Shown here one piece after another: positions 1-64,000 of a stretch of DNA of 64,000 nt (position 1 is the first letter of the stretch; each line of letters begins with the position of its first letter). The notes beneath the pieces were generated by a model, which had not been told where the DNA came from, ran no database searches, and saw nothing but the letters and a program-made list of their open reading frames with translations. The stretch lies in assembly GCA_025594325.1 (NCBI GenBank), contig JANHCV010000016.1, positions 1 to 64,000 on the forward strand. The letters run 5' to 3'. The translations under genes and the position numbers were made by a program. This DNA is from Blastocladiella emersonii ATCC 22665. Its lineage: Eukaryota; Fungi; Blastocladiomycota.

Positions 1-52
1 CTCGCCGGACGAGGAACGTCTGGTACGGCCTCAGCTTCGGGGAGAGTTCCAT
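1..52 (-). CDS. Possible 5' end of a gene running off the left edge (MELSPKLRPYQTFLVRR...)
   Basis: ATG in a cacc-ATG-G context at 52-50, open to the window edge with C/G-ending codons; too short to identify. Confidence 0.3.
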   Translation of the reverse strand, partial: MELSPKLRPYQTFLVRR

Positions 53-397
53 GGTGCTTCTAGTGGCGGCCGTCGCGTCGCCCGTTCGTAAGGAGAGCTC
101 TGAGGCACGGTTGAGCGAAGCAGCGAGCTCGAGGTGGACGACGGTGGCGCCGGACAGCGTCTGGACACGCGCTGCGGGCCGCTGGATCAGGAAGGCGGCT
201 GGGCCGGCCCACGGGCAGCCGAAAGTCGCGTCGCGCCCGTTGATCGTCGGCCTGATCGCGCGCTCCTGTCCCTGCCTCCTCGGTGGAGCCCAGCAGCCCT
301 CGCCACGCACCGCGCGAGCACAATGGATTCGTGTTGTCATGGATTTGCAAGTATGTACATGTTCCGCGCGCGGCGTGGCGTGGCGCGTCGCGTCGGA

Positions 398-2335
398 TCA
401 GTTGATCTCGATGAACTCGGGTGCGCGCGGCCGGAGCTCGAAGCTACGCGACAACGAGCATCGTCAGGCGGGAAGGGAGTCGCGATGCGAAAGCGTCGAA
501 ACGTACGCGAGAACAGAAACGAAGATGAGCGAGACCGTCTCCTCGGCGACGATGGCGACCCACGACGCGGTCGGGTAGAGCACGATCATGGACAGCTTGG
601 CCTACACCGCACCCGCTCGGCAGTCAGTCAATGTCAATCTCCGTCGCACGCGCCCAAACGTACCACGAGAACCGACGCGAGGTACACGACCGACTCGCGC
701 GTGACGCGCTCGATGAGGGCGCGCTTGGACTCGTACGCCGTGACGACGCGCGGGTCGACGAGCCCGGCCTTGCGCAGCTCGACCACGTACTGCGCGACCT
801 GCGCGCAGTGACGCGTCGCCGTCGTGTGCAGGAACGCGGCGAGGATGGGGAGCATGATGAGCGAGCCGACCAGCGCGCTGCCGAGGACGAGCGTCGTGAA
901 GATATCTACGCGCGAGTGTCAGTAAGTGCGAGCGACACCGCACGCTGTGAGACCGTACCCGAGATGCTGACAAACATAGCGAGCCCCATGACCGAGCGCA
1001 CCTCGACGCCCGCGTACTGCGTGCGCGTGATATGCCACCCTTTCGCGACCGCGAGCATGACCGTGTACAGGACGCCGCACGCGACGCCGACGACGAGCGC
1101 GCGGATGATCTCGACGACGGGGAGCAGGAGGCCCGTGATGCTGACCTGCGTCCACGCAAACGTCGCGAACGCCGACCAGATGACGCGGACGACGGGGACC
1201 GCGATCAGCGCGACAGTCAGCGGGACGCGCTGCGAGCGGCGGCGGGTCCATGCGAGACCGACGGGGCCGGCGCAGGCGGCGAGGAGGGCGAGGTACGCGA
1301 GGAAGACCAGCGGGTACACGGCGAGGATCGGGAGCATGCCCGTCGGCAGGTGCGTGTACCGCGCCAGGGTCCCGTCGGGCAGACGTGTCGTGGAGGAGGC
1401 CGGGTCGATCGGGCTGAGGTGCCAGCCGAGCACGTTCTCCGTGTTCATCACAACCTAGATGGTCGCGAGCGTTAGCCAGCGCGTCATACACCACGTGCGC
1501 GCCGAGCCGTACCCCGCCCGCGACGCGGAACAGCGTCGAGTTATTCAACCCGCCGCACTTGACCATCCCCGCGATATACATCCCGCTCGCGGGCACCTCG
1601 ACGCGCCACGGGCTCGGCGCCACCATATCCCCCGCGCCCGCGTCCGTCGGGTACTGGTCGACCTCGACGTTGCCCTCGCGCTTGCTGACGGTGCGCACGC
1701 GGAACCGGCGCCGATACACTTTCGCGATGACGCACCCCGGCGCGTGGTCGCCCGCCGCGATACAGCTGCCCGTCGCCGCGGGCGGGTCGAGCGGCGGCCA
1801 CGCGCGGACCGACGCGTTGACTGCGGTGCCTGGGCGAAGGAGGAGGGAGGCGAGGGTCTCGGCCGACACGGGGTCGCCGTACGCGTCCTGCGCGGCGCCC
1901 GTGGACGCCGTGAACCGCAGCGGCGGTGCATGGACCGCGGAAGACCCGGCGCCCGCCGCGTCGGGGATCGGGCAGAAGAAGGCGTCGACGGCGTGCGCAT
2001 ACTCGGACCCGGGCGTCACGGCGTCGAAGATGGCGGGTGCCTTGGTCTAGAGGGACACGGACGGAGGCATCAGGCACACCATCATCATCCCCACCAGCTC
2101 AGCTCAGCGGACGTACGCGGATGTAACTCAGCGTGTCGGCGGACCGCAGCTGCATGAACTCGGCCGAGAACCGGCCGCCGTTGCTGAACGAAAAGTAGGA
2201 GAACTGGGTGATGCGGTCGACGGTGCCGAGGACGAAGCTGTCGCCGTCGTACGCCATGCCGTGCGCCGTGGTCGCGAGGCACGCGAGGGTGATGGCGACG
2301 ACGGCGGTCGCTGTCGCGAGGACGGTCGAGTACAT
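398..2335 (-). CDS. Multi-exon GOST / lung seven-transmembrane receptor family protein (GPR107/TMEM87/PTM1-like)
   Basis: Signal peptide MYSTVLATATAVVAITLACLATTAHG, luminal domain, YTHLPTGMLPILAVY leading into TM1, several hydrophobic helices, and a spliced C-terminus WVAIVAEETVSLIFVSVLAY|FELRP matching the GOST last-helix/RP pattern; TGA at 400-398. Confidence 0.65.
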
Positions 2336-2679
2336 GGTTCGTGGGGTGCGCTGCTGCGAGTTACGCAGCCGGAAGGGGCGTGGATTCATGGCAGTTGCGG
2401 GGAGAGGGGGAGCAGAGATGGAGATGCGGTCACGGAGACGCGTCCTTCAGCCCAGCCTCGCGCATGAACGTCGCGTCTTGTCCCCGCTCAGCGCTGCCCT
2501 CCTTCCACTCGCAAAGCCGCGGCAGTGAACAACAAGGTATCGGTTTCAATTTGTTTTTCAAACGCTACGTGGGGACGACATGAAGCGGGGGGATGGACGG
2601 AACAGGTGGTCGAGCAGGGGAGGGGAGGGACGGAGTGGGGGAACGGGGATACAGAGCGTGGACGATGCCGGCGACGAAC

Positions 2680-4596
2680 TTACTCGGTCTTGGGCGCCTC
2701 CTCGGTCTTGTGCTCCTCGGCCTTATGCTCGGCCTCGGCGGGCTTGGCCTCCTCGGCCTTGGGCTCCTCAGCGGGGGCGGCGGCAGCGGCCTCCTCGTGC
2801 TTGGGCTCGGCCTCGGCGGCCTTGGGGGCCTCCTCGGTCTTGTGCTCAGCCTCAGCGGCGGGCTTGGCCTCCTCGACGGGGGCGGGGGCAGCGACCTCCT
2901 CGGTCTTGGGAGCCTCCCCGTGCTTGGGCTCCTCGGCCTTGGGGGCCTCCTCGACCTTGGCGGGCTCCTCGTGCTTGGCCTCCTCGGCGGGGGCGGCAGC
3001 AGCGGGCGCGGCCTCCTCGGCCTTGGGCGCCTCCTCGACGGGGGCAGCGGCGGCGGGGGCAGCAGCCTCCTCGACCTTGGCGGGCTCCTCGTGCTTGGGG
3101 GCCTCCTCGGCGGGCTTGGCCTCCTCGACGGGGGCGGCGGCGGCGGCGGGGGCAGCGGCGGCGGCGGGGGCAGCGGCGGCCTCCTCGTGCTTGAGCTCCT
3201 CGGCCTTGGGCTCCTCGGCAGCCTTGGCGGGCTCCTCGGCGGCCTTGGGGGCCTCCTCGACGGGCTTGGCCTCCTCGGCAACGGCGGCTGCGGGGACGGG
3301 GGCAGCGGCCTCGGCAACGGCCTCGATCGACTTGGCGGCGAGGTCGCGGGTCACCTCAGCGACGGCCTTGTCCTCGACGGGGGCGGCGGGGGCAGCGACG
3401 GCAGCGGGGGCGGCAGCAGGGGTCTCGGCCTCCTTCTTGGCCTTCTCGGAGCCGGCCTCGGGCTTGGCCTCGACGGCGTCGGCGTCGGGGGCGGGGACGC
3501 CGGGCCCGTTCGGGGAGGCGGCGCCGGCGTTGAGGTCGTTGTTCCACTTCTGGGCCTCCTCGAACTTGGCCTTGAAGCGCTGGGCAATGTCCGAGTTGGC
3601 AAAGCGCACGGCAAGCATCTCGGGCTTGACCTCGTCCTCGGAGAAGTCGGCGAGGGCGGTCCAGACCCACGAGCGGTCCGAGCCGACGTTGGGGTTGAGC
3701 TTCATCTCGGGGGCAATGACGTGGTTGGCGCAGATCTTGAGCGTCTTGTCGCGGCGCATCAGCACGCGCACCTTGCCCGACTGCTTGTGCATCATGAGGC
3801 GCATCTCGCCCGTGCCGCGCTCCTTCCACTCGGTCGTGGCCTTCTCGAACCGGAACAGCTTGGCGCGCCTGGATTATTCGGGGGAGGTTAGTGCTGGGTT
3901 AGTGCTGGGTTACGCGAGAAACGCGTCGCTCATAGCGTGGGAGACGCGCGGCACGTGAAAAGAAACGCACATCTTGAACAGGGGCGTCTCGTCGTCCTCG
4001 GCCGTCTTCACCTCCACCTTCTCGAGCTTGACCACGGGCTCGAAGTGGACATCGGGCTCAGTCTCGTCGGCCTTCTCCTACGGGGCGGCACGGGGGGAGG
4101 GGAGGGCGAGTCAGTACGACGCGTCTCGGTGACGTGGATCCAGGCGGGGAACGAGGGCAGGTCACAGCAGCAGCAGCAGCACGGGTAGCGAGCAGGTCCG
4201 TGGTCGAGGGTCTCGGTGCGACGCGAATTCGGCACCTCGGCTGGCTGGCTGGTGTGGGCGACGGGCGGCGCGTCGGTCGAGCCGCCGGCGGCCGTGTCAG
4301 CACGCTAGTTGGACACCGACGACGAGATGCCGGTACCCGTCCGAGTACGGCGGCCGAGTCACCCCAGAGAGCGGGCGGCGCGACGCGGACCCGATCCAAA
4401 CGAGTCGACTCGATTCGGTTCCGGACAGGGCGACGCGTAGACCGACGCGGCGGCGGGGGCCGCGTTCGCGCAAGACCGCGCTGGTACCGCTGCTGCTGCG
4501 GCTGTGACAGGTAGAGGGGATGAGCGCAACGGCGGCGACGTAGATGCTGACCTCCTCGTGGTGGGCGACAACGGTGGGCTCGTGGGCGTCAGACAT
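2680..4596 (-). CDS. YRB1: Ran-binding protein 1 (RanBP1/Yrb1) with a long Ala/Glu/Pro/Lys-rich C-terminal tail
   Basis: Spliced exons give [30 protein letters not shown]|[24 protein letters not shown]...KICANH...SDRSWVW, the RanBD signature; stop at 2682-2680. Confidence 0.92.
2685..3270 (-). repeat. Coding low-complexity imperfect tandem repeats in the RanBP1 tail
   Basis: Recurrent peptides [26 protein letters not shown] in the 2680..3804 ORF. Confidence 0.8.
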
Positions 4597-5572
4597 GGTG
4601 GCGGGGCAGAGTGCAGGTGGTTGCGAGGCAGCGGGATCGACGGAGCGAGCGCGAGAGCAAAAGTCGAGGGCGGCGTCGGGGAGCGGAGCGGGAGCACGGC
4701 GGGCAGCGACGAGGACGACGGCGGGCAGCGGGCGAGCGAACCGAGCCGAAGGTTGGCTGGCTCGCGCTAAAAAAAGGCGGCCATGAGCTCCCACACGGAC
4801 GCGAATGCATCACGCGACTTTCACGTGCGGGAGGCACTGTCCCCCGCCTTGATTTCCGGCGCCCGACCGCCGCGCGGCGATCCTCCATCAGATAAGCGAC
4901 TCGCCGACGCGACCGCTCGCCCCGCCAACGCCGACTTGGTGCAACGCTCGCCCGCGGCCCGTGCCGACCTCGCGCACGTCGCACGACCCTACTGGCCGGT
5001 CGCCCGGACTACGCTGTATGCATCTGCGCCGCCGCCCGTCTCACTGCAACGGTGCCAGCGGGTCGAACCGAGGACTGCCCCGCCGGCTTACACCATTTGG
5101 CTCGCGCGCCCCGCCGGTGCGGTTTCTCGGTCCCTCGCCGTGCCCGCAAACCCAGAATCGGCCGACTCACGGCTTGCGACTCGTCCGCCATGTGTTCGTG
5201 TAGACGTCGGAGACGCGCTCGCCGTGACCGTCTCGCTATCATCGGCCATCGCTCCTCTGGACGCGCCGCTCTCCATACCGCTCCGCTCGGTCCGCCCTGA
5301 GCGCTCAACATCGAGACAGCGCCGAGAACCGCTCTCGATCGTCGGCTTCCCGTTGTTGTTGTCGCTGGTCCCTTGTTCTCGTGGGCCACCTCGTAGCCGC
5401 AGCGGCCGGGCTCCGACCCGCGCTCCCTCCCTCCCCCACTTTGCCCGCGAACGCCATCGTCCCGCACCCTCGCCAACCCTCTGTCGGTCCAGAACTCGCG
5501 GGCAATCCGCTCGAGCTGGCCGGCCATCCTCTTCTCCTCGCCCGTCTCGCGCCCTCGATCCGGCCTGCCTGC

Positions 5573-8500
5573 ATGGACAAGGTCAAGGCCGAGAATGAGC
5601 TGCTGCGCGAGCTGCTCATCGCCGCGCTCGCGTCCAAGTCGGACAAGGTCTCGGACATAGTTGCCGCCATCGGTCGCTCGAGGTCGCCCAACGGCGGCGG
5701 TGGCGGTGGCGACGGCGACTCGCATTCGTCGCAGCAGCAGCAGCCGCCCCCGTTGAACCCGCCTCCTGGACCCGGATCCAGCGGCGGCGGCGGCGGCGGC
5801 AGCGGCAGCGTGCACCCGTTGCTCCCGCACGCACAGCCGATCGACCGCGCACAACCGCTTCCGCCCGCGTCGCATCAGGGGCCGCCGCTCCACCCGCATC
5901 ACCACCCCTACGGCCACCAGCGCGCCAACGGGTACCGCCACGCCCACGTCGTCAACGACATCATTGCCAGCGCTGGACACGCGCCGCCCGCCGACTACGA
6001 CCAGCATCGCCCCTACGACTACGCGCAACCGCCCCCGCGCGCGTCGGCGCCCGCGCCGTCCGACCCGCACTTCCCCGCGCACGCGGCCTACCCGCCGCCG
6101 CTGGCTCACCGCCACGACGACCACGACTACTACCGGCACCGCGACCACGAGCCCTCGCCGCCGCCGTCGAGTCGCGCATGGCCGCACCACCCCGCTCCTC
6201 CTCGCCCACCACCGGCCCTGTCGTCGCACTTGGCGCAGCGCGACCACGAGCACTACGGCGACCCCTACCAGTACCCCGATCGGCCCCATCACCACCACCA
6301 CCACCACCATCCGCCGAGGAGGCCCGCGCCCGACGCGTCGATGCTGCGCCACGACTCGTACCCGAACGAGCACCCGCACTTTGCCTCCTCGGTCCCGCCT
6401 CCCGCCGCTTCGCGCGCATCGTCGTATCCGCGCCAGCACCGCGACGCGTCCGCGTACCCTCATCCACTGCCGCACGCGCGCGACGACCCCGTCTCCCACC
6501 GCCCGCCATCCCCCGCGTCTGCCTCTGGTCGTGAGTCGGCCGGCCCCATCCAGCCCACGCACGTCCTCGCCGCGCTCGAGCTCGTGAAACTCGGGCCCGA
6601 CGTCCTCAGCGGGCTCGGCGTCGACCACGAGACCATCGCCAAGCTCGCCACCAACCTCCAGTCCATCTCGGCGCAGTCCGCCCCGCCATCTCGTCCCCCG
6701 TCGGCGCCCGCGTCGTCCTCTACGCGCTCGGCGCAGCACGACGCGCTCGTCAACGGGCTCCGCCAGCTCACCGAGTCGCCCGCGCCCGGCTCGTCGGCCG
6801 CGTCGGACACGCACAGCCGCCTCGTCAGCCCCGCCGCCGCCGCGAGCGCGCCCATGGCACCGCCGTCGCGCCCGCCGTCGATTCCGCTCTCGTCATCGCA
6901 CGCCGTGCGCCGGCAGAGCAACCCGAGCCCGACCCCGCCGCCGCCGCGCATCATGGGCCTGCCGTCGACGCACAACCCGATGTTCGGCCACGCGTTCGCC
7001 GCTGCGGGCGCGCCCGCTCCGCCGCCGCCCGTGGTAGGCGGGATGCCCGCCGTGCGCACGACGCCGCGATCGATCCACCACGCGCCCGTGCAGCCGTCGC
7101 CGCTCTCGTCGCACTTTGACGCACACGATTTCGGCATGGGTACGGGGTCTGGTGCGGCGGACTCGGACGCGGCAGCGGCAGCGTCGGCCGCCGCCCGCGC
7201 GATGCACATCGCCGTCGACCGCGAGTTCCCCGGGCTCCACGTCGGCGTCCACGCGCCCAGCTCGTTCAACATCATGAATTTCGCCATGATGAACGGGGCC
7301 GATCTCGGGCTCGACTTTCTCAACGCCGCCGCCACGAGTCAGCCCGCGGACCCGGCGGCGTCGCAGTCGCAGCAGCACCGGTTTTCGGGCGCCGAGCCGA
7401 TGCAGGTTTCGGATCCGCCGTCCCAGCAGCAGCAGCTCAGTCTTGACGAGCTATGGCACGCGCCGCCGAACCTCGTCTCGACGTCGGCATCGCCCGCGCC
7501 GCCGCACCCGCACGCCGCGACCCCGACGCTCACCGACCCCATGGCCGTGTCGACGCCGCCACACCCGCATCCACAGCAGCAGCAGGACCAGTCCATGGAC
7601 GCGGCGACCGCCGCAGCCGCAGCCGCCGCGCAGGTGGCGCTCGACTCGCTGTTCCCCAACGACCCCTTCGCGCTGTGCGACCCGACCGCCGGCGGCACCA
7701 TCATGCCCGCGCAGCCGTCACTCTCGGGGTTCGGCCAGCACGACCCGTTCGGCCAGTACCCGCTCTTGGGCGCGGCCGCGCTCTACGACCCGGCCAACTG
7801 GGTGACGGACGCGTGGCTCGCGGCCGCGACCGCGGGACTGTCGGCCGGCGCGCCGCTCGCGGGCCCGGCGCCCCCGCCGCCGACGCCGGCCATGGCGAGC
7901 GTCTCGGCGGGTACGTCGCACGCCGCGTCGCCGTTCCTCACGGGGACCGGCCCGCTCGCTGCGTCTGGACTTGCTGGTTTCGCCTCGTCCCTGTCGAATC
8001 AGCAGCATCAACCGCATCAACAGCAGGCGCTCGCGAACCAGTCGTTTGACCCCTCGGCGTGCATGGCTGACCAGTCGTGGACCATGGCCGCCGACCCGTC
8101 GTCCTCGTCGTCGTCCTCGGCGCTGCCGCCCGCCGCCCAGCTTGGCGGCCCGTCCGCGTTCGCCGCGGACCCGCTGTCGATCGACGACGTCCAGGCCCAG
8201 CTCATGGCGATGCTCGATATCGAAGATTTCGCCGCCGTCGCCGCGACCGACACTGACCTCGCCGACCCGCGCCGCCGGCCCGTCGTCCCGATCGGCTTCG
8301 ACGACGAACCGCTTGGGTTCGCCGGCGCCGAGAGGTCGCGCCACCAGCTTCACCAGCAGCCGCCGACCATCGCCCCCGCGCGCATCATCAACGGCGGGAC
8401 CGCGGGCGGCGGGTCCACGAGCGGCCGCTCCGAGTCCGGCGCCGTCGCCCCGCGCCACCGCGTCCGCGGGCGAACCGCATCGGTTGTCGGCGCCACGGCC

Positions 8501-9983
8501 AATGACGCCATGGAGGCCGCCATGGCGGCCGCGGGGATCGGGAACGACGAGGACGGGGCGCCCGCACGGCCGCGCGCGGTCGGCGCGACGACGACGCGAG
8601 GTAAGCGCGGCCGCGCGGCCAAGAATCCGGACCGCAGGCACAACCCGCCGCGGCCGCCTGCCGTCGTCGTCGCTGCGTCGGACATGCTCGTGTCGACGTC
8701 CGCGTCGCCACCTCCGCCTCCTCAACCGCAGCAGCAGGAACAGCAGCAGCAGCACGAGGTCCGGCCGGCGTACCACGAGAACCCCTTCTTCCACCCGCCG
8801 TCGCACCAGCACCACCACCATCATCATCCGCAGTCGCAGCACGACCTCCCGCCGCTGCCACCACTACCGCCCTCTGTCGGCGGAGCACCCGAGCTTCCGC
8901 TCCAGCCCGCCGCGCCAGCACCAGCGCCGACACCAGCGCCCGCCAGCAGTCCCGGCGCGGGCGACGAGCTCGTCCTCGGCGCCAACGACGAGCCGCCCAA
9001 GCAGTGTGAGAACGAGAACTGCCGCGTGCAGTTCACGCCGCTGTGGCGCCGCGGGTTCAGCGACGAGATTTTGTGCAACGCGTGTGGGCTCTAGTACGGC
9101 TTCCCCTCGCTCGCGCCCGTCGCCACCCTCGCTGACCCTCGTCCCCCGTGTAGCGTCAAGCAAAACGGGCGCCACCGTCCGCGCGAGCTGTGCCGGCACC
9201 CGGCCAAGCCGCCGCCCGTCAACACCAACGTGTGCGCCAACTGCAACACGAGCGAGGCGTCCCTTTGGCGCAAGGGGTCGCAGGGCGAGTGCCTGTGCAA
9301 CGCGTGTGCCCTCTAGTACGCTTCTCCCTCGTGCTTCTTCGTTCAAACTCGCACTGATGTCCGATATCTGTAGCGAGAAGCTCCACAACAAGCACCGCCC
9401 GCCCGAGATCTACGCCAACAAGGTCGTCAAGCGGCGCAACCGCGCGCCCAAGCGCACCGCCGCGGCCGCCGCGCTCGACTCGTCGGCCGCCGCCGCTGAT
9501 GGCAGCTCCGCGTCCTCGTCGCTCACGTCCTCGTCCCCGTTGACCGCTGACGGCGACTCGCCCGTCCCGCCTAAGCCCAAGCGCAAGCGCGCCGCCGCGC
9601 CGCGCAAGCGGGCCACGACCGTCGCCGCTGCCGCCGCGGCTGCTGCTGCAGCTGCGTCTGGAGACCCCGCTCCCGCCGAGTCCTCGTCCGCGTCGTCGCC
9701 TACAACGGCGGTTTATACCCCGTCGCACCCGCACCACGCGCACCACGCGTACCCGCTCGCGCACCCTGCTTCCTCGGGCCCCGCGGCGCCGAACCCGGTG
9801 CTCGCGATCGCCGAGGCCGCTGCCGCCGCGGCAGCTGCGGCGTCGTCTTCGGCGGCGCCATCCCCGCTGTCGTCGCTCGCGGCCGCGGCCGCGCTGCCGT
9901 TCTTCGCCGCCCACGGCGCAGCAGCAGCGCCAAGGAGGCCGGACGGTGGTGACGATCCGGACGACGACATGGACACGAGCTAG
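5573..9983 (+). CDS. GATA-type transcription factor with two C-terminal zinc fingers and a very long Pro/His/Ala/Gln low-complexity N-terminus
   Basis: Finger 1 CENENC-X17-CNAC, intron 9094-9153, finger 2 CANC-X17-CNAC, intron 9316-9373, basic tail LHNKHRP...VVKRRNR; stop 9981-9983. Confidence 0.88.
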
Positions 9984-10115
9984 CCCGCTCCCGCCGCCGC
10001 CGGCCCTCCCTTCCTCGCGAGTTTTGATACATATCGCCCGCCCTCGTCTTGAATCCATAACTGCCTAGTGTATTCCTTCTTCTTCTTCTTCTTCCTCCCG
10101 TCCCGCGAACGAAAC

Positions 10116-13100
10116 TCAGTCATCCTCGTCGCCGCCCAGTAGCCCGCCACTCCCGCCGACGGGCCTGTACTCGCGCAGGACCGCGGGGACCGACGTGACG
10201 GGCACGACGCCGAGCTCGGTGACGACGGCCGTGAGGAACTCGGGCGGCGCCACGTCGAACAGGAGGTGCACGTACCCGGCGGCCTTACCCCCCTCGTCCT
10301 CGCCGCTGCCGCCGGCGGCGCCAGCGCCCAGCTCGTTGAACACCATCGAGTCGAGATGAATCGCGTCGGTGAACTTGTACGTCTCGCACGCGACCATGAC
10401 GGGGATATTCGCGCGGGCGGCCATGAGCGCGACGGCGGCGCTCCCGACGCCGCCAAGGAGCGCACCGTTGCCCAGCATCCCGTGCGCGCCGAGGACGACC
10501 TTGGTCGCCTCGCGCAGGGCGAACCCGAGCCCCGTCATGCACGCGTAGGTGACCTTGATCCCAGCGTCGAGGAGACCACGCGCGAGGGGGCGGCCGTGGA
10601 GCCACGGCCGGGCGTCGACGACCACGGCGCGGAACGGGGTGCCCGCGGCGTGCGCGGCGAGGAGGACCGCCTCGACCGTCGAGCTGTGGCCGAACGTCAG
10701 GACCACGTCGCCGGGCTTGATCTTGGCCCTTGCGTGCTCGGCAATCGCCGCGCGCGCGTGCGTGATGCGTTCCGCGACGTAGGTGTCGATCCCGGCGACG
10801 AGCCGCGCGCGCGCGTCGCCGTCGTGCAGGTCGGGCGGGAGGACCGAGATCGCGTGTTTCAGCGCGCGGATCGCGTTGCCCATGCCGGGCGACAGCGGCC
10901 GGGTCTCGGCCAGGTACGCAATGTGCGCGCCGAGGTACTGCGTCAGGTGCCGCGGCAGGACCGCGCGCGGCGGCGTCGTGTAGTCGGCGATCAGCTGGCG
11001 GAACGCGGCCAGCATCGCCGCGCACCGCTCGTTGGCCCCCGCGAGGTGCAGGTGCGCCGTCTTGAGCGCCACGGTGACGACGGACGGGTGCAGCGGGAAC
11101 CCGTTGCGCGTCACGGTTGCCGTGGCGGGGTTGGCCTGCGCGCGCGCCGCGATGGACGGCGGGAGGTGCGACAGGTTCAGCGACGACCCGCTGAAGCTCG
11201 CGGTGCTCCCGGCCCGCGAACCGAGCTTGGTCGCGGCGAGCGGGACGGGGACGCGCGCTGAGCCGGGGCGCGCGGACGCGGGCGTGCGGGGCACGTCCTT
11301 GGTCGCGATCCGCGGCGAGGACGCCGGCGTCGTCTTGCTGGCGGCGGTGACCACGGCCTTGGGCTTGCCGCTCGCGCTCGCGGTGGTGCCGGACGCCTTG
11401 GCGGCCTCCTTGGCCGCGCGCTGCGCCTCCTGGTACGCGCGCCGCTCCGCCTTGGTCATGTCCTTGGTCGACTGCTTCTGCGGGCGGCTACCGTCGGCGG
11501 CGGCGACCTTGGCCGGCGGAGCCGCCGCGGGCTTGGCGGGCTGCTCCTTGGCCGGCAGCGGCGCGACGAGCGCGGCGGTCTTGATCGGCGTGACGGCCTT
11601 CCCCGTGGCCGCGCGAGCGGGCTTGGGCGTCTCGTCGCCCGCGGGAGCATCGATCGACGGCGGCGCGACCACGGCGCCGTCCGCTTTACGCTTCCGCACG
11701 CTCGACGGCGACCCACCCGCTGGACTCGGCGGGCGCGGCACGGGCTTCGCGGACGACTCGCGCGACTCGCTCCACGCGCGGTCCCACACGGACTCGGTGC
11801 GCGCGGTCGACCGCCCACGCTCGTCCTCGGTTGCGGTCCCGAAAACGCTGTCGCGGTCGCGGTCGCGGTCGGGCGAGCGGGCGCGCGACGGCGACCGCGC
11901 TACAGCACCGGGCACGGAAAACTCCTTGATCTCGGGCCGGCGCTCGCCGGTCGCAATCGCAGCGTTATGCGCGATCGCCGCCTTGAACGCGGCGTGGAAC
12001 ACGTTGCTCGCGTCGGTAGTCCCGAGCCTGACAGCGACCGTGACGGCGGCGGGCGGGACGTGCAGGCCCGCGGCGAAATCGGCGAGCGAGTGCCACGACC
12101 AGCCCGTCATGGTGCCGAGGATCGGCATCGGGTGCATCGCGGGCGTGATGTAGTGGTTGATGGCGACGGCGCGGCGAGGCGAGGCGGGGGCCAGCGAGAG
12201 CGCTGGGTCGTCGAGGGACATCAGCAGGCGGACTTTGCCCGCGCCCGTCTCCGGGACCAGCAGCTGGATCTCGCCGCGGCCGAGCTGTTTCCATGACCGC
12301 GACGGTTTGTCGTACCGGTACCCGATGCCGCGGCTACAGCGGGACGGGTGAGACGAGGGGGTTTGGGGGAGGGGAGCTGGTGCGAGCGTACATTTCCAGG
12401 ATCGCGCGCTCTTTGACCGGAGACTGGTCGCGCAGAAGTCCTCGGGCCTACACGAGATTAGTGAGCCTCCGCGCAGGAAGAGCCACACCGAGTGCAGAAC
12501 CGTACCTCGGTGGGACTCGCCGGCCGAATCATCGCCCAGTCAACGGCGGCCACGTCCGGCTGCGGCGACGCGGGCGAGTTGACCTGCGACGGCGGCTGGA
12601 CATGGACCGCGGCCTTCCCGCTCGCGGCCGCCGCCGCACCGTCGGGCTGCGGTGCCGCAGGATCCGACGGCTGTGCGGCACCCGAGGACAGCTTCCCGTT
12701 CCACCGGGCAGCCTCCTCGAACTTGGTCTTGAACCGCGCGGCGACAGTGGCATCGCGGAGGCGGACCGCGAGCATGAGCGGCTCGGCGGGTCCGTCCGAG
12801 ACGTCGGCGAGGGCGGTCCAGGTCCACGCGCGGTCTGACTTGGCCATGGGCGCGAGCTTCATCTCGGGGAGCAGCAGGTGGTTGGCGCACACTTTGAGCA
12901 CCTTGTCGCGGCGCATCAGGACGCGGACCTTGCCCGTGGCGCGGTGCTTGAGGAACTTGAGCTCGCCGACGCCGCGCTCCTTCCATTCGCCGGCGAGGTA
13001 GCGGAAGAGTTGGGCGCGGCTACGGTGAGTGGGTGTCAGTTGTGGCCGTGTGAGGAAGGGAGGGAGGGAGGGGAAACGTACGCCTCGAAGATGGGATCCT

Positions 13101-15051
13101 CGTCCTCGTTCTCGAGCTTGACGCCGACGAGCTTGTCGAGCTTGACCACGGGCTCAAAGTGCACGTTGGGCTCCGACTCGTCAGCTTGGTCATTGTCGTC
13201 GTCGTCGCCTTGGTCGTCTGCGTCCGCATCGTCGGCCACCTTGACGGGTGCCGCAGCAGCAGCGGGCTTCGTAGCCTCGGCCGACGGCGACTTGCGCTCG
13301 GGCGTGGAGCCCTTGAGGAACGCGTGCCGCGTCTCGGGAACCGTCGGCGATGCCGGCTGAGATGCCGGCGCCGAGTCAGTGACCGCGGGCCACGCGAAGA
13401 CGGCCTGCGCGGGCGACTGCGGGAGGGCGATGGCCGCGACGGCCGGCTTGGGCTCGGCCACCGCTTCAGCACCCACTCCCGCCTCGGGCGTCGCCACAGG
13501 CACCGGCGTACCTGGCCCGCCCGGCACGGCGGTCCCCGCCGCGACCATCGCGTTCCACCGGGCAGCCTCGTTGAACTTGGCCGCGAACAGGTTAGCGACG
13601 TCGGCGTCGCGGACACGGATCGCGAGGGTCTGTGGTGCGACGACGCCGTCGGCGAAATCGGCGAGCGCGGTCCACACCCACGCGCGGTCCGACTTGGCCA
13701 TGGGCACGAGCTTCATCTCGGGCGTGATGAGGTGGTTGGCGCATACCTTGAGGACCTTGTCGCGGCGCATGACAAGGCGGATTTTGCCCGAGTCGCGGTG
13801 CATCAGCAGCCGCAGGTCCCCTGTGCCGCGTTCTTTCCAGTCGCCGCCAAGGTAGCGGTACAGGCGCGCACGGCTACAGGTGCGACGGGGGGTGCGGGTG
13901 AGAACGGGCGAAGTGAGGACAGGTGAGAGGGCGGCGTACATGGTGAGCAGCGTTGTCTCGTCGTCCGTCTCAGACTTGACCTCGACGAGCGTGTCGAGCT
14001 TGAGGACCGGCTCAAAGTGGACGTCGGGCTCGGTCTCGTCGGGCTGGTCGTCGTTGCCATCGGCCGCGTCGTCCTCGGTCGCGGGCTAGTTGACACGGTG
14101 CGTTAGCGAAGCACACATCGCCGACCCACGGCCACACGTACCGGCCCGCTCTTGTGCGGCGCGACGGGCGACGGCGGGAGCGCCGTATTGTTCGAGACCC
14201 ACTGTGCGGGCGCCGGTCCCGCCTTGTCGCTCGCGGACGTGGGCGAGTCGCCGAGCGAGACAGCCTCGCTGCTGACGGCGGGCACCGTGATCGCCGCGAA
14301 CCCCGCGACCGCGGCGGGCCCCTCCTCGTCGCCCGTGACGACCGCAGGCGCGCCAGGCCCACCCGGCGTCGCGGTCCCGGCGGCAATGCGGCGGTTCCAC
14401 TCCTTGGCCTCGTCGAACTTGGCGAGCATACGGTGCGCGGTGGCAGCGTCGCGGAGGCGGACGGCAAGGGTAACGGGTTCGGGCACGGCGGCGGCGCCGT
14501 CGCTGAGATCCGCGAGGGCGCGCCAGGTGAGGGCGCGGTCCGAGTTGATGATCGGGAGGAGCTTGAGCTCGGGCGCGACGTGGTGGTTGGCGCAGATCTT
14601 GTGGGTCTTGTCGCGGCGCATCACCAGGCGGACCTTGCCCGTGCGCGAGTGCATGAGCAGGCGCAGGGTGCCGGTCCCGCGCTCTTTCCATTCCTTGGCG
14701 GTCTTGGACTCGGGGACGGCGTACAGCTTGGCGCGGCTACATGTCAAGGCGTCAGACTCTAGGGAGTGACGTACGAGTGCAGGGCAAGACGGACACGACA
14801 AAGATCGGCTCCTCGTCCTCCTCGTTGGTCTTGACGTCGACGAGCTTGTCGAGCTTGAGGACGGGCTCAAAGTGGACGTCGGGCTCGGCCTCGTCGGCCT
14901 TTTCATCATCGTCGTCGCCTCCATCATCGGTATCCTGGACCTGCTTGGCCGGTGCTGGCGCAGCGAACAGCATCGACGCGGGTTTCCCACGGCCCGGCGC
15001 AGCAGCCGCGGGCGTCTCGGCCTTGGGAGCCGTCGTCGCCTTGGTCGGCAT
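10116..15051 (-). CDS. Chimeric protein: four tandem RanBD domains fused to an eIF2B-delta paralog (1525 aa, 7 exons)
   Basis: Exons 15051-14795, 14736-14142, 14085-13940, 13873-13082, 13019-12506, 12447-12392 and 12333-10116 join through GT..AG introns with branch-like CTRAC/CTAAY motifs; total 4578 nt, with phases consistent at every junction. Three WKERG(T/V)G RanBDs plus one degenerate copy precede the eIF2B-delta core (RPLSPGMGNAIR, CETYKF, FDVAPPEFL). Confidence 0.85.
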
Positions 15052-15268
15052 GGTGGGTCTGCAAGTGGTGTGCAGTGCAGAGCAAGTTGGCGCAAGAGGG
15101 GGAGCGAAAGTCACTCACGAAACGTGCGAACAGAAACGCGTCGCGACGCGTGCTCGCGTGATCCGTCGCCGTCGCGTTTTTCACTGTTCGTCGCGCTTTT
15201 CGCCGCGGTGATTACACAAAAAAGAGGGTTCGCTAGATTGATGGTAACAGACAGAGACTCGAGAAAGC

Positions 15269-16750
15269 TCAGCGGTGCGACTCGAGCAGCGGCTTGTACT
15301 CGCGCAGCACAACGGGGACCGAGGTGACGGGGACGAGGCCGAGCTCGGTGATGACGACGGTGAGGAACTCGGGCGGCGTCACGTCGAACAGGAGGTTGAG
15401 CGCCTTGAGCGGGGCCGCGCCCTTACTCGCTGGTCCCGTGGTCGCGACGGACCGCAGGAGGTCGGACGGGTCGCCGAGCTCGTTGAAGACGATCGAGTCG
15501 AGGTGGATCGCGTTGGAGAACTTGTACGTCTCGCAGGTGACGATGACGGGGATGTTGGCGCGGGCGGCGATGAGGGCGACCTGGGCGGACCCGGCGCGCG
15601 CGAGGAGGGCGCCGTTGGCGAGCAGGCCGTTGGCGCCGAGCAGGACCTTGGTGGCCTCGCGCATCGCGTACGCGACGCCGCTGATGAGCACGTAGGTGGT
15701 CGGGATCCCCGCGGCGAGCAGGGCGCGGGCCATGCGGCGGCCCTCGAGGCGCGGGCGCGCGTCCACGACAATGGCGCGGAACTTGCGGCCGCGGGCCTGC
15801 GCGGCGAGCAGCACGTGGCGCACCGTCGACGAGTGGCCGAACGTCAGGATCACGTCGCCGTCCTTGATCTTGGACACGCCGATCTCGGCGAGCCCGTGCA
15901 GCGCCATGGTGATGCGCTCCTGGATGAAGGTGTCAATGTGCTCGAGCAGCTGCTCCTTGGCGTCCTTGTCGGGGAGGTCCGGGGCGAGGACCGAGATCTC
16001 GTGCTTGAGCTGGCGGATGGCGCTGCCCATGCCGGGCGACAGCGGGCGGATGTCGGACAGGTACGAGATGTGGTTGCCGAGGTGCTGGGTGAGGTGGCGC
16101 GACAGCACCGCGTCGTTGGGCGTCGCGTAGTCGGCGATCAGGTTCTTGAACGCCTCGAGCATGGCGCGGCACCGCGCGTTGGACCCGCCCAGCCGGTTGT
16201 CGGCCATCTGCAGCCCGACCTGCACCACGGCCGGGTGCAGCGCGCGCGAGTGCGGACCCGACGCCGTGTACCCGGCGAGCTTGCGCTCGTGCAGCGGCGT
16301 CGGCAGGTGCGCGAACAGGGACATGGTCTTGCTCGCGGGCGCGGCCGCGGGGGCCGCGGTCCCCGGCCGCGTCAGGTTGCCGACCGACCCCGCGACCGAG
16401 CTGTTGGCGCGCAGCAGCGAGCTCGACGACCCGCCGAGCGCCGCCGTGGTGTCGGCAGCGGAGGATGGCGCAGCCTTGCTGTCACCACCAGCCGCGCCCT
16501 GCGCCGCCGCCTTCTTGCCGCCAGCCTGCGCGGAGGCACCCGCGGGCGCCTTGCCGCTACCGCCGGCGGCCTTCATGGCCTCCTTGGCGGCGCGCTGGGC
16601 CTCCTGGTACGCGCGGCGCTCGGCCTTGGTCATGTCCTTGGCCGACTTTTTGATGGGACGGCCCTCGGCGTCGAGCTGGATCGCGGGCGCGGCGGGCGCG
16701 GCGGCGGCGGAAGCGGGTGCCGGTTCGGCGGCTTGCTTTACGTTGCTCAT
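15269..16750 (-). CDS. GCD2: Translation initiation factor eIF2B delta subunit (intronless, 493 aa)
   Basis: TKAERRAYQEAQRAAK, LHPAVVQVGLQM, GSNARCRAML, RPLSPGMGSAIR, CETYKFS, FDVTPPEFL motifs of eIF2B-delta. Confidence 0.92.
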   Translation of the reverse strand: MSNVKQAAEPAPASAAAAPAAPAIQLDAEGRPIKKSAKDMTKAERRAYQEAQRAAKEAMKAAGGSGKAPAGASAQAGGKKAAAQGAAGGDSKAAPSSAADTTAALGGSSSSLLRANSSVAGSVGNLTRPGTAAPAAAPASKTMSLFAHLPTPLHERKLAGYTASGPHSRALHPAVVQVGLQMADNRLGGSNARCRAMLEAFKNLIADYATPNDAVLSRHLTQHLGNHISYLSDIRPLSPGMGSAIRQLKHEISVLAPDLPDKDAKEQLLEHIDTFIQERITMALHGLAEIGVSKIKDGDVILTFGHSSTVRHVLLAAQARGRKFRAIVVDARPRLEGRRMARALLAAGIPTTYVLISGVAYAMREATKVLLGANGLLANGALLARAGSAQVALIAARANIPVIVTCETYKFSNAIHLDSIVFNELGDPSDLLRSVATTGPASKGAAPLKALNLLFDVTPPEFLTVVITELGLVPVTSVPVVLREYKPLLESHR

Positions 16751-17020
16751 GGTGTCGATTGCGTAGCGGGTAGGGTGGTCGGGGTGCGTGGAGGAGAGCA
16801 GTGAAAGCCAGCTCGCGACGAACAGAAAGAGAGAGGAACGGCGATCCGTCACGCGAGCTCACCCGACGCGGTCCGGCGAGTCCGACGCGTGTTCTCCCCG
16901 CCCTGGCTCGAGTTCTCAGCACGGCCGCCCCGCCCGCCATCCGCCCTCCCGCACCCGGAACCGACTCTCTGCACTGCATCGACACCCTACCCCTAGCACG
17001 ACCCCCACACGACATCTGCC

Positions 17021-17957
17021 ATGGACATTGTATGTTGGCGCTACGCTACGCCGCGGCCCGCTGCTGCTGCGCGCGACCAGACGGCCTCCTGACGTCCCCG
17101 CTCTCTATGAACAGCAAACGCATACCCTGGTGCTCATGCAGCGCACCAACAAGCTGTCGTCGCGCATGTTCTACGACTACGAGAGCGTGTACGCGGCCAT
17201 GGAGGGCATCATCGCGCTGTTCGAGGAGAAGCTCAAGAACGAGCGCGCCAAGGTCGAGACCCTCAAGTACACGGAGAACGACGTCGAGGCCTTCATCGAC
17301 GACCTGGCCGACGTCGTGTGCCTCATGTGCGTTTCGACTCATCATCACCGCCTGATCACCACCCCTCGCGCTCACCTCCCGCCCCCTCCGACCCGCGTCT
17401 ATAGTCGCGAAGAACTCAGCCCCGGCGTGTACGGCTACGCGCCAAAGAACGCCGCGTGGCTCAAGCAGTTCATCCGCCCCGTGCTCGCCCGCAAGGCCGC
17501 CGCCCTCGCCAAGATCCACGGCGGCGCACCATCTTCCAGCAACGCCCGCGCCTCGTTCGGCACCCGCATGGACCACGGCGCGCCCGGCGGTGGTGGCCGC
17601 GGCGGCGCAGGAGGCCCGCGCAAGGGCGGCAACGGCAACGGGCACGGTAACGGCAACAAGGCGGCGACGGACGGCGACATTAACAAGCGGCTCGGGAACA
17701 AGGGCGGCAACAAGAAGGCCAACGCCGAGCCCGGCATCTTCGTCGTCCCATCAACCATCGGCAAGGGCGTGTCCAAGCGCAAGGGCGGCAACAAGGGCAA
17801 CGCCGCCGTCGACCTCTCGGGCAAGGGCGGCGTCCAGCTCATGACCCAGGCCTACGCCCAGAAGATGAACCTCGTCGGCAACGGCGCGTCCCTCGCCGGC
17901 GGCAACCGCGGTAACGGCAACGGCGGCGGTGGCGGCAAGGGCAAGAAGCGCCACTGA
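17021..17957 (+). CDS. ERH: Enhancer of rudimentary homolog with a Gly/Asn/Lys-rich C-terminal extension
   Basis: MDI|QTHTLVLMQ...RMFYDYESVYAAMEGIIALFEEKLK...FIDDLADVVCL matches ERH (HTILLVQ..YADYESVNECMEG..FIDDLADLSCL); introns 17030-17114 and 17327-17404. Confidence 0.88.
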
Positions 17958-18099
17958 TCAACGACTCGCTCGCCCGCTTCTCAACCTGAACCGTTTGGAC
18001 ACTCGTATGACAACCACAAAAAAAAATACATTTACAGATATCTGCACAACAACAACCAAACTAGTTAACTCTTGGCTCGCGTGTCCGTGCCCGGATCAA

Positions 18100-20117
18100 T
18101 CACTGCCCGAGGCGGCGACGCTTCATCGACAGCGGACCCGGCTTGTACGCGCCCTTGGCCTTGCGCTTGGACAGCCGCGCCGACGACCGCGTCGTGCGCG
18201 TCTCGCCCTCGCCCTCGTCGTCGTCGTCCGACGCCGGCGTGTCGGGGAACTCGGGCGTCGGCGGCTCGTCCGGCCGCTCGGCCGTCGGCGGCGTCGCGAT
18301 GCGGCGCTGGGTGCGACGCGTGGTCGGACGCACCACGACCATCTCCTCCTCCTCCTCCTGCTGCTCGAGCTCGTCCTCGTCGTCGCTGTCAGCGGCGATC
18401 GGCGTGGTCGACGCGGGACGGCTCGAGATGCGCGCCGAGCGGCGGGTGCCCGTCGAGCGGGACGACGACGACGCGGCGGGGGCGTCATCGTCGCTGTCGT
18501 CATCGTCGTCGTCCGTCGGCCCACTGCGGCGGCTGCGGCGGCCGCCCGTCGACCGGCGCGTGCCCGTCGTGGTCTCTCCGGCGTCCTTTGCGGCCTTCTG
18601 GCGGCGGAACGCCTCGACGCCCTGCACCGAGAGCTCCTGGAACTCCTCCTCGGAGAGCCCGCGGCCCGCGAGGACGGCAGCGCGGATCTCGGCCCACTGC
18701 GGGTCGGCAAACGTCTTGGGCAGCGACTCGAGCGGGGGCTGGCCGGGCTCGCGCTCGAGCGTGAACCGGTACACCTTGAACCCGGTCGGCCCGTCCTCGT
18801 ACGTCCAGTCGGTGCACTTGTACAGGCCGTCGTAGCGGTACAGGCCGTGCGGGGCGTGCTCGTAGCCGGACTTGGGCCCGCGGACCACGCGGATCGACCG
18901 GCCCAGGTCGTACGACTTGATGAAGGCCGCGTTGCGCGAGCTGAGCTCCATGTCCATGGTTTGCGGCGCTGTACGAAGGTTCTTTTCGGAGAGGGCGCGG
19001 CCGCCGCTGCCCGAGAAGATGATGCGGTCGCCCTCGTCGATGTCGCCGTCGTAGCCCTACAGCAGACCAGTCGTGATTAGCCTGATTTGGCAGCGAGGTA
19101 GCCGGAAAGACGTACCCCGTTGCAGGTAATCGACCACACGCCATATTCGTGGTGGCCCGCGATGCCAGGGACGAGACCACTGGAAGAGAGAACGAGTCAG
19201 TCGTATCCGGCGACCTCCGTCGCGATGAGTGCGCCGTACCGGTGAACGCCAGCTTCCTACACATCCGCAAAGCGTCATTCGTGAGCAATTTGTAGCGGTG
19301 GAGGTCCACGGAGGTGAGTCGCACATGAGCGCACTTGCGGAACCCGAACAGCGAGCCGACGGGCACGTTGGGGATCGGGCCAAACTTGCGCTTGGCCGGG
19401 GACGGCTCCTTCTTCATGATCTCGTACGGCAGCGAGAAGAAGAACGTGTCCGACTTGGCGTCGTGGGCGAGCATCTGCTTGCGGCGGATCTCGCTGCGCG
19501 ACGCCGCGCTACCGTCCTCGTCCTACATCGAGTGTTCACGCTGTGTCAGGGGGGCATTGCAACGGGTCGAAAGAGCAGCTCACGTACGAGCTCCATGAAC
19601 TCCTCGTCGTCGTTGGAACGAGAGGCGCGGGTACGACCGAGCTTCGCCGCGGTGCGGCCGCGGGCAGCACTGCGCAGCGTGCGAGGAGCGGGCCGCTCGC
19701 TCGCGGCGTCGTACTCGTCGTCGTCGTCGTCGTCACCAGCAGCGCGCCGGCGGCGAGTCTGCTTGGCCGCGGGTGCGGAAGACGTCGAACTGGACGAGCG
19801 AGCCAGCGTCGAGACAGAGTCAATCGCTATACCAAGAATAGAGTCAGCGACGAGCTACAGACTAAGCGAGTACGACTGACAGTACAGGCAGTGGCGAGAA
19901 GATCGCGCATGCGATCCATGTTGCGCTGGCGGCGAGCCGCAAGGTCCTCCTCGCCTTCATCATCCTCGTCCTCGTCCTCGTCCTCGTCCTCTGCGGGCTC
20001 CTCCTGGGCGACCTCGTCGTCCGAGCTCTGGTTCTCGGGCTGCGTCACGGCCGCAGCGTCGGCAGCGTCGTCCGATTCATCGTCGCGACGCGCGGGCAGG
20101 TTCTTAAAGCGTGGCAT
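18100..20117 (-). CDS. SRA/YDG domain protein with acidic N-terminus and Arg/Ser/acidic tail
   Basis: Spliced FGPIPNVPVGSLF..CAH|EAGVHR|GLVPGIAG..WSITCNG|GYDGDIDEGDRIIFSGSGG..IRVVRG..YRYDGLY is a canonical SRA domain; includes a 17-nt microexon. Confidence 0.87.
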
Positions 20118-21695
20118 TGCAAAGAAGCTGATAATGGTTGGGAGCAGAGGTCCCTGTTGGGAGGCAAGAGAGAGCGTGAGGTCAGCCAGCTGTGACGCAG
20201 CGAGGGCGCCGGCCCTCGGCGAAGGAAAGTGATACGACGGACCATGTGACCTGATTCAATGACCAAAACGCGTTCAAGGCCGCTTCCAAACTCGCACCCC
20301 CTCCCTTGAACCCTTATCCCATGAACTCTCAATGCAACTCCATGCAAAACGGTCTATACAGCTTGGCTCAATCGGGGCCGGTCGATGGCAGGCAGGAACC
20401 CTACCTTTGTCATGCGGGACAGGTTACTCGACTGTGCTGCGGCGATGACCCTTCCCGCACAAGCACCACATCCTGTCGTCAGTCTAACAAATTCGGACTC
20501 TGCAGTTGGATTACTGAGATGCGCGAGTCTTGGAGCTTGCCCAAGTCAGCATGGGCCTCGTGTCGTGCTCATAGTGCGCTCAGACGCTCTCTATCTATAC
20601 CAAAGAGACTCCCTTTCTTCGTGCACCGAGTCCGGTAACCACGGCCTCGCCCTCGCGCGCAAGGCATAACCGCTCAACTGACCGCTTGCTGTGAGGCTAG
20701 TCGCCCCGCGGCCCGCTCTCGCTCTTGCTCTGTCGAAAGTTTTCCGGGGTCACTTTTCTCGCGCTCTGGCTTTTACTGTGGTGCTCTGCGCTGAGCTGGT
20801 TTACTCGGAAAGATGACGCGAAAATGCCTTAGTTGCTTTGTGCGCGCGCCTGGAAAGTGGCCGATGACACCATATGAGCTCTGGCACATCTTTCGTTGCG
20901 GTTACGATAACCCTACGTTGCTACTTTACGTCTGGCCCAGTCTGATCTATAGCGGAAGCTCGACGCGAGGGATGCCTGCGCGGTCCGTACGCGCTAGCGC
21001 GAACCCTCTCCCCTCTCGGCCAACGTTCTGCAGCCGCGAGCGAGGCGTATGTCGGAGACTCCAACAACACGACGCGCACTGGTGAGGTCCGATTGAGCGC
21101 GTGAGAGGACGTGACGCGACGCGACCACTCTTGTCGTCAAGCACGGGTTGGTCCAGCCTTGTGTCGATACGTAGACCGTCGCTTCTTGCGGTGCGGGGCC
21201 AGACGTGAGGAACAGATCATCGCGGCCATTGACAACGACCACGAAACCGAGGAGATTGCCGCGGTGGCCGTCGCGCAGGCGGCTCTCTTATACACCAGCA
21301 CGATCCGTCGGTTGCGCTGGAACCGCTTGAAGCGTGCAAGTCATCGTCGTGGCTCCGGCGGTTCACGACCGCGGCGGTGGCCGTCATCGTGGCCACAAAG
21401 TGACACGGACACGACGCGAGTATGCCTCGACCTCGTCCTCGCGAGGGCTGTGCTATGTATCAGTGGGATTAAACGGCTGGACCCCCCCTCTGAAAGAGCA
21501 TCGTCACGAGCTTGAACAACTGAGTAGCTCGAGCTGATTGTCGGCCGTGGCAATGGCGGCGGCGCGACCGACACGGAGCGCGTGCGAGAGGGCGGGCGAG
21601 GAGTGAAACGCCGGCACGTCGTCGCCCGGAAGACGACACTGCCCAACGGTATATTATGACTCAGGCCGCTGTGACGACCACCACAGTAAAGTGAT

Positions 21696-21767
21696 GGGGC
21701 TGTAGCTCAGTGGTAGAGCGTCTGCTTTGCATGCAGAAGGCCCAGGGTTCAAACCCCTGCTGCTCCA
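21696..21767 (+). tRNA. tRNA-Ala (anticodon TGC), intronless
   Basis: Cloverleaf GGGGCTG-TA-GCTC AGTGGTA GAGC-G-TCTGC TTTGCAT GCAGA-AGGCC-CAGGG TTCAAAC CCCTG-CTGCTCC-A; G3:U70 alanine identity pair; one T-T mismatch in the acceptor stem. Confidence 0.93.
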
Positions 21768-21771
21768 TTTT
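21768..21771 (+). terminator. Pol III oligo-T terminator of tRNA-Ala
   Basis: TTTT directly after the discriminator base, with a second TTTT 3 nt downstream. Confidence 0.6.
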
Positions 21772-22700
21772 AGCTTTTGCACCTGCTCAACCTGCTCAAC
21801 GAGCCTCGTTTGCCATTGACGTCGGCGCAAGGAAGGCGCAGAGAGACCAAGGAGGTTGAGCTGTCACGTCACAGACCCACGTCGACCTCATTCACCGACC
21901 ACACCCGCGCTGAGCGAAGGCGCACTCTACTCGCTCTACTCTGCCCTGTCGTGTGAAACGGTGAAGAAGCGCGGGACGACCCCGAGCACATGTGCGTGTG
22001 CCGAAGCGGGCGGGAAGAAGATGGAGGATGTATCGCTGCCCGCGGGCACGGTTTGACTAGCAGCGTGAGTGGCGCGGCCTCACGCAGCGCTCTTCCTTCG
22101 CCTCCTGGCTCCAACTTCGAGTGGATTGGCTGCCAGCGTGCTACCTGATCGAAGACCGCACTCATTTGCTGTTCTTGGGCGTTTTTATGTCTACTGCGTC
22201 GCGACAAGCGGAAGAACTGGCGCGTCGCGTCGTAGCAAACGCATCTGATCCGAGCATTGATCGTCGCCCCGTTTGCAACTGCCAGTCCTGATTCTCCCCC
22301 CGCCGTCAATCATCTGAACTTCTCACTTACCTGTAAGTCTTACAGGCAAACCGTGTGTATTCGATCGGTCGCTTGAGCGCGTGCGCTGGTTCACCGAGCC
22401 GTGAGAAGCGACACGTCGGGTCGCCTCGCAGCCGCTCCGTTCTGATCCTCGCTGTGATGCTAGCTCTCCTCCGCTCGAGCCCCGGCTCCTATTCCCCATC
22501 CTGCAACTAACTAAACAGCTTACTGAGTTTTGGATGATCTCAACTGAGGAGGGAGGTGAGGCGAGTCAAGAGATGAATAAGTGACTAGGGAGAATGCTAT
22601 TGTGCGATTACATATGAGGGAGAGAAAACATTACAGGTTCAGGATCGAGCTGCGCGCGCGGGCGCGGAATGCCGAAGCCGAACACGCTGGGCAAAGGTGT

Positions 22701-23498
22701 TTAGCAGCAGCCGTTGTTGATGGGCAGGATCGTGACAACGTCGCTGCCGCAGTCGCCGTGGTTGTTGATGGGCATGATGTGGAAGTCGCCGCCGTTGCCG
22801 CAGTCGCCCGAGGGACCCCAGGTGGCCGGGTTGCCGCCGACGAAACCGTCGGCCGAGTGGTGGCCCTGGAACTGCGACTGCGACTGCGTCTGCGACTGCG
22901 ACTGGAACGCGTCGCCGTGGCCGGTCGACCACTGGCCCTGCGACTGCGACTGGTGCTGCACGGCCGAGCCGTGGTCGCCGCCCCACTGGGTCTGCGACTG
23001 CGACTGCGACTGCTGCTGAGCGGCGCCGCCGTGGCCGGCACCCCACTGCGACTGCTGCTGCGCCTGCGACTGGTCGACCGAGCAGTGGTTGCCCCAGCTG
23101 CTCCAGTCGTTGCTGCCCTGGAACTGCGACTGCGACTGCGACTGCGACTGGGCGGCGTCACCATGCGACCACTGCGACTGCGACTGCGACTGCGACTGAG
23201 CGCCGTGGCCGCCGTTGCCCCACTGGGCCTGCGACTGCGACTGCTGCTGAGCGCTCGTGCTGCCGTGGCCGAACTGCATCTGCGACTGCGACTGGGCCTG
23301 GTCGACGGAGCAGTGGTTGCCCCAGTTGCCCTGGAACTGGCTCTGCGACTGCGACTGCGCGGCATCGCCACCGTGCGACCACTGCGACTGGCTCTGCGAC
23401 TGCGACTGGGCGCCGTGGCCGCTGCCCCACTGGGTCTGCGACTGCGACTGCGACTGCTGCTGGACGGCGGGGACGTGGATCGGGGCGCAGAAGGTCAT
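22701..23498 (-). CDS. (Gln-Ser)n repeat protein, copy 1 (265 aa, intronless, prion/amyloid-like)
   Basis: Open frame MTFCAPIHVPAVQQQSQSQ...PINNGCC with strong C/G-ending codon use and an upstream TATA box; identical to the copy at 29834-30631. Confidence 0.85.
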   Translation of the reverse strand: MTFCAPIHVPAVQQQSQSQSQTQWGSGHGAQSQSQSQSQWSHGGDAAQSQSQSQFQGNWGNHCSVDQAQSQSQMQFGHGSTSAQQQSQSQAQWGNGGHGAQSQSQSQSQWSHGDAAQSQSQSQSQFQGSNDWSSWGNHCSVDQSQAQQQSQWGAGHGGAAQQQSQSQSQTQWGGDHGSAVQHQSQSQGQWSTGHGDAFQSQSQTQSQSQFQGHHSADGFVGGNPATWGPSGDCGNGGDFHIMPINNHGDCGSDVVTILPINNGCC

Positions 23499-23588
23499 CT
23501 TGGTGTGTTGGTGGGTCGGTGCGACGGCTCGAGTGTGAGTGGTGGGTGATCTTCTCAACTCGAAGTGGGGCCGAGGGGGCTGTCCCTC

Positions 23589-23594
23589 TTTATA
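23589..23594 (-). promoter_or_regulatory. TATA box of QS-repeat gene copy 1
   Basis: TATAAA about 90 nt upstream of the ATG in an otherwise GC-rich context. Confidence 0.7.
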
Positions 23595-24564
23595 CTCGGA
23601 TCCGCTCGCGCTCGCGTTCTCGCGCTCTCACCGCTCACCAAGACGCGCGCATGCTATTCCCGAGAAATACGCAAGAGCAACGGAAAAACCGGCAGGCGCA
23701 GCGTTGAACGACGCGTCGCTATACGTGGCGACGGCATCGTCAAACCGCCGGCCGCTACGCCGCGACACGTTTCAAAGCGTCTTCGCTGCGTTGCCGTCGC
23801 GCTCTCACCGCTCCCCGCACTCCTCGCACTTCAGACGCATATCAACCGTTCGTGGGAGATCGCTCACGCGTTGGGGGTAGGCAGGCAGGTCGGATTGCAG
23901 CGGCCGGCGGTTCGTGCGTGTGTCGTAAATTCGGAGCGGGTGCGCTTTTGCCGCGGCTACGAAGTCCTCTTGTCGTGGGACGCTCGGTAGAGGCACATGA
24001 ACGTGTGAATGGTTGAGTGCAAGTGGCCGCGAAAAGTGTCCCGCGCCAGTTGTCTCGCGGCCTGGGTCGCGTTGCGCCACACCCCACGTGATTGTTTGAC
24101 GCGTCCTTTGGCGATCCACGGGCGCTCGGTTGCCACTGAGGGGAACCGAGCAGGGCCGTGTAACAGCGGATTTGTGCACTGTAATCACCTCGGTGCGCGT
24201 GTTGAGTCGGCAAGCCGGTTCACGCGCGATGCAGAGATATTCGAATGGCGTGCTCCCTCTGCGCCGCGAGAAGTTGCTCGGACGTTGGTCAGGTTCGCAC
24301 TACAAAGCTCTTGCCTCTACGTTTTTATTCGGTGAAGCTGCCTCAAAGGCGGGTGTAAAGGCGATGACAGGGGAGTTCTGCCGGTCCTTTGTCAGCGCGT
24401 GCGCTCAAAGAGGGCCCCGATCGCGATCACACGGGGCAGCGGAAACCGTTTGCTCGCGCTCAGATTTCGATCGGCGGGACTTCGCCCTCGCAGAACCCCT
24501 GCCCTCAGCAGCGCGCTCCTCCTTTTCTCTCTCTCCACGCCCTCCATCACCACAACCGATTGCA

Positions 24565-26467
24565 ATGAATACAGCAAGCGAGTATCTCGCCGTCGCATCC
24601 AGCGCGGTCGCGCCGCTCAAGGCGCAGGCGGCCGATCTGCTCGGCCCGCTCGTCAACATCCTCGGCCCGCGCAAGTCTGTGCTCCTGGTCGCGCTCTCGA
24701 CGGTCGCCGTCCTCTGCGCGCGGTTCTGGTATCACAGCATCCGCGTGCCGCCGAGCCTGCGTCATGTGCCGCGGCTCACCGTGTGGCAGACGATCCGCGT
24801 CATGACGTCGGGCGCGGGCTTCCTCGACTCGGTCGACCAGCAGCTGCGCATCGTGCGCACCGACGCGCTCAAGCGCGGCGTCATCCAGCACGCGAGCGAG
24901 ACGCCCAAGATCTGGCTGATCTGGTTGTATGTGTACTTGACGCGTTCTCTGTCTTTGACGCGGCCTCACGTTCGTTCGATCCATCCGTAGCCTCGGCAGC
25001 TGGGCCGTCGTGATTGCCAACCCGGCCGACATCAAGTCGCTGCTGCTCGGCCACGAGGTGTTTGACAAGTTCGAGATGACGCGCATGGGCCTGCAGGCGA
25101 CCGCCGACTTCATGGGCACGAACCTCGCGCTCGCCAATGTACGCGCGCTGGTGCTGCTACTCTCCTCGTGCACTTCACTGACGATCTCTCTCATGGTAGA
25201 CGGCCGGGTGGAAGCGCCAGCGCAAGGTTGTGAGCCCCATCTTCCGCCGCAGCTGGGCCACGTCGCTGTTCAGCGAGCCGACGCGCATCCTGCTCGGCAA
25301 GTTCGACGCGATCGCGGATGCCAAGGACGCGACCGTCGACGTGCCCGAGTGGATGATGCGCATCACGCTCGACGCGCTGTGCTCGTCTGCGTTCGGGACC
25401 AACATCGACTCGCTCAACCACCCCGACTCGCCCATTGTGCGCTCGTACATTGCCGCCATGGAGGGCATGTTCAACCCCAAGTTCACGATCCTCGCGCCCG
25501 TCGCGTGGGTCATGCCCGAGTACTGGGCCTACAAGCGCGCCGTTGACGAGTTCAACCGCTACGTGTACCAGATGATTGACGCCAAGGCCGACGAGATTGC
25601 CAAGCGCGCCGGCAGCATCAGCAGCAATGCGGGCGACGACAGCGACGAGAACAACGTCAAGGACCTGCTCGAGACCATGATCATCGCGGGCCAGTCGGGC
25701 GGCTTCTCGCGCGAGGACCTGCGCGCCAACACGGTCGCCTTCTTTGTCGCGGTACGCTCGTTCGTCGCTCTCGTTTCACGAGCTGCGAATACTGACGCTG
25801 CGCTCGCGAATGTGCACAGGGTCACGACACGACGGCCAACGCGCTCACGTTCGCGCTGTACCTGCTCGGGATGCACCCCGAGATCCAGCGCAAGGCGCGC
25901 GCTGAGGTGCTCGCCGTCATGGGCGACGTGGAACAGGGCACGCCCGCCGAGGACTTCCCGTACCCGACCAACGACGAGCAGCAACGGATGTCGTACGTGA
26001 CCTACGTGATCAAGGAGACGATGCGGTTGTACCCGAGCGTGGGCAACCTCCCGCCACGCATCTTGACCAGCCCCGCGATCCTATCCGATGGGTCGCGCGT
26101 TCCCGCGGGCACCATCGTGAGTGGCAACACGATCGCGATCCACCGCGACTGCGCGCAGTGGGGCGACGACGCGGACGAGTTCAAGCCCGAGCGGTGGGCC
26201 GACCTCGGGGTGGGCGCTGACGGCGCGATCCCGATGCACCCGAGTGCGCACGACTTCAAGTGGGTCCCGTTCGGCGGCGGGCAGCGCATCTGCCCTGGCC
26301 AGTCGTTTTCGATCATCGAGCAGCGCGTGGTCCTGTCGATGCTGCTGCTGCGCTACGAGTGGACGGTCGCCGGGAACAAGGCCGCGCTCGCGGGCAGGCC
26401 CGGGTCGGTGCCTGGCGTGATGCTGCGCGCCAAGGGGATCGAGCTCGCGCTCAAGCGGCGCAACTGA
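24565..26467 (+). CDS. Cytochrome P450 (CYP-A), 4 exons
   Basis: N-terminal membrane anchor, I-helix FFVA|GHDTTAN, ETMR, PERW, heme motif PFGGGQRICPG. Confidence 0.93.
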
Positions 26468-26712
26468 TTTGTGCGTTCGCTCGTAGTAACGGCGCAGATA
26501 TATATACGCATAGTTCATCCCTTGTTTGGCATACACAGTGGCAGCACTCCTGGTTGGAGTAGCTCCGCCGTCACGGCGGGCTGCTCCTGACGCGTCGATC
26601 ATCTCCACGTGGCGTCATTCTCCGCGTGGCGATCCGCCCGAGCTGACCAACGAGCTGAGCAACGCGCGCTCACGGCGCTCTCTCTATCAAGGCTGTCCAG
26701 CAAACTACCGCA

Positions 26713-28607
26713 ATGACAAGCACCATCAATGTACTCGATGCAATGAGCAAGGCCATCGCGCCTCTTCGCGTCGAAACGCGCCTCGCCCCGCTCGCGCGAC
26801 TCGTCAAGGCACTCGGCCCGCGCAAATCGGTGCTCCTCGCTGCCCTCGCGACGGCGGCCATGCTCGCGGCGCGCGTGTGGTGGAAGGTGGTCCGCGTCCC
26901 GCCGCACCTCCGCCATCTGCCGCGCGTGTCCTTCTTGCAGACCGTCCGGCTCCTGCTCTCGGGCGAGGGCTTCCTCACCTCGCGGCCCGCCTTCCTCAAG
27001 CTGCTGTGCGAGGACGCGCTCCGCCGCGGCGCCATCACGTCGCCCGCACAGACTCCGCGCGTCTGGCTCGAGTGGATGTACGTGCCCGCAGCGATTAATC
27101 CCGTGTCGCCGCCACTCACGCCGTCGCAACGCATACTGCAGGTTCGGCTTCTGGACCGTCGTCGTGGCCAACCCCGAAGACGCGAAGCTCATGCTCAACG
27201 CGCACGAGCAGTTTGAGAAGATGGACACGTCGAAGCGACGCAACGCCGTGCTCCGCGCCTTTCTGGGCAAGAACATTGTGTCGACTCGGGTACGTTACTT
27301 TGACAACTCTTGCGAGCCTATCGCTCACCTGTTTCGCTGATGAGGTAGACACCAGAGTGGAAGCAGCAGCGCAAGGTCATCAACCCGGCGTTCCGCCGCG
27401 GCTGGGCCACCTCTGTGTTCGGCACGCCCGCGCGCTCGCTCCTCGCGCAGCTCGACCAGCTCGAGACCAAGGCTGAGGCCGTCGACGTCTCGGACTGGAC
27501 GCGACGCGTCACGCTCGACGCGCTGTCCCAGGCCGCGTTTGGCACCAACTTCAACTCGATTGAGCAGCCCGATGCGCCCATGGTGAGGACCTACCACGCC
27601 GTCATGTCGAGCCTCATGGACCCTACCTTTTTCCTGCTCGGCCCCTTCAGCGTCCTCTTGCCGAAATACCACCGCTTCGCCCGCACGGTCGACGACTTCA
27701 ACGCGTTCATATACGCCCTGATCGACGCCAAGGCCGCCAAAATGGCCGAGCGCCGCGAGGGCACGGCCGTCGCCGAGGCGCCCGAGGACGACGCCAAGGA
27801 CCTGCTCGAGCTCATGATCGCGGCCAGCGAATCCGGGGCCGGCGGGTTCACGCGCGATGAGCTGCGCACTAACACGATCGTGTTCTTCATCGCGGCACGT
27901 GTTTCCCTGTACGACGGGGATTCTCCACCATGTAACTGACGGAACTGACTCGCTCGCTGTAGGGCCACGATACGACGGCCAACACGCTCGCGTTCGCGCT
28001 CTACTCGCTCGGCATGCACCCGGAAATCCAGCGCAAGGCGCGCGCCGAGATTCTCAACAACATGGTCGACGCGAGCGAGGGCACCGCGGCGCGCGATTTC
28101 CCGGTTCCGACCAACAACGAGCAAAATCTGGCGTACCTCACGGCCGTCATCAAGGAGACCATGCGCCTGTACCCGAGCGTGCCCGCCATTGGCATGCGCG
28201 AGCTAGTCGCGCCTTCCTCTCTTTCTGGCGGTCTCCGCCTGCCCGTGGACACCATGGTCGCGCTGGACGTGCACGCGCTGCAGACGGCGCGCGAGTACTG
28301 GGGCCACGACGCGGTGCAGTTCAAGCCCGAGCGCTGGCTTGATTCTGACGCCAAGGAGAAGGTCATGGTCATGAACCCAAGCGCGCACGACTTCAAGTGG
28401 ATCCCGTTCGGCGGCGGGCAGCGCATCTGCCTCGGCCAGCAGTTCTCGATCATCGAGCAGCGCGTCATCCTGTCCATGCTCCTCCTGCGCTACGAGTGGA
28501 CCGTCGTCGGCGACAAGGCCGCGCTCGCCGGCTGCCCCAACTCGTCTCCCAGCAGCGGGTTTCTGCAGGCCAAGGACGTTCGGATCAAGCTGACCCGTCG
28601 CAACTGA
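26713..28607 (+). CDS. Cytochrome P450 (CYP-B), 4 exons; third intron needs a GC donor
   Basis: FFIA|GHDTTAN, ETMR, PERW, PFGGGQRICLG; intron 27895-27962 begins GCACGT. Confidence 0.88.
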
Positions 28608-29737
28608 TCATTCCGTTTGACAGCAGGAACAATGTACCATTCTCGTTCTACTGCTTGTTTTCGACTTTCCCGACTCAATTGTCGATGGATGTGGCACGCG
28701 GCAAACAATCACCGTTTCATGCGGTGCAACGCGACTTTGATTGTGGGTGGGATGGTTGTTGAGACACCGAGCCCAGGCCCCTCGGAATTGGCTGCCTTCC
28801 ATGCGAATACGCGGGTACGCCGTTGGACGAACCCAAACCACCGTCATACATTATTCGTAGTTGTGCCGGTATTCAAGCGAACCTGAATCTGTTCGGTCGC
28901 GTGCCAGCAAGGATCAAACCTTGCGGATGAAATGCGTCGCCTCGCGCATAGTTATATCGCAGAATATCAGTTGTCTTACTATTTCTAACACCTCCGGTTT
29001 CTCTTAGAATCACCCAGAATGGATCAATGCTCAGCTATCTGCCCAGGTGAGCGGTGATGGGCGAGTCTCGGGGCAAAGGAACGCGCGCGGCGTCACGATC
29101 AACGTTTGCATCAGAAGCGAAAGCCTACGAGAATAATCAAGTGGGTTCCGATTAGTACAAGCACGCTGTTACACGGCCCTGCTAGGTTCCCCTCAGTGGC
29201 AACCGAGCGCCCGTGGATCGCCAAAGGACGCGTCAAACAATCACGTGGGGTGTGGCGCAACGCGACCCAGGCCGCGAGACAACTGGCGCGGGACACTTTT
29301 CGCGGCCACTTGCACTCAACCATTCACACGTTCATGTGCCTCTACCGAGCGTCCCACGACAAGAGGACTTCGTAGCCGCGGCAAAAGCGCACCCGCTCCG
29401 AATTTACGACACACGCACGAACCGCCGGCCGCTGCAATCCGACCTGCCTGCCTACCCCCAACGCGTGAGCGATCTCCCACGAACGGTTGATATGCGTCTG
29501 AAGTGCGAGGAGTGCGGGGAGCGGTGAGAGCGCGACGGCAACGCAGCGAAGACGCTTTGAAACGTGTCGCGGCGTAGCGGCCGGCGGTTTGACGATGCCG
29601 TCGCCACGTATAGCGACGCGTCGTTCAACGCTGCGCCTGCCGGTTTTTCCGTTGCTCTTGCGTATTTCTCGGGAATAGCATGCGCGCGTCTTGGTGAGCG
29701 GTGAGAGCGCGAGAACGCGAGCGCGAGCGGATCCGAG

Positions 29738-29743
29738 TATAAA
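29738..29743 (+). promoter_or_regulatory. TATA box of QS-repeat gene copy 2
   Basis: TATAAA about 90 nt upstream of ATG 29834. Confidence 0.7.
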
Positions 29744-29833
29744 GAGGGACAGCCCCCTCGGCCCCACTTCGAGTTGAGAAGATCACCCACCACTCACACT
29801 CGAGCCGTCGCACCGACCCACCAACACACCAAG

Positions 29834-30631
29834 ATGACCTTCTGCGCCCCGATCCACGTCCCCGCCGTCCAGCAGCAGTCGCAGTCGCAGTCGCAGACCC
29901 AGTGGGGCAGCGGCCACGGCGCCCAGTCGCAGTCGCAGAGCCAGTCGCAGTGGTCGCACGGTGGCGATGCCGCGCAGTCGCAGTCGCAGAGCCAGTTCCA
30001 GGGCAACTGGGGCAACCACTGCTCCGTCGACCAGGCCCAGTCGCAGTCGCAGATGCAGTTCGGCCACGGCAGCACGAGCGCTCAGCAGCAGTCGCAGTCG
30101 CAGGCCCAGTGGGGCAACGGCGGCCACGGCGCTCAGTCGCAGTCGCAGTCGCAGTCGCAGTGGTCGCATGGTGACGCCGCCCAGTCGCAGTCGCAGTCGC
30201 AGTCGCAGTTCCAGGGCAGCAACGACTGGAGCAGCTGGGGCAACCACTGCTCGGTCGACCAGTCGCAGGCGCAGCAGCAGTCGCAGTGGGGTGCCGGCCA
30301 CGGCGGCGCCGCTCAGCAGCAGTCGCAGTCGCAGTCGCAGACCCAGTGGGGCGGCGACCACGGCTCGGCCGTGCAGCACCAGTCGCAGTCGCAGGGCCAG
30401 TGGTCGACCGGCCACGGCGACGCGTTCCAGTCGCAGTCGCAGACGCAGTCGCAGTCGCAGTTCCAGGGCCACCACTCGGCCGACGGTTTCGTCGGCGGCA
30501 ACCCGGCCACCTGGGGTCCCTCGGGCGACTGCGGCAACGGCGGCGACTTCCACATCATGCCCATCAACAACCACGGCGACTGCGGCAGCGACGTTGTCAC
30601 GATCCTGCCCATCAACAACGGCTGCTGCTAA
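29834..30631 (+). CDS. (Gln-Ser)n repeat protein, copy 2 (265 aa)
   Basis: Same translation as 22701-23498; TAA at 30629-30631. Confidence 0.85.
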   Translation: MTFCAPIHVPAVQQQSQSQSQTQWGSGHGAQSQSQSQSQWSHGGDAAQSQSQSQFQGNWGNHCSVDQAQSQSQMQFGHGSTSAQQQSQSQAQWGNGGHGAQSQSQSQSQWSHGDAAQSQSQSQSQFQGSNDWSSWGNHCSVDQSQAQQQSQWGAGHGGAAQQQSQSQSQTQWGGDHGSAVQHQSQSQGQWSTGHGDAFQSQSQTQSQSQFQGHHSADGFVGGNPATWGPSGDCGNGGDFHIMPINNHGDCGSDVVTILPINNGCC

Positions 30632-31564
30632 ACACCTTTGCCCAGCGTGTTCGGCTTCGGCATTCCGCGCCCGCGCGCGCAGCTCGATCCTGAACCTGTA
30701 ATGTTTTCTCTCCCTCATATGTAATCGCACAATAGCATTCTCCCTAGTCACTTATTCATCTCTTGACTCGCCTCACCTCCCTCCTCAGTTGAGATCATCC
30801 AAAACTCAGTAAGCTGTTTAGTTAGTTGCAGGATGGGGAATAGGAGCCGGGGCTCGAGCGGAGGAGAGCTAGCATCACAGCGAGGATCAGAACGGAGCGG
30901 CTGCGAGGCGACCCGACGTGTCGCTTCTCACGGCTCGGTGAACCAGCGCACGCGCTCAAGCGACCGATCGAATACACACGGTTTGCCTGTAAGACTTACA
31001 GGTAAGTGAGAAGTTCAGATGATTGACGGCGGGGGGAGAATCAGGACTGGCAGTTGCAAACGGGGCGACGATCAATGCTCGGATCAGATGCGTTTGCTAC
31101 GACGCGACGCGCCAGTTCTTCCGCTTGTCGCGACGCAGTAGACATAAAAACGCCCAAGAACAGCAAATGAGTGCGGTCTTCGATCAGGTAGCACGCTGGC
31201 AGCCAATCCACTCGAAGTTGGAGCCAGGAGGCGAAGGAAGAGCGCTGCGTGAGGCCGCGCCACTCACGCTGCTAGTCAAACCGTGCCCGCGGGCAGCGAT
31301 ACATCCTCCATCTTCTTCCCGCCCGCTTCGGCACACGCACATGTGCTCGGGGTCGTCCCGCGCTTCTTCACCGTTTCACACGACAGGGCAGAGTAGAGCG
31401 AGTAGAGTGCGCCTTCGCTCAGCGCGGGTGTGGTCGGTGAATGAGGTCGACGTGGGTCTGTGACGTGACAGCTCAACCTCCTTGGTCTCTCTGCGCCTTC
31501 CTTGCGCCGACGTCAATGGCAAACGAGGCTCGTTGAGCAGGTTGAGCAGGTGCAAAAGCTAAAA

Positions 31565-31636
31565 TGGAGCAGCAGGGGTTTGAACCCTGGGCCTTCTGCA
31601 TGCAAAGCAGACGCTCTACCACTGAGCTACAGCCCC
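31565..31636 (-). tRNA. tRNA-Ala (TGC), second copy
   Basis: Mirror copy of 21696-21767. Confidence 0.93.
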
Positions 31637-32917
31637 ATCACTTTACTGTGGTGGTCGTCACAGCGGCCTGAGTCATAATATACCGTTGGGCAGTGTCGTC
31701 TTCCGGGCGACGACGTGCCGGCGTTTCACTCCTCGCCCGCCCTCTCGCACGCGCTCCGTGTCGGTCGCGCCGCCGCCATTGCCACGGCCGACAATCAGCT
31801 CGAGCTACTCAGTTGTTCAAGCTCGTGACGATGCTCTTTCAGAGGGGGGGTCCAGCCGTTTAATCCCACTGATACATAGCACAGCCCTCGCGAGGACGAG
31901 GTCGAGGCATACTCGCGTCGTGTCCGTGTCACTTTGTGGCCACGATGACGGCCACCGCCGCGGTCGTGAACCGCCGGAGCCACGACGATGACTTGCACGC
32001 TTCAAGCGGTTCCAGCGCAACCGACGGATCGTGCTGGTGTATAAGAGAGCCGCCTGCGCGACGGCCACCGCGGCAATCTCCTCGGTTTCGTGGTCGTTGT
32101 CAATGGCCGCGATGATCTGTTCCTCACGTCTGGCCCCGCACCGCAAGAAGCGACGGTCTACGTATCGACACAAGGCTGGACCAACCCGTGCTTGACGACA
32201 AGAGTGGTCGCGTCGCGTCACGTCCTCTCACGCGCTCAATCGGACCTCACCAGTGCGCGTCGTGTTGTTGGAGTCTCCGACATACGCCTCGCTCGCGGCT
32301 GCAGAACGTTGGCCGAGAGGGGAGAGGGTTCGCGCTAGCGCGTACGGACCGCGCAGGCATCCCTCGCGTCGAGCTTCCGCTATAGATCAGACTGGGCCAG
32401 ACGTAAAGTAGCAACGTAGGGTTATCGTAACCGCAACGAAAGATGTGCCAGAGCTCATATGGTGTCATCGGCCACTTTCCAGGCGCGCGCACAAAGCAAC
32501 TAAGGCATTTTCGCGTCATCTTTCCGAGTAAACCAGCTCAGCGCAGAGCACCACAGTAAAAGCCAGAGCGCGAGAAAAGTGACCCCGGAAAACTTTCGAC
32601 AGAGCAAGAGCGAGAGCGGGTCTCCGGGGAACCGGCGCGGTTTTGAGCTTCCGAAGCGAATTGGCGCGGTCAGCTGGGATCAGCTGACCAGTTGTCTCAC
32701 TGTCTCACACGCGCGCGGCGCGTCGCATCGACGCGTTTTTCGCGCCGACGCGAGGGTTTGGGGGGCAATGTCTCGCCACTGAATGAACGCGTCAATGGGG
32801 CGCGCGTTGGGATACAGCGCCCGCGACGCGTCCTCGCTCTCCTCGCGCACTCCACCTTTGCAACGGACCGAGCAGTACTCTTACGATATCAACCCGTCCA
32901 CCCGACGCACCACACCT

Positions 32918-34686
32918 ATGTCAGCCACCATCCCCCTCGCCGTGCCCGAGGGCAACGTGCGGCGGCTGCGCACGCTGTTCGAGGAGGTGGCGCAGCAGTC
33001 GCACCCGACGGCCGTGTCCGCGAGCCCCTCGACCGCCGATCTCAAGCTGCGCAAGCGGCACTCGATCCACGGCGGCGGCGGCGGGACCTCATCCGTCATG
33101 CAGAGCGCCTCGTCGTTCGTCCGTCGCAGCCTGCACCTCCCCGGTTCCGCCGGCGCGCGCGCCATGGGCAAGGTCGTGCCCGAGCACCTCGCGGGCGACC
33201 CGCCGCTCCAGCTCCCGCGCACACGCACGTCGTCGTCAGTCGACCACGCCGCGACGTCCCGCGCGAGTCTCGCGTCGATCAAGCACCACCACCGGTCCGT
33301 CGCGACGTCGCCGTCGTCGGACGACGATGGCGGCGCGGCGCTCGAGTACGCGATGAGCGCGCCGACGCAGCTGGGCGACGCCGAGTCCGCGCCGTCCCCT
33401 CCGACCGCGCTGCCCAAGTCGAGCAGCGCGCACGCGCTGCCCAAGTCGAGCAGCGCGCACGCGCTGCCCAAGTCGAGCAGCGCGCACGCGCTCGCTGCAC
33501 CTCCCGCCGCGTCCCTCAACCCCAAGTCGCCGCTGATCAGCCGCCTGCGCCACCTCGTGGTGCGCAAGCCGGTCGACGGGGCGCTGTCGCCGCTGACGAG
33601 CGAGTCCAAGGTCGTGTCGTCGTCCGAGAAGACGCTGGTCGACGAGACGGTTTCGGTGGCCGAGAAGCCGCTCAAGCTGCGGCGCAAGAAGCGCGTGGTG
33701 CCGCTGCCCGAGTCGCCGCGGTCGGGTAGCCCGACGGGCGACGGCGAGTCCGAGTGCGACGACAACGCGGGGCTCGTGGCGCCCGCGACGAGTCCCGCGC
33801 GCGCGATGCCGCCGCGGGCCAAGCCGGTGCCCGAGGACGAGTGTACGTATTCTCGCGATCCGCGTCCGTGGCCATGGACTGACTTCTTCCCCATCCAGTC
33901 AAGCCGCGCAAAACGCTGGGCCGCACCGTCCTCCGCGCCATGACGAACCTGATGGCGGGAGTCAAGAAAGACACGTCGTCAGTGTGGTTCCAGTACTCGT
34001 CGTCGGAGATCGCGGCGGTGATGACGGCGCTCGACGCGGCCGAGTGGATGGTCGTGCAGTGCGAGATGCGGCGCGACCTGAGCAAGTCGGCCGAGGCGCT
34101 GGCGCGCATGTCGTCGCGGTTCAACAAGGTGGTCGGCGTCGTCAAGGCCGACCTGCTCGGCCACGAGGAGGCCGCGGGCGCGGGCGCGGGCGACGAGATG
34201 CGGTCGGCGCTCGTCCAGAAGTTGATACGCGTCGGCGAGGTACGATCCACTCGTGGTGGCCACGCGGTGACCATGGCCATACTGACTTTCGCGACCGACG
34301 TGTAGAAACTGCTAGTGTACAACAACTACGCGTCGCTGCAAGCCATCGCGACCGCACTCCAGTTCGCGGACCTCGACTCGGTCGCGCTGGCGCGCCCCGA
34401 CCGCGAGTCCCTGCAGCACATATTCCGGCTGACGGACCACGCGCACAACTTCGAGGTGCTACGGTCGCGCATGGACTCGCTGGTGTGGGACCTGAACGGG
34501 CGCGGTATCCCGTTCGTGGTGCCGTACCTGCGCGACGCCGTGTACGTCAAGGAGGTGCAGGACCTGTTCGGCGCGGACCGCGCCGTCGTCCTGACCACGT
34601 ACATGGCCGCGCTGTCTGAGCTCAAGGTCCCGAGCCCCGGGTACCTCGCGGGGACCTCGCTGCTCGCGTTCCAGATGCTCGCGTAG
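32918..34686 (+). CDS. Protein with Ser-rich N-terminus and a divergent RasGEF (CDC25-like) C-terminal domain, 3 exons
   Basis: MRSALVQKLIRVGE|KLLVYNNYASLQAIATAL...NFEVLR...IPFVVPYLRDAVYVKE resembles the CDC25 pattern R..I.KFI.IA..L..LNNF.SL.AI.SAL..N...YR..IPFLG.YL.DL. Confidence 0.62.
33407..33492 (+). repeat. Perfect 27-bp coding tandem repeat, three copies (ALPKSSSAH)
   Basis: gcgctgcccaagtcgagcagcgcgcac at 33407, 33434 and 33461. Confidence 0.95.
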
Positions 34687-35094
34687 GCGATGCATGATGG
34701 TGATGATGTGTAGTATATAAAATAAACCGTTTTCGTCGTTACGTCGTTCGAGAGCGATGCGGGACGCGCGCGCGCGTGGCACTGCCGCGGCCGTTGACGA
34801 CCCGTGGGCTCGCTCGTTGGCGGAAGGTTCCCGTTACGTGGTGGAGAGGAGAGTTCTAGCGATTCGATCGAGGAGGGGAAGGGGAGGGCGGAAGGGTTGG
34901 TTACAAAAAGAGCAGTAGAGCAAGGATACAAGGGAGGGAAGGGAAAACGTTCAAGTCATGGGAGCGAAAGTCAGAGAGGGAACACGCAGGAAAGGAGAGA
35001 CAAGTATCATGTTGGACGAGCGACTGATGGCGAGCGACAAAGTCAGCGAGGGTTCCAAGCACGGCCACAAGCCAGAGAAAGCGTACCCAGCCCA

Positions 35095-37318
35095 TCAGGG
35101 CTCGAGGAGACCGACGAGCTCCTTGGTGAACTTGGCCACCTCGTAGGACGCGGACGCGAGCTTTTGCTTGGACGGCTTGAGCCCGGGGTCGCGCATGATG
35201 GCGTCGCCGTACTCGGCGAGGGCGTCGTTGGACTGCTGCAACCGGTGGAGGATGTCGAACCCGCGGTCGCGCACGTGGCGGGTCGCCGCCGACTGGTCGA
35301 ACGTCGCCGAGCACGCGTTCGACAGCTGCGTCACCACGGTCGTGATCTGCGTCACCGTGTCCATGAACTCGTCGTCGAACGTGTTGTTGCGCATCGCGAT
35401 CAGCAGCGACTGGATCGCCTGAACAATCATGTCCGTCTGCTGCTCCACGAACATGCGCAGGTCCTCGAGCTCGAGCGAGTTGCGCCGCCGGTCCTCGGCC
35501 GCCGCGGCCGCCGCTGCCGACGGGAGCGGCGACGACTGCGACGCGGGCGGCGTCGCGTACATGCCACCGCCGTTCCCGTTCCCCGCACCGCGCACGCCGA
35601 TCAGGTCCGCGAGCTGGTAGATGGTATCGGTGAGCCCGTGCGCGGCGCGCTCGAGCTCGGGCGCCGTGTGCGACGGGTGGTCGGCGCCCGTGGCGTGGGC
35701 CTTGGCGGCGGTCATGAGCGACGTGAGGCAGCCCGTGAGCTGGGTCTTGCAGTGGAGCAGGTCCTCGCGCTGCTGCACCGAGAGGGCGCCGGGCTCGGAC
35801 TCGCGGGCCTCGACGTCCTCGGTGATGGTCTTGCACCCAAACACGATGTTCTTCATGGCGACCAGCACGTCGGTGCGGTTGTCGCTGTGGGCGGCGCGCA
35901 GCAGGCCGTCGACGGCGTCGCGGTACGTGTTGAGCTTGTCCTCGGCGATGGCGCCCGCCGAGTACTGCTGCTGCTGCTGGTACTGCTGCTGCTGCTGGGG
36001 CGCGGGCGACACGGCACGCGCGCCGGCCTGCTGCTGGAGCTGTGCGCGCAGCTGGCGGATGAGCTCCTGGTCGCGGTCGTAAGCGCGGCGGAGGTCGTCG
36101 TTCTCAGCGCGGACCTGCTTGAGCTGGCTGACGATCCGCTCGGCCTCGAGCTTGACGTCCTGGGCGAGCCGCTGCTGCGCGCGGAACTCGGCGTCCATGC
36201 GGGCCTTCTCGTCGCGGGCGGCGCGCAGGGCGGCCTCGAGGTCCTCGTTGACGGCCGACAGCTCGTGGATCTGGTCCTGCAGCGGGCGGACCTGGTCGCG
36301 CTCGTTCTGCAGCTTGGTCTCGAGGATGGTGACGGTCTTGGTCAGCGACGCAATCTTGGCCTCGTACTCGCCGCGCACCGCGTCGAGCTGTGCAGGCGAG
36401 ACGCCGCCCGAGGCGGGGTTACCGCCGCCGTCCTTGACCATGAGGTTGCCGAGATCGGCCATGAGGGCGTCGAGCGACTGGAAGTTGACGCTGCCGGCCT
36501 GCGACCCGGCGTCGGACCGGTTGTCGTCGGCAAACTGCTGCTGCTTGCCGGGCGAGACGGCCGAGGGGCCCGATGCGGAGGGCTTGCCGCCCTGGGCGGG
36601 GGCGAGGAAGCCGCGGTCGGACGCGGGCGACAGCGGCATAGAGAGAGAGTTGGTCCCCGCGTTGGATCCGCGGCGCGCGGCGTTGATGGGCGGGATGCCG
36701 TTGGGCGGTGCGGCCGCGGCGGGCGCGACGGGCGGCGAGGCCATAGACGGGCGGTTCGCAGCGGCAGCCTCTGCCTCGGCCTCGAGGCGCTGGCTGACCT
36801 CGAGGAGGACGGGGAAGCGGACCTCGAGCTCGAAGAAGACGTCGGCGGCGAGGTCCTTGAATCGGTTCTTGGGCAGGGTGGCGAGCTTCTGGCGCGCCTG
36901 GTTGCGCTTCGGGTGGAAGTCGTCGCGCACGGGCAGGAAGGGGACCTCGGCGTCGTTCTGCAGGCGGCGGGTCATTTCGTCGTACACGTCGGTCGACAGC
37001 TCCTGGAACTGCAGCTTGGACAGGCGCGTCAGCTTGTCGCGGGCATTCTGGCGCTGCTGCGAGATGGACTGCTGGTCTACGTAGTGGCGTAACGCGACGA
37101 GGGGGAGGGTAAAGATAGCGACGGTGAGTGACACCACCACGGTCCGCGGCGCCGGAGAAGAGCGTACTGCGATCGGGGTGGTTCTCGAGGAAGCGGCGCA
37201 GCGACTCGTAGTACTGGGCGGCGACCTCGAAGCCCGGGATGACGATGGAGGCGAACGGGCTCGGGCCGCCCGCGGCAGGCGGCGCGGCCGAGTGTGGCGG
37301 CGGCGGTGGTTGGGTCAT
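35095..37318 (-). CDS. SPA2: Spa2/GIT-type polarity scaffold (Spa2 homology domain, coiled coil, GIT-like helical C-terminus)
   Basis: [27 protein letters not shown] and [33 protein letters not shown] are the SHD-I tandem repeats; intron 37167-37077. Confidence 0.85.
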
Positions 37319-38043
37319 GGCGGGACGGCCGTGACGGGGGCGGGGCGGGCGCGTTGCGGCGTGTGCGGTTGATGTTACGTTGCGGTTTACGTGGTGGTGT
37401 ATGCTACGTTCGAGGTGAGGAGAGCGTGAGTGGGCGCCGAAGCAGTGTGGTGGTGGCGTCGAGGCGCGGCGCGGGCGTGTCCTTCGTCTCCCGCTGCAAC
37501 TCGCCTCTCCTCACCTCGCCTCTCCCGCTCGGAACAGCGCCGGATCCGGAACGCCGGCGTAGCGCGCACGCGGGACGCCAACCCCCGCACTCGCGGACAC
37601 GCGGGCCCCGGTGACGGTGCAGTGGCGCAGGCGACGCCGCCGTGTCCGCGGCCGCCGTGAAAGTGGGCTCTACGGACCTCCTCCTTCAACGAGCTTCGAG
37701 CAGCGGGAGACGAAGCAGTTCCCGGCTTAACCTCGCACTCGGAACCCTGCAAGCGAGCGCGGCGGGCGCATGCACGGTTGCTCGCGCCTCGGATCGGGTG
37801 CCTCCGACTCTCAACGGCCTCCTCTGGCCTCCTCTCTCGCAAGATTGAGTCGACGGCGGCGGCGGCATGGTGGCGAAGTCGGCCGCGGCCCACGCGGGCC
37901 AGCCCTGGCAAGGGAACTGGCCCTGGGTCGCGACGCGTGACGGGGACCGCCCACGTGATGCCCGGGATCGCTGCACCGCGCGCTTCGAGAGCGAGCCCGG
38001 CCGGCCCTCCGTGCCAGCTCGGCAACATACCTCAGTCTGTGCA

Positions 38044-40110
38044 ATGGATCACTCGCCACCAGCGGCAACCGACGACGGATACGTCAAGGTGTGCGCCCTG
38101 CGCGCCCGTCGCGTCGTGTTCGCGAACCAACCTGTTCGGATGACGGTGTAGAGGGACATTATCACCTACCTCCTCAACTTTCCCGCCTCCACCTTTGACA
38201 GCCTCTACAAGCAGCCCGCAACATGTCTCGCCATCTTCCGGTGCGTGGTTGCCGCGCGGTCCACGACCCCACTGATTGCGCTGACTCGATCGCACTGTCC
38301 AGGCTGCTCCCGCCGCTCTCCAAGCAGATCGTCATGCGCATGCTTTACCTCCACTACCCGCTCGCCACCGCTGAGATGCACTCGTGGGTGCGCGAGGACT
38401 CGATTGCGTACGCACACTCGCCTCGCACGCACCCCACCGATCACTAAGAGCACCGCCCCCACTCACAGCCAGATGAACGCCGCCCTCGAGCGCGCCAGCA
38501 AGTTCAAGATCCTGCAGTGCGACGCCAACCAGTGGTCGCTGCACGAGACGTTCCGGTCCGAGTTCCAGAACGCGCTGACGGGCCGCGGCCTGCAGAGCAG
38601 CTTCGGCTCCCTCGCCACGGGGTCCGACCGCCACGCCGTCGACATCCCGTTTCTCGACAACTCGGCCAAGGAGAGCTGGGAGGCCGTGCTGCAGTTCATG
38701 GTCGGCACCGCCAACATCTCGTCGCCGCCGCTCGCCGTCCTCAAGATCCTCGAAGACTCGCACCTCATGAAGCGGTCTTCGGAGCACGGCCCGCTCGTCA
38801 TCACCCACCACGGCTTCCAGTTCCTCCTCCAGGACATCAACTCGCAGGTCTGGGCCCTGTTGCTCCAGTACCTCGACCTCATCACCAGCGGCGAGCTCGG
38901 CATGGCCGAGGTCGACGTGCTCAACTTTTTGTTCCTGCTCAGCTCCATGGAGCTCGGCGCCGCCTACTCGACCGAGGTCCTCAGCGACACCCAAAAGGCC
39001 GTGCTCAAGGACATGAAGGCGTTCGGCATTGTGTACCAGCGCAAGAGCAAGCACAAGCGCTTCTACCCGACGCGCCTCGCCACCACGCTGACCAACGGGA
39101 AGCTCGCGATCCGGCACGCCGAGGGCGAGCAGGACGGGTTCATCCTGCTCGAGACCAACTTCCGCCTGTACGCGTACACGGCGTCGTCGCTGCAGATCTC
39201 GATCCTCGAGCTGTTCGTCAACATCTCGGCCAAGTTCCCCAACTTCGTTTTGGGGGTGATCACCCGCGACTCGATCCTGCGCGCCGTCGCCAAGGGCATC
39301 ACCGCCGAGCAGATCATCGCCTTCCTCACCAACAACGCCCACCCGCTCATGCGCAAGAACTCGCCCGTCCTCCCCGTCACCGTCGTCGACCAGCTGCGCC
39401 TGTGGGAAATGGAGACCAAGCGGCTCCACTCGGCCCGCGGGCGACTCTTCTCCGGGTTCCCCAACGCCCGCGAGTTCGATATCCTCGTCGAATACGCCAA
39501 GTCCATCGACGCCGTCCTCTGGGCCTCCCGCGACGCGCTCTCGTTCGTCGTCCGCGAGGAGAGCTACAAGTCCATCGACGCGTTCATCGCCAACACCAAG
39601 AAGCGGCGCCTTGAGCGCGCCCAGATCCAGCGCGACCGCGAGCGTGAGGCTGCCGCGGCCGCGGCGGCAGCGGCGGGAGCGAGTGCACGGCCACCGCCTC
39701 CTCCGCCGCAGGCGCGCGATGATCACCACCAGCACCACCATGGCAACCATCACCATCACCCTCATCCTCACAACCCGCAGCACCAGCAACCTCCGCACCA
39801 CCACCGCGGCAGCTCCTCGCACTCGCACTCGGCTTCCGCGGACCGCCGCCACCAGCACCACGCGCAGCATCAACAGCCCCTGCAGCAGCCGTACGCGCCG
39901 CAGGTGCCGCCACCCAACCGGACGCACCACCACCACCACTCGGCCGGCCGTCCCGCTCACGGCGGGCACCACCACCCGCAGCAGCAACACGACGGTGTTG
40001 GTCGGCCATCGTCGCACGGCCTCCCGCCGCGGCCGCTCGAGCGCCCGCCGCCGCCGCCGTCGCAGCAGCCGCAGCAGCAGCCCCCTCCGCCGCGCCGGCT
40101 CCCGTACTAG
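38044..40110 (+). CDS. TFB2: TFIIH subunit p52 (Tfb2/GTF2H4) with His/Gln/Pro-rich C-terminal extension
   Basis: LYKQPATCLAIFR|LLPPLSKQIVMRML, ITHHGFQFLLQD, RFYPTRLA, ILLETNFRLYAYT, PVTVVDQLRLWEME motifs. Confidence 0.93.
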
Positions 40111-40198
40111 CTGTAATACACTCGCGTAGGCCCGTTTTGATGCATAGTAGTTTGTGTATATCATCCTCGCTCCACCTCCCCGTCCGCGTCACGACCGA

Positions 40199-41872
40199 CT
40201 AGTACCCGCCGTTCCGCTGCATATCGTTGAGCGTCGACTGCAGCTTGCTCGCGGCGTCGGACGCGAGACTCTTGAGCGTGGTGATATCCGCGGCCGCCTG
40301 CGTCGCGAGCTTGCGCGCAAACTCGCGCGCCGACTCCTCGACGGCGCTGAAATCCGTGCCCCCACCCGGACTCCGCGCCGGCCCTGCCCCCGCGGCCGCG
40401 TCTTCGGGCCGCCCAAAGTACGCCGACGACGAGATGGCGCGTGCGCCCGAGAACTGCGACAGGCGTGCGCGGTCCTCGTCGGACGTGGGCGCGTGCGCGT
40501 TGCGCCCGAAATACATGTCGGACGAGATGGATTTCGCGCCCGAGAAGCGGTTCTGCGCGTCCGTCGACGGGTTCATCGGGCCCGACGGTTTCGGCGGGGT
40601 CCGGCCCGTGTTGAGCGATAGCTTGCCCATGCCCATCCCCAGACGGTCCATGTTCGGGCCCGCGATCACGGGCGCGGGGGCCGGCGCGGCCGCGGCGACG
40701 GGGGCGGCGGGGGTAGGGGCGGGCGAAGCAGCGGCGGCGGGAGTGGGGACCGACGGTGGGCGCGCAATCGCGCTAGCAGCGGCCGGAGCAGCCGGCGCGA
40801 GCGCGGCGGTGGCGGGGAACGCGGCCGCGGTCGGCGACAGCGCAAGCTGCTGCTTGCGCGTCTCCTCGACGGCCTTGGCCTGGGCCTCGGCGGCCGCGAA
40901 ATCGAACGGCGCGGCCGTCGCGCCGAGACCCTTGGGCTTGTTGGCGCGCACGGGGCCCGAGCTCAGGCCGAGTGGCCGGGCGCCGGGCGCGGCCACGGGC
41001 GCGAAAGGGTTGGCGGCCGCGACGGTGGAGGGAGTGCCGGTGCTGCCGAAGAGGGCGGGGCCCGGGGTGAACGGGTTGGTCGTGGTGAACGGGTTCGGGG
41101 TCGCGGTGATCCCGCCCGCGCCCGTGGAGCCGGCGGCGGGGCCGAACGAGGAGAAGAAGTCGGTCGTCGACGTCGACGCCGAGGCCGGCGCGTCCTCGAT
41201 GGCGACCTTGCCGGGGTTCCTGGAGTCGCGAGCGTGTGGGTCAGTGTCGGGTCCGAGGCCCGGGATGCACGAAGGAGAGCGTACCGCTTGCGGTCATCCT
41301 CGGCGAGCGCCTTGAGGCGGTCCTTCCACAGGGCCGCAGCGCGGCTCGAGTACTTTGCGGGGATGTCCTTGGTGGTACCGGCGTTGCCGCCGTGCTGCTT
41401 GAAGAACTCGGACGCGGCCTGGTTGCCGCCGCACTTCATGGTGCGCAGCTGGTCCCACGTCTAGGAGTTGGGGGGAATGTCAGTCGCGTCTCTGCGCGTG
41501 GGCGGGAGGCGAGCGGGCGTACCCATGTGTCGAGAATCGTCGACCGGACGAACGAGATGTGCACGCCGAGGTTGCGGTGGTGGCCCGAGCAGTCTGCGGC
41601 GCGTATGGAGCGTCGTCAGTCACAGTACCGTCGGAGGAACCGTGGCAGCAGGGGAAATGCGCACCGAGGCAGATGTAGATGCCGAGGGGAATCGACGCCC
41701 ACGTCGGGGCCGTCGCGCCGCAGTCGAAGCAGTTCTACGCATTCACCGACGTGCGTCAGTGGCACAGGTCCCCCAAACACGGACGGGCAGGCGCACTCAC
41801 CTGGTTGGCGCGCTGCTTCCCCTTGAGCTTCTTGAACAGGTCATCAATTTCCTGGCGCGTCGGCTCTTGCAT
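40199..41872 (-). CDS. GLO3: ArfGAP of the Glo3/ArfGAP2/3 type, multi-exon
   Basis: CFDCGA..PTWAS...GIYICL|[35 protein letters not shown] zinc finger; C-terminal [11 protein letters not shown] and [11 protein letters not shown] Glo3 motif. Confidence 0.92.
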
Positions 41873-42149
41873 GGTGGCGGTGTGGTTTGGTATCGTTGCA
41901 GCGAGTCTGCGTGTGCTGTGCACGGCTTCGTGGTATCGCGGAGGGACAGCGGGGGAGAGGGCGGCGAGGGCGCGCAGGATGGAAGAGACACGACCGATCG
42001 CGCCGCCACAGCCACACTCGGTAACGTGGCGTCTGGGCGTCACCTGACGGGCGCGTCCACGCGTCGCTCTTTGCGGGGAGCAGGCCTCTCGTCCTTCAAG
42101 CTCTGCCCCAAGTCGAGTAACCCCAAACCTTCAATGTGAACCTGATGCA

Positions 42150-45100
42150 ATGACCGCCGCCGCTTTGCCCACGACCATCTCGCGCGTCGACGCCAACATC
42201 CAGCACCTGTCGCAGCTCGCGGCATGGCTGTTCCCGACCTCCGTCTCCGCTGGTGGTGACGAGCGCGAGACGGCTACCGTCCCGTCGCCAATCCGCTCGC
42301 TCAACCTGCACGGCAACCTCGTCTCGCGCATGGACCCGTCGGTCCTGCAGCGCATGGCCTTCCTGACCTCGCTCGACCTCTCGTCCAACGAGATTTCGGA
42401 GATCGAGGGGCTCGCCGGCCTCCGGCTCCTGCGCATCCTGAACCTCGCCAACAACCGGGTATGCTCTCACCGCACGTCGCACTCTCCCCGGTGGGCACTG
42501 ACACCTGCCGCGCCGCGCCGCGCCGCGATTCCCGTGCGAGGAGAGATATCGCGCATCCAGGGACTCGAGACGCTGATGGGCCTGCGCAAGCTCGTGCTCG
42601 CGCACAACGCCATCGACTCGCTCGTCGGGATCGTCCACCTGCACGGGCCGGGATACGCGCTCGAGGTGCTCGACGTGCGCGGGAACGCGATCGCGGCGTC
42701 GCCTGAGTTGTATTACCTCTCTGGGCTCATCGTACGTCGCTTGCTTACTTGTCGCTATCGCTGGCCGGCTGACACGCGCGCTACGAGTAGAATCTGCGAC
42801 ATCTGCTGCTCGAAGGCAACCCCATCTCGGACGACGCGAGCACGCAGGGCATCGTGTGGTCGCTCTCGCGCTCGCTGCAGTCGCTCGACCGCATCGACCG
42901 CAACGGCGCGCCCGTCCAGGTCGGCATCGACATGTCGTTCCTCCTCCCCGACACGAGCATCCCGCTCCCCGCACCACCGACCTCAGCACCGCCTGCTCCG
43001 GCCGTAGCCGCACCAGCACCTGTTTGTCTGCCGCCGCAGCCCATGGCTGCTGATCCCGCGCCGCTGCCGCACCAGTTCCCGAGCCCCGCGAAACCCACGT
43101 TACAACCACCGCCGCCGCCCGACCCGGCCCTCGTGCAGCTGCACACCATGATGGCCGACCTAATCCGCGCCATGTCGAGCCAGTTCAAGGCCGCGGGGCT
43201 CGATTCGGAGCTGTCGGCCGTGAAACAGCAGCTCGCCAAGCTCGAGAGCGCCGCGACCAAGGCCCAGACCGCTCGCCGCCCCGTGCAACCACCCCCGCCG
43301 CCACCAGCTCCCGACGCTGCAGTCGACGCTGCGTCCCGCGCCGCGACCCAGCAGACCCTCGCGGCACTCGAGCTCGAGACCCGCCGCATGCAGCAGGTCG
43401 AGCACGACCGCGCGCGCGAGATGCGCGGGATCGCGGAACAGCTCCAGGCCGAGCGCGCGCGGTCGGCGGCGGTCGCCAGGGAGCTCGAAACGGCGCGTTC
43501 GCGAGTTGCGGTCCTCGAGCGCGAGTGTGCGTCCGCCAAGGACGGGTTGTCGCGCGAGGCGGCCGTGCGCGTCGCCCTTGAGCGGCGGCTGCGGATCGCC
43601 GAGACTGAGGGGAAACGTGCGCTGGCCAAGGCGGTCCGCGATAAGGAGGCTGCGCGGGAGAAGCTCGCTGAGGTACACTGGCTTTGTCCGTGCCACTCGA
43701 GTGTTGCTAACTCTCATTGCTCGTGTAGTCAAAGGAGCAGCTCGCGTCGCTCAAAAACATTGTTCGCGACGTGTCGGTTGACGTGCAGGCGCTGCGCGAC
43801 CAGATCCGCGAGCAGGAGCGCAAGCACCAGGCCCAGCTTCAAGACGCTCAGCGGTACGCTCTCCACCAAATGCCCTCGCAACCTGTGCCAACCCACTCCG
43901 CCGTGTATAGACGCCACGACGCCGAGCTCGCCTCGGTGCGCTCGACACTGGCGCAGCAGCACGAGGCCAACACGCGCGACCTGCACCGGCAAGTCGACGA
44001 AGCCAAGACCGCACGCGCGGCGCTCGAGTGTGACCTCGTCCGCGCCACGGCCGAGCAGGCGGCGCACGTCAAGGACGCACAGGCCGAGATCGCGCGCGTG
44101 CACGAGCGCAACGCGGCGCTGCAGCGCCAGCTCGACGAGTCCCTCGCGCAAGCGGCCGACCTCCGCGCGCAGCTCGACACCCAGACACGCGAGAAGCAGG
44201 ACCTCGGGCGCGTCGTGCACGCGCAGCAGGCCAAGATCGCGGGGCTCGCGCAGTCGGTGACCGACCTCGAGCAGCTGTACGAGCACAAGACCAAGAAGCT
44301 CGCTGACAAGCTGCGCGCCGCGCACGCCGCGGCCGAAGCTGCGCGCACACACGCAAAACAGACGGCGCTGCAGTACACGAACCGCGTGCATGCCGGCGAC
44401 CGCGCGGTCGCTGAGCTCGAGGGCGTGCGCCGCGAGCTCGAGCAGGTGCGCGGCGAGGCCAAAGCGGCGAGCAAGGACCTGGGCCGCGTGTGCGCCGAGC
44501 TCGCGGCCGCGCAGCAGGCGGTGCGGATCAAGGACAAGCAGGTCGAGGACCAGGCCGAGTCGCTGCGCACGCTGAAAGCGAATCTCGCCGCCAAGGTCGC
44601 TGAGTTCAACGAGGTCAAGCGGGCGGCCGAGGGCGCGCGCGAGATGCAGTTCGAGGTGCGTGCGCTTGCTCACTCATCACCCGACTCGACGACTGACCTC
44701 CTTTTGCTAGAGTAGCTCCAGCACCGCGAGCGCGAGGTGCAGCAGCTCGAGGACCTGGCGAGCCAGTACCGTGCGGAGCGCAACGAGGCGCGCGACCAGG
44801 CTGCCGCGCTGCACGCCAAGCTCGAGGAGCGCAACGAGCCTCTGGCGCTGATCGAGGCCGAAGCCGCCAAACTGCGCGCCACGTTCGCGGCCAAGCTCGA
44901 GCGCGCCGAGGGCGACGTGCGCGACAAGCTCGCCGCGCGCGATTTGGCGGTCGACGAGCTCAAGCGGCTCCTGCAGCAGACGCAGGCGCGGCTCACGGCG
45001 ACCGAGCAGGACCGCGACGCGCGCGCCGTCGAGCTCGCCCAAGTCCAGCGCCGCGCGGCCGAGCTGTACGACCAGCTCCGCGCCGCGACGCACGCGAAGC

Positions 45101-45255
45101 AAGTCGAGGTGCACCGTGTCACGGGGCAGTACCGCGCCCTCGCGAACAAGTGGCGCGCCATGTGCCAGCTGTTCGGTATGGCGGCCACGGGCGCCGCGAT
45201 GGAGGCCCCGGACGCGGGCTTCGGGCCGGCGCCGTTTGACGTGTCGATTGGCTGA
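42150..45255 (+). CDS. LRRCC1: Leucine-rich repeat and coiled-coil centriolar protein (LRRCC1/VFL1-like), multi-exon
   Basis: N-terminal LRRs (SLNLHGNL..LDLSSNEISEIEGL..LHGPGYALEVLDVRGNAI) followed by long Ala/Glu/Arg/Gln coiled coils. Confidence 0.72.
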
Positions 45256-45478
45256 GTAATCGCGGAAAATCTCGTCTGCCCCCGATCTTTATGAGCTCAC
45301 GTTGATGGCCAACTGATCCGGCGGGCCGCGCGGCGGAGGGCACAAGCGCGATCTCAACACCACGCGACGCGACGCGCCCGATCGGCACGACGCGTGGGAG
45401 CGCGGTCGCCGGATCCCTTGAAGTCCAACAGCCCTCGCGACCCACCCTCGCTCTCTCAACAACGACCTCATTATTGCA

Positions 45479-47327
45479 ATGGATCCATCCGCCGTCCTCG
45501 CATCCGTAACAACCGCCCTCGCGCCGCTGCAGCTCGAGACGCGGCTCGCCCCGCTGCTCACCCTTGTTCGCGTCCTCGGCCCGCGCAAGTCGGCCCTCCT
45601 CACAGCGCTGGCCACGGCCACGGTGCTTGGTGCGCGGTTCTGGTACCGCAGCATCCGCGTGCCGCCGGGCCTGCGGCACCTGCCGCGGCTCTCGATCGCG
45701 CAGACGTTCACGGTGCTCACGTCGGGCGCCGGGTTCTTTGACGCGTTCGACGCGCAGATCAAGCTCGTGCGCGCTGACGCGCTCCGGCGCGGCGTGATTC
45801 GCAGCGACAAGGAGACGCCGAAACACTGGGCGTTCTGGTTGTATGTATCGGTCGGCTGCTGGCATTACTGGCGTGGCGCGTACTGACAGGTTCGCGTGTG
45901 CGTTCGCGTAGCCTCGGGAAGTGGAGCGTGGTGACGGCCAACCCCGAGGACATGAAGCAGGTATTCACGGGACACGAGCAGTTCGAGAAGTTCGACTTCA
46001 GCGGCCTGACGCTTTCGGCGACGCGTGACTTCCTCGGCGACAACGTTGCCCTGTCGCAGACGCCCGTGTGGAAGCGGCAGCGCAAGGTCGTCAACCCGGC
46101 GTTCCGGCGCGGGTGGGCCACGTCCATCTTCGGTCCGCCCGCGCGCGTCCTGCTCTCCGAGCTCGACAAGCTCGAGGCGCAGCGCACGCCCGTCGACGTC
46201 GCCGATTACATGCAGCGCATGACGCTCGACGCGCTGTAGCAGGCGGCGTTTGGGACCAACTTCAACGCGCTCGAGAACCCGCACTCGGATATGGCGACCA
46301 GCTACCACACGGCCATGGCCGGGCTCGCCAACCTCAAGCTGGTCATGCTGTGGCCGTTCTCCCTGTTCATGTCCGACTATTGGGCGTACAAGCGCGCCGT
46401 CGCCAAGTTCAACACGTACATCTACCAACTGATCGACGCCAAGGCGGCCGAGGTCGCCAAGCGTCGCGGGAACACGGCGGCGGCGGCAGCGGGTGCGGGC
46501 GAGGACGTTGACGACGCCAAGGACCTCCTCGAGCTCATGGTCGCGGCGGGCGAGTCGGGCGGGTTCTCGCGCGAGGAGCTGCGCGCCAACGTCGTCATCT
46601 TCTTCATTGCCGTACGTTCATCGTTCATCGCCTGCATCATTTAAGCTCGTGTCTAACTCTGCCGTCTCGCATCTAGGGCCACGACACGACGGCCAACGCG
46701 CTGACGTTCGTGCTGTACGTGCTCGGCCGCAACCCGGAAATCCAGCGCAAGGCGCGCGCCGAGGTGCTCGCCCTCATAGGCGACGCGGACCAGGGCACGG
46801 CCGCCGCTGACTTCCCGTACCCGACCAACGACGCGCAGAACCGCATGTCGTACCTGACGTGCGTCATCAAGGAGACGATGCGCCTGTTCCCGAGCGTGTG
46901 CGTGCTGCCAATGCGCGAGGTCAGCACGGACGGGAAACTCGGCGGCGGGTCGCTCGAGGTGCCCGCGGGGACCACGGTCAGCGCGCACATCTACGCGGTG
47001 CACCACGCGCGCGAGTACTGGGGCGACGACGCGGACGCGTTCCGTCCCGAGCGGTGGGCCGACCTGGGGGTGAGCACCGACGGGGCGATCCCGCTGCACC
47101 CGGGCGAGCACGACTTCAAGTGGGTCCCGTTTGGCGGCGGGCAGCGGATCTGCCTCGGGCAGCAGTTCTCTATCATCGAGCAGCGCGTCATCCTGTCCAT
47201 GCTCCTCCTGCGCTACGAGTGGACCGTCGCGGGCAACGACGCGGCGCTTGCGGGTCGCCCCGACGTTAGTCCCGGCACGCTGCTCCACGGCAAGGACATT
47301 TTCCTCGACCTCAAGCGTCGAAACTGA
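45479..47327 (+). pseudogene. Cytochrome P450 (CYP-C) with an in-frame premature TAG
   Basis: All P450 motifs present, but ...MTLDAL-TAG(46237-46239)-QAAFGTNF, where CYP-B reads VTLDAL-S-QAAFGTNF; the frame continues after the stop. Confidence 0.75.
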
Positions 47328-47485
47328 GCCGTGTGTGTGAGAAGAGCTTTGCTTGAACAACGCGTCTTGTGGTGGTGCCTGAAACAGCCACCTCCACCGC
47401 CCCGCACCGCACCGTCCGACGTCAAAACGGGCCTCGCTCCATCGCACCACGCTCTCTCTCCTCCAGCTCGCACCCTTGCACAACC

Positions 47486-49243
47486 ATGAATCTTGACATC
47501 TTAGCACACGTCCCTCCGCGGATCACCTCGCTCGTCGCGCGCCTCGGCGGCGTCCGCGTACTCGCGACCGCCGTCCTGGTCGCGCTTGCCTCCAAGCGCA
47601 TGTGGTCGATCTACACGCGCGTGGTGCGCGTACCGCGCGGGCTCGAGCACCTGCCGCGCGTCGCGCTGCGGCCGACGCTCAAGTTCCTGACGTCGGGCGA
47701 GGGCGCGCTCGCGTGGACGCCAAAGTACATGCGGCTGCTGCGCGAGGACGCGCTGCGCCGCGGCGCGATCAAGAGTATCGAGGAGACGCCGCGCGTTTGG
47801 CTGTTCTGGGAGTACGGATGGCCGCGAGTTGCTTTGGAGCGTATTGGCGACTGACGAGAAAAGTGTGAGTGTAGGGCTGGTCGCTGGAACCTCGTCCTCG
47901 CGAACCCCGACGACGCCAAGCTCACGTTCGCCGACCGCCAGCTGTACGACAAGATCAGTCCCGAGGCCAACCCGGTTGCGGCGTCGCGCGAGCTGCCCGG
48001 CCAGCCGCTGTTCCTCGTCACGGTACGCCTGTCTCAGACCCGGGTGCGCACACCTCGTATCTCACACACCTTGCGCGCACGCTAGTACCACGACTGGAAA
48101 CGCCAGCGCAAGGTTGTGAACCCGGCGTTCCGCCGCGGTTGGTCGACGACACTGTTCGAGGCGCCGACTCGCGCGCTGCTCGCGCAGCTCGACAAGCTTG
48201 AAGCCGCGGGCAAGCCCGTTGTCGTCGACGACTGGATGCAGCGCGTGACTCTGGACGCGCTGACGCAGGTCGCGCTCGGGACCTCGTTCCGTACGATCGA
48301 GGACCCGTCGGGCCGCATGCTGTCCATCTACCACCGCGTCATCGCGGGCGTCATGTCGCCCAAGTTCGTGATCCTCGCGCCCGTCGCGCGGATGTTTGCC
48401 GGGTTCCGCGACTACGCGCGCGCCGTCAAGGAGATGAACGCGTATTTGCTCGAGGTGATCGACGCCAAGGTCACGGAAATGCAGCGCAAGAAGGTGCTCG
48501 CCAGCGCCGAATCCGTGAGCGATGATGATGGCCGCGACTCGCGCGACCTGCTCGAGCTCATGATCGAGGCGAGCGAGGACGGGACCTTCACGCGCGAGGA
48601 GCTGCGGAGCAACCTGTTCACCTTCATTCTCGCGGGCCACGACACCACGTCGACGGCGCTGACGTTCGCCATCTACCTGCTCGGCATGCACCCGGAGATC
48701 CAGGCGCGCGCGCGGGCCGAGGTCCTGTCGGTGCTCCCGTCGCCCAACGCATGCCCGACGACCGAGGCGCAGGCCAAGCTCGTGTACCTGACGCGCGTGA
48801 TTAAGGAGACGATGCGACTGTACCCGAGCGTGGCCGTGAGCACGGCGCGGATCACGACCGCGCCCGCGGTGCTGTCGGACGGCCTCGCGGTGCCCAAGGG
48901 CACGCCCGTCCTGCTGCACACGCGCGCGATGCAGACGGCGCGCGAGTATTGGGGCGATACGGCTGACGTGTTCGACCCGGACCGCTGGGCTGACTACAAC
49001 CTCGCGATGACGGCCAGCGCTAACGGGAACAAGTGGGCGCCGTTCGGCGGCGGCCAGCGCGCGTGTATCGGCGCCGGGTTCTCGATCGTCGAGCAGCGCG
49101 TCGTGCTCGCCATGATGCTCGCGCGGTACGAGTGGCGCGTCGTTAGGGACGCGGAGGCCGTGGCGGGCCGCCCTCAGTCGACGGCCAGCTTTCGGTTCCT
49201 GCACGCGGTTGGGATCGAGATCGAGCTCAAGCATCGCCAGTAA
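47486..49243 (+). CDS. Cytochrome P450 (CYP-D), 3 exons
   Basis: FILAGHDTTST (no intron here), ETMR, PDRW, PFGGGQRACIG. Confidence 0.92.
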
Positions 49244-49294
49244 GCAGAGCAAGCGTTTTGATGTATTATTACACGGGTATCCCTCCTCTGTGCT

Positions 49295-51227
49295 TCAATA
49301 AGTGTCAACGGCCACACGGACGCGCGCCAGCACGCGCCCCGACTCGGTCTCAACGATGCCCGGGAACACTGTTCCAAGGTACTTTGGGTTCCTCGCCTCG
49401 CCGCTCGCCGTGACCACGCTCGGCGTGGGCGGGACCGAGTCGTCGCCATCGTACACGACCACAAGATTGTCGACGGTGAGCCACATTGACCGTGGGTCCG
49501 TGACGCGTGCGATCGGGCCCGAGTCTCCCGCGCAGTAGTCGGCGTCGGGCACCGCCGTGACGAGCGCCGCCGTTGGGAACAGATACTTGACGTGGATCAA
49601 CACGAGCGCCGCCCACGCCGCGAGGCCCGGGCTGACGACCGCAGACTCGCCCGTACCAGCGAGCAGGTGCGCGACGCGCCGCAGAACGGGGTGAGCCAGC
49701 ACCCCCGCGTCAATCTCGGCCTCCCACTGCGCCTCGGCCGCGGGCGACCGCGGGCTTGGCGGCCTTTCCTCGGTGAGCGGGTCGAGCGAGAGGTCCGCTG
49801 TGGCCGCGACCAGCGCCGCCCACGCTCCGCCACCACCGCCCGCTGACGCGCCCGTGCCCAGCACGAGCGACGTGAGCGTGCGGCTCGCGCGCGCGACCAG
49901 CTCGTTGCACGCCGCGTACATGGCGCGCGCCTGGCGCCGGCGGCGCTGCTCGTCCGACAGTCCCGGCAGCTCGACGGCGGACCGGGCGAGGTGCACGGCG
50001 CACGCGCGCTCGAGCCGTGCGAACACGCGGTCCCATGCAAACTCGAGCTCGCCGCGCGTCGGCAGCGTGCCCGCGGCGCATGAGGCGGGCGATGGCGGGA
50101 GGTAGCCGCGTGGACCGCTGCCGCTGCTGGACTCGGCGACGATGGGGACGAGCGTGAGGCCGGGCGGGAGCGCGATGCGGCTGAGCGTCGATGTGGCGAA
50201 CGACGCGGCGAGCGATTTCGTGGACCGGTTGTCCTGCTTGCGGCGGCGGTTGAGCGACGCGAGAGCACCGGCGCCCGCGACGTGCTTGACCAGATCGAGC
50301 ATTGAAATGCGGTCCGGCGTGGCCGGGAGCGGGAGCGACGCGCGTGCCGTGGGCCGTGGGCGGGACGGTGCGTCGCTGCTCTCGTCGATGACCGTGTACG
50401 CCGCGTGGCGGGGTAAGCTGGCACCGAGCGACGAGATGGGCGAGGGCGACGGCGCACGCGATCCGATGATACTCGCGGGCGCCGACCTGCTCCCCATGGG
50501 CGCCGTGGGCTTGGGCTCGGCAGCAAGCACCGTGTACTGCGTGCTCCACGAGTCGCGCACGAACGGCGACATGTACGGCGTCGAGAACGAGTGCACGCTG
50601 GCGGGCGTGGGCGGCGGCAGGTTCTCGAACTTGATGGACGCGCGCCGGCTCACAAAGATGCTCGAGAAGCCCGATCGGCGCCGGGTGCGGCGCGCGAGGG
50701 CGCGGCGGCGGCCGATGATGAAGCCGACGACGAGGAAGGCCTAGACAGAGTGAAGAGTCGGGTGAGTCGGGGGTGGCTCAGCAGCCGCCGCCGTTCATGA
50801 AGCGCGCACGCACCAGCGACACGAGCACGGTGCCACCCACCACGGCGGCGAAAGCAACGGGGCTGAGGCCAATGATGCCGGGTGCGGAACCGCCAGTTGC
50901 CGAGGCATCGGTCACGGATCCATCGGGTGACGGTGATGGTGGTGCAGGCGAGGACGGTGACGAGGGGGTCGGAACCGGGGCGGCGCGGGAGACTGCAACG
51001 GAAGCGGACTCGGTCGCAGAAGCGACGCGAGAGGACGTCGAGATGGTGCTCGTTGCAGTTGGTGTTGGTGCCAATGTCCGAGCCTTGGGTATGGTTGTCG
51101 TCGGCGAGAAGGACGCGGTCCCGCCAACGGCATCCGTCGCGGCGGCGCGGTGCTGGGTGCCGGTTCGAGGGCTCGGGCGCTCGTTGTTGTTCTCGTGGAC
51201 GTCGACGTCGACAGCGAGATCGTCCAT
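49295..51227 (-). CDS. Single-pass membrane protein with Ser/Thr/Pro-rich N-terminal domain and long cytoplasmic domain; function unknown
   Basis: Intron 50813-50741 joins ..VAFAAVVGGTVLVSL|AFLVVGFIIGRRRALARR.. in frame, giving a TM helix with a basic stop-transfer segment, then the 49295..50653 ORF. Confidence 0.7.
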
Positions 51228-51803
51228 GATGTTGCGGATCAGAGAGTAGCGAGGCGGGGGATTGGAGGAGAGAAGGGATCAACGCTCGCGGTGTCAAGTC
51301 AAGCGGGGATGAGTTCATGCGCCCCGAAACAGGTAGGTCAACGACCTCACGAGGAGTTCATGAGCGAGCGCGTCCTGAGTCTCCGATGAGGCCCATGTAG
51401 GCCGATACAATCGCGACGAGCGCCCACCGCGCCGGGGCAGTGAGAGTTTCCATGACGATCTTGGTCGCTGGTCGCAGGAGCGGTGGTGACGGCACGCCGG
51501 AGGACGAGAGAGCGATCCATTGTTCGACCAGTCGCGGCGCGCCGCTGACCCACCTCCGCCTCCGCGCGCGCGTGCGCGACCGCGTCGGACCTCGGCAAAC
51601 AAGCTTACGTGCCCTCGACTTCATCCGAATTCGTATTCAGTGCATCGAGTCGCATCACGGTATAGTGAGTAGGCGTGGGGGTGTCGGGGAGCGCGGGTCG
51701 CGTTTCGCTTGGGCTGCGCCACTCACATGATGCCCGCATCATGGGTGCGATCAGGTCTTTTTGAGCCACGGTCGCCGCCGGGAGCTGCTTCTCTCCGCTC
51801 ACG

Positions 51804-51813
51804 TATAATAAAA
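51804..51813 (+). promoter_or_regulatory. TATA-like element upstream of the small SRA gene
   Basis: TATAATAAAA 18 nt before ATG 51831. Confidence 0.45.
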
Positions 51814-51830
51814 ATCGGACCGCATACACC

Positions 51831-52502
51831 ATGACCACCTTTTCGCCTCCTGTCCGCGCCTTCGGCGACATCCCTGACGTCCCCGTCGGCTCGCTCTTCG
51901 CCACGCGCGGCGAGGCTCACGTACGCGCTGCATCACCCAACCATCGTCGTGGGCGCGCACTCACACTCCGTCCCCTGGCGTCTCTAGAATTCCAAGGTTC
52001 ACCTGTACGCATCCCCATCTCTCGCGCTTCCCGCAGCTCGTCTCCCTCAAAACTGACGCGTCACGGAATCCAGCGGAATCGTGGGCGCGATCGTTGGCCA
52101 CAATGACCACGGCGTGTGGTCGATCATGAGCAACGCTGTACGCGGCCTCTTGCATCGATATGCACCACCGCTTCCGTTACTTGACCCCCGCCCGCCCGCC
52201 CGGACACACTCCTTGTCGTCGTGTAGGCCACGATCGACGACGGTGGCCGGCTCGTGGTGAGCGGCTTCCACAACCGCGTGGCGGCCTTCATCAAGTCGTA
52301 CGAGACGGGCCGGCCGATCCGTGTCGTGCGCGGCCCGAAGGCACGCTGCGACCACGCGCCGCTGGACGCGTACCGCTACGACGGGCTGTACCGGTGCACG
52401 GCGTGGGACGGCCAGCACCGGTTCACGCTCGAGCGCGAGCCGGGCCAGCCGCCGCTCTGGGCGCTGCCCGTGGCCATGTCCCAGGCGGCGTACGCTGCCT
52501 AG
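51831..52502 (+). CDS. Small stand-alone, divergent SRA/YDG domain protein, 4 exons
   Basis: FGDIPDVPVGSLF..EAH|NSKVHL|GIVGAIVGHNDHGVWSIMSNA|ATIDDG..FIKSYETGRPIRVVRGPK..YRYDGLY..FTLEREPGQPPL; same intron positions and 17-nt microexon as the 18100-20117 gene. Confidence 0.8.
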
Positions 52503-52801
52503 GCCCGCGCGGTACGGATTTGGCGCAGGGAATGAATGTATAAAATGACTAGTGATGAGCAGATAGGACACGACAGGGAGAATGAGAGGAAGAGAGCAAA
52601 GAACGAGCAAGGACAGATGAACAAGCGAAACGGAACAAAGCGGAGCAGAGAGGTACGAGAGAGAAGGGAGAGAGGGAAACCAAAACTTGAGCTCTGACAA
52701 GTCAGAGCGAAAGGGACGGGTGACACAAGCTCGCGTCGTCGCCGTCGCCGTCGTCCGCGCCGCGCGTCCGTAACGCGTGTGCACAGCGTGGCGCCGGCGA
52801 T

Positions 52802-53068
52802 CTAGTCGATGAGCTTGCGTCGTTCGGGCGACCGAACGCGCGCGTTGCTGCTGCTGCTGCCAGCAGCACCGTTGCGCGCGGCCTCGCTCGGCTTGCCGTC
52901 CGCCGCAAACACGACCTCGTCGAGATCGGCGTCGGCGTCGAACAGCGGGGTGCGCTCCTCGAGCCCGTTGCCGGCGCTGCCGCTGCCACTGGCGGAGCCG
53001 GAGACGGGGAGGATGGTGGGCTCGAGGCCCACGTTGGTCGGGTCATCAGTCGCGGTGGGGCCATATAG
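52802..53068 (-). other. Candidate stop-codon readthrough extension of EPT1 (88 aa)
   Basis: In frame directly after TGA in a TGA-CTA context, with coding-like codon use, ending at TAG 52804-52802. Confidence 0.5.
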
Positions 53069-54311
53069 TCATTCGCTTCGCTTCTTGATGGTGAGGCAGT
53101 TGATGTCGAGGAAGGCGCAGAACTTGTTGATGACGAGGATGGCCCAGTGGAAGTAGTTGTAGGTGGCGGCGATGAAGTAGGACCACAGGAACAGGGTCTC
53201 GAGGGTCGGCGTGAGGATCACGACGCTACATCAGGGTTCGAGTTAGCGCACGCGCGCGTGGTCAAGAAACAGAGTGAGCGTACCCGGTGATGGACGGCAG
53301 GGTGACGAGGATAGTGCCGATCGTGAGCGGGACGAGCATGTTGGTCGAGAACATGGGGAAGGGCATCTTGGTGACGTGGGCGAGGATGATCTTGGTCGCC
53401 ATGCGGCCGAACACGACGCCGTTGGCGAGGATGAAGAGAACGACGTGGTCCGAGAGGGCGATCGAGTGGGGCGACGCGAGCCACAGGTAGTTGCACAGGA
53501 GGAACAGCGCCATGGGGACCACCTGCAGCAGGGCCTCGCGGAACGAGCACTTGCGGCGCTCCGGGTCGCGACACACCTTGTACACGGCGCGCAGCGAGAA
53601 GGGCACGTGGAAGGTGAAGAGCAGGACCAGCATGCCGACCAGCGAGTAGTCGATGAGCGAGTACTCGGCGGGGAGGACCGCGGCAAAGCCGGGGAGCACG
53701 TCGGCGGCGCGCTGGTGCCAGAAGGCGGGGCCCATGACGCCCGAGATCATGGACATGACGCAGGCGATGATGAGGCCCTCGGTGGGTCCGTTGACGTAGC
53801 CGAGGTACAGGGTGCCGGTGTGGTACTCTTCCCAGGTCGAGAAGTAGAAGGCGACGGTGGTCATGAAGGCGACGGCGCCCGTGTACCACGTGTTGCCGAG
53901 GCCGAGCGAGGCGGCCTGGACGAGGGCGCCGACCGAGCAGTTGAGGGCGTCGCAGCCGTGGTCGAACAGCTCGCCGAGCGGCGACGAGGTGCCGGTGCGG
54001 CGGGCCTGCTTGCCGTCGACGTTGTCGAAAGTCGAGTAGAGCCAGATGCCGAGGGCGAAGCTGAAGTAGAGCCAGGCGGGGCCCGGGCCGGCCAGGTCGG
54101 GCATGAAGAGCAGGATGAAGAGCAGGTTGATCCACACGAAGCCGAAGCCGACCAGCGTGATCATGTTGGGCGCCATCCACATCGGGAACAGCGTCACGGC
54201 CCAGTTCCAGTACGGCTGCAGAATGTACTTGCTGACGGGCGACTTGTCGACGGCCGAGTACTTGTACAGGCGCAGGTTCGCGAGCGCGCGCTCGCTGAGG
54301 TAGTCGGCCAT
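53069..54311 (-). CDS. EPT1: Choline/ethanolamine phosphotransferase (CDP-alcohol phosphatidyltransferase), 2 exons
   Basis: YKYSAVDKSP, APNMITL and the DG(x2)AR(x8)G(x3)D(x3)D motif DNVDGKQARRTGTSSPLGELFDHGCD; C-terminus ..FCAFLDINCLTIKKRSE. Confidence 0.92.
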
Positions 54312-54609
54312 GGCGGGCGGCGGTGGGGTGTCGATGCGTAGCAGGGTGCGAGCTGGCTCGGCCGCCGGTGCTGCGTGCGTGCGTGCGTGCGTGCGTACGG
54401 GGAGGGCACGCCGTGGTGTAGTCGACCCGCAACAGGAGAGAGGGAGGGAGGGGGAGAGGGGACGGGCGGCGGCGCGGCGGCGCAGGCAGGGGACGGATTC
54501 CCGGGCGGAACCGCGCGTGGGCGACCCGGCGGACCCGCGCTGTGTTGCGCTGGCATTTGTCTCGAGCCCGAGAGTGGGGCCAGTTGCATCACCCCGCACA
54601 CCTGCGACC

Positions 54610-57500
54610 ATGACCGAGGCCGACGTCGTACGCCGTGTCTCACTCGCTGCAACGGATTGCCCAGGATGCTGACGACGTGCCCGTGCTCGTGTGTGTAGCT
54701 GATTGAGCGCCAGAGGCAGCGCCGCGAGCGGCTCGCCGAGTGGAAGGCGACGCGCCTGCCGCTGCTCCGCCAGCAGCTCGCCAAGCGCTCCACCGCCGCC
54801 GCCGCCAACGGCTCCGATGAGTCCGCCAGCAAGCGCGCCCGCGGCGACGATGCCGCGCCCGAGGACCCGCGCGCAGCCGCTGCTGCTGCCGCTGCAGCCG
54901 CCATTGCCGCGGCCACGGCTTCGCGCCCCGGCGCCCCGCTCGCTGCACCTGCAACCGCGCACGTCGATGCCATGGACGTGGACGGCGATGGCGCCGCTGC
55001 TGCGCCCGAGGAGGATGCGCTCGACCAGTTCATGGCCGACGTGACGACGCAGGTCGAGCAGATCAAGGCGCTCGACGCGCAGCGGCTGCAGGAGCAGGCC
55101 GCCGCCGATGCAGCCGCGTCCGAGACCGGTGGCGGCGACGGCACCGCGTCCGCCGACGGCGCCAAGTCGACCGCCTCAACCGCGGCGGCGCGCCGGCTTG
55201 ACGCATGCGACGACGACGGCGACGGCGGCGACGCGCCCGAGGACATTCTCGCGTACGCGGCCAAGAAGCTGAGCAAGAAAAAGGACATTGCGTCCGTCGA
55301 CCACGCCGCCATGAACTACGAGCCGTTCCGCAAGGCCTTCTACATCGAGCCGCCCGAGGTCGCCGCCATGTCGGCCGACGAGGTGGCGGCGCTGCGTGCC
55401 GAGCTCGATGGGATCAAGGTCGTCGGCAAGGACCCGCCCAAGCCGGGCGTGCGGTGGACGCACTGCGGGCTGCCGGCCGCGACGCTCGACGTGATCAAGA
55501 AGCAAGGCTTCGCTGCGCCGACGCCGATCCAGGCCCAGGCGATCCCCGCCATCATGTCGGGGCGCGACGTGATTGGCGTGGCCAAGACCGGGTCGGGCAA
55601 GACGCTCGCGTTCCTGCTGCCGCTGTTCCGCCACATCAAGGACCAGCGCGCGCTCGAGGCGGGCGAGGGCCCGATCGCGCTCATCATGACGCCGACGCGC
55701 GAGCTCGCCATGCAGATCCACAAGGAGGCAAGGCTGTTTGGGAAGCCCTCGGGCGTGCGGTCCGTGTGCTGCTACGGCGGGTCGCCCATCTCGGAGCAGA
55801 TCGCGGACCTGAAGCGCGGCGCCGAGATCATCGTGTGCACGCCCGGCCGCATGATCGACCTGCTCACGGCCAACTCGGGCCGCGTCACCAACCTGCACCG
55901 CATCACGTACCTGGTCCTCGACGAGGCCGACCGCATGTTCGACATGGGCTTCGAGCCGCAGGTCATGAAGATCGTCAACAACGTGCGCCCCGACCGCCAG
56001 ACGGTCCTCTTCTCGGCCACGTTCCCGCGCCAGATGGAGGCCCTCGCACGCAAGATTCTGCGCCGCCCGCTCGAGATCACGGTCGGCGGCAAGTCGGTCG
56101 TCACGTCGAGCGTCACGCAGCACGTCGAGGTGCTCGCCGACGACGCGGCCAAGTACCTGCGCCTGCTCGACATTCTCGGCAAGTGGTTCGACTCGGACGC
56201 GGACTCGCGCGTGCTCATCTTCGTCGACCGGCAGGAGGCCGCCGACCACCTCATGGGCGCGCTGTTCAAGCGCGGGTACGTGTGCAACGCGCTGCACGGC
56301 GGCAAGGACCAGATGGACCGCGACTCGACGGTCGCCGACTTCAAGGCGGGCATCTTCCCGGTCCTGATCGCGACCTCGGTCGCCGCGCGCGGGCTCGACG
56401 TCAAGGGGCTCAACCTCGTCATCAACTACGACTGCCCAAACCACAAGGAGGACTACGTGCACCGCGTCGGGCGCACGGGCCGCGCGGGGAACACGGGCAC
56501 CGCATTCACGTTCATCGTGCCCGACCAGGAGCGGTACTCGAACGACCTCGTCGACGCCCTCACCGCCTCGGGCACCCCCGTCCCCGAGCCTCTCGCGAAC
56601 ATGGCCACGGCGTTCCGCGACAAGATCAAGGCGGGCCACGCGCAGCGCGCCTCGTCCGGGTTCGGCGGCAAGGGCCTCGAGAAGCTCGACAAGGACCGCG
56701 GCCTGCTCAAGCAGGTGCAGAAGCTCGCGCACGGGATCGTCGACGAGGACGAGGGCGATGCCGACGACGCGGCCGCGGCCGGCGAGGATGGCGACGGTAC
56801 CGCCGCGGCAGGTGACGGTGACAAGGCCGGTGGGGCCCTCGCGGTGCCCGACCGCATCGGCGACATTGTTCTCCCGCCCACGGTGCGCGTCACGGCGGCG
56901 CCCGGCGAGACGCCCGCGTCCGCTGGTGCGTCGAGCTCGGTGCCGGCAGCGCCGATGCCCAAGCCGCGCACCGCGGCGGCGGCGCGCGCCCAGGATATCC
57001 TGGCCAAGCTCAACTCGAACCTGCGCGCGCAGGCGACGCCCGCCGACGACGCGGCATCGGTGGCGGCAGCCGCGGCGGCCGCGGCCGCTGCTGCAGCTGC
57101 TGCGGCAGCGGCTGCCGCCGCCGCGGGCGGGGCAGCGACGGGGACCAGTGCGGCGGCCGCAGCGGTGGCGGCGACGGGCGTGGCCAACTACACGTGCGAG
57201 TTCGAGATCAACGACTACCCGCAGCGCGCGCGGTGGAAGGTGACCAACAAGGACCAGATCAACCAGATTGTGGACATGTCGGGTGCCGCGATGACGACGC
57301 GCGGCGTGTTCGTCGAGCCCGGCAAGAAGCCGCCCGCGGGCGAGCGCAAGCTGTACCTGTTCATCGAGGGCGAGACGCAGCTCGCCGTCGACAAGGCCAA
57401 GCTCGAGATTGCGCGGATCCTGCGCGAGGCGACGATTGCCAGCGTCGAGATCGAGCTCAAGGCCGGGCACGGCGGGTCCGGGCGGTACTCGGTTGTGTGA
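54610..57500 (+). CDS. PRP5: Pre-mRNA splicing DEAD-box helicase Prp5/DDX46
   Basis: MTEADV|LIERQRQRRERLAEWK, AKTGSGKT, PTRELAMQI, DEAD, SAT, HRVGRTGRAG, C-terminal EINDYPQRARW. Confidence 0.93.
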
Positions 57501-57873
57501 TGGATGTGGGTCTGGTAAGGTTATCGACGGCGACGACGCTTTTGACTCGGTCCCTTGTTCCCGCTGAGGCGAGACGGCAGGGTGGCGCAGCACGGCAGGC
57601 GCGAGGCGTTTTGAGTGCGCCAGCGTGGCACGTGCGGATTGGCCGTCGCGCGTCTCAGTCTCCCCGCGCTCGCGGACGCGCCGCCCAGGGAAGGTCCGCG
57701 CGCCGCTGCCCGCCCCAGCGCCGCTTTCTCCCCTCCTTCTCTTTCCTCCGCGGTGGCGTCGTCGGTCCCTCCCCAAGGGCCCGCCCGCTTGTTACACCAC
57801 GGCCTCCCTCTCGCCCATGCATCTCTCCGCGCAGTGAACGCGTCGTCGCCGTATCAACTACACCACATAGACC

Positions 57874-60800
57874 ATGGCGTCGACCGCCTACCACCACCGC
57901 CAGCAACGGCACCCGCACCCGTACGAGCAGCCGCAGCAGCACGACTCGCACTCGTCGCTCGACTCGCTCGAGGCCGCCGAGGCCGCTGCTGCTGCCGCGT
58001 CGCGCGGCGACCGCATCGTCGACATTGACGGCAACGCGACGTTCGAGCCGGCGCTCCTCCGCGGGCCGCACCTGCGGTCGCCGTCGCCTTCGAAGCAGCA
58101 GCACGGCTCGATGCGCGAGCGCGAGCGCGGGTCGAGCCCGACGCGCCGCGACTTGAACCCGACGCGTCGCGAGTCGGCATCGGCATCGTCGAGTACCGGT
58201 GCCGCGCGCACGTCGATCCCGCGACCGTCGTCGCCACCGAGCACACCCACCGCTGCTGCACCCGCCCCCGCGTCGCCGCCCAAGAAGAAGACGCCCGTCC
58301 CGACGTACGTGTGGAGCGGCGGCCGCGCGGGCATCGTGCGCGCCACCGACACGGTCCCGGCGGCGGGCCTGCCGTCGAGCGCGGTCCGCTCGGGCGCTGC
58401 AGTGCGCCGGTCGTCGCCGTCCCCGCCCGTCAGCGCGACGCGACGCCCGGTCTCGCCCGCATCCGCTTCGTCTCCCACCCGCGGCGCGTCGACCACGCCG
58501 CGGCCCGTAGTGCGATCGGGCCCGGTTCCGGCGCCATCTGCCGCCGGTCCGACCGGCTCGCGCTCCAGCAACGGGTCGACGGCGTCCACCTCGTCCTCTA
58601 CGCGCGGCCGTGCCATGAACCAGCAGCAGCAGCAGCCGCCCTCTGCGAGCCCTCGACGCGGCGCGAGCCCGTCCAAGCGCTCCACGTCGCCGCCTCCACC
58701 ACCACCTGCCGATGCTGCTCCTGCGCCACGACCGATCGACGCCCGCGCCAGCATGGGCTCCACCAACATCATCTCGGCCGAGCTCAACGCCGCCCTCTCG
58801 CTGTCCACGTCGGCGCACGACGTGCTGGCCGATGACAGGCAGCCGGCACCCGCATCGCCGCGTGAACGCGAGCCCGTCCACTCGTCGTCGCCGCAGGCCC
58901 TCGCCGACATCCACTACCCGTCCATCGACTCGGACGAGCCGCTCACGCGCCGCGGCCGTGCGCCGCCGCCCGCCATCGATACCAAGGCCGCGAATGCGTC
59001 CACGGCGCCGCTGTCGGTACGGCCCTCCCACATACACTTCACGCCGCCCGCAACTAACCCCATCGCGTGTAGCTCCAGTCACCTACGTCCAACGAGCTCG
59101 TGGACTGGACCGGCGCGCAGTTCGGCGACAACGAGACCCTCTCGATCGGCGACTTTCTCGGCCGCGTGCACCGCCACGGCGAGACCACGGGCCAGTGGTT
59201 CCTGTCGCGCGACACGGTCCACCAGCTGCTGTCCTCGGGCCAGGCCAACGGCACCGTCGACCAGCCCGTCGGCCGCGCCCAGATCATGGCGCTCGTCGCT
59301 ACGCTCACGTCGGCGAGCACCGCGGCGGCAGCACCAGCGACGCCCACGACGCCCGGTATGGTGATGGGGCCCGTCGTGACCCCGACGCGCTCGTTCGGGA
59401 TCCCGTTCGCCCCGCGCGCCGCGACCACCCCGACGCTGTCGCGGCCGTCGCCGCCCGTGTTCGGGCTCACGCGCCAGGCAAGCCTGCGGTCCACTACCAC
59501 CCCGACGACCGCTGCGCCCGTCATCGCCGAGGGCATCCTGTCCTCGTCGCCTGTCCTCGACCCCGACGAGCTACCCGTGGGCGACCCGGCGCTGCACGAG
59601 GACCCGTCCGGCGACCCAACTTCGGCGCACGACCTCGCCTCCGCGTCGACCGGTGGCGCCGCGGCGTGGCTGCCCGTCGACGCGGCGCTCCCACCGCACC
59701 GTTCCCACCACCACGGCCACTCGCGGTCCGCATCCCCGTCGCCCGCCAACTCGCGCTCGCACTCGCCGTCGCCGCGGTACAGCCCGCGCGCGCGCACGCT
59801 GCTGCGCACGCCGCTCGCCGACGTGCAGTCGCGGTACTCGCTCCCCTCGCTGTTCGGCGCGTCGCCCGCGTCGCGCGCCGGGCGGCTGTGGCGCACGCGC
59901 GGGGCGGCGGCCGCTGCGGCGCTCGCGGCCGAACCCGCCTCGACGTCCACCTCACGCGACGATAACGCGGCGCTGATCGACGAGCTGACGGTGCAGCTCG
60001 ACGCGAAAGAGGACGAGCTGCAGCGCCTGCGCGAGCGCGCGAACCGGATCCAGGACGGCGCCAACGCGCACCTCGGCGTCATCGAGATGCACGAGGCCAA
60101 GCTGCGCGAGCTGTCGGACGCGAACGCGGCGCTGCGCGCCGACCTCGCCAAAGCCTCCCGCGTCACGGCCGAGCGCGTCGCGGACGCCGAGGCGCACCGC
60201 GCCAGCGCGGAAAAGGCCAACGACGATAACATGAAGCTCACGGCGCAGGTCGCCGCGCTCCGCCGCACCGCCGAGGAGCTCCGCGCGTGTCTCGACGAGG
60301 CCCTGCAGCGCGAGGGCGCCGCGGCGGCTGACCGCGACGCGCTCGCCATGAAGCTCCGCGACACCATCGCGCATGCCGCCGAGCTCGAGGCCGAGATCGA
60401 GGAGGCCCGCGTCCGCGAGCGCAACGCGCATGCCGAGCTCGTCCACGTCAACACGGCGCTCGCGAGTGCCGAGGCCGCGCACGCCGCGGCGGAAGCGCGC
60501 GCGACCGAGGCCAACGAGGCCGCGGCGGTCGCCGAGTCCCGCGCCGTAGCGGCGGCTATGGCGCTCGAACGCACGGTGGCCTCCATGGAGGCGACGGGCC
60601 CGCGTCGTGCTGACGAGGCCGACGAGGATACCGCGCCGCCGACGGTCAAACCCGCCGCGCACCGGACCGTGCCCCTCGACCCTACCACCACCGCCTCCAC
60701 CACACCGGCGCCGCTCCGCTCGCCGTCGCCCGCGCAGCACCCGCAGAGCCTGGCCGCCGAACTCGGCCGCGTGCGGTCCCCGTCCCCGCCGCGCCGCCGC

Positions 60801-61523
60801 GTGCAGACCATGGAGACGGCGAGCCAGACGGCCGAGTCGGCGCTGCCCGGCGCCAACGACGTGATGACGCGCCTGCGCCACAGCGTGCAGCAGTACCGCC
60901 GGCAGTCGCTCGGGAGCGGTGGTCCGCTGCCCGCGGGGATGGCGGTGCAGACGGACCTCACGGCACCCGACGTCGACGCGCTCGTCGAGTCGGCCACCGT
61001 GTACCGCGCCGACGTGTCCGCGTTCTCCCAGGAGAACCTCGAGCTCCACGAGGCGCTCATGGTCGCGGAGGCCGCGCGGCCAAGGCGGCAAGAGTCGATG
61101 GCGGCGGCGGCGGGGGTGCAGGACGAGGCCGCGTCGCCATCGTCGCCGCTTCCACCAGCACCAGCACCATCAGTACCGCGTGAGGACTCGTTTGTCCAGC
61201 GGTACCTCCACACCTATTTCGGCCTCGACCTGAACCTCAAGTCGCTCGACGCGCGGTTCCACGTGGCCGTGGCCGCCGTCGGGCGGTATGTGCACTACGC
61301 CGTGGTCGCGCAGCTGCTCGTCCTCGGCCTCGTGTTCCTCGTCGCGGAACTTTTCAGCGACCCTGACTCCTCCTCCTCGCCGCCCGTGGCCCTGCACTCG
61401 CCATCCGCGAGCTCGGTCGACGCGGCGCTCCGCCCGTACCGCGTCTCGTCGCCGCACTGGCTGCTCGCGACGGCCGCCGAGTGGCTCGGCGTGTATGAGG
61501 CGGCACCCGGGTTTATCGGGTAG
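57874..61523 (+). CDS. Large disordered plus coiled-coil protein with a C-terminal transmembrane helix (1197 aa, 2 exons)
   Basis: Intron 59017-59072 joins the two long ORFs in frame; coiled coil at about 59970-60590; TM YVHYAVVAQLLVLGLVFLVAELF about 55 aa from the C-terminus. Confidence 0.75.
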
Positions 61524-61841
61524 CAACTGGAACGAATGAAGGAAGAAGATTGCAATACACTCACAAGCACTTGAAACGCGACGCGACGCGACCCGAAGGT
61601 GATGGAGCAGAGTCGGGGACCTGGTCGGGGACAGACGGCAGGAACGTGACGCAGAGCAGGACGGCGAGCGGTCGGATGGTTCGCGAGCACTCGTTCGCGC
61701 TTCGGAGCGCTCGAAAACGTGTTTGCTGCTTCCGCGCAAGCACTCCGCTCACCGCTCTCGTCGGCGAGAAACCTTGGCCGTGCTGCGCTCCCTCTTGAAT
61801 GATCGAATGAATGAACTCTACGGCCAAGGATCTAATCGACC

Positions 61842-62492
61842 ATGGGCAACACGCACTCGGCCTCGCTCGCCTCGCACGCCGCCAGCCCGTTGGCCATCAT
61901 TGACTGCCGGTTCTGCTCGCCGCACGCTGCGCGGCTGCTCGTCAAGTACAACGCGGGCGTGCCCGAGGGCAGCGGTGCCGTCGTGGTCGATGCCTCGACG
62001 GGCGACACGCTCCTCGCCGCCGACCTCGCTTCGCTCTTCGCGTCGGGCGGCAAGGCGAGCGTCTTGGACGCGCACGGTGGGCCCGTGTGTGTTTTCCAAG
62101 TGGACGGCGAGGGTGCTTACACGGTCTCAGTTACTGCAGTCGAGGGCAGTAAGAAGGTATCACGAGTGGTGATGCGGGCGACGGTCAAGCGGCACGGGCG
62201 GCGCAAGGGCGAATTCGCCGTGGCCGTCGAGGTCCACGACCACGGCCCGCTGTTTGTCGAGCTCGCGCGCCCGCGTCGACGGCAGCGCGAGATGGCCAAG
62301 GTGTACTCGGGCCACACAACAGCCGGAGGGCTTCTCGTTGCCGCGGTGGTTCATGGACACGGTGCTGCTCACGTCAAGGCCGCGGTCGAGGTCGACGTAG
62401 CTCCTGGCGTCGATCTCGCGGCGATCGCGATGATGTGTTTTGTCGTAATCGATGTCCAGGACCGGCTAGGGCATGTGTATAGTAAACCCTAA
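61842..62492 (+). CDS. LURP-one-related / tubby C-terminal-like protein, paralog 1
   Basis: MGNTHS start; IIDCRFCSPHAARL resembles the LURP1 N-terminal V..P.FCAP motif; ends EVDVAPGVDLAAIAMMCFVVID, matching the family V.PGVD.A.I..L pattern. Confidence 0.7.
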   Translation: MGNTHSASLASHAASPLAIIDCRFCSPHAARLLVKYNAGVPEGSGAVVVDASTGDTLLAADLASLFASGGKASVLDAHGGPVCVFQVDGEGAYTVSVTAVEGSKKVSRVVMRATVKRHGRRKGEFAVAVEVHDHGPLFVELARPRRRQREMAKVYSGHTTAGGLLVAAVVHGHGAAHVKAAVEVDVAPGVDLAAIAMMCFVVIDVQDRLGHVYSKP

Positions 62493-62756
62493 ACGTTTTG
62501 ATTGACAAGCTGATGAGCTGGGCACGTTCACGCTCCGGCGGAACGGCCTTGAGCAGGGCGGCCTTGTGACCTGAAACGCGACGCGCCGGTGACGCATCCT
62601 GAGTCACCGCCGCACGGACGCCCGCATCAGCGAGGGCCGCTCTGGCATGGCGCGGATTCGTCTCCCGCTCTCCCCCGCCATCCCTCGTCCCTGAATCACG
62701 GCCCCTCTTGTGCTATGCATTCTCGCCTTCCGCATCGAGCAGCTAGCTAGTTAGTC

Positions 62757-63407
62757 ATGGGCAACACGCACTCGCGCTCAGCGCTCACGTCGTACGCCGC
62801 GAACCCTCTGGCCATCATCGACCCCCGGTTCTGTGCCGCCCACCCTGCGCGGCTCGTCGTCAAGTACAACACGGGACTGCCCGAGGGCAGCGGCACGCTC
62901 GTCGCCGACGACACGACGGGCGCCACGGTGCTCGCCGCCGACCTCGCGCCGTTTTTTGCGTCCGGCAGCAAGTCGGAGGTCACGGACGCATATGGCACGC
63001 CCGTGTGCACCCTCCAAGCTGACGGCGAGGGCGGGTACACGGTCACGGCTGCAGCGGATGGCGGCTACGAAAAGCCCAAGACGGTGATGCAGGTCGGCGT
63101 CAAGCACGCTCCGCGGCGGAAGAAGCGGTTTGCGCTCGTCGCTGATATCCCTGGTCGAGGTCTCCTGTACGTCAAGGCCGGTCGGGTGCAACGAGGCGAC
63201 CGCGCTGTCGTCGCCAAGGTGTATTCGGGCCATCCCAAGGCCGGCGGGCTGCTCCTGGCGAGGGTGACGCACGGCCACGCTGAGGTGCTCGCCAGGGCGA
63301 CGGTCGAGGCCGACGTGGCGCCGGGAGTCGATCTCGCCGCGGTCGCGGTCTTGTGTATCATTGCAGTGGATGTCGAGAAGCGCTTGTCGGTGTGGAAGAA
63401 ACAATAG
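62757..63407 (+). CDS. LURP-one-related protein, paralog 2
   Basis: Same length (216 aa) and collinear with paralog 1; IIDPRFCAAHPARL and ADVAPGVDLAAVAVLC. Confidence 0.72.
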   Translation: MGNTHSRSALTSYAANPLAIIDPRFCAAHPARLVVKYNTGLPEGSGTLVADDTTGATVLAADLAPFFASGSKSEVTDAYGTPVCTLQADGEGGYTVTAAADGGYEKPKTVMQVGVKHAPRRKKRFALVADIPGRGLLYVKAGRVQRGDRAVVAKVYSGHPKAGGLLLARVTHGHAEVLARATVEADVAPGVDLAAVAVLCIIAVDVEKRLSVWKKQ

Positions 63408-63883
63408 AGGTGGTTGACGGGGCGAGATCAGACTGGCAATCAGGCACACGGGGCCGTGAGGTGTCCACGCAGGGCAAGTATCGCACAAAAGGAGCGCTGT
63501 GGTCCAAGTGTTGACCACTGAGCCGAGCAGCTGACGCGACGCGTGTCTCCTGCCCCTCGTTATCCCGACATACAACGCAAACCGCGTTCATCAAGACTAG
63601 ACGCGATACCGCATCAGCATTGTGTTTCCCGATGAGATGCACCATGAAAGTCCATCGCGAGTCCCTGCAACGCGTCGCGCGACGCGTCGTTCATCTCATC
63701 GCGGCTCGGCTTGCCCGACCACTCGCCGCTCGCGCACCCCGCCACCTCCTATGAACCGCGGGCTTGCAACATTCTGCCGCCCTTCTTCAACGCTTCGCTG
63801 CACGCCCTAGAAGCCTTCCTGCGCCCTTCGCCCCGTCCACACTCTTCCAGCCCGCGACATCGACCATCCAGCAACTACGAACG

Positions 63884-64000
63884 ATGGGGAACGCTTCCTC
63901 GACCCCGTCACTGGCCGCCCGCCGCCACCGCGGCCTGACGTCGTACGCCTCGAACCCGCTGGCCGTCGTCTCCCCGCTCTTCGTCACGCGCGCCGCGACC
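63884..64000 (+). CDS. LURP-one-related protein, paralog 3 (5' part only, truncated by the window edge)
   Basis: MGNASS..LTSYASNPLAVVSPLF matches paralog 2 (LTSYAANPLAIIDPRF). Confidence 0.7.
   Translation, partial: MGNASSTPSLAARRHRGLTSYASNPLAVVSPLFVTRAAT

What the first reader, a model, noticed from the sequence alone, without database searches (positions are those of the whole stretch)
10116..15051. Four tandem Ran-binding domains fused to a second eIF2B-delta in one 1525-aa spliced ORF
Seen: ORFs the track shows as separate join through six GT-AG introns into one uninterrupted frame (4578 nt), RanBD1-RanBD2-RanBD3-RanBD4-linker-eIF2B-delta. The delta part is clearly diverged from the neighbouring canonical gene yet has no stops or frameshifts and keeps the TKAERRAYQEAQRAAKEA, RPLSPGMG and CETYKF motifs, which suggests selection. 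Known: four RanBDs is the architecture of animal RanBP2/Nup358, while fungal RanBD proteins (Yrb1, Yrb2, Nup2) carry one; eIF2B is the GEF for eIF2 and the target of the integrated stress response. I know of no RanBD-eIF2B fusion. Inference: an alternative delta subunit could tether eIF2B to RanGTP/export complexes or the nuclear periphery and couple nuclear export to translation restart, for example during activation of stored ribosomes in zoospores.
Basis: partly seen in the sequence, partly recalled or inferred. Interest (0 to 1): 0.9.

Follow-up and report, generated by a model that had tools for sequence, protein, structure and literature searches.

The report
Four-RanBD plus eIF2B-delta fusion gene
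In the water fungus Blastocladiella emersonii, one seven-exon gene joins four Ran-binding domains to a complete, still-constrained second copy of translation factor eIF2B-delta, a combination found in no other protein searched, but no RNA data were available to show it is made as one protein.

Summary
On the minus strand, 15051-10116, six GT-AG introns (56-66 nt) join seven exons into a 4578-nt frame of 1525 aa. It is identical to NCBI's model H9P43_009841 of Blastocladiella emersonii ATCC 22665, which was predicted without RNA data.

- **Domains:** Pfam finds four RanBDs (three strong, the fourth degenerate) and one IF-2B domain.
- **Delta part:** it is a full-length paralogue of the neighbouring GCD2, 54% identical. 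It keeps 65 of 73 highly conserved delta columns and has omega about 0.12 against GCD2, with omega = 1 rejected.
- **Linker:** the 150-aa linker looks translated in the same frame, shows no intergenic GC dip and holds no candidate intron. No in-frame ATG precedes the conserved delta N-motif.
- **Uniqueness:** no other protein among those examined combines RanBD and IF-2B.
- **Relative:** B. britannica has an orthologous four-RanBD protein with no detectable delta domain, so the fusion looks specific to the B. emersonii lineage.
- **Altered residue:** the fused delta has His where human L314 / yeast L381 lies, a position whose mutation desensitises eIF2B to phosphorylated eIF2.

No RNA run could be listed, so a single transcript and any function remain inferred. 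Other notes of this scan cover the same stretch of this genome; none concerns other DNA.

The parts
10116..15051 (-). Whole CDS of the fusion gene (7 exons, 1525 aa, stop included) = NCBI H9P43_009841
14361..14904 (-). RanBD1 (aa 50-211), interrupted by intron 1 (14794-14737) just before RAKLY
   Evidence: Pfam 95.6 bits; domain limits
13519..14049 (-). RanBD2 (aa 297-451), interrupted by intron 3 (13939-13874) at the same phase-2 position
   Evidence: Pfam 116.9 bits
12665..13191 (-). RanBD3 (aa 561-715), interrupted by intron 4 (13081-13020) at the same phase-2 position
   Evidence: Pfam 120 bits; PDB hits Yrb1 and RanBP1 at E 1e-40 to 1e-42
11931..12432 (-). Degenerate RanBD4 (aa 774-921) with intron 6 (12391-12334). 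It lacks the EPDVHFEP arm, has WKERG changed to WKQLG and MRRDK to MSLDD, and carries a roughly 10-aa insertion
   Evidence: Pfam 36.2 bits; alignment; PDB E 6e-9; clade with B. britannica RBD4 at 98/96
11487..11930 (-). Ser/Pro/Arg/Asp-rich linker (aa 922-1069). It has no in-frame Met and contains RKRK (aa 1000-1003, 11696-11685), a possible nuclear localisation signal
   Evidence: In-frame GC3 0.88 against 0.72 and 0.68 at positions 1 and 2, p<0.001; codon log-likelihood +0.29 bits per codon in frame against -0.65 to -0.92 out of frame; no GC dip; no candidate intron
11403..11486 (-). Conserved eIF2B-delta N-terminal motif RPQKQSTKDMTKAERRAYQEAQRAAKEA. The only possible internal start, M1079, lies at 11459-11457
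   Evidence: Alignment with the canonical copy extends 9 aa upstream of this Met; Met positions
10200..11042 (-). IF-2B domain of the fused delta (aa 1218-1498). His1312 (10760-10758) lies at the position of human L314 / yeast L381
   Evidence: Pfam 194.8 bits; PDB delta chains 5b04_G and 6caj_F at E 1e-75 to 1e-78; column analysis
15272..16750 (-). Canonical single-exon eIF2B-delta (GCD2, 493 aa), 218 nt upstream on the same strand. Probable source of the fused copy
   Evidence: Pfam 252.7 bits; 54% identity over 474 aa; P0001
2680..4077 (-). Single-RanBD RanBP1-like gene. It has the same phase-2 intron before RAKLF and is 59% identical to RBD1-3

Best explanation
This is a real chimeric gene of Blastocladiella emersonii. 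An older four-RanBD gene (three competent RanBP1-type domains and one degenerate one, also present in B. britannica) acquired a complete copy of the neighbouring eIF2B-delta gene as its 3' end. The copy lost its own start codon. The locus is now read as one 1525-aa protein: RanBD1-3, RanBD4*, a disordered linker of about 150 aa, then full-length delta. What is shown: the joined frame, the domain content, coding-type sequence through the linker, purifying selection on the delta part, and the uniqueness of the architecture among the proteins examined. What is inferred: because delta keeps its conserved core and delta subunits elsewhere tolerate very long N-terminal extensions, the protein most likely enters eIF2B as an alternative delta subunit. 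That would put up to six working RanGTP-binding domains on the decamer. These could hold eIF2B on RanGTP-loaded export or importin complexes near the pores, or make it responsive to RanGTP. The His at the L314/L381 position suggests that complexes carrying this subunit are less inhibited by phosphorylated eIF2. The confidence given is for the single translated, selected fusion gene; the alternative-subunit mechanism on its own I put at about 0.3.
For: - **Gene model:** it is exact and equals the public model.
- **Domains:** four RanBDs and IF-2B are above Pfam's thresholds.
- **Composition:** GC falls to 0.52-0.53 only at 10000 and 15200, the true intergenic spacers, and stays at 0.66-0.79 through the linker.
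- **Linker coding signal:** in-frame GC3 is the highest position in every 40-codon window of exon 7. In the linker, position 3 exceeds positions 1 and 2 at p = 8e-4 and 3e-5. The codon-usage score is +0.29 bits per codon in frame, negative in the five other frames and in intergenic DNA.
- **No hidden split:** exon 7 has no candidate intron. There is no in-frame Met between aa 862 and 1079, and homology to GCD2 runs 9 aa upstream of M1079.
- **Delta conservation:** 65 of 73 highly conserved columns are kept, inside the 83-100% range of the other 24 delta sequences compared.
- **Selection:** omega is 0.12 against GCD2, with lnL -1779.1 against -1820.9 at omega = 1. A three-taxon GY+F3X4 model gives omega 0.04.
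- **Orthology of the RanBD part:** B. britannica has the same 3+1 layout, a shared RBD4 insertion and the same intron position.
- **His1312:** the other 24 deltas have only hydrophobic residues there. L314Q/L381Q desensitise eIF2B (PMC7837216).
- **Tolerance of extensions:** delta proteins with N-terminal extensions over 1000 aa exist elsewhere.
Against: - No transcript evidence: no RNA run was listed, no transcript-derived protein was found, and the public model is ab initio, so it is not independent of the sequence signals used here.
- The fusion is seen in one species only. The B. britannica orthologue has no detectable IF-2B domain.
- The fused delta evolves faster than the canonical copy (ML branch 0.93 against 0.14). 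It has unusual replacements at conserved sites: F1174L, E1366H and R1415G.
- An open frame over the linker alone has roughly a 1 in 8 chance at this GC content (my estimate).
- Assembly into eIF2B, Ran binding and localisation are all untested.
Confidence: 0.55

Rival explanations
1. One locus gives two products. Besides, or instead of, the long fusion protein, an internal promoter in the linker gives an mRNA translated from M1079 (MTKAERR...). This makes a stand-alone second delta of about 447 aa, and the fusion is a minor or read-through form.
For: M1079 sits directly before the conserved N-motif, so a product starting there would keep every conserved part of delta. There is no RNA evidence either way.
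Against: The linker has coding-type codon usage and GC3 periodicity in the same frame and no intergenic GC dip. Protein homology to GCD2 continues upstream of M1079. The upstream RanBD frame has no stop before 10116 and exon 7 has no candidate intron. Any translation started at 15051 therefore runs into delta.
Confidence: 0.17
2. The gene is a young evolutionary accident on its way out. A local duplication glued a GCD2 copy to the RanBD gene. The chimera is tolerated, does not work in eIF2B, and is under relaxed constraint; the degenerate RBD4 and the odd delta residues are signs of decay.
For: The fusion is found in one species only. The fused delta branch is longer (0.93 against 0.14). There are unique replacements at columns conserved in 21-23 of 24 deltas. 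RBD4 is degenerate.
Against: Synonymous sites between the two copies are near saturation: dS is about 2, and the same codon is used at 127 of 184 positions against 106 expected at random. Even so, there is no stop or frameshift in 4.6 kb. Omega is 0.12 and omega = 1 is rejected. Conserved columns are kept at 89%. Codon bias is maintained, with GC3 0.93-0.98. RBD4 was already degenerate in the ancestor shared with B. britannica and has been kept in both species.
Confidence: 0.15
3. The delta domain has a new role. It no longer joins eIF2B but serves as a dimerising or scaffolding module for a soluble multi-RanBD protein, a cytoplasmic stand-in for Nup358-type clustering of RanBDs.
For: IF-2B-fold proteins form dimers and higher assemblies, and PDB relatives include homo-oligomeric ribose-1,5-bisphosphate isomerases. 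Residues at the eIF2(alphaP)-sensing position and other conserved columns have changed. The B. britannica orthologue carries a different C-terminal region of about 390 aa after RBD4, so this position may simply need some C-terminal module.
Against: The conserved N-terminal delta motif and 89% of delta-specific conserved columns are retained, which is hard to explain if the eIF2B contacts were lost. The best structural relatives are delta chains over their full length.
Confidence: 0.12
4. It is an assembly or annotation artefact that joins two unrelated genes.
For: The public model is ab initio only.
Against: Contigs assembled separately from other runs of the same sample (X1, X2, X3) match the window without differences over most of 10105-15400. 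The stretch 11116-11613 rests on X1 alone in the pieces shown. The published assembly is PacBio HiFi polished with Illumina reads. Exon 7 alone, one uninterrupted exon, already contains RBD4, the linker and delta.
Confidence: 0.02

Closest known systems
eIF2B delta subunit (yeast GCD2, human EIF2B4)
   Same: It has a full-length match to solved delta chains: S. pombe 5b04_G at E 1.6e-78 and human 6caj_F at E 4.8e-75, covering residues 96-517. The N-terminal KAERRAxQExQRAAK motif, RPLSPGMGNAIR and CETYKF are present. It sits inside the Blastocladiomycota delta clade (100/99).
   Different: It carries about 1070 extra N-terminal residues with four RanBDs and has no start codon of its own. It has His instead of a hydrophobic residue at the L314/L381 position, plus E1366H and R1415G. 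Its ML tree branch is about six times longer than that of the canonical copy next door (0.93 against 0.14).
RanBP1 / Yrb1 (single-RanBD co-activator of RanGAP)
   Same: RBD1-3 are RanBP1-type domains with the acidic arm plus HFEP, the EWKERG motif and the basic RRDK patch. They match Yrb1 and RanBP1 at E 1e-40 to 1e-42. They are 59% identical to the RanBP1-like gene 6 kb away and share its intron position.
   Different: There are four domains in tandem in one chain. The last lacks the arm and the conserved motifs. The chain is fused to a translation factor.
RanBP2 / Nup358 of animals
   Same: It has four RanBDs in one polypeptide. Animal RanBP2 proteins are the highest-scoring long hits.
   Different: It has no TPR or leucine-rich N-terminal anchor, no zf-RanBP fingers, no IR1-M and no cyclophilin domain, and only 2 FG dipeptides. 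In the RanBD tree, RBD1-3 lie next to the local RanBP1-like genes and outside the clade holding the animal RanBP2 domains, though that part of the tree is poorly resolved. The four-domain count therefore looks convergent.
B. britannica BC828DRAFT_405547 (P0210, 1135 aa)
   Same: It is the orthologue of the RanBD part: three good RanBDs plus a degenerate fourth with the same insertion and the same intron before it. The two RBD4s form a clade at 98/96. A RanBP1-like gene lies a few kb away in both species.
   Different: Its C-terminal region of about 390 aa has no detectable IF-2B domain: Pfam finds none, hhalign gives E 0.2, and an HMM score is no better than shuffled sequences. Its canonical delta lies on another contig.

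Membership tests
RanBD (Pfam PF00638) proteins | Match to the Ran_BP1 profile above the gathering score | tested here: met
   Four stretches. On the exon pieces the scores are 95.6, 116.9, 120 and 36.2 bits against a cut-off of 23.2.
RanBD (Pfam PF00638) proteins | Ran-contacting elements: N-terminal acidic arm with HFEP, the EWKERG motif and the basic RRDK patch | tested here: met
   All are present in RBD1-3. All are absent or altered in RBD4 (no arm, WKQLG, SLDD).
RanBD (Pfam PF00638) proteins | High-affinity binding of RanGTP | not testable with these tools
   Needs a pull-down or ITC with Ran(Q69L)-GTP.
RanBP2 / Nup358 | Four RanBDs in one chain | tested here: met
RanBP2 / Nup358 | N-terminal TPR or alpha-helical pore anchor, zf-RanBP fingers, FG repeats, IR1-M and a cyclophilin domain | tested here: not met
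   Pfam on P0009 lists only Ran_BP1, IF-2B and a sub-threshold WH1 hit. There are 2 FG dipeptides. It is not a member.
RanBP2 / Nup358 | RanBDs related by descent to the animal RanBP2 domains | tested here: inconclusive
   RBD1-3 lie next to the local RanBP1-like genes and outside the clade holding the animal RanBP2 domains, but the backbone of the tree is poorly resolved.
eIF2B delta (GCD2/EIF2B4) | IF-2B domain above the Pfam threshold, with delta chains as best structural relatives over the full length | tested here: met
   194.8 bits against a cut-off of 22.4. 5b04_G and 6caj_F match at E 1e-75 to 1e-78.
eIF2B delta (GCD2/EIF2B4) | Delta-specific N-terminal basic motif KAERRAxQExQRAAK | tested here: met
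   The motif is identical to that of the canonical copy.
eIF2B delta (GCD2/EIF2B4) | Placement within the delta clade of its own phylum | tested here: met
   The Blastocladiomycota clade has 100/99 support. The position relative to the two canonical Blastocladiella copies is unresolved (AU p 0.36).
eIF2B delta (GCD2/EIF2B4) | Regulatory residues that sense phosphorylated eIF2 (human E310 and L314) | tested here: inconclusive
   The Glu is kept (E1308). The Leu position is His1312, where the other 24 deltas have L, M, F, V, A, I or Y. The role of these residues is taken from PMC7837216. The effect of His has not been measured.
eIF2B delta (GCD2/EIF2B4) | Assembly into the eIF2B decamer with alpha, beta, gamma and epsilon | not testable with these tools
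   Needs co-purification or multimer modelling.

The most novel reading that the evidence does not exclude
B. emersonii makes a second kind of eIF2B in which the delta subunit is covalently tied to three working RanGTP-binding domains and carries a natural desensitising change (Leu to His at the L314/L381 position). This would be a direct physical link between the Ran nuclear-transport system and regeneration of the eIF2 ternary complex. It could place stress-resistant eIF2B at sites where RanGTP-bound export complexes leave the nucleus, for instance when the ribosome-filled nuclear cap of the zoospore is released at germination.
Probability: 0.2. Interest if true: 0.8.

Novelty: new variant of a known kind. 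Interest (0 to 1): 0.55.

Why it matters
Domain fusions often reveal functional links between pathways. No link between RanGTP-binding modules and eIF2B, the control point of the integrated stress response, turned up in the literature searches or in the protein databases.

If the protein is made and joins eIF2B, it would be a natural experiment in tethering translation initiation to nuclear export. It would also be a natural variant at a residue known to set sensitivity to phosphorylated eIF2.

The finding also shows that multi-RanBD proteins arose in a fungal genus independently of animal Nup358. If the fusion is not expressed as one protein, it is still a clean example of how a local duplication creates a chimeric open reading frame.

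Tried and rejected
- **RNA evidence:** no RNA run was listed for the locus; only three DNA runs of one sample were found. No transcript-derived protein covers the junctions, and no other contig encodes the protein.
- **Genome-contig scan:** useless here, because the collection holds only bacteria and archaea.
- **Hidden delta in B. britannica:** by eye the C-terminus of P0210 looked like a decayed IF-2B domain, for example LDQYYSAHLDYLT..P..PG..AIR. This is not supported. Pfam finds nothing at E 10. BLASTP gives one 29-aa local match at E 0.012. hhalign gives E 0.2 and probability 0.3%. Smith-Waterman z scores are 0.4-3.4 against four deltas. tblastn on the locus finds nothing. The HMM score is -2.5 bits, reached by 421 of the 1253 shuffles that were scored. 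The atlas search returned only compositional look-alikes. The single-sequence AlphaFold model is unusable at pLDDT 36. I treat this as an open lead only.
- **Nei-Gojobori dN/dS:** the value of 0.65 is rejected as misleading. At GC3 near 0.95, pS saturates near 0.4, so I used an ML codon model with F3x4 frequencies instead.
- **Three-point branch dS values:** meaningless because comparisons with B. britannica are saturated.
- **First codon-usage run:** it included one mis-framed training sequence and was repeated correctly.
- **Timing of the duplication:** unresolved. The tree puts the fused delta outside the two canonical copies (94/83), but the alternative is not rejected (AU p 0.36). The lower dS to the B. 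emersonii copy (2.1 against more than 9) points the other way.


Full report
**What is in the sequence**

On the minus strand an ATG at 15051 opens a frame that continues through six short GT-AG introns to a stop at 10116. The introns are 58, 56, 66, 62, 58 and 58 nt. Five have GTACG-type donors and one has GTCCGT; all end in TAG and most have a CTxAC-like branch site.

The window is part of contig JANHCV010000016.1 of Blastocladiella emersonii ATCC 22665 (GCA_025594325.1). There the same gene is annotated with a 1525-aa product, 'hypothetical protein H9P43_009841'. That protein (P0009) is identical to my reconstruction.

The annotation was made with funannotate from ab initio predictors, with no RNA-seq mentioned (PMC9730499). 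It therefore agrees with the model but is not independent evidence of a transcript.

The DNA itself is sound. A 16-kb contig of run X1 matches 10105-15400 with no difference. Contigs of two other runs of the same sample cover most of the stretch, including 11754-14333.

**Domains**

Pfam finds four Ran_BP1 stretches and one IF-2B domain at aa 1218-1498.

- **RBD1-3.** They are 59-64% identical to each other and 59% identical to a single-RanBD, RanBP1-like gene that lies 6 kb away at about 4077-2680 on the same strand. That gene has an intron at the same phase-2 position, just before RAKL(F/Y), as each of the four RanBDs. RBD3 matches yeast Yrb1, human RanBP1 and the RanBP2 domains at E 1e-37 to 1e-42.
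- **RBD4.** It is degenerate: 32-40% identical to the others, no acidic arm or HFEP segment, WKERG changed to WKQLG, MRRDK to MSLDD, and a roughly 10-aa insertion.
- **No Nup358 features.** Nothing else typical of Nup358 is present, and there are only two FG dipeptides.

**The delta part**

From RPQKQSTKDMTKAERR onward the protein aligns with the canonical, single-exon eIF2B-delta gene located 218 nt upstream (15272-16750, minus strand). Identity is 54% over 474 aa.

It also aligns with the solved delta subunits of S. pombe and human over their full length.

It keeps 65 of 73 columns that are at least 85% conserved in 24 other deltas. This is inside the 83-100% range those sequences show against each other.

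A simple Nei-Gojobori ratio of 0.65 is misleading, because synonymous sites are nearly saturated at GC3 about 0.95. A maximum-likelihood codon model with F3x4 frequencies gives the following against the canonical copy:

- omega 0.12, dN 0.25 and dS 2.1;
- omega = 1 rejected (lnL -1779.1 against -1820.9).

A three-sequence model gives omega 0.04. The refuting outcome 'dN/dS near 1' is therefore not met.

The fused copy does evolve faster than its neighbour, with ML tree branches of 0.93 against 0.14. It has unusual residues at four conserved columns: F1174L, E1366H, R1415G and His1312.

His1312 aligns with human L314 (residue number counted from that alignment). The other 24 deltas have only hydrophobic residues there. 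Human L314Q and yeast GCD2 L381Q make eIF2B insensitive to phosphorylated eIF2 (PMC7837216).

**One gene or two?**

An open frame means little at 75% GC, where long ORFs occur in all frames. I estimate roughly a 1 in 8 chance that the linker stays open by accident. Other signals are more telling:

1. GC content in 100-nt windows falls to 0.52-0.53 only in the true spacers at 10000 and 15200. It stays at 0.66-0.79 through the linker.
2. GC3 in the annotated frame is the highest codon position in every 40-codon window of exon 7. In the linker, position 3 exceeds positions 1 and 2 at p = 8e-4 and 3e-5.
3. A codon-usage score trained on 2758 codons of neighbouring genes gives the linker +0.29 bits per codon in frame. 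The score is negative in all five other frames. Flanking domains score 0.37-0.42, and intergenic DNA scores -0.7 to -2.2.
4. No candidate intron lies inside exon 7, so a ribosome that starts at 15051 has no stop before the end of delta.
5. There is no in-frame Met between aa 862 and 1079. The only possible internal start is the Met inside KDMTKAERR, and similarity to the canonical protein continues nine residues upstream of it.

Together these favour a single translated fusion. They cannot exclude an additional internal transcript. No RNA run could be listed and no transcript-derived protein was found.

**Relatives and history**

An exhaustive phmmer search with exon 7 found 4584 IF-2B-type proteins. 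Among the best 150, only P0009 itself contains RanBDs. A search with the whole protein returned 82 long RanBD proteins, mostly animal RanBP2, and none has an IF-2B domain. Eight delta proteins longer than 950 aa carry no RanBD.

One hit is informative: B. britannica BC828DRAFT_405547 (P0210, 1135 aa). It has three good RanBDs and a fourth degenerate one with the same insertion. The intron sits at the same place before RBD4. The two RBD4s form a clade at 98/96, although both are long branches.

RBD1-3 group by species, which fits concerted evolution within each species. The four-RanBD gene therefore predates the split of the two species.

After RBD4, however, the B. britannica protein continues with about 390 aa in which no IF-2B domain can be detected by any method I could apply. 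Its canonical delta lies on another contig.

The delta tree places the fused copy inside the Blastocladiomycota clade. Whether it branched before or after the two canonical Blastocladiella copies separated is unresolved. The much lower dS to the B. emersonii copy favours a later, lineage-specific duplication, though differences in codon usage between the species weaken that argument.

The simplest history is a local duplication of GCD2 whose copy landed behind, and became part of, the neighbouring four-RanBD gene.

**Mechanism (inferred)**

Three facts make entry into eIF2B as an alternative delta subunit the most likely mode of action:

- The delta part keeps its conserved core and its N-terminal motif.
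- Delta N-termini are long and variable in other organisms.
- The linker has the low-complexity composition expected of a flexible tether.

Each decamer would then carry up to six competent RanGTP-binding domains. His1312 suggests reduced inhibition by phosphorylated eIF2. The RKRK motif in the linker could be a nuclear localisation signal.

None of this was tested, and the zoospore or nuclear-cap idea is speculation. Three rivals remain: an internal promoter giving a stand-alone delta, a tolerated but functionless chimera, and a delta domain reused as an oligomerisation module. I give them 0.17, 0.15 and 0.12.

**Verdict**

The architecture is unique among the proteins examined, and I found no paper describing it. 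The protein is already deposited as an unnamed hypothetical protein.

It is a new combination of two well-known modules, seen in one species and without expression data. I rate it moderately high in interest, pending a simple RT-PCR or long-read cDNA test.

Noticed in passing
window 2680-4077 (-): The RanBP1-like gene next door has one RanBD followed by a tail of about 270 aa made of Ala/Glu/Pro/Lys repeats ([16 protein letters not shown]). That is unusual for RanBP1/Yrb1. It shares the phase-2 intron position with all four RanBDs of the fusion gene. The B. britannica counterpart is very similar over the RanBD by eye (not computed), and its annotated product is only 141 aa.
   Followed up: partly
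P0003 (GenBank BAK01674.1, filed as Hordeum vulgare): A 496-aa 'barley' cDNA-derived eIF2B-delta falls inside the Blastocladiomycota clade (100/99). It is 53% identical to both B. emersonii deltas. It is probably a blastoclad-like fungal contaminant or associate in the barley cDNA library, not a plant gene.
   Followed up: partly
L002 10001-13721 (B. britannica MU624784.1): The C-terminal region of about 390 aa of the four-RanBD protein P0210 matches no Pfam family. It has one weak, co-linear local match to the RPLSPGMGNAIR region of delta (E 0.012 pairwise, hhalign E 0.2). This could be chance or the last trace of a decayed delta domain.
   Followed up: yes
window 10075-10100 (-), just after the stop codon: A (GAA)n purine tract (aggaagaagaagaagaagaagg) lies in the low-GC 3' flank of the fusion gene.
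   Followed up: no
window 14737-14794 (-): Intron 1 has a non-consensus donor (GTCCGT), whereas the other five introns have GTACG. A stronger GTACGT lies 21 nt inside intron 1 (about 14773) but is out of phase. Retaining intron 1 would end the protein after 100 aa (stop codon at 14754-14752).
   Followed up: partly
window 8000-19000, both strands: At 70-76% GC, ORFs of 150-670 aa occur in almost every frame and overlap real genes. ORF length alone is no evidence of coding in this genome.
   Followed up: yes

Follow-up and report, generated by a model that had tools for sequence, protein, structure and literature searches.

A gene-bearing palindrome in Blastocladiella emersonii, probably an old duplication with arms kept identical by gene conversion

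The X and Y chromosomes of primates carry gene-bearing palindromes whose arms are kept alike by arm-to-arm gene conversion, and gene-bearing palindromes on the sex chromosomes of willow and poplar are reportedly maintained in the same way. Inverted repeats are also formed in yeast by fold-back and origin-dependent inverted-repeat amplification, the products usually being inverted triplications or terminal duplications under selection. In Candida albicans, long inverted repeats mediate inversions, CNV and LOH (Todd et al. 2019, PMC6591007). Inversions between these repeats have been demonstrated, and the term "gene conversion" is absent from the main text of that paper (PMC6591007).

Here we describe a palindrome of 11.9 kb built around two P450 genes in Blastocladiella emersonii ATCC 22665, as defined by repeat search and base-by-base comparison. 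The window analyzed comprises 64,000 nucleotides at the start of contig C8 of the PacBio HiFi assembly. Like the sex-chromosome palindromes, this one has long inverted arms, a unique spacer and an arm identity (>99.9%) far higher than the age of the structure would suggest; its arms also contain multi-copy genes, and there is evidence of concerted evolution. Palindromes in B. emersonii measure kilobases rather than the tens of kilobases to megabases seen on sex chromosomes, and are spread over ordinary chromosomes instead of being confined to a non-recombining one. They also show still greater uniformity inside the arms (about 2 mismatches in the 54 kb sampled), and, unlike in the sex-chromosome cases, paralogous palindromes resemble each other more closely in their spacers and coding cores than in their arms. 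The gene content of the window arms, one tRNA and one orphan gene for a repeat protein, differs as well.

The C. albicans repeats resemble the palindrome in being fungal, ORF-containing, highly identical substrates of recombination of 0.1–6.5 kb (PMC6591007). However, their median identity is about 94–98% and copies lie up to 1.6 Mb apart, so they are not tight, near-100% palindromes (PMC6591007). Unlike yeast amplification products, the B. emersonii structure has only two copies, is interstitial and is old, and decay and conversion have left no trace of the junctions at which it was founded. An inverted duplication of this type, whose unique centre is short, would most likely arise from a template switch at short inverted repeats during replication or repair.

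Layout of the palindrome and its genes

The left arm (20712–24168, forward strand) is 3457 bp long and is the reverse complement of the right arm (29164–32620, reverse strand). Between them lies a unique spacer of 4995 bp (24169–29163, forward strand) with the tandem genes CYP-A and CYP-B inside. Base-by-base comparison of the arms gave an identity of 3456/3457 and reproduced exactly the coordinates, arm length and spacer length proposed in an initial annotation made from the letters of the window. The sole mismatch, which that annotation had placed near the inner end, is at 24148 (mirror position 29184), 20 bp from the inner edge; the left arm has G, the mirror reads T when reverse-complemented, and the left-arm state is that of the left arm of a sister palindrome described below. 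A 3.4-kb inverted repeat cannot be due to chance. Sharp outer ends had also been claimed, and sensitive blastn detected no inverted homology beyond them.

All four junctions of the palindrome, at the outer flanks and the spacer edges, are in single-copy DNA. No further full copy of the window arm is present in the genome; elsewhere, arm sequence recurs only as tRNA genes and as paralogues of the QS gene. GC content is 0.62 in the arms versus 0.66–0.70 in the flanks, and since the window arms are not GC-enriched there is no sign of GC-biased conversion. A subtelomeric origin was considered, as the window begins the contig, but no AAACCT telomere repeat was found in the window.

Each arm carries a tRNA-Ala(UGC) gene, at 21695–21768 on the forward strand and 31564–31637 on the reverse strand. 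Both were called by ARAGORN and matched Rfam RF00005 (70.9 bits for the left copy), and elsewhere in the genome the closest tRNA-Ala-like gene has 88% identity. The second arm gene, QS, encodes a Gln-Ser-repeat protein. Its left copy (22701–23498, reverse strand) is an intact ORF of 265 aa plus stop that reads away from the spacer, and its right copy (29834–30631, forward strand; 265 aa) is the mirror image. A TATAAA box at 23589–23594 (reverse strand), ∼91 bp upstream of the left QS ATG, is mirrored in the right arm and is kept in both arms of the sister palindrome. The initial annotation had likewise placed a tRNA-Ala and a complete, TATA-driven QS gene in each arm. QS paralogues retain the same N- and C-termini and have open frames. 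The homologues found were all hypothetical proteins of B. emersonii, and none turned up outside this species among the 8000 low-complexity candidates scored. The remainder of each arm contains no Pfam-recognisable ORF.

The P450 pair reported for the spacer was supported by matches of forward-strand exons to Pfam PF00067, the profile searches being run with single exons rather than joined gene models. CYP-A (24565–26467, forward strand) is intron-bearing, with an approximate start taken as the first ATG before the N-terminal membrane helix and a stop at 26467. It matches profile positions 116–273 and 292–458, the latter with 131 bits and covering the C-terminal heme-binding region. CYP-B (26713–28607, forward strand) is an intron-bearing tandem paralogue with about 66% DNA identity to CYP-A. 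Direct repeats in the spacer lie 2137–2151 bp apart, and the CYP-B start was placed from this 2.15-kb offset. CYP-B matches profile positions 122–274 and 292–438, again covering the heme-binding region (122 bits on 292–438), and its closest solved structures are CYP4, CYP97 and CYP102-type enzymes.

A sister palindrome and remnants of a longer arm

A sister palindrome (C8:94951–102905) lies 73 kb from the window palindrome on the same contig. This permits a comparison of four copies and provides an internal test of gene conversion that needs no second strain. The order tRNA-Ala, QS, P450, QS, tRNA-Ala is common to both loci: each sister arm carries a QS gene and a tRNA-Ala, with anticodon CGC versus UGC in the window, and the sister spacer carries a P450. 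That entire spacer (C8:97542–100270) is 97% identical to 24353–27091 of the window spacer. The sister shares the inner arm and the spacer of the window palindrome but not its outer ends, and the common layout is retained even though non-coding DNA differs by 5–25% between loci.

The sister arms are two-tiered. About 2.14 kb are 100% identical, and the adjoining inner 480 bp are only ∼75% identical, with indels. We considered whether the diverged patches came from a third copy, and rejected this: the inner-tier region has four copies genome-wide, hence no third copy in the assembly can be the donor.

At the window palindrome, sequence just inside each arm also appears to derive from a longer ancestral arm. 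The stretch inside the right arm (29127–29163, reverse strand) is colinear with the sister arms and not with the left side of the window palindrome; the 37-bp colinear match scored 42, compared to a maximum of 26 in 500 shuffles. A weaker signal (15-bp colinear match, p = 0.002) was obtained for the diverged stretch inside the left arm (24169–24380, forward strand), which doubles as the 5' flank of CYP-A, and 24353–24410 matches the inner end of the sister's left arm. Within these remnants the two sides of the window palindrome no longer resemble each other. As both arms run on into separately diverged remnants, neither can be a fresh copy ending at the present edge. Together, the decayed tier and the same layout in a diverged sister indicate that the duplication is older than the arm identity implies.

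The two loci differ at 120 fixed sites over 22360–24168. At either locus the two arms are identical to each other, except in the decayed inner tier of the sister, which starts near window position 23914. Reading of these fixed sites is complicated by exchange between loci. The two loci, though 73 kb apart, also recombine with each other: window and sister are almost the same in the body of CYP-A and in the coding sequence of QS, while the adjoining non-coding DNA differs by 14–25%.

Where the sister arms differ, the window arm is a mosaic of the two. Over 23914–23997 it agrees with one sister arm at 30 of the 31 substitution sites that distinguish them, and over 24006–24161 with the other at 28 of 30. 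It is never unlike both, and the sites fall into 7 runs, a number as low in none of 100,000 permutations. However, patchy exchange between loci, which demonstrably occurs, can also produce such a mosaic, so the pattern alone does not prove arm-to-arm conversion in the window.

Palindromes elsewhere in the genome

We compared nine palindromes in total: those of the window and the sister locus, and seven further sampled inverted pairs. All seven further pairs are near-perfect. In seven of the nine palindromes, nearly all mismatches fall within 33 bp of the edge of an arm, and the arm interiors contain 2 in about 54 kb. Paralogous palindrome loci, by contrast, differ by 2.5–25%.

Contig C15 holds two loci, C15a and C15b, that are duplicates of a whole palindrome and have identical spacers of 1554 bp. 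Between them, 225 sites are fixed in both arms of each locus, compared to a single arm-specific (arm-orthologous) site. These data demonstrate concerted evolution in the B. emersonii genome. Contig C12, 58.8 kb long, has its midpoint as a centre of symmetry. The window palindrome is one of many such structures in this genome.

Origin and maintenance of the arms

We favour the view, with a probability of roughly 0.75, that the palindrome is genuinely chromosomal and goes back to an old inverted duplication, its arms having been kept identical by arm-to-arm gene conversion. The duplication would have set a block of tRNA-Ala and QS on either side of the P450 tandem, and the arms would then have repeatedly overwritten each other by intrachromosomal gene conversion. 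The outcome would be 3.4 kb of identical sequence, flanked by innermost ends that escaped correction and decayed. If so, the inner edge at 24168/29164 marks the end of a conversion tract rather than the original duplication breakpoint. Conversion as the mechanism is inferred from the two-tier structure, the sister locus and the concerted evolution of the C15 pair. A possible benefit would be two error-corrected copies of the tRNA and of a lineage-specific gene. Occasional crossover between the arms would presumably invert the spacer, and by analogy a flip of the P450 cassette is plausible.

Some observations count against this explanation. Apart from the tRNA, whose anticodon differs, nothing in the sister corresponds recognisably to the outer 1.6 kb of the window arms, and in each locus the locus-specific outer sequence is common to both arms, which arm-to-arm conversion of an old duplication leaves unaccounted for.

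The initial annotation had offered gene conversion and a very recent duplication as alternatives, and it is the former that gains from the comparisons above. In the latter, a single inverted duplication would have occurred so recently that the arms have had too little time to diverge, with no later conversion. The 3456/3457 identity fits this scenario, as do the sharp outer ends without decayed homology outside them and the presence of the outer 1.6 kb at the window locus only. Nevertheless, we regard it as unlikely. Beyond their inner edges the two arms pass into colinear remnants of an older, longer arm that have diverged separately, and the sister has the same architecture with a decayed inner tier. 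Moreover, all seven of the other near-perfect palindromes would need to be just as young, yet paralogous palindromes differ by 2.5–25%.

The structure could instead reflect a fold-back, a mis-join or two alleles placed in inverted order during assembly, in which case short-read polishing would have inflated the identity of the arms. In every palindrome sampled the arm interiors are essentially 100% identical, and the symmetry of C12 looks suspicious. The assembly was purged of duplicates and Pilon-polished with 65-bp reads (PMC9730499), and such polishing could have erased a small number of genuine differences between the arms; for copy number and the two pairs of junctions we follow the published assembly. 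Several features make an artefact very improbable, though. The mean HiFi read of 10.5 kb (PMC9730499) is three times as long as the 3.46-kb arms, the four junctions are distinct and single-copy, and there is a real mismatch together with different paralogous continuations at the two inner edges. A fold-back does not yield inner arms that are 25% diverged with indels, as in the sister.

There is little to recommend a composite transposon, a mobile cassette of host genes or a regulated invertible switch acting on the two P450 genes: the layout does recall inverted terminal repeats around cargo genes, and crossover between inverted arms would flip the spacer as in the long inverted repeats of C. 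albicans (PMC6591007), but no arm ORF has a transposase, recombinase or other Pfam domain, and after a flip each P450 gene would still have its own promoter (the arm edge is ∼400 bp upstream of the CYP-A ATG), so that no regulatory effect is evident. Nor do the spacer ORFs contain a Pfam recombinase domain, and kilobase-long arms fit homologous rather than site-specific recombination. The likeness to a composite transposon drawn in the initial annotation, which had itself seen no transposase or TIR-plus-TSD features, is unsupported; we likewise found no transposase, TIR or TSD, there is no direct repeat in the flanking bases, the four palindrome edges are free of Helitrons and other repeats, the flanks and spacer edge are single-copy, and what the one related locus has in common with the window palindrome is the inner arm and the spacer rather than the ends. 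We therefore reject it.

Taken alone, the window holds one more gene-bearing palindrome; with the others, it places self-correcting palindromes, best known from sex chromosomes, on the ordinary chromosomes of an early-diverging fungus that is not known to have a sexual cycle. Beyond arm-to-arm conversion, the comparisons suggest that paralogous palindromes exchange centres. A broader and tentative proposal, which we think possible but doubtful, is that a large share of the multi-copy genes of B. emersonii sit in perfectly homogenised palindromes, with each arm corrected from its neighbour and the partnerless spacers from paralogous palindromes. This division would account for the closer resemblance between loci in spacers and coding cores than in arms, and would amount to a genome-wide, Y-chromosome-like regime of copy correction on ordinary chromosomes. 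The words "palindrome" and "inverted" are absent from the main text of the genome paper (PMC9730499). Inside palindromes we find 18 of the 19 tRNA-Ala-like genes and, for the QS family, 14 of the 17 best copies.

Structure and gene content of the palindrome

The inverted repeat is exactly as the initial annotation had described it. A repeat search of the window first reported the arms as 20704-24175 and 29157-32628, and base-by-base comparison trimmed these to 20712-24168 and 29164-32620, giving arms of 3457 bp each around a spacer of 4995 bp. The exact arm alignment proposed there as a check leaves one mismatch only, at position 24148, 20 bp from the inner edge. The arms show no GC enrichment, and their outer 1.6 kb is locus-specific, yet present in both.

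Each arm was said to carry a tRNA-Ala gene and a complete, TATA-driven gene for a Gln-Ser-repeat protein (QS), and both are present. The tRNA-Ala(UGC) genes lie at 21695-21768 (+ strand, left arm) and 31564-31637 (– strand, right arm). The left QS gene, an intact ORF of 265 aa with many Gln-Ser repeats, runs from 23498 down to 22701 on the – strand and is mirrored by the right copy (29834-30631); a TATAAA box stands ∼91 bp upstream of the ATG. The remaining arm ORFs matched no Pfam family. In the spacer, the P450 gene pair also holds up: CYP-A (∼24565-26467) and CYP-B (∼26713-28607) are intron-bearing cytochrome P450 genes in tandem on the + strand. With exons searched singly, the mid-domain and heme-region exons of both genes matched PF00067, and CYP4, CYP97 and CYP102-type enzymes were the nearest solved relatives. 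A further tandem P450 pair (45573-49206, + strand), 65-86% identical to CYP-A/CYP-B, lies outside any palindrome.

On the evidence of the published assembly, the palindrome is a real structure. That assembly was built from PacBio HiFi reads (mean 10.5 kb) with the La Jolla Assembler and purge_dups, and was polished by Pilon using 65-bp Illumina reads (PMC9730499). A caveat is that a small number of genuine arm-to-arm differences may have been lost in this polishing. Neither 'palindrom' nor 'inverted' occurs in the main text of PMC9730499, and a literature search for Blastocladiella with nuclear palindromes found no paper.

Two-tier arms at the window and sister loci

The window is the first 64 kb of contig C8, and a query with the window arm led to another palindrome further along this contig, at C8:94951-102905, here termed the sister. 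Each of its arms carries a tRNA-Ala gene (anticodon CGC) and a QS gene, with transcription away from the centre, its spacer holds a P450, and the order of parts is common to both palindromes. The sister arms are 100% identical in an outer tier (94951 to ∼97090, 2.14 kb) but only ∼75% identical, with indels, in an inner tier of 480 bp. The genome has only four copies of the inner-tier region, one in each arm of the window and sister palindromes, so a third-copy donor in this assembly is ruled out as the cause of the inner divergence. It follows from these two tiers that inverted duplication of this architecture is old and that part of it was recently made uniform. The sister spacer ends in a ∼380-bp fragment (C8:99890-100270) corresponding to the first exon of CYP-B, and this fragment stops exactly where the right arm begins; therefore, the sister locus lost most of CYP-B, whereas the window right arm lost ∼170 bp of inner arm.

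The window palindrome, judged by its sequence, is two-tiered like the sister. Beyond the edge of identity on the right side, 37 bp (29163 to 29127) are still homologous to, and colinear with, both arms of the sister (first 19 bases identical; score 42, versus at most 26 in 500 shuffles). On the left side, there is a weaker colinear trace of 15 bp (P = 0.002), and homology with the inner end of the sister left arm resumes from 24353. Past the edge, the two window sides have no similarity to each other. Since paralogous continuations past 24168 and 29164 are impossible for a fresh arm copy ending there, the edge marks the end of a homogenised tract in an older, longer inverted duplication. The very recent inverted duplication that the initial annotation offered as an alternative is disfavoured by these separately diverged, sister-like continuations beyond both inner edges. 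The position of the lone mismatch fits a transition zone.

We also compared the window arm with the sister at substitution positions where the sister's two arms differ. In 23914-23997 its base is that of the sister right arm at 30 of 31 sites, and in 24006-24161 it is that of the left arm at 28 of 30; at no such site does it differ from both. This mosaic comprises seven runs, and as few were seen in 0 of 100,000 permutations. Possibly, an already diverged left/right pair was homogenised into the window arms by two or more tracts running in opposite directions; alternatively, the window and sister loci may have swapped patches. The two readings are inseparable because exchange between these loci clearly happens. 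Between window and sister, the CYP-A body (25353-26852) has 0 mismatches in 1500 bp and the QS coding sequence has 8 fixed differences in 744 aligned sites; differences amount to 4.5% in the QS 5' flank, 14% in the CYP-A 5' flank and 25% in the QS 3' flank. The outer arms contain no alignable sequence between the loci except the tRNA. Purifying selection alone is rejected as the cause of this regional contrast, as it cannot give 1% in coding sequence beside 25% in a flank.

Palindromes and the QS and tRNA-Ala families across the genome

The window palindrome is one of many in the B. emersonii genome, and is the same kind of structure as the palindromes best known from sex chromosomes. Besides window and sister, seven of seven inverted pairs sampled are near-perfect palindromes. 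They lie on contigs C1 (arms 2164 bp, spacer 3143 bp), C18 (6949 and 2680 bp), C3 (at least 9853 and 7840 bp), C19 (1573145-1604102; 1640 and 27,678 bp), C12 (8001-50780; at least 18,446 bp with 1 mismatch, and 5888 bp) and C15, which has two: C15a (9015 and 1554 bp) and C15b (at least 12,646 and 1554 bp). Across the window palindrome and six others (C3 left out), nearly every mismatch is no more than 33 bp from an arm edge, with 2 mismatches in ∼54 kb of arm interior. Faint decayed homology lies outside the C1 arms. In C19, the inner arm edge falls within a QS gene, so that one copy is intact and the other truncated; the C19 spacer encloses a further inverted pair, 81% identical (1580716-1581632 and 1583210-1584093). 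Contig C12 (58.8 kb) is symmetric as a whole about its own midpoint, each arm bearing tRNA-Cys, two tRNA-Thr genes and tRNA-Ala(CGC); it represents either a palindrome, free-standing or unplaced, or an artefact of assembly.

Among the matches listed, QS protein homologues were found only among hypothetical proteins of B. emersonii ATCC 22665. These proteins (window 22701-23498 and paralogues; 224-278 aa) share a conserved N-terminus and a conserved Cys-rich C-terminus ending in two Cys residues, with a variable number of Gln-Ser repeats between. Fourteen of the best 17 copies are inside seven palindromes (six divergent, one convergent). Genome-wide, 18/19 tRNA-Ala-like matches fall in mirror-symmetric inverted pairs, with two pairs on C8, one on C12 and three on C3, which also holds a symmetric triple set centred near 661.8 kb; C16:1674300 is the only unpaired match. 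At C11:656176-659250, a QS gene comes after a CYP-B-like P450 (78% identical), which repeats the order and orientation of the window palindrome's right half. The surroundings showed no mirrored QS copy, and this locus may be a non-palindromic form of the unit.

Probable arm-to-arm gene conversion

C15a (C15:972133-991716) and C15b (C15:1152001-1178846) are palindromes copied from one another, 183.5 kb apart, with identical spacers (1554 bp). As these are duplicates of a whole palindrome, the palindrome is older than their split. The initial annotation had suggested comparing strains for SNPs fixed in both arms; with these paralogues replacing strains, a four-way arm alignment gives 225 sites at which a locus has one base in both its arms and the other locus has another in both, versus 1 arm-orthologous site and 1 singleton. 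Arms of one locus are identical to each other. Differences between the loci fall in blocks: ∼10% over the outer 2 kb, zero over a 2.9-kb block, and zero again across the spacer and the 0.9 kb of either arm next to it. On this sequence evidence, the C15 pair shows concerted evolution between palindrome arms in this genome. Together with the two-tier arms of window and sister, it supports the annotation's other proposal, that the window palindrome was homogenised by arm-to-arm gene conversion, to which we assign a probability of roughly three in four.

The likeness to a composite transposon is rejected, because each of the four junctions falls in single-copy DNA (within the 21-contig assembly, the outermost 1 kb is confined to the two arms, and neither the flanks nor the spacer's first 184 bp recur), base-by-base comparison revealed no target-site duplication, and Pfam searches of ORFs in the arms and spacer revealed no transposase or recombinase domain.

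For gene conversion, we infer a mechanism of pairing and repair. Arms would pair within the chromosome, and a break in one arm would be repaired from the other, overwriting differences; repair tracts would rarely extend to the arm edges, which would then decay. A break in the spacer, lacking a local partner, may be repaired from a paralogous palindrome, and this would account for a feature of both palindrome pairs compared: the loci differ less in their centres than in their arms. A crossover between arms would flip the P450 cassette, with no apparent regulatory effect because upstream DNA stays with each P450 gene. The predicted flip resembles the inversions between long inverted repeats observed in Candida albicans (PMC6591007).
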